From Candidatus Omnitrophota bacterium (GTDB lineage: Bacteria > Omnitrophota > Gorgyraeia > JABMRJ01), in contig JBDRDE010000078.1 of NCBI GenBank assembly GCA_043821065.1, forward strand, positions 1 through 26,182: 26,182 nt of DNA. Direction: 5' to 3'. Under the pieces are notes generated by a model that saw only the letters and a list, made by a program, of their open reading frames with translations, made no database searches and was not told the DNA's origin. Positions 1-26,182 of the stretch are shown here, piece by piece (within the stretch, counting starts at the first letter, position 1; each line of letters opens with the position of its first letter). The position numbers and the translations under genes were made by a program.

Positions 1-1
1 C

Positions 2-178
2 AGTGAGATTAAGGGTGCGGGCGTCGATTATGATAACATCGTGGCCGGCCTTGCGGGCTATCGCGGCCACCCAGGCGAGGCTCAAAGGCGGGAACATCCC
101 GAAGTATTTCTGGACTATGCGCAGATTCTCTTCGTGGACCTTGTATTTGAACGGGTTAAATATTAACGCGAACCGCAT
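2..178 (-). CDS. B12-binding domain radical SAM protein, N-terminal fragment (runs off window edge; not in ORF track)
   Basis: Manual translation from ATG 178: MRFALIFNPFKYKVHEENLRIVQKYFGMFPPLSLAWVAAIARKAGHDVIIIDARTLNLT. The PPLxLxxxAAxxRxxGHxVxIID pattern is typical of the cobalamin-binding N-domain of class B radical SAM enzymes. The CxxxCxxC motif lies outside the window. Confidence 0.8.
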   Translation of the reverse strand, partial: MRFALIFNPFKYKVHEENLRIVQKYFGMFPPLSLAWVAAIARKAGHDVIIIDARTLNLT

Positions 179-184
179 ATGGAT

Positions 185-213
185 ACTATACCAACAGAGG
201 GTTAAAAACTCAA
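185..213 (-). promoter_or_regulatory. sigma70-type promoter, probably leaderless, for the radical SAM gene
   Basis: Minus strand TTGAGT (213-208), 17-nt spacer, TG-extended TATAGT (190-185), 6 nt, then ATG (178). No Shine-Dalgarno sequence. Confidence 0.6.
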
Positions 214-218
214 GAAGT

Positions 219-2294
219 TTAAAGCGGCGCGTCGATCCCAGCGAGCACACGGGCCGCCTGCTCATCATACGGATCGATCTTCAGTATCTTCTTCAGGTGC
301 CAAACCGCCCGCCTGAAAAGCCCCATCTCGCAATAAATAGACGCGAGATTCCTATGCGCCTTTAAGTACGCGGGCTTAAATCTGACGGCGCGTTTGAAAT
401 GGTATACGGCCTTATCCGTCATGCCCGTCTCCCTATAGATAGCCCCCAGGTTGTTGTGCGCCAAGGCGTAATTCGGCCTGAGTTTTATGGCCTTCCTATA
501 ATATTCCGCCGCATCCTCGTGATCGCCGGCTTTGTCGCTTAAGAGTCCGAGGTTATAATAGGCCGGAGCGTAATTCGCGTTTTTCTCCAGCGCCTTATAG
601 TAAAACCTCTCCGCCTCTTTGCTGTCGCCTGTCTGGGCGTATATTATCCCACCCACGTTATTGTATATCTCCTCGGGATAATCCGAGCCCAACTCTACCG
701 CCTTGGCGTAATTGCGCATAACCCCGTCTACAAGGCCGTATTTCTTGTATATGGCGCTCGCGAGGTTATTATAGAGTTTTCCGTCGGTTGGGCTGAGTTT
801 TATCGCATTTTCATAACAACGTATAGCCTTGGCGTATTTCTTGCTATCGAAGTAAGCCCGCCCGAGGTTGTTATATACTATAACGTTATTATGGCCTGTG
901 CCGGCCGCCTTCTCCCAGAATGTCACGGAATCCTTCCAGTCCTGGTTTCGCGAAAATGTGGAGTATGAGTAAAACGCCAATATGCCCATTACCAAAAACA
1001 CAAAGAGCGCTCTGAGAGATCCTTGAGAGAGGCGCCGAAACGCCTGTCCGGGCAACGCGGTAAGCCCTGCGGCCAATGCCACGCAGAATCCGAAAGACGG
1101 TATATACAACCGTTGTTCGGCCAGCGGCCGGGAAAAGAGGATGATGATATTGGACGCGGGTATCAAAGTCAGGAATGTCCACGCCAAACCGAACGAGAGG
1201 AGCCTCAGCCTGCCCGGGGCAAAAGACGGTCCTGACGTATCCCGATAAGTCTTTACCATCACGGCCAAGGCCGCGGATAAGCAAACCGCGGATAAAATGA
1301 CAGGCGGTTCAAAAAACGAACCCGGGAAACTCATGTATCGTTGCGCGTTGAGCCCGACAGGCAAGAAGAGCATCTTTAAATACGACCCGAGCGTCTTAAT
1401 GACCGTCAGCATGTGCGTATACGCTCCTATAGGCTCAAAGCGGGCAAAGACTACCTCAAGAAAGATCTTCTTAAGTATGATATAGAGAGCCGTTACAGCG
1501 AAAAAAGGTATTGCCATCACCGCCCCTCTTTTCTTTTCGGAAGGCGGCATAAAATACACTACATACGCGGCCAGGACTAACGGGCCGGCCAAGGCGGATG
1601 CCTTTGAAAGAAGTGACATTATAAATGAAAGCGCGCTCAAGAGATATAACATGACGGCTGAAGCGGACCCGCCGCGCCGCGCGCTCTTTATAAAAAATAG
1701 GCACATCAAAAGAATAAAAAGCATGGCGAGAAGCTCGGACCTGTTCTTTATCCAGCACACCGCCTCCGCATGGATAGGGTGCGCGGCGAAGAAGGCCGCG
1801 GCCAAAAAAGGCAGGTTGAAAACCGGCGGGCCTTCTCTTCCCCGGCTTTCCTTTATCAGTAAATTGACAAAGCAGTATACCCCTATGACGCACAATATGT
1901 GCAATATCAGGTTTGTCAGGTGGTAACCGAACGGGTTGAGCTTCCAGAAATAGTAGTCCAGGCAAAAGGCTACGCTTACAAGTGGGCGGTAGTCTATCTT
2001 ATCCGGTTCGTCCGCCTGCTCCCTGAAATCGGCGTCATGCTCTTTCCAGTAACGCGGCGTAAAGAAGAAAGGGATATTAGCTATATCCCTCATATACTCA
2101 TCCCTTATGACGAATATCTTGTCGTCCCATATAAATGAGTTTTTGAGGCTGTTGGCGTAAATGCCCACGCTCAGCGCCGTCAGTAAAAATATACCTAAAA
2201 GAATATTTTTAATATTCGTAACGCTCCTTGACTCCAGGCAGCGCGATGTGTAATACCTGGATGCGGACACTCGCTCTTGTGCTCCATATACCAT
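219..2294 (-). CDS. TMTC-like GT-C glycosyltransferase with ~6 C-terminal TPRs (paralog 1); start codon uncertain
   Basis: TM1 followed by FIWDD; YRPL; YHLTNLILH; HPIHAEAVCWIKNRSELL; AEQRLYIPS; RNQDWKD; repeated YNNLG-type TPRs. The 5' end overlaps the epimerase 3' end. Confidence 0.85.
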   Translation of the reverse strand: MVYGAQERVSASRYYTSRCLESRSVTNIKNILLGIFLLTALSVGIYANSLKNSFIWDDKIFVIRDEYMRDIANIPFFFTPRYWKEHDADFREQADEPDKIDYRPLVSVAFCLDYYFWKLNPFGYHLTNLILHILCVIGVYCFVNLLIKESRGREGPPVFNLPFLAAAFFAAHPIHAEAVCWIKNRSELLAMLFILLMCLFFIKSARRGGSASAVMLYLLSALSFIMSLLSKASALAGPLVLAAYVVYFMPPSEKKRGAVMAIPFFAVTALYIILKKIFLEVVFARFEPIGAYTHMLTVIKTLGSYLKMLFLPVGLNAQRYMSFPGSFFEPPVILSAVCLSAALAVMVKTYRDTSGPSFAPGRLRLLSFGLAWTFLTLIPASNIIILFSRPLAEQRLYIPSFGFCVALAAGLTALPGQAFRRLSQGSLRALFVFLVMGILAFYSYSTFSRNQDWKDSVTFWEKAAGTGHNNVIVYNNLGRAYFDSKKYAKAIRCYENAIKLSPTDGKLYNNLASAIYKKYGLVDGVMRNYAKAVELGSDYPEEIYNNVGGIIYAQTGDSKEAERFYYKALEKNANYAPAYYNLGLLSDKAGDHEDAAEYYRKAIKLRPNYALAHNNLGAIYRETGMTDKAVYHFKRAVRFKPAYLKAHRNLASIYCEMGLFRRAVWHLKKILKIDPYDEQAARVLAGIDAPL

Positions 2295-3229
2295 TTATAT
2301 GACCTTATCAGTGATTGGCTATTGCTGTATTTAGGCGTCCAGCCTAAGGATTTCCGCGCCTTCTCAGTTGAAACATAATTATCTATATCGGCCGTATTGT
2401 AAACCCAGTTATAAATAGGCGATAACCGTGCTTTCTCAAGCAAGGCCAGTGATAATTTTGCCGTCTTTGCCGGGATGGGCATAACGCGCGCGCCTGTAGA
2501 CGCGTATTCGCACAGAGAACCGACGTCCTCAAAAACTGTGCCGAAACTCCCCGCGCCGATATTAAAAACCCCGTTCACCTCGCTAAGCGGGGCCTGGATT
2601 AAGAGGGATATCGCCTCCGTAAGATCTTCTACATCAAGGAGCTGGTACCGGTTCATACCGCTTCCTATTACCGGGATCTTCTTGCCGCTCTCCACCCAAT
2701 CGTATAGTATCTGAAAGATACCGAGCCTGGACGGGCCGATGAATGTTTTAGGGCGTACAATTGTAACGCCCAAACCATCGCCCCTGTAACCGCCGCATAT
2801 CCTCTCCGCCTCTATCTTGCTTTCGCTGTAAGGGCCCATGGGACAAAGCGCGGCGTCTTCATAAACCGGGTTCTCCTTTGGGATCCCATATACGGCCGTT
2901 GACGAGATGTATATGATCCTCTCGATATCGTTGACGCGCGCCGCCTCCAGCACGCCCCTTGTCCCGTTCACGTTTATGTCGAATATCTCGTCTCTTTTTC
3001 GTAACGGCAGAGCGGTCGCGGCGTGTATGACCACGTCGACCCCTTTGAACATCTCGACCAAGCGGCCGGACTCCCTGACATCCACTTCATAACCCTTTAC
3101 GTTCCGCGGATATTCACGGGAATCGATAGGCGCCATATCCAAAGCGATGACATCGCTAAAGCTGCCGGAGAGCTTATTGCACAGATGATATCCTAAGAAC
3201 CCCGCGCCTCCTGTTATGGCCAATCTCAT
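2195..3229 (-). CDS. NAD-dependent epimerase/dehydratase (extended SDR)
   Basis: MRLAITGGAGFLG Rossmann motif, HAAT, YISSTAVYG, catalytic YSESK. Start trimmed to ATG 3229 (alternative 3238); the track's longer N-terminus reads through the mobile-element hairpins. Confidence 0.9.
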   Translation of the reverse strand: MRLAITGGAGFLGYHLCNKLSGSFSDVIALDMAPIDSREYPRNVKGYEVDVRESGRLVEMFKGVDVVIHAATALPLRKRDEIFDINVNGTRGVLEAARVNDIERIIYISSTAVYGIPKENPVYEDAALCPMGPYSESKIEAERICGGYRGDGLGVTIVRPKTFIGPSRLGIFQILYDWVESGKKIPVIGSGMNRYQLLDVEDLTEAISLLIQAPLSEVNGVFNIGAGSFGTVFEDVGSLCEYASTGARVMPIPAKTAKLSLALLEKARLSPIYNWVYNTADIDNYVSTEKARKSLGWTPKYSNSQSLIRSYKWYMEHKSECPHPGITHRAAWSQGALRILKIFF

Positions 3230-3252
3230 GTCGCGCATGCCGTTTGTCTCAT

Positions 3253-3362
3253 TTGAGTGGAGCCCTCCCGGCCTGAAGGCCGGGGCTCCCTCCTTCTCCT
3301 TTAGAAATCCCTCTGCCGCATTCATCCCCGGGCTGAAGCCCCGGGGATTTCTGCGGGTAGGA
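3253..3362 (-). mobile_element. Miniature non-autonomous IS200/IS605-type element (two end hairpins, no tnpA/tnpB)
   Basis: Hairpin A (+ strand): CCGCA-TTC-AT-CCCCGGG-CTGAAGC-CCCGGGG-AT-TTC-TGCGG (3316-3356). Hairpin B: GGAGCC-CTC-CCGGCC-TGAA-GGCCGG-GGCTCC (3259-3289). Both resemble IS605-group subterminal palindromes. The minus strand ends ...CCAC/TCAA. Confidence 0.65.
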
Positions 3363-4238
3363 TTAAAGCCCGAAATAGATCACGAGGATACATGTGACGA
3401 CCCAAAAAACCAGATTTATCTGCGTCTTTACGTCTGAAAATAATACGCGGGTGGGGTCTCCGTCCCTGGCGATTTTATGTATCAGGTACAGATAACGGAA
3501 TATCCCGTAATATACGAACGGGATGCTGTACATCAGGTGTGCGGTCCCCAATTCGCCGACCGTTCTCGCGTCAAGGGTATAGAGCATATAAGCCACCGCT
3601 ATCGAGGAGGCGGTTACCCCTATCATCTGATCTATGAAATACGGTTTATACTCGATGAGGACACGGCGGTAGCGCGGCGCCTTTATCCCGGTCATCTTTA
3701 ATTCCTGCCGCCTCTTGGTAAAACCTAAAAAAAGCGCGAGCAGCGCCGTCATTATTATTATCCATGGCGACATGCTGACTCCGGCTATTAAACTGCCCGC
3801 GGCCACGCGCAGCAGGAAGAAAACCCCGATACAGAATACGTCTATGATGACCGCCTTTTTAAACAGCGCCGTATAGAGGATATTAAAAGCGAGATAAGCC
3901 GCCACAACGCGTCCAAAGCCGGCGTCAAGTATAAATGATAAGGCGAGCGAGAGAGCGCTTAGTATAAGCGCCGTAAAAAACGCCTGCCTCACGCCGATCT
4001 TGCCTGAGGCGAGCGGCCTAAGGCGCTTAGCCGGATGGAACCTGTCTCTATCCAGGTCCAATATGTCATTTATCAGATAGACCGAGCTTGCGGCCAAGGA
4101 GAATATAGAGAATGCTATGGCGGTCTTCAGGTTGTCCGGAAATATAAAGAGCCTCTTTCCGAAGATCAAAGGCAGGAAGATAAGCAGGTTTTTTACCCAC
4201 TGCCTCGGCCTAAGCGCAAAAAAGAGATCCTTGATCAT
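3363..4238 (-). CDS. UbiA-family prenyltransferase, decaprenyl-phosphate phosphoribosyltransferase-like
   Basis: LRPRQWVKN, YLINDILDLDRDRFHPAKRLRPLASG, KKAVIIDV, LFLGFTKRRQE, GDPT; multiple TM helices. Start at ATG 4238 after AAGGGAGAG. Confidence 0.88.
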   Translation of the reverse strand: MIKDLFFALRPRQWVKNLLIFLPLIFGKRLFIFPDNLKTAIAFSIFSLAASSVYLINDILDLDRDRFHPAKRLRPLASGKIGVRQAFFTALILSALSLALSFILDAGFGRVVAAYLAFNILYTALFKKAVIIDVFCIGVFFLLRVAAGSLIAGVSMSPWIIIMTALLALFLGFTKRRQELKMTGIKAPRYRRVLIEYKPYFIDQMIGVTASSIAVAYMLYTLDARTVGELGTAHLMYSIPFVYYGIFRYLYLIHKIARDGDPTRVLFSDVKTQINLVFWVVTCILVIYFGL

Positions 4239-4257
4239 CCACTCTCCCTTTTTTGAA

Positions 4258-4286
4258 ATTATAACACACATATATAACATTGGCAA
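4258..4286 (-). promoter_or_regulatory. sigma70-type promoter for the ubiA-like/epimerase/TMTC unit
   Basis: Minus strand TTGCCA (4286-4281), N17, TG-extended TATAAT (4263-4258). Confidence 0.7.
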
Positions 4287-4308
4287 TTCATTATCTCTCT
4301 CAGAGGAA

Positions 4309-4337
4309 TTGACTTTGTAAAGATACAATGGTATCAT
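4309..4337 (+). promoter_or_regulatory. sigma70-type promoter for the YfhO-like gene (divergent)
   Basis: TTGACT (4309-4314), N17, TG-extended TATCAT (4332-4337). Confidence 0.65.
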
Positions 4338-4348
4338 TTATGAGAAAA

Positions 4349-6295
4349 ATGCGTAAGCCCATGTCAGGATATATAAATCTCGCGATACCGGCTCTCCTCG
4401 TCACTCTAACCGTCGCATTCTGCCTGCCGGTCATCCTGCCCCTGAACAAGGTCGTAATTGAGGACGTCTACCTTGAGATCTGCTCGTTCATTGACCTTAA
4501 TCTCATGCATTTATCAGAGGGGCACAGGATCCCGTTTTGGGCCTTTCATTTCGGCGGAGGATATCCATTTCTCAAGCATCCTGACAACATGTCATTAAGC
4601 CCTTTATTCTATATTCTGATGGTCCCTTTCGGAAGCGCCGCGGGAGTTAAGCTTTTTATCCTCTTTTCGTACTGCGTTGGCGTAACAGGCTTTTACCTGT
4701 TCGCTAACAGGGTATTGAGATTAGGACAGGCAGGCTCCGCGATCGGCGCCATGTACTTTATCTTTAACAGCTTCATGCCCTATCAGATCAATACGGGCCA
4801 CATAAAGGATTTTAGCTGGTTTTATCTGCCCCTTGTAACATTTTGCCTATACGTTTCGAAAGAAGATCGGCGCTTTATATTCTTTGGGGCCTCTCTTGTA
4901 ACATTGGTCATATTAAACGGTTTCAGCCTCTATCTCGCGCCTATGGTCTTGCTGCTATTTTTGCTCGCCTTGTTAAACGATATCCCGCCTCACCAGGACC
5001 GCTTCATGGGCCAAAAGAGGCTTCTCTGCAATCTGCTTCTCATATTGGCCATCGCTTTTCTTTTGGGCGCGGTAAAGATATTTCCCATGCTTGAACTCTT
5101 TAAAGTGACTATGCGCGCGAAAGGGTATGCCGATGCCGCGCGCTATTCCATGACATTCGGCAAGATGATCTCGGCCTTCTTTTCCAGGGGTCCCTACGCG
5201 GTAGGCAATGAGGTCGCGATGGGCCCAAACGGCCTAAATATGGGCAGCGTGATGTACTTCGGCCTCATCCCAGGTTTTTTCTTTCTCCTCTCCTGCGTAT
5301 TCGCATTCATGAAGATATGGCGATATCTGCTGGCAATGACTCTCTTTATCCTTATGGGCATGGCCTATAACAGCCCTATAGACCTATTCTATATGCTCTG
5401 GCGCCTCCCGCTGTTCGGGTCCATGCATGAGGTGGCGCGTTACTTCTCCTTCCCCGCGGTCTTTTTGGCTTCCGTGATTATGGGCACCTTCTTCACATCC
5501 GGGCTATTTACACGTCTTAAAAAACACTTTAAGGTGTTATTATGTTTGCTCGCGCTCGTCGGGGCGGCAGACATGTTCGTTTCTAACGCCAGGTATTTTG
5601 AATTTACCGCGCTCAATCAGGCTGATGCGCCAAAGATGCGCGCCAATGAGGGTGAGTTCTTCAACGTGAGAAAGGAGCACCTATATCGCGCTCAACGGCA
5701 GCCTTTTTTTGACCCTGTCCGGAAATGGCCGCAAAAATATTACGAGGAGTTAATGGCCGGCATTCAGTACTACCTTGTAAGGCAAAATATAGGCCTTATA
5801 GACTGGTTCTGCGATATCCCGCTGCCTTCATACGCGGCGGCCAAATACGGGGTGCTCATAGGCTACGGTGAATACTGGAAGGACTTTAGGGGCGATATAT
5901 CCGAAAGAAACGGGGTGCTGCGCCTTGACGGTTATAAGGGCGAGTGCTTCTTCAGGGACCACGCGGGAAACAGGGTAAAGAGCGTGAAGTGGAATACGGA
6001 TGAGATAGTGATAGACATCGGGCAGATCTATCCGGATAAGCTTGTGGTAAACCAGAATTACGACAGGGATTGGACGGCCGATCCCGGGGCCATCTTTGAC
6101 GCCAATGGCCTGCTGGGCATAGCGCTCGACAAGCCAGTTAACGGGCATGTTACGCTTAATTACCGCCCAAAAGCTTTTTACGCCGGACTGACGGTAAGCT
6201 TGCTGACCTTGATTTTCTGCCTGGCCTGCTTGCTCGTACGCAAAGCGCGTAAAGATACCGCGGGAGGTCAACGCTCGTCTAACAATCTAAGGTAA
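4349..6295 (+). CDS. YfhO-like polytopic membrane protein (putative GT-C glycosyltransferase)
   Basis: TM1 followed by an acidic ED pair; IPFWAFHFGGGYPFLKHPDNMSLSP (YfhO-like PxW...GGYP motif); many TM segments; C-terminal extracytoplasmic domain with NQNYDRDW and VTLNYRP before the last TM. Start moved to 4349 (or 4361) because the track's ATG 4328 lies inside the promoter. Confidence 0.7.
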   Translation: MRKPMSGYINLAIPALLVTLTVAFCLPVILPLNKVVIEDVYLEICSFIDLNLMHLSEGHRIPFWAFHFGGGYPFLKHPDNMSLSPLFYILMVPFGSAAGVKLFILFSYCVGVTGFYLFANRVLRLGQAGSAIGAMYFIFNSFMPYQINTGHIKDFSWFYLPLVTFCLYVSKEDRRFIFFGASLVTLVILNGFSLYLAPMVLLLFLLALLNDIPPHQDRFMGQKRLLCNLLLILAIAFLLGAVKIFPMLELFKVTMRAKGYADAARYSMTFGKMISAFFSRGPYAVGNEVAMGPNGLNMGSVMYFGLIPGFFFLLSCVFAFMKIWRYLLAMTLFILMGMAYNSPIDLFYMLWRLPLFGSMHEVARYFSFPAVFLASVIMGTFFTSGLFTRLKKHFKVLLCLLALVGAADMFVSNARYFEFTALNQADAPKMRANEGEFFNVRKEHLYRAQRQPFFDPVRKWPQKYYEELMAGIQYYLVRQNIGLIDWFCDIPLPSYAAAKYGVLIGYGEYWKDFRGDISERNGVLRLDGYKGECFFRDHAGNRVKSVKWNTDEIVIDIGQIYPDKLVVNQNYDRDWTADPGAIFDANGLLGIALDKPVNGHVTLNYRPKAFYAGLTVSLLTLIFCLACLLVRKARKDTAGGQRSSNNLR

Positions 6296-8547
6296 TTCTC
6301 CGCTGCCGCGTTACCGGGCGATATCTTCAGGACCTCTTCCCACTCTTTTTTTGACAGATCGTAGGACTTCTTGTCGTGATAATATGTCAGGGCGAGGTTG
6401 TTGTGAGCCGCGAGGTATCCAGGTTCGATCTCAATGGCCTTCTTAAAGCATTCGATCGCCGTATCATACCGCCCCGCGTTGCGATACGCTACGCCGAGCG
6501 AGTTATGCGCGTTCGCGTGTCCGGGAACGAGCTTTACGGCCCTGTCGCAATAGGAGACGGCCTCTTCGAACATGCCCAGGGAGTTTGACATCAATCCCAA
6601 ATTGTAATAGGCGTCCGCGAGATCGTCTTTAAGATCGACCGCTTTTTTGCAAAACTCCATGGCTTTATATACCTTATTCGGTTCCGCGTTATATATCATC
6701 GCCCCCAACGCGTTGTAGGCCTCGGCATAATCCGGTTTAAGCTCTATGGCCTTTTTGTAATACGCTTCCGCCTTCTCGTAGAGGGCCAATGAACCATACA
6801 TGATCCCCAGATTATAATAAACCGTTGTAAGGCCCGGGTCGAGCTCGATCGCCTTCAGGCTTAAACCTATGGCCTCGCTGGCCCTTCCCGGGTCCGCGTA
6901 GAAGAGGGCCTCTCCCAGGTTTTTGTAAGCATCAGCGTTACCCGGCATGAGATCAAGCGCCTTCTTGAAATAGAACAGCGCCTCGTCAGTTACGCCATCA
7001 AGCGCGTACAGAACCTCACCGGCGTTACCGAACGCCTCGCCATAATATGGGTTAAGTTCCGCGGCTTTGCGGAACTGTTCCAAGGCGAGGTCAAGGCGCC
7101 CTGTGCGGCGGTACACAACACCCAGATTGTTCCGAGCCAAAGGATCATATGGATCTATCTCGATGGCCATTTTAAACTCGTCTTCTGCTTCTCTGTATCT
7201 CTCCGTCCTCTCGTAAGCGGTACCCAGGTTATTGTGCGCCCTGCCGCTTCCCGGTGAGCTCTCTACCGTTTTTAGCCATAACTTCGCCGGGTCCTGCCAG
7301 TCAATATTCCTCAAGACCGCGGTTGTAGCGTAAAATATCAGGATGGCCGCCGCCGCAAACACGGCTTTACCCCTGATGCTTCCGAAGCCTGGCAAGCGCG
7401 CCTTGACGCCGCATAGTGCGTCAAACGCCAGCGCCAGGATAAGGCAGAACCCCACAGAAGGTATATAAAGGCGTTGTTCCGCGATAGGCCTCGTCCATAT
7501 GAAAAAGATATTGGATACAGGCATGAGCGTGGCGAAGATCCATAATATGGCAAATGAGAAAAGGTTACGATGTTCCCATTTACTCCGGGACACCATCACC
7601 GCCGCGCATAAGAACGCGAGTATCGAGGCCGTCGAAAAGAGGACAGCCGGCTCAAAGAATGACTTTGGTATGATAAAAAGGCGTTCCGCGTTAAGGCCAT
7701 ACGGCAAGGCGAGCACTTTCAGGTAGGCGCCGAGAGTCTTAGACACGGATAATAAATTCACGTAAAGGCCTATGCGCGGCGCGGCATCCGTCCGTCCGAT
7801 TGTGCCGAGAACGGAATATTTGAAAAGTATGTAGAGGCCCGCTATCAGGAAAAAAGGCGCCAGTCTCTTGGCGGCTGCCTTGTATTCGCCTTTCCGCACA
7901 AATATGAGTGTGTATAAAAATAAGATGATCGGCAGAATAACGGCCGTCTCCTTTGAAAATAGCGCCGCGACAAAAAAAACAAGCGCCGACTGACGACGTT
8001 TTAAAAAAAAGATTGTCGCCAACATGAAGAATGTCAAACACAATAGGTCCGAGCGGTTCTTTATCCAGCTGACCGACTCCGTATGAGCCGGGTGAGCGGC
8101 GAAAAAGGCGGCTGAGAGAAAGGCGAGAATATATACCCATGCTTCGCTATCCCCCGCCTTCTCTTCTTTTCCTTTATACCTCATTATAAGCGAGTAAGTG
8201 AGAAAATAGACCAGGGCCGAATTACATACATGGACCAGCACATTCGTCAGGTGATATCCGAAGGGGTTAGACCGCCAGATAGCATAGTCAACGGCAAAGC
8301 TAACAGCTGTTATCGGCCGGTAAGGGGTAGGAAGGTCACTAATAAACTCGGACTTCTTTGACAAAAAGGCGTATTTCCAGTAACTGGGCGTAAAGAAGAA
8401 CGGTATATTCTTAAGGTCTTTGACATAGTCATCCTTTAGAATAACCGTCTCATCATCCCACATGAATGGGGCCGCCAATGTGTTTAAAAAGATCGCGGCA
8501 GCAAACGTTGTCAGAAAAGCCAAAAAGATAAAATGCCACTTTTTCAT
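6268..8547 (-). CDS. TMTC-like GT-C glycosyltransferase with ~9 TPRs (paralog 2)
   Basis: FMWDD; YRPI; YHLTNVLVH; HPAHTESVSWIKNRSDLL; FSKE; AEQRLYIPS; RNIDWQD; nine NLG-type TPRs. Confidence 0.88.
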   Translation of the reverse strand: MKKWHFIFLAFLTTFAAAIFLNTLAAPFMWDDETVILKDDYVKDLKNIPFFFTPSYWKYAFLSKKSEFISDLPTPYRPITAVSFAVDYAIWRSNPFGYHLTNVLVHVCNSALVYFLTYSLIMRYKGKEEKAGDSEAWVYILAFLSAAFFAAHPAHTESVSWIKNRSDLLCLTFFMLATIFFLKRRQSALVFFVAALFSKETAVILPIILFLYTLIFVRKGEYKAAAKRLAPFFLIAGLYILFKYSVLGTIGRTDAAPRIGLYVNLLSVSKTLGAYLKVLALPYGLNAERLFIIPKSFFEPAVLFSTASILAFLCAAVMVSRSKWEHRNLFSFAILWIFATLMPVSNIFFIWTRPIAEQRLYIPSVGFCLILALAFDALCGVKARLPGFGSIRGKAVFAAAAILIFYATTAVLRNIDWQDPAKLWLKTVESSPGSGRAHNNLGTAYERTERYREAEDEFKMAIEIDPYDPLARNNLGVVYRRTGRLDLALEQFRKAAELNPYYGEAFGNAGEVLYALDGVTDEALFYFKKALDLMPGNADAYKNLGEALFYADPGRASEAIGLSLKAIELDPGLTTVYYNLGIMYGSLALYEKAEAYYKKAIELKPDYAEAYNALGAMIYNAEPNKVYKAMEFCKKAVDLKDDLADAYYNLGLMSNSLGMFEEAVSYCDRAVKLVPGHANAHNSLGVAYRNAGRYDTAIECFKKAIEIEPGYLAAHNNLALTYYHDKKSYDLSKKEWEEVLKISPGNAAAENYLRLLDER

Positions 8548-8554
8548 AAACCGC

Positions 8555-16433: not shown

Positions 16434-17963
16434 TTAATCTTTATTTTTGATATAAGCCTTTATTATCTTCGCTTCCCCCGTAGGCTTCTTGCCCGCATCT
16501 ACAGGGAGCTCCTCTATTTTTTCCACAACGTCATATCCGGATATTACATGTCCGAATATCGTATGCTTCTTATTAAGCCAGGGTGTCTCCTTTGTAGTTA
16601 TAAAGAACTGGCTCTGATTTGTATTCGGCCCTGAATTGGCCATCGCCAGGATCCCGGGCTTATCGAATGTGAGGTCGTCGCTCACCTCATCCACGAAAGG
16701 CTTGCCCCATATGGACTCTCCGCCGGTACCTGTAGCTGTGGGGTCGCCCCCCTGTATCATAAAGTCTTTTATGACCCTATGGAACAGGATGCCGTCATAA
16801 TACCCTTTTTCCACCAGCCCTATAAAGTTCTCACAGGCATAGGGCGCCTTGTCACAGAACAACTCTAGCTCTATTATACCATGATTTGTCTCTAAGGCAA
16901 GCGATGATTTAGACTTAAGCCCGTCTATCTTCTGCGCCTGCCGCTCCTGCCAGACGAAATCCTTATAGCCGGCCCGCTTGAAGAGGTCCTCGAAGTACTC
17001 TTTTGCTATCGAGCGCTTTCTATACATCGTCATTGTGTTCTTATAGTATTCTTTCTTCTTTTCGTCATACTTCTCCATGTCGGCTTCTTTTTTCTGTAAA
17101 AGCCTGAAGACCGCGTTGCCGTAAAAGTACTTCGCTGGTATGAAATTGCCGTTTTCGTGCTCTAGTATACGGTAAGCGTCCTCCTTGGGTATCTTCCAAA
17201 GGTCTATGAGGGCCTCTAGAGACATGGTGTTTATCCAGGAAGCCCCTTTCTGCCCGAGCGGCTTCTTCTCGTCCCACATCTCTTTCCAGAGAGCCGGCTT
17301 GGCCGTGAACTTCTTCGCGTGCTCTTTCGCCTCGTCTTCAGTATCAAAGTTTATATATTCGGACTCAAAAGAGTTATACTGGTTTTTGAATTTCTGCAGC
17401 ATCTCGTCTTCGGTGACAGTGATCTCCGGATTGCCCTTCTCAGAGAGGAATTTATTTACTATGAGGAGGTCCTCTATCCTCCTTTCGAACGTGGCTGTAT
17501 CCTCTCTCAGGTTCTCTTGGGGCCACATTCTGTACGCGTCCGTACCGTACTCTACGTCCTTCTCCGCCATAAGGCGCGTGAGTTGTTCCTTTAGCTCCTC
17601 ATTTGATACGGTGACCCCAAGCTCTCCGGCTTCATGTCTATACACGAGGTTCTGCCAGGCCTCCGCACGCACCTCCTCTTCATCCCTATCCTCGATACCT
17701 GTGCGCGTAAAGATGGATGAAGTGATAAGGTAATAATGGAACTCCCGGGCGGTCACCGGCTTGCCGAACGCCTCGCCTATTATGTTGGGGTCCCGCTTTT
17801 GGGGCTCCTGCGCAGCAACGGTGGTCGAACACAGGGCTAGGAGTGTCATTGCGAGGAGCCCCCGCTTACATGCGGCGACGAAGCAATCTAGGACGTCCTG
17901 GATTGCTTCGTCGGCCCGTAGAAAACTAGGCCTCCTCGCAATGACAGTGTGGCGGCTACTCAC
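16434..17963 (-). CDS. Exported foldase: SurA/PrsA-like N-domain fused to a cyclophilin-type PPIase
   Basis: SurA-N-like segments (GKPVTAREF, EAGELGVTVSNEEL, ITVTEDEM). Complete cyclophilin domain (APYACENF, YYDGILFHRVIKDFMIQGGDPT, GILAMANSGPNTNQSQFFIT, WLNKKHTIFG). GTG start coupled to the upstream TAG (TAGTG). Confidence 0.88.
   Translation of the reverse strand: MSSRHTVIARRPSFLRADEAIQDVLDCFVAACKRGLLAMTLLALCSTTVAAQEPQKRDPNIIGEAFGKPVTAREFHYYLITSSIFTRTGIEDRDEEEVRAEAWQNLVYRHEAGELGVTVSNEELKEQLTRLMAEKDVEYGTDAYRMWPQENLREDTATFERRIEDLLIVNKFLSEKGNPEITVTEDEMLQKFKNQYNSFESEYINFDTEDEAKEHAKKFTAKPALWKEMWDEKKPLGQKGASWINTMSLEALIDLWKIPKEDAYRILEHENGNFIPAKYFYGNAVFRLLQKKEADMEKYDEKKKEYYKNTMTMYRKRSIAKEYFEDLFKRAGYKDFVWQERQAQKIDGLKSKSSLALETNHGIIELELFCDKAPYACENFIGLVEKGYYDGILFHRVIKDFMIQGGDPTATGTGGESIWGKPFVDEVSDDLTFDKPGILAMANSGPNTNQSQFFITTKETPWLNKKHTIFGHVISGYDVVEKIEELPVDAGKKPTGEAKIIKAYIKNKD
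17845..17945. repeat. ~101-bp nested palindromic repeat, copy 1 (in frame in foldase N-terminus)
   Basis: 14-bp terminal IR GTCATTGCGAGGAG/CTCCTCGCAATGAC; inner IR GACGAAGCAATC-TAGGACGTCCTG-GATTGCTTCGTC. Confidence 0.95.
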
Positions 17964-18490
17964 TATTCCTTCTCCTTCTCAACGATCTTTATCGTGATAG
18001 GCTTGGATTTGATCTTCTCTTTAAAGGCGTCGATCCCTATCTCCTTACCGAAGACATTCTGATAGACAGCCGTGATCTTATATTTACCGGTTTTTTCAAA
18101 ATCGAAGAGGTGTTTTATGCCCTGTTTTCTTTCGCGCTCTATCTCACCGCCCGGCTCGAGCAGGATAAAGTGGTCGGTCCTTGGGAGGCCCGTCTCATAA
18201 GATGTCTTATAGGCGAGCTCCTCTCCTTCTGGAGATATCACGGATAGATATATATCTTTTTGGTCCGCGGGGGCTTCCTTTGAGCTTAGATACATCCTGT
18301 TATTGACATAGACAGGGTCCTTGCCTTTATTCTTGAGCTTGAATGTGAGGCTGATGGGCTCGCCCAGGGTATACTCATCCTTATCCGCAAAGACTATAAG
18401 CTCTACGCTTCCCGCAGCATAAAGCCTGCCGGTATAGCAGAAAAGAAGAGTCGTAGTTATAAGAAGGCCTATTAAAAACCTGTAATACAT
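17963..18490 (-). CDS. Exported hypothetical protein, probable beta-sandwich (Ig-like) domain
   Basis: Signal peptide ending LYA; DKDEYTLGEPISLTFKLKN...; GKYKITAVY; alternating beta-strand pattern. Confidence 0.7.
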   Translation of the reverse strand: MYYRFLIGLLITTTLLFCYTGRLYAAGSVELIVFADKDEYTLGEPISLTFKLKNKGKDPVYVNNRMYLSSKEAPADQKDIYLSVISPEGEELAYKTSYETGLPRTDHFILLEPGGEIERERKQGIKHLFDFEKTGKYKITAVYQNVFGKEIGIDAFKEKIKSKPITIKIVEKEKE

Positions 18491-18500
18491 ATAATAAATA

Positions 18501-19568
18501 TTACCTTATTCTATCCTGCTTTATGTTGTCGAACGTCTCCCATGTAAGAAGATACTTCTTTACCCAGTCTACATCTTTATCGTTGCTCTCGGCGTATCTC
18601 AGATAATGCCTGAAGTGCTCTATGGCTTTAGCCCTGTCAGCAAAATACTCGCCGTAAATATAGCCCAGGTTGAAGTGCGAATGCGCGTCCTTTGGATTGA
18701 TCTCCGTAGACTTGACGAATTCGGATATTGCCCTCTTGTACTCTTTGCTGTTTGTATAAAATACGCCGAGATTGTAGTGCATCTGGGCCGTCTCTCTAAC
18801 AAGCTGCTTGTTCTGCCTCGCCATCTCTGAGAACTTCCGCGGAAGGTCTCTGGCTTCGCGCACGAGATCTTTATTCTTCTTCTCTGCCTCCATGAACTTG
18901 CCTTTATACTCATCACCGCTTATGCGAAGCGCGGCTATCCTCTTCTCGGCCTTTCCCAGATCTCTCTCGTGTTTGCGCGTCTCGCGCTTTGCCTTCTTAA
19001 ATTCGCTCTGGAGCTTCTTATATTCTTTCTGTAACGCGGCTAGTTTTACTTTGTTCTTCTTCTCCAGGTCTGTGACTTTGCGCTTGTAATCCTCTTCTAC
19101 CTCTTTCGCCTGGGTCAGACCCTGGGCGGCCTTCTTCTTCTCCAGTTCGGCTTTCTGATCATCCAACGCCGCTTGCTGCGCCATCTTTTCCGATTTCAGG
19201 CTGTCGATCTCGGCCTGGAGCTCCAGCTCTCGCTTCTCGATCTCCATCTTTTCTTTATCGAAGAGCTTCTTCATCGTCTCGAACTTCTCCAAAGCCGCCT
19301 TGCTCTCTTCGGACCCGCTCTTCTCGGCAATGAGTCGTTTCGTCTGCACGAGGAGGTTATTGCGATCTTTCTCCACGGCTTTGTACTTTAAAGAGAGCTC
19401 TTCAAACTTCCGATCCATATCGCTCTTCTCTTGCTGTATCGCTGCTACATCGATGGCAGGCTTGGCCTTCTTTATCTTCTGTGACTTATTTGCGAAATAT
19501 ATAAGCCCGGCGCCTTCGGCGAATATAAAGACTATTATCAGTATTATTAATATCTTAAATTTATCCAT
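18501..19568 (-). CDS. Membrane-anchored coiled-coil protein with C-terminal TPRs
   Basis: N-terminal TM, long K/E-rich heptad region, HYNLGVFY and HFNLGYIY TPRs. GGAG RBS before ATG 19568. Confidence 0.8.
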   Translation of the reverse strand: MDKFKILIILIIVFIFAEGAGLIYFANKSQKIKKAKPAIDVAAIQQEKSDMDRKFEELSLKYKAVEKDRNNLLVQTKRLIAEKSGSEESKAALEKFETMKKLFDKEKMEIEKRELELQAEIDSLKSEKMAQQAALDDQKAELEKKKAAQGLTQAKEVEEDYKRKVTDLEKKNKVKLAALQKEYKKLQSEFKKAKRETRKHERDLGKAEKRIAALRISGDEYKGKFMEAEKKNKDLVREARDLPRKFSEMARQNKQLVRETAQMHYNLGVFYTNSKEYKRAISEFVKSTEINPKDAHSHFNLGYIYGEYFADRAKAIEHFRHYLRYAESNDKDVDWVKKYLLTWETFDNIKQDRIR

Positions 19569-19584
19569 CGCGGTCTCCAATCTC

Positions 19585-19686
19585 GTCTTTGCGAGGAGCT
19601 ACTGTTGGCACATGGCGACGAAGCAATCTAGGATGTCTTAGATTGCTTCGTCGGCCTATGCGTTAACAATGCCTTCTCGCAATGAC
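19585..19686. repeat. ~102-bp nested palindromic repeat, copy 2 (intergenic)
   Basis: GTCTTTGCGAGGAG...GACGAAGCAATC-TAGGATGTCTTA-GATTGCTTCGTC...CTCGCAATGAC. Confidence 0.95.
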
Positions 19687-19690
19687 AGGG

Positions 19691-21577
19691 TTAATTCTTT
19701 TTATCGTCGGCATCATATGCCCTATATGGCTTCATCATCTTCTCTGGCTCTGACTTCGGCATATCGAATCCTGCGTCTTCGGTGAATCCGGGGTACTCCC
19801 TGTAATCCTTGCCTGACTCATGCTTCTTCTTTCTGTCATCTTCGCCTGTAACCAGTGAATCTCCTTCAACTATAGTGGGTGTTATCATTATCATCAGCTC
19901 AGCCGTATCCACTCCATCCGAGCTCGTTCTGAAGAACCTCCCTACAAGGGGCAGGTCGCTTAAAAACGGGACCCCGCTTTTGGCCACAGTCTTCACATCA
20001 CGGCGCAGGCCTCCGATAATAATAGTGGCGCCGTCTTTGACCAGGACAGTGGTCTCCGCGGTCGATGTATCGATGATCGGTATCTGGTTGCCGGTAGGTG
20101 TTATGAGGGTATCCGTAACAGCCGATATCTCAGGTTTTATCTTCATCCTTATGTAACCATCGTCGTTTATGGTTGGCGTGACAGCGAGTTGTATGCCGAC
20201 ATCCACGAATGTGACCTCTTCAGATACGGTCGTCGTCGTCTGGCCGGTCGTTGTGGTCGTTGTAACATAGGCCTCGCGCTGCCCCACATGTATCCTCGCC
20301 TCCTGGTTGTTAATAACGGCTATCCTTGGGTTAGAGAGAAGCTGAGTATTTCCTACGGTCTGCAGCCATCTAAAGAAGAGGTCGAAATCCCTGTTCCTAT
20401 TTATTATACCTACATGCATCGACTCCCCGGGCGCAACCTGCGAACTTGAGTTCAGGTCGTCCGTCGTACCGCTAAAAGGATAAGAGCCTATGTTATTATC
20501 TAAGGCATCCGTCACCTGGGTCCTTGTCCTGAAGGCGTCGCCGGCAGCCTGGATAGCGGCAAAGGGCGTGGAACCAAAATATGTAAGGCCGTATTTTATT
20601 CCTACGTTAAAGAGCCCTTCCCACCTGAACTGCCAATCCGTGCCGTCAATAAACCTGACGTTTATGATCCGGGAGTCTATCAGGACCGATTTGGTCTTCT
20701 GATCGAGAGCCTCTATGAGCTTCTCGATCTCGCTCATCCTGTCCGGGAGGGCCTGCACTATAACGAGGTTCTCGCGCTCGTCCGCCTTTATCGTACCGAC
20801 CTTCTTGGCGTCTAGGCGGCTCCTGAGCTGCTCTTCGACATCTATAGCCCTGGCGTACTTGAGCTCGAATACGGTAACGATATTCTCTTTATCGAGCGTC
20901 ATGAGGGCGTTTTCGATCGTCCTGATATTCTCCGGAGTATCCATTACAAGGGCCGTTCCCGAATCAGGCTCAACGAGCACCCTGCCTATGTCGCTCTTCA
21001 TCGTATCGAGCAATGTGAACGCCTGTTCCGGTATAGCGTACTTCAGCCTGAATATCCTGACTTCGCGCATGTCGGAAAACTTCTTCCCCACCAGTCCCCT
21101 ATACTCATCTTCGGACATGATATTATATATTTCGCCCTGTTTCAGGTACGCCAGTTCGTTCGATCTGAGCATTATGTCGAAGACATCCTTTACGAAAACA
21201 TCCTGTACCGATAACGTGATCCTTCCGGAGACCTTCTTTGTCGTGATTATATTGAGCCTCGCTTTTGTAGCCAAGAACTTCAAGGCGTCGTTTATATCGA
21301 TATTGCGCAAATCGAGAGAGATCTTGCCTTCCATGCCTTCGTCTATAAAATCGACCTGGGCACCGCCAAGCGCCGATTCGTCGGTCAAGGCCTGTGTCAA
21401 ATAGGCGCCATCATCCTGGGCGTAGACAGCGGTGCATAGGAACAGTACGAGAACCGAGAACGTCATTGCGAGGAGCCACTGTTTAGATACAACGACGAAG
21501 CAATCTAGGACATCCTGGATTGCTTCGTCGGCCTGTAGAAAACTATGCCTTCTCGCAATGACAGTATTATTACTCAT
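19691..21577 (-). CDS. Outer-membrane secretin, GspD/PilQ family
   Basis: STN/N0-like ISLDLRNIDINDAL, two N-domain repeats (xFxLKYA), C-domain LLSNPRIAVINNQEARIHVG, DVGIQLAVTPTI, TVLVKDGATIIIGGL, GVPFLSDLPLVGRFF. ATGA overlap with the upstream gene. Confidence 0.93.
   Translation of the reverse strand: MSNNTVIARRHSFLQADEAIQDVLDCFVVVSKQWLLAMTFSVLVLFLCTAVYAQDDGAYLTQALTDESALGGAQVDFIDEGMEGKISLDLRNIDINDALKFLATKARLNIITTKKVSGRITLSVQDVFVKDVFDIMLRSNELAYLKQGEIYNIMSEDEYRGLVGKKFSDMREVRIFRLKYAIPEQAFTLLDTMKSDIGRVLVEPDSGTALVMDTPENIRTIENALMTLDKENIVTVFELKYARAIDVEEQLRSRLDAKKVGTIKADERENLVIVQALPDRMSEIEKLIEALDQKTKSVLIDSRIINVRFIDGTDWQFRWEGLFNVGIKYGLTYFGSTPFAAIQAAGDAFRTRTQVTDALDNNIGSYPFSGTTDDLNSSSQVAPGESMHVGIINRNRDFDLFFRWLQTVGNTQLLSNPRIAVINNQEARIHVGQREAYVTTTTTTGQTTTTVSEEVTFVDVGIQLAVTPTINDDGYIRMKIKPEISAVTDTLITPTGNQIPIIDTSTAETTVLVKDGATIIIGGLRRDVKTVAKSGVPFLSDLPLVGRFFRTSSDGVDTAELMIMITPTIVEGDSLVTGEDDRKKKHESGKDYREYPGFTEDAGFDMPKSEPEKMMKPYRAYDADDKKN
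21462..21562. repeat. ~101-bp nested palindromic repeat, copy 3 (in frame in secretin N-terminus)
   Basis: GTCATTGCGAGGAG...GACGAAGCAATC-TAGGACATCCTG-GATTGCTTCGTC...CTCGCAATGAC. Confidence 0.95.
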
Positions 21578-22248
21578 TTAAGCTCCGCCTCCGCGCCTTC
21601 GTAGCTCAATATCACTTTATCCTGGGATATCGCCTGGACTTTCAATTTTCCTATCATCTGACCCCTCTTCACAAAGAATGTCCGCACTGCCTCTGTATCT
21701 TCTATCATGGCGTCCGGGTTGCTCGACCATGATATACCGACAAGCCTTAGGTTCTGCATAAGCTCCCTTATAGTCTCCTCAGCCGGCTCCACGTTAACTA
21801 CTTCCTCTACAACGGTTATGTCGGTCGTGCCCATCCTGAAAATATTCCTTTCGATCACCTTTTCCGTGTAGTATGAGACGGCCCTTAAAGGCGATACCGC
21901 GGGAAAGGCCGCCGATTTAAGGGCATCTTTCGTTCCTGCAGCCAGGTTCGGCAGCGTTTTCATATTATATATAGAGTCGTAAAGCGTAAACGAGAAATAC
22001 CCGATAAGGGCGGTGATCGAAAGAATGAGCATCCTATTTACAGACTTGATATCGAACTGCCTCACACCCGCGCCTTTTGACAAGCCGTCTTTGAAGAAGA
22101 AGAACCTGCCCTTCCACGCGCCCGGGGAGAAGAGCCCGGGGCCCCTCTTTCTTGCCGCCTTGCCTTTTACAGACGCCCCTGATGCGCCGTCTTTTTCAAG
22201 GAGCTTTAAAAGTTGTTTTTCTGGAGTACTGCGTTCTTTCTGTGCCAT
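21574..22248 (-). CDS. GspC/PilP-like inner-membrane component
   Basis: Single TM, RNIF motif, then LRLVGI.W...AMIED......VKRG..I...KVQAI..DKVIL, an HR-domain-like pattern; directly upstream of the secretin. Confidence 0.7.
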   Translation of the reverse strand: MAQKERSTPEKQLLKLLEKDGASGASVKGKAARKRGPGLFSPGAWKGRFFFFKDGLSKGAGVRQFDIKSVNRMLILSITALIGYFSFTLYDSIYNMKTLPNLAAGTKDALKSAAFPAVSPLRAVSYYTEKVIERNIFRMGTTDITVVEEVVNVEPAEETIRELMQNLRLVGISWSSNPDAMIEDTEAVRTFFVKRGQMIGKLKVQAISQDKVILSYEGAEAELK

Positions 22249-23075
22249 CCCGCCCTTTTCTCTTCCTCGACTATCTCTCTAACAGATATGGCGTCAACCA
22301 CGTATCTGTTCCGCAAAACGACGTTCTTAAGCGCCTTGTGACACAGCATCGTGATCTGCCTGGGGTAGCCGCGGCTCTGCTCGTGTATCTCCCTGATGGC
22401 ATCATCCAAGAAGAGCTTCATATTTGCCTCGTAACCCGCCTGTCTTATGCGAAACTCTATCATCTCTTTTGTCTCTTTGAGGTCAAGGGGGTTGAGCGTG
22501 TATTTAAAACTTATACGGTCGAAGAAATTTGGTATATCTATTATCTTTGAATACAACTCAAGCTGTCCCAAGAGGACCAACTGCAGAAGCTTGAATTTGT
22601 TAGTCTCGTAATTTAATAGGACGCGCAGGACCTCGAGAGAGGTATGGTCCAGCTTCTGGGCCTCATCGATGATCAATGTAACGGTCTTATCTTCTGTAAC
22701 GCCTTTCTGAAATAGAAATCTCTCCAATGCTTCTCTAAGGTCCAGTAAAGTGAGCGGCTCACTGTTGTTTATATTAATATCGAAGTTTCTTGCCAGGGAT
22801 GTCAAAAACATCTGCTCGTTCTCGAAGGATGGGTCCAGGATAATATGGAAGACAATATCGTCCCTCTCCTTCAGCTCATGTATCAGCTTTCTTGTAAGGC
22901 TCGTCTTCCCCGTGCCGACATCACCCAGGATAACGGATAGGCCCCTTTTGAGCCTAAGCTCTATAAGTATATTTGTCAGCGCCGCCTCGTGCTCTTTAGA
23001 CAGATAGAAGAACTCAGGGTCCGGGCTTGTCGAGAAAGGCTCTTTATTGAATGTCAATACTTTATAGTAGCTCAT
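22206..23075 (-). CDS. exeA: ExeA/GspA-family AAA ATPase
   Basis: EPFSTSPDPEFFY, Walker A GDVGTGKT, Walker B LIIDEAQ, LVLLGQLEL, SRGYPRQI. Confidence 0.9.
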   Translation of the reverse strand: MSYYKVLTFNKEPFSTSPDPEFFYLSKEHEAALTNILIELRLKRGLSVILGDVGTGKTSLTRKLIHELKERDDIVFHIILDPSFENEQMFLTSLARNFDININNSEPLTLLDLREALERFLFQKGVTEDKTVTLIIDEAQKLDHTSLEVLRVLLNYETNKFKLLQLVLLGQLELYSKIIDIPNFFDRISFKYTLNPLDLKETKEMIEFRIRQAGYEANMKLFLDDAIREIHEQSRGYPRQITMLCHKALKNVVLRNRYVVDAISVREIVEEEKRAGWHRKNAVLQKNNF

Positions 23076-23090
23076 ATATGATATAGAGTG

Positions 23091-23173
23091 TTGCGGTTAT
23101 CGGTTTGCGGTTAGCGGTGTGCGGTGTGCGTTTTTTGATATACGCTAACCGCGAACCGCAAACCGCGAACCGA
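23091..23173. repeat. Inverted array of imperfect heptamers (NNGCGGT x6 / NAACCGC x4)
   Basis: ttgcggt tatcggt ttgcggt tagcggt gtgcggt gtgcgtt ... taaccgc gaaccgc aaaccgc gaaccga; the arms pair in register. Confidence 0.9.
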
Positions 23174-23189
23174 GACATACTGTTAGCAA

Positions 23190-23450
23190 TCATATGCCTA
23201 TCAACTTCTTGCGTATCAGCCGCAGGGAGTACCCCTCCCCCAGCATCTCCTTTATCTTCTTTAAGCGCCTATGGACGAGGCGCCTGTCGTAGAACCGCAC
23301 GTTCCCCTTCTTCTGCGGGACAGGCAGCAGGCCGAAGTCGGTATAGTGGTTGACCGTCTGGTAAGAGAGCTTGAACTTGGTCATTATCTCTTTAACAGAG
23401 AACGCGCCGTTGTTTAGCCTCTTCACTTTTGACACCATCTTCTTCGTCAT
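23190..23450 (-). CDS. Small HTH-only MerR-family DNA-binding protein (~86 aa)
   Basis: FSVKEIM...LSYQTVNHYTDFGLL......GNVRFYD...L..I..ML..GYSL..I pattern; no effector domain. The track's TTG start at 23528 is the -35 box. Confidence 0.8.
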   Translation of the reverse strand: MTKKMVSKVKRLNNGAFSVKEIMTKFKLSYQTVNHYTDFGLLPVPQKKGNVRFYDRRLVHRRLKKIKEMLGEGYSLRLIRKKLIGI

Positions 23451-23499
23451 TATTTGGTATATACCGGAGTGATTGTAGTTATGGTAACCATTGTTAACT

Positions 23500-23528
23500 A
23501 GTTTACCTGAGATTTTAGCAAAAGTCAA
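23500..23528 (-). promoter_or_regulatory. sigma70-type promoter for merR-like/exeA/secretin operon
   Basis: Minus strand TTGACT (23528-23523), N17, TAAACT (23505-23500). Confidence 0.6.
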
Positions 23529-23566
23529 GGGCAGGGCAAGGTCGATTGACTCATAAAAACAAATGC

Positions 23567-23744
23567 GGTTACAAGGAGTTACGAACGGCGCGGAAAGCGG
23601 ATGTTGGTTACGAATGGTTACGAACAGCTTGAAAGTCGATGTTAGTTACGAATGGTTACCGTAACACTTTAGTAACCCTTAGTAACTCTACCTATTTGCA
23701 CCAGTTCGTAACTTTTCGTAACTTTTTCGTAACTTTTCGCAACC
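23567..23744. repeat. Inverted array of ~10-bp GTTAC/GTAAC repeats nested in ~38-bp units
   Basis: GTTAC at 23568, 23578, 23607, 23617, 23645, 23655; GTAAC at 23661, 23672, 23682, 23708, 23718, 23729, plus GCAAC at 23739; symmetry centre near 23660. Confidence 0.9.
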
Positions 23745-23756
23745 TAATTAATTTTC

Positions 23757-24149
23757 TTACTCTTTCTTAAGCTTCTTATGTCTCCTCAGTGCCGTCTCAA
23801 GAAGCGGGAGCGCGTCCTCGAAGTTCTCTCCCTTGTAAAAAACACCCGCAACATTATAGGATGTGAGCTCTCTGGCTTTTGGATCGTTTATATAGGCGCT
23901 TATAACTATAATAGGTACGTCTTTATTGAACCTCCTTATTCTCTTTAGTACCTCTACGCCGTCAAGGACAGGCATGCGCAGATCTAAAAATATTGCGTCA
24001 GGCGGATCCTTCTTGACGGTCTCTACAGCGCTCTTACCATCTGTCGCCGTAGTGACAGTGTACCCTTTCGACTTAAGCCAGAATGTCATAAGCTGCCTGA
24101 AGTCGGCTTCGTCGTCTATCATCAGGATCTTTATATCCTTGTTATCCAT
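23757..24149 (-). CDS. Single-domain response regulator (receiver only)
   Basis: ILMIDDE, IFLDLRMPVLDG (phospho-Asp), IVISA, FYK. Confidence 0.92.
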   Translation of the reverse strand: MDNKDIKILMIDDEADFRQLMTFWLKSKGYTVTTATDGKSAVETVKKDPPDAIFLDLRMPVLDGVEVLKRIRRFNKDVPIIVISAYINDPKARELTSYNVAGVFYKGENFEDALPLLETALRRHKKLKKE

Positions 24150-24152
24150 AAT

Positions 24153-25562
24153 CTACTCTCCTACGGGTAGTGTAAATATGAACTTCGCTCCCTGGCCCTT
24201 CTCGCTCTCGGCCCAAACATTGCCTCCGTGCAACTCCACTATCTCTTTAACGATGGAGAGGCCTACGCCTGTGCCGCTTATATCGCTGAGGTTTCTCTCA
24301 CCTGTCTGGTAGAACCTGTCGAATACTTTTGCGAGGTCGTCTTTGGGTATGCCCGGGCCGTTATCCTGTACGCTGGCCGCTATCTCCCCTTTATCTTTAG
24401 AGGCTGCCTCGACTATTATCTTGCCCCCATTCGGCGTGAACTTTATAGCGTTACCTATGAGGTTATTGAGAACCTGCCCTATCCTTTGAGAGTCTATATT
24501 GACTTTAGGAAGTCCTTCCTGGACCCTATCCTCGATCTTTATCTCTTTGGTATTGGCCCAGGCGCTGAGGCTGGTGGCGGCGTCTCTGATAACATCCCCT
24601 ATGTCGGTCATAACCGGCTTTACCTGCATCTTTCCGGATTCGAGCTTGGCCAGGTCGAGAAGATCATCGATCAGCCTGCTGAGCTTCTTTAGATTCCTAT
24701 CGGCTAGCGACAGGAACTCCTCTTGCGTAGAGCTCACATCGCCGGCTGTCTTTGAGAGCAAAAGGGATATGGCTTTATGTACGGCCACAAGCGGTGTGCG
24801 CAGCTCGTGCGTGACATTGGCCACGAACATCGACTTCAAGAGGTCGAGCTCCCTCTGTTTTGTCACATCACTTAAGACAGAGACCATGCCGATGGTCTGG
24901 CCATTCTCGTCCTCTATAACGGCGCTGGATGACCTCACGACCTTCTTCGTCTCGTCCTCTTCGGAAAAGATCTCTATCTCCTTATCCTTCCCGTCAGGAG
25001 AGTTCTTTACCATGGAGACGATCTGCTCCTTCCTGAGATTCTCGAGCACGGGTTTTCCGATCTTGTCTTTCTTGGAAGAATCGAGGATCTTCTCTGCCGC
25101 GGGGTTCATCATGATGACATTCCCCTTCCCATCCACGACCAGCAGGCCCTCGGCTATGCTCCTTATAACGGCATCGGTCTCTTTCTTGCCCGAGAGGACC
25201 TTCATGTATTTCTTCCAGGCGATCTCTTCGGACTGTGTCTTCTGCTCGATGGCGCCGCTGTATTTTTTATCGAGCTCTTTTGTGTTGAGCTCCACCCTCT
25301 TCTCCAGTTCATCGGCGAATATCTCTGTGACGGCCTTGCTTATCTCCTGGCGCCTCTGCTTTGAATCTACGGCCCCGTACAGGCTGTCAGATATAGTCTT
25401 TTTTATAGACTCCTCATCGAGAAGAGAGGCTGAGAGATGCCTCTCCCTGGCGCCTTCTCTTATCTTTGCCAGGCTGGACATCCTGGCTATGCGGGCCAAG
25501 AAGAAGGCTATGGCGATACTTGCAATTATTGTAGCTATATATATTACTGTAATATATTCCAC
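24153..25562 (-). CDS. PAS-domain sensor histidine kinase
   Basis: N-terminal TM; PAS (IAEGLLVVDGKGNVIMMNPAAE); H-box THELRTPL; N-box NLIGNAIKFT; DNGPGI; GTGVGLSIVKEIVELHGG. GTG start with GGAG RBS. Confidence 0.93.
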   Translation of the reverse strand: MEYITVIYIATIIASIAIAFFLARIARMSSLAKIREGARERHLSASLLDEESIKKTISDSLYGAVDSKQRRQEISKAVTEIFADELEKRVELNTKELDKKYSGAIEQKTQSEEIAWKKYMKVLSGKKETDAVIRSIAEGLLVVDGKGNVIMMNPAAEKILDSSKKDKIGKPVLENLRKEQIVSMVKNSPDGKDKEIEIFSEEDETKKVVRSSSAVIEDENGQTIGMVSVLSDVTKQRELDLLKSMFVANVTHELRTPLVAVHKAISLLLSKTAGDVSSTQEEFLSLADRNLKKLSRLIDDLLDLAKLESGKMQVKPVMTDIGDVIRDAATSLSAWANTKEIKIEDRVQEGLPKVNIDSQRIGQVLNNLIGNAIKFTPNGGKIIVEAASKDKGEIAASVQDNGPGIPKDDLAKVFDRFYQTGERNLSDISGTGVGLSIVKEIVELHGGNVWAESEKGQGAKFIFTLPVGE

Positions 25563-25584
25563 TAGCGCTCCGTATTATAATAAA

Positions 25585-25613
25585 ATATTAACACACAAGA
25601 GTATATTCGGCAA
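25585..25613 (-). promoter_or_regulatory. Possible sigma70-type internal promoter for the PAS kinase
   Basis: Minus strand TTGCCG (25613-25608), N17, TG-extended TAATAT (25590-25585). Confidence 0.45.
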
Positions 25614-25635
25614 GCTGTTTATGTCCCACCCCCGA

Positions 25636-26040
25636 TTACTCGTGGGGCGCTTCGCTTTCCGCCTGCTTTGCGTTATCATTTAAAAGCTCGGCTATCGTCT
25701 CCTTAAGCTTATCCATATCTACGGGCTTTACGAAATATCCGGATGCGCCCTCTTTATTAACAGCCTCTTTCGCCGCGTCATCCGTTCTTCCGCTCAATAC
25801 TATCACCGGTATATTGAAAAGCTTTATGTTCTGTCTGATGTTCTTAAGCACCGTCAAGCCGCCACCCGCGGGCATAGAGAGATCGAGAAGCACAAGGTCG
25901 GGCTTATTTCTATTGAGCTGCATCATGGCCTGGAGGCCGTCGAAGGCCACGCTCAATTCGTAACCGTAGCTCGAAAGCCTGACCATGAGTATCTGGACCC
26001 AGCCTTTCTCATCGTCGACTATCAATATCTTTTTAGCCAT
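25636..26040 (-). CDS. Single-domain response regulator (receiver only)
   Basis: ILIVDDE, VLLDLSMP, VIVLSG, FVKPVD. Confidence 0.92.
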   Translation of the reverse strand: MAKKILIVDDEKGWVQILMVRLSSYGYELSVAFDGLQAMMQLNRNKPDLVLLDLSMPAGGGLTVLKNIRQNIKLFNIPVIVLSGRTDDAAKEAVNKEGASGYFVKPVDMDKLKETIAELLNDNAKQAESEAPHE

Positions 26041-26180
26041 TACCGGTCTTTGTCCTCTCCTTTAGTCTCTGCCGCGTCTTTAGGTATGGTAAAGACGAAA
26101 CTCGTTCCTTCCCCCAGCACGCTCTCTACCCACATATTGCCTTTGTGCATCTCGACGATCCCCTTACTTATCGCCAGGCC
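26040..26180 (-). CDS. Histidine kinase, C-terminal HATPase fragment (enters from window edge; not in ORF track)
   Basis: Manual translation [33 protein letters not shown]...DR*. TAATG stop/start coupling with the receiver gene. Confidence 0.88.
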
Positions 26181-26182
26181 AA

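What the first reader, a model, noticed from the sequence alone, without database searches (positions are those of the whole stretch)
17845..21577. A palindromic repeat sits in frame in the signal-peptide regions of two exported proteins in one operon
Seen: repeat copies 1 and 3 each begin 5-6 codons after a start codon that is coupled to the upstream stop (TAG/GTG at 17963; ATGA at 21574-21577). Each adds 34 in-frame residues: VIARRPSFLRADEAIQDVLDCFVAACKRGLLAMT in the foldase and VIARRHSFLQADEAIQDVLDCFVVVSKQWLLAMT in the secretin. These run directly into a hydrophobic stretch and an AxA-type cleavage site. The repeat's 3' part supplies the basic residue(s) and the first hydrophobic residues. 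The intergenic copy 2 has a TAA in the equivalent frame and ATG changed to AAG, and its downstream gene has its own GGAG-ATG. Known analogy: Rickettsia palindromic elements insert in frame in proteins. Inference: the repeat has been recruited as N-terminal signal-peptide sequence (tolerated because it is cleaved off), or it donates the start codon from its right inverted repeat (GCAATGAC). Its strong mRNA structure could also tune translation of secretion genes.
Basis: partly seen in the sequence, partly recalled or inferred. Interest (0 to 1): 0.82.

Follow-up and report, generated by a model that had tools for sequence, protein, structure and literature searches.

The report
Hairpin repeats translated inside signal peptides
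Two copies of a widespread bacterial hairpin repeat sit in frame inside the export signals of a secretin and a periplasmic foldase of an uncultured Omnitrophota bacterium; they are most likely translated and then cut off with the signal peptide, a new location for the known habit of such repeats of landing inside genes.

Summary
Three ~101-nt palindromic repeats lie at 17845-17945, 19585-19686 and 21462-21562. Copies 1 and 3 are stop-free and in frame between a stop-coupled start codon and the hydrophobic core of a signal peptide. Copy 2 is intergenic.

Related genomes show that both copies sit inside ancestral coding sequence. A same-genus genome and a syntenic contig have empty secretin sites with the same ATGA-coupled start. 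The syntenic contig keeps only the last 15 nt of the repeat in its foldase gene, where it encodes LLAMT of a normal signal peptide. Two other secretin orthologs carry differently built repeats at the same spot, and both stay open from the coupled ATG.

The repeat is a CGTC-tagged REP, the class that includes Rickettsia RPE-4/6 and Neisseria NTS. It occurs as singlets and inverted doublets at 52 loci in this genome. A small GIY-YIG (Ssn-like) gene is flanked by it. It is also in frame inside CarB, GltB, TrmD and a PrmC-like methyltransferase.

Best reading: tolerated, translated insertions that are removed with the signal peptide. Initiation at the repeat's own terminal ATG cannot be excluded, and seems required at another locus. 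Earlier notes of this scan report the same thing in other Omnitrophota genomes. Interest is moderate.

The parts
21462..21562 (-). Repeat copy 3: inverted doublet of a CGTC-tagged REP. It lies in frame in the secretin 5' coding region and encodes VIARRHSFLQADEAIQDVLDCFVVVSKQWLLAM(T).
   Evidence: The RNA hairpin window folds at -59.9 kcal/mol, z -6.5.
21563..21577 (-). First five codons of the secretin (MSNNT). The ATG at 21577-21575 overlaps the TGA of the upstream 224-aa gene (ATGA), with GGAG 5 nt upstream. This is the ancestral start.
   Evidence: The same GGAGCTTAAATGA junction is found in G001, L147, L148 and L149.
21464..21466 (-). ATG inside the right terminal inverted repeat (CTCGCAATGAC), in frame with the secretin. 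It is the alternative start and lies in the basal stem of the hairpin.
21419..21461 (-). Hydrophobic core and cleavage region of the secretin signal peptide: (T)FSVLVLFLCTAVYA, followed by QDD.
   Evidence: It aligns with the signal peptides of empty-site orthologs, for example MIKKVHKNIIYLTIAVFCFCGVAHA|QEE.
19691..21577 (-). Secretin gene (GspD/PilQ-like), 628 codons from the coupled ATG.
   Evidence: Pfam Secretin 4.6e-49, Secretin_N, STN. Orthologs are from Candidatus Omnitrophota.
19585..19686 (-). Repeat copy 2: intergenic doublet between the secretin stop and the SD/ATG of the TPR/coiled-coil gene. It has three stops in the equivalent frame, and its terminal ATG is mutated to AAG.
   Evidence: The junction is only 25 nt and repeat-free in L149. 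L148 has a doublet there.
17845..17945 (-). Repeat copy 1: doublet in frame in the PPIase 5' coding region. It encodes VIARRPSFLRADEAIQDVLDCFVAACKRGLLAM(T).
   Evidence: The hairpin window folds at -73.9 kcal/mol, z -6.9.
17946..17963 (-). First six codons of the PPIase (GTG-SSRHT). The GTG at 17963-17961 shares its G with the upstream TAG. These codons are homologous to the ATGA-coupled MSRK of the L149 ortholog.
17847..17849 (-). ATG inside the right terminal inverted repeat of copy 1. The public gene call starts here (471 aa).
   Evidence: P0122
17811..17844 (-). Hydrophobic core and cleavage region of the PPIase signal peptide: (T)LLALCSTTVAA, followed by QEP.
   Evidence: Orthologs carry ordinary signal peptides at this position.
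16434..17963 (-). SurA_N-like plus cyclophilin peptidyl-prolyl isomerase gene.
   Evidence: Pfam Pro_isomerase 3.1e-54, SurA_N_2
21574..22248 (-). Upstream 224-aa gene whose stop overlaps the secretin start. It is conserved in synteny in L147, L148 and L149.

Best explanation
The three elements are inverted doublets of a CGTC/TGTC-tagged REP. Each unit is (C/T)GTC-ATTGCGAG - variable hairpin - CGAAGCAATC-TAG. This is the same architecture as Neisseria NTS/dRS3 and Rickettsia RPE-4/6. In this lineage the repeat accompanies a small Ssn-like GIY-YIG nuclease gene.

The operon is tightly packed and has almost no intergenic DNA. Copies 1 and 3 landed inside the 5' coding sequence, between the charged n-region and the hydrophobic h-region of the signal peptides of the PPIase and the secretin. 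They persist for three reasons. They are a multiple of three (102 nt with one flank base). They are stop-free in the frame used. They lie in the one part of an exported protein that is both sequence-tolerant and removed by signal peptidase.

Ribosomes that start at the ancestral, stop-coupled start codon read through the hairpin. The 34 extra residues become a long n-region. The repeat's last codons (K/R ... LLAMT) supply the positive charge next to the h-region and the first hydrophobic residues.

Shown: the insertion lies inside ancestral CDS; the frame is maintained across orthologs; the family is translated in other genes. Inferred: the actual start used, cleavage of the signal peptide, and near-neutrality of the insertions.
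For: 1. Empty sites. The same-genus genome G001 (81% identical secretin) and the syntenic contig L149 have no repeat. They have the same GGAGCTTAAATGA junction, so the ATG at 21577 is the ancestral start and the repeat lies downstream of it.
2. Frame kept despite remodelling. Orthologs P0003 (L147) and P0006 (L148) carry repeats at the same place and start at the coupled ATG. They stay open for 70 and 47 codons. L148 enters the repeat in another frame (CHREE) yet exits as LLAMT. L147 holds a decayed copy with a nested second REP family.
3. Remnant. The L149 PPIase starts ATGA-coupled as ATG AGC CGA AAG CTC CTC GCA ATG ACA. That is MSRK-LLAMT-IWISLFTISVNTAVA|QES, with 15 nt identical to the repeat end. 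Its MSRK is homologous to our GTG-SSRH.
4. Open frames outnumber closed ones. Of six 5' insertion states examined, five are open to the upstream start (our two, L147, L148, and the C237 LolA-like gene) and one is not (C64). If the frame were irrelevant, each would have roughly a 0.13-0.2 chance of being open (1/3 for phase times 0.39 for stop-freeness).
5. The family is translated elsewhere in this genome. In-frame copies sit between or within Pfam domains of CarB, GltB, TrmD and a PrmC-like methyltransferase, and in IspG of relative G018.
6. Identity of the repeat. The base before GTCATTGCGAG is C in 45, T in 20, A in 3 and G in 0 of 68 ends. Singlets and inverted doublets both occur. The 98-aa GIY-YIG gene at G000:C263 abuts a copy, and its homologs in six relatives are flanked on both sides. 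Co-occurrence gives Fisher p = 9e-4.
7. More signal-peptide cases in relatives: L170 and L171 and P0267.
Against: - There are no expression or proteomic data, and SignalP was not available.
- The terminal ATG of the repeat is always in frame and directly precedes the h-region, so a start there gives a plausible, if uncharged, signal peptide (MTFSVLVLFLCTAVYA; MTLLALCSTTVAA).
- The public gene call for the PPIase uses that ATG.
- At C64 (BatC-like TPR protein) stops inside the repeat leave only the terminal ATG or a loop GTG as start. L170 looks similar. Start donation therefore does occur in this family.
- A hairpin of about -60 to -74 kcal/mol that begins 15-18 nt after the start codon could depress initiation or elongation.
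- The PPIase start is GTG, where the ortholog has ATG.
- The orthologous cases are not fully independent. Ours and L147 are sisters and share the left junction.
- Stop-freeness of the ATG frame is common (39%).
Confidence: 0.62

Rival explanations
1. Start-codon donation. After insertion, the functional start moved to the ATG in the repeat's outer end. RC of the tag CGTCAT is ATGACG, so every CGTC REP carries an outward-reading ATG. On this reading the repeat is effectively an intercistronic hairpin. The open frame from the old start is then either a short coupled leader that melts the stem, or is unused.
For: - The terminal ATG is in frame and abuts the h-region at four loci of this genome (both window loci, C64, C237) and in relatives (L170, L171).
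- At C64 the frame is closed inside the repeat, while orthologs begin MMLKRIILF..., so only the terminal ATG or a loop GTG can start there.
- The public annotation starts the PPIase at this ATG.
- The PPIase's old start is now GTG.
Against: - The ATG has no Shine-Dalgarno. It is preceded by CUCCUC and is paired in the basal stem of a very stable hairpin.
- The resulting signal peptides would lack any charged n-region.
- The old coupled start with GGAG is intact in all repeat-bearing orthologs, and the frame from it is open in 5 of 6 cases, which this model does not require.
- In L149 the remnant LLAMT clearly lies downstream of a normal MSRK start.
- If ribosomes do start at the coupled ATG, they necessarily make the long protein.
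Confidence: 0.25
2. Selected regulatory element. The hairpins are kept because they do something for the secretion operon. Candidates are throttling translation of the secretin and foldase, stabilising mRNA segments, or serving as Ssn nuclease sites that shape recombination or transformation around these genes. This could hold on top of either start model.
For: - Three copies cluster in 3.7 kb, each just upstream of or inside the 5' end of a gene for an exported or membrane protein.
- The structures are very stable (z -6.5 to -8.4).
- Repeats occur at the same junctions in L147 and L148.
- NTS/SRM repeats cluster around particular genes in Neisseria and are cut by SsnA (PMC11893778).
Against: - Close relatives do without them. 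G001 has no copy of the family in 1.1 Mb, and L149 has empty or remnant sites.
- The old copy in L147 has lost its hairpin yet is retained as coding sequence.
- The family is patchy among 40 relatives and sits at many unrelated junctions and genes.
- No covariation or conservation beyond family identity was detected. Orthologous-position copies are no more alike than random family members.
Confidence: 0.1
3. Artefact or decay. The repeats mark assembly chimeras in a fragmented MAG, or the two genes are pseudogenes disrupted by mobile DNA.
For: The genome is a 281-contig MAG at 84% completeness and 4.5% contamination. Repeats are classic sites of misassembly.
Against: - Both genes are full-length, with intact domains and strong coding signal.
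- Synteny of the whole operon is shared with three independent contigs from other samples.
- Independent assemblies show repeats at the same sites.
- The insertions are exact multiples of three without stops.
Confidence: 0.03

Closest known systems
CGTC-tagged REPs (Di Nocera, De Gregorio & Rocco 2013, BMC Genomics 14:522, PMC3733652). The group includes Rickettsia RPE-4/RPE-6 and Neisseria dRS3.
   Same: - A terminal CGTC/TGTC tag.
- A stem that starts with A-T pairs.
- Singlets plus inverted dimers that can fold into one long hairpin.
- Location mainly between co-directional genes.
- No flanking transposase.
- Known to occur inside ORFs, including at N-termini.
   Different: - Units here are longer (about 45-50 nt, with a second, variable inner hairpin) than the published 8-9-bp-stem, 4-5-nt-loop families.
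- The host is Omnitrophota.
- The paper treats N-terminal copies as ambiguous and does not mention signal peptides. Here orthologs show that the copies lie inside ancestral signal-peptide coding sequence.
NTS / Ssn-related motifs (SRM) and the SsnA GIY-YIG ssDNA nuclease (Chenal et al. 2025, Nat Commun 16:2388, PMC11893778)
   Same: - The same outer signature: CGTCATT...AATCYRG.
- A small single-domain GIY-YIG gene abutted by the repeat in this genome, and flanked on both sides in six relatives.
- Presence of the gene goes with repeat abundance across relatives.
   Different: - The published degenerate SRM search string matches none of the 52 loci here.
- Assignment of the nuclease to cd10448 was not tested, and cleavage was not testable here.
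- The paper concerns transformation and genome dynamics, not translated copies.
Rickettsia palindromic elements as in-frame insertions in proteins. The Ogata et al. work is cited from my own knowledge; it is summarised in PMC3733652.
   Same: Palindromic repeats are inserted in frame in functional genes and translated. N-terminal decorated proteins are reported as expressed. This genome likewise has copies in CarB, GltB, TrmD and a PrmC-like methyltransferase.
   Different: RPE peptides stay in the mature protein, typically on surface loops. Here the insert lies in a cleavable signal peptide and should be absent from the mature protein.
REPINs and RAYT transposases (Bertels & Rainey 2011, PMC3116915)
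   Same: Inverted REP doublets of about 100 nt form a long hairpin and coexist with singlet remnants. The distribution among related genomes is patchy.
   Different: - The tag is CGTC, not GTAG.
- The RAYT-like genes of this genome are not flanked by the repeat. One is flanked by unrelated 35-nt inverted repeats, a 'TIRtron'.
Extended signal peptide regions (ESPR) of autotransporters and other long Sec signal peptides (from my own knowledge)
   Same: A long N-terminal extension ahead of a normal n-h-c signal peptide is compatible with Sec export.
   Different: ESPR is a conserved, functional protein motif. Here the extension is the by-product of a mobile DNA hairpin and varies between close relatives.

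Membership tests
CGTC-tagged REP superfamily (PMC3733652) | Unpaired terminal tag CGTC (often TGTC) | tested here: met
   The base before GTCATTGCGAG is C in 45, T in 20, A in 3 and G in 0 of 68 ends in the genome.
CGTC-tagged REP superfamily (PMC3733652) | The stem begins with complementary A-T pairs at positions 1 and 2, followed by a short tail after the stem | tested here: met
   ATTGC...GCAAT follows the tag directly, and the tail is CTAG(G).
CGTC-tagged REP superfamily (PMC3733652) | Small unit: 8-9-bp stem and 4-5-nt loop (20-40 bp) | tested here: inconclusive
   Window units are about 45-50 nt, with an interrupted two-tier stem and a variable inner part. Relatives have 26-38-nt units of the same family.
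CGTC-tagged REP superfamily (PMC3733652) | Occurs as singletons and inverted dimers, mostly between co-directional or convergent genes, and is not associated with a transposase | tested here: met
   There are 52 loci. 17 are doublets of at least 85 nt and 32 are singlets under 60 nt. Most fill same-strand junctions. The Y1 transposase genes are not flanked by the repeat.
Ssn-related motif / Ssn nuclease system (PMC11893778) | Motif with the NTS-type outer signature CGTCATT ... AATCYRG | tested here: met
   (C/T)GTCATTGCGAG...CGAAGCAATCTAG, compared with the NTS definition.
Ssn-related motif / Ssn nuclease system (PMC11893778) | Matches the published degenerate SRM search string | tested here: not met
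   0 of 52 loci match. The genome has 7 matches, against 10.4 in shuffles.
Ssn-related motif / Ssn nuclease system (PMC11893778) | The genome encodes a small single-domain GIY-YIG (Ssn) protein whose gene is flanked by the motif | tested here: met
   G000:C263 125-421(-) encodes 98 aa and scores 58 bits against PF01541. The repeat overlaps its stop. Homologs in G018, G029, G031, G023, G038 and G022 are flanked on both sides within 27-60 nt.
Ssn-related motif / Ssn nuclease system (PMC11893778) | Gene presence goes with repeat abundance across genomes | tested here: met
   A strong homolog is present in 9 of 13 genomes with at least 5 repeats and in 4 of 28 with fewer. Fisher p = 9e-4. The genomes are related, so the test overstates.
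Ssn-related motif / Ssn nuclease system (PMC11893778) | The protein belongs to clade cd10448 and cuts ssDNA next to the hairpin | not testable with these tools
REPIN-RAYT system (PMC3116915) | A cognate RAYT gene flanked by the same REP, with a GTAG tag | tested here: not met
   The RAYT-like ORFs (NF047646 at 52 and 66 bits, below the cut-off of 80) lie on contigs without the repeat. One has unrelated 35-nt inverted repeats. The tag is CGTC.
In-frame palindromic insertions of the RPE type | The repeat lies inside an otherwise intact, conserved gene, in frame and stop-free, with homology on both sides | tested here: met
   - CarB: repeat at aa 488-525, between CPSase_L_D3 and the second CPSase_L_D1.
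- GltB: aa 453-478, between GATase_2 and Glu_syn_central.
- TrmD: aa 81-96.
- PrmC-like methyltransferase: aa 105-120.
- Secretin and PPIase, by comparison with empty-site orthologs.
Sec-type cleavable signal peptide (host context) | A charged n-region, a hydrophobic h-region of about 10-20 aa, and small residues at -3/-1 | tested here: inconclusive
   By inspection, and with a crude home-made rule, the h- and c-regions are present for both start options. The charge next to the h-region comes only from the repeat (SKQW, CKRG). SignalP was not available.

The most novel reading that the evidence does not exclude
In Omnitrophota, whose operons have almost no intergenic DNA, signal-peptide coding regions act as the main safe harbour for Ssn-associated CGTC REPs, and these repeats in turn remodel export signals. 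The complement of the tag (ATGAC) repeatedly supplies Met-Thr or even a new start codon. The stem supplies LLA. The preceding codons supply the basic residues. Remnants become fixed as ordinary signal-peptide sequence, as in L149. The hairpin just after a coupled start may additionally set the translation rate of secretion-machinery genes.
Probability: 0.2. Interest if true: 0.7.

Novelty: new variant of a known kind. Interest (0 to 1): 0.5.

Why it matters
- It gives a concrete, testable example of how selfish hairpin repeats survive in very compact genomes. They can sit inside coding sequence where the product is discarded, namely the signal peptide.
- It shows a repeat remnant that has become ordinary signal-peptide sequence in a relative.
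- It has a practical side. These repeats corrupt start-codon calls. The public call for the foldase starts inside the repeat, while the call for the secretin starts upstream. They also inflate N-terminal 'extensions' in databases.
- It extends the Ssn/SRM association to Omnitrophota with a motif that the published search string misses.

Tried and rejected
- Rfam. An E-value scan of 17000-22500 found no family for the repeat. It gave only two sub-threshold chance hits.
- RAYT/REPIN link. Three Y1_Tnp hits exist but none is near the repeat. One is flanked by unrelated 35-nt inverted repeats.
- Sequencing runs. No population empty sites or RNA evidence were obtained.
- Published SRM string. It does not match these repeats.
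- Cross-phylum sample. I took 120 loci carrying the exact motif. Only 1 of 21 terminal-ATG ORFs of at least 100 aa starts with a hydrophobic core, so the signal-peptide pattern is not general outside Omnitrophota in that small, noisy sample.
- Enrichment at exported proteins within the genome. All 4 abutting cases are exported proteins, against a 32% background with a crude predictor. P is about 0.01-0.04, which is suggestive only.
- Orthology versus independent insertion of the secretin copies. The tree allows one gain plus one loss, or two gains. Copy similarity does not discriminate between them.
- Target-site duplication. None was seen beyond the Y at position -1 that belongs to the tag.
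- Literature. Full-text searches found no paper that describes REP or RPE copies in signal peptides, or this motif.
- One Pfam call on a short typed peptide added nothing.

Full report
**1. What is in the window**

All genes between about 15.6 and 23.1 kb lie on the minus strand and overlap or nearly touch. In order they are:
- an AAA_22 ATPase;
- a 224-aa protein;
- a secretin (Secretin, Secretin_N, STN);
- a TPR/coiled-coil protein;
- a 175-aa protein;
- a SurA_N-like plus cyclophilin PPIase.

Three copies of a 101-102-nt nested palindrome lie at 17845-17945, 19585-19686 and 21462-21562. Each has outer inverted repeats GTCATTGCGAG/CTCGCAATGAC. Each has an inner perfect hairpin, CGACGAAGCAATCYAGG...CCTAGATTGCTTCGTCG.

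As RNA, each window around a copy folds into one long hairpin. The energies are -56 to -74 kcal/mol and z is -6.5 to -8.4 against shuffles.

- Copy 3 follows five codons after an ATG that overlaps the upstream TGA (ATGA, 21574-21577).
- Copy 1 follows six codons after a GTG that shares its G with the upstream TAG (17963).
- Both are stop-free.
- Both end in ...LLAMT, directly before a hydrophobic stretch and a V-x-A site.

Copy 2 is intergenic. It has three stops in that frame and AAG in place of the terminal ATG. Its downstream gene has its own GGAG and ATG.

**2. Do the repeats really lie inside coding sequence?**

They do. No start codon lies between the repeat and the hydrophobic core of either signal peptide. 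The start must therefore be the upstream coupled codon or the ATG in the repeat's last five bases. Orthologs settle the ancestral state.

Secretin:
- The same-genus genome G001 (81% identical secretin) has no repeat. It has the junction GGAGCTTAAATGA followed by MIKKVHKNIIYLTIAVFCFCGVAHA|QEETAYLTQAL.
- G014 also has an ATGA-coupled start. G027 starts MRRSK... two bases after the upstream TAA.
- L149 is a syntenic metagenomic contig with proteins 73-76% identical. Its secretin junction is empty too, and its secretin-to-TPR spacer is a repeat-free 25 nt.

PPIase:
- In L149 the gene starts ATGA-coupled as ATG AGC CGA AAG CTC CTC GCA ATG ACA.
- The 15 bases GCTCCTCGCAATGAC are identical to the repeat's right end.
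- The protein begins MSRK-LLAMT-IWISLFTISVNTAVA|QES.
- This is a remnant of the element that is now ordinary signal-peptide sequence.
- Its MSRK matches our GTG-SSRH. The codons ahead of copy 1 are therefore the old n-region.

**3. Is the frame under selection?**

Two further secretin orthologs carry repeats at the same place. They are P0003 (L147, 80% identical) and P0006 (L148, 73%). Both are called from the ATGA-coupled ATG.
- L148's doublet is 109 nt. It is entered in a different frame (CHREE...) after 12 codons instead of 5, yet it leaves as LLAMT and is open for 47 codons.
- L147 shares our left junction (five codons, then GTCATT). Its copy has decayed and has a second REP family (ATTCCGGC type) nested in it. 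It is still open for 70 codons.
- In our genome the LolA-like gene on C237 shows the same pattern.
- Only the BatC-like gene on C64 has stops inside the repeat.

Genome-wide, the terminal-ATG frame is open through 39% of doublet orientations. A chance in-phase, open insertion therefore has a probability of about 0.13-0.2. Five open states out of six argue that continuity from the old start matters, which implies that ribosomes read through. The cases are not fully independent, because ours and L147 are sisters. I treat this as good evidence, not proof.

**4. The repeat family**

The genome is a 1.59-Mb MAG in 281 contigs, of Candidatus Omnitrophota by the names of homologs. It has 52 loci of the family. 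Singlets measure about 27-48 nt: GTCATTGCGAG, a variable hairpin, then CGAAGCAATCT. There are also 17 inverted doublets of 85 nt or more.

Most copies fill tight same-strand junctions. In this genome 27% of such junctions overlap, and 123 overlap by 4 nt.

The base before GTC is C or T at 65 of 68 ends. The unit is therefore (C/T)GTC-AT...AT-CTAG. This is the signature of the CGTC-tagged REPs of Di Nocera et al. (PMC3733652). That paper:
- places Rickettsia RPE-4/6 and Neisseria dRS3 in this superfamily;
- notes inverted dimers;
- notes the lack of an associated transposase;
- notes intragenic copies, including many at N-termini, which it regards as ambiguous.

Consistent with that, the RAYT-like genes here are not next to the repeat. 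One has unrelated 35-nt inverted repeats.

Earlier notes of this scan pointed to Chenal et al. 2025 (PMC11893778). That paper shows that NTS-type repeats (CGTCATTCCCGCG...GCGGGAATCYRG) are the cognate sites of small GIY-YIG single-strand nucleases (Ssn), whose genes they flank. I tested the link here.
- G000:C263 encodes a 98-aa GIY-YIG protein whose stop is overlapped by a repeat unit.
- Its homologs in six relatives are flanked on both sides, within 27-60 nt.
- Strong homologs occur in 9 of 13 relatives with at least 5 repeats and in 4 of 28 with fewer. Fisher p = 9e-4, with the caveat that the genomes are related.
- The published degenerate SRM string does not match these longer units.

This is therefore a divergent variant that works like an SRM, not a textbook one.

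The family is patchy. G001 has no copy and G018 has 53. The exact motif is found in many phyla.

**5. The family is translated elsewhere**

In-frame copies sit in:
- CarB, aa 488-525, splitting the oligomerisation domain from the second half;
- GltB, aa 453-478, between GATase_2 and the central domain;
- TrmD;
- a PrmC-like methyltransferase;
- a 4,426-codon open frame;
- several C-terminal tails.

A relative's IspG also carries one. Signal peptides are thus one tolerant site among several, like the loops and linkers used by RPEs.

Further signal-peptide cases appear in relatives:
- L170, a Wza-like protein;
- L171, MKNF-EIATRRFAALAMT-ILVVLLFTSTSRA|EF;
- P0267, a BatC-like ortholog, with another CGTC REP family (...IPAFAGMT-IFFFLALPAYA).

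Other repeat families decorate the N-termini of PPIase orthologs.

The complement of the tag plus the first stem bases (CGTCAT) is ATGACG. Every CGTC REP therefore offers an outward ATG-ACN (Met-Thr), which explains the recurrent ...AMT.

**6. Mechanism and rivals**

Most likely (about 0.6): the insertions are translated from the old coupled start as a long n-region, and the whole signal peptide is removed on export. They are tolerated, not recruited.

Main rival (about 0.25): initiation at the terminal ATG.
- For it: it must be used (or a loop GTG) at C64.
- For it: the public annotation uses it for the PPIase.
- Against it: the ATG lacks a Shine-Dalgarno, is buried in the basal stem, and gives uncharged signal peptides.

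A regulatory or Ssn-related role of the hairpins is possible but unsupported. Close relatives lack them, and a decayed copy persists as plain coding sequence.

**7. Novelty**

Intragenic and N-terminal REPs and RPEs are known. I found no paper that describes them in signal peptides, or this motif. Earlier entries of this scan report the same phenomenon in other Omnitrophota genomes, so it is a trait of the lineage and not a peculiarity of this window.

I rate it a new variant of a known kind, of moderate interest.

Noticed in passing
G000:C100 6242-6355; C212 1039-1114; C139 5626-5672 and 3446-3490; C104 9300-9346: Copies of the same repeat lie in frame inside CarB, GltB, TrmD, a PrmC-like methyltransferase and a 4,426-codon open frame. 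Pfam domains lie on both sides of, or span, the insert in the first four.
   Followed up: partly
G000:C263 85-421: A 98-aa single-domain GIY-YIG (Ssn-like) gene has its stop overlapped by a repeat unit. A 456-aa transposase-like ORF lies directly upstream. Homologs in six related genomes are flanked by the repeat on both sides.
   Followed up: yes
window 23089-23177; L147 about 4990-5060: A second repeat family, an inverted array of GCGGTTAGCGGT/ACCGCAAACCGC-type short units, lies upstream of the operon. In the related contig L147 the same family fills the secretin-to-TPR junction, where our window has repeat copy 2.
   Followed up: no
G000:C111 1382-2041 (L002): A RAYT-like Y1 transposase (219 aa; NF047646 at 52 bits, below cut-off) is flanked by unrelated 35-nt inverted repeats. 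This is a 'TIRtron' in the sense of Di Nocera et al., with no link to the CGTC repeat.
   Followed up: partly
window 16434-17963 and 19691-21577: Public gene calls are inconsistent. The PPIase is called from the ATG inside the repeat (471 aa). The secretin is called from the upstream coupled ATG (628 aa).
   Followed up: yes
PPIase orthologs P0129, P0143, P0157, P0159, P0160, P0166, P0233: Other palindromic or low-complexity repeat families (KKGTGYFF...KKVACPLF; NSKQIPNPK...FRISDFGF) are called as N-terminal extensions of the same exported PPIase in other Omnitrophota.
   Followed up: no
G000:C64 4907-5017 (L150): The BatC-like TPR protein has a doublet with in-frame stops directly before its hydrophobic core. 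Only the repeat's terminal ATG or a GTG in the apical loop can serve as start. Orthologs begin MMLKRIILF...
   Followed up: partly
window 19113-19166: A sub-threshold Rfam hit to archaeal C/D-box sR30 (27 bits against a gathering score of 38) lies inside the coiled-coil gene. It is probably chance.
   Followed up: no
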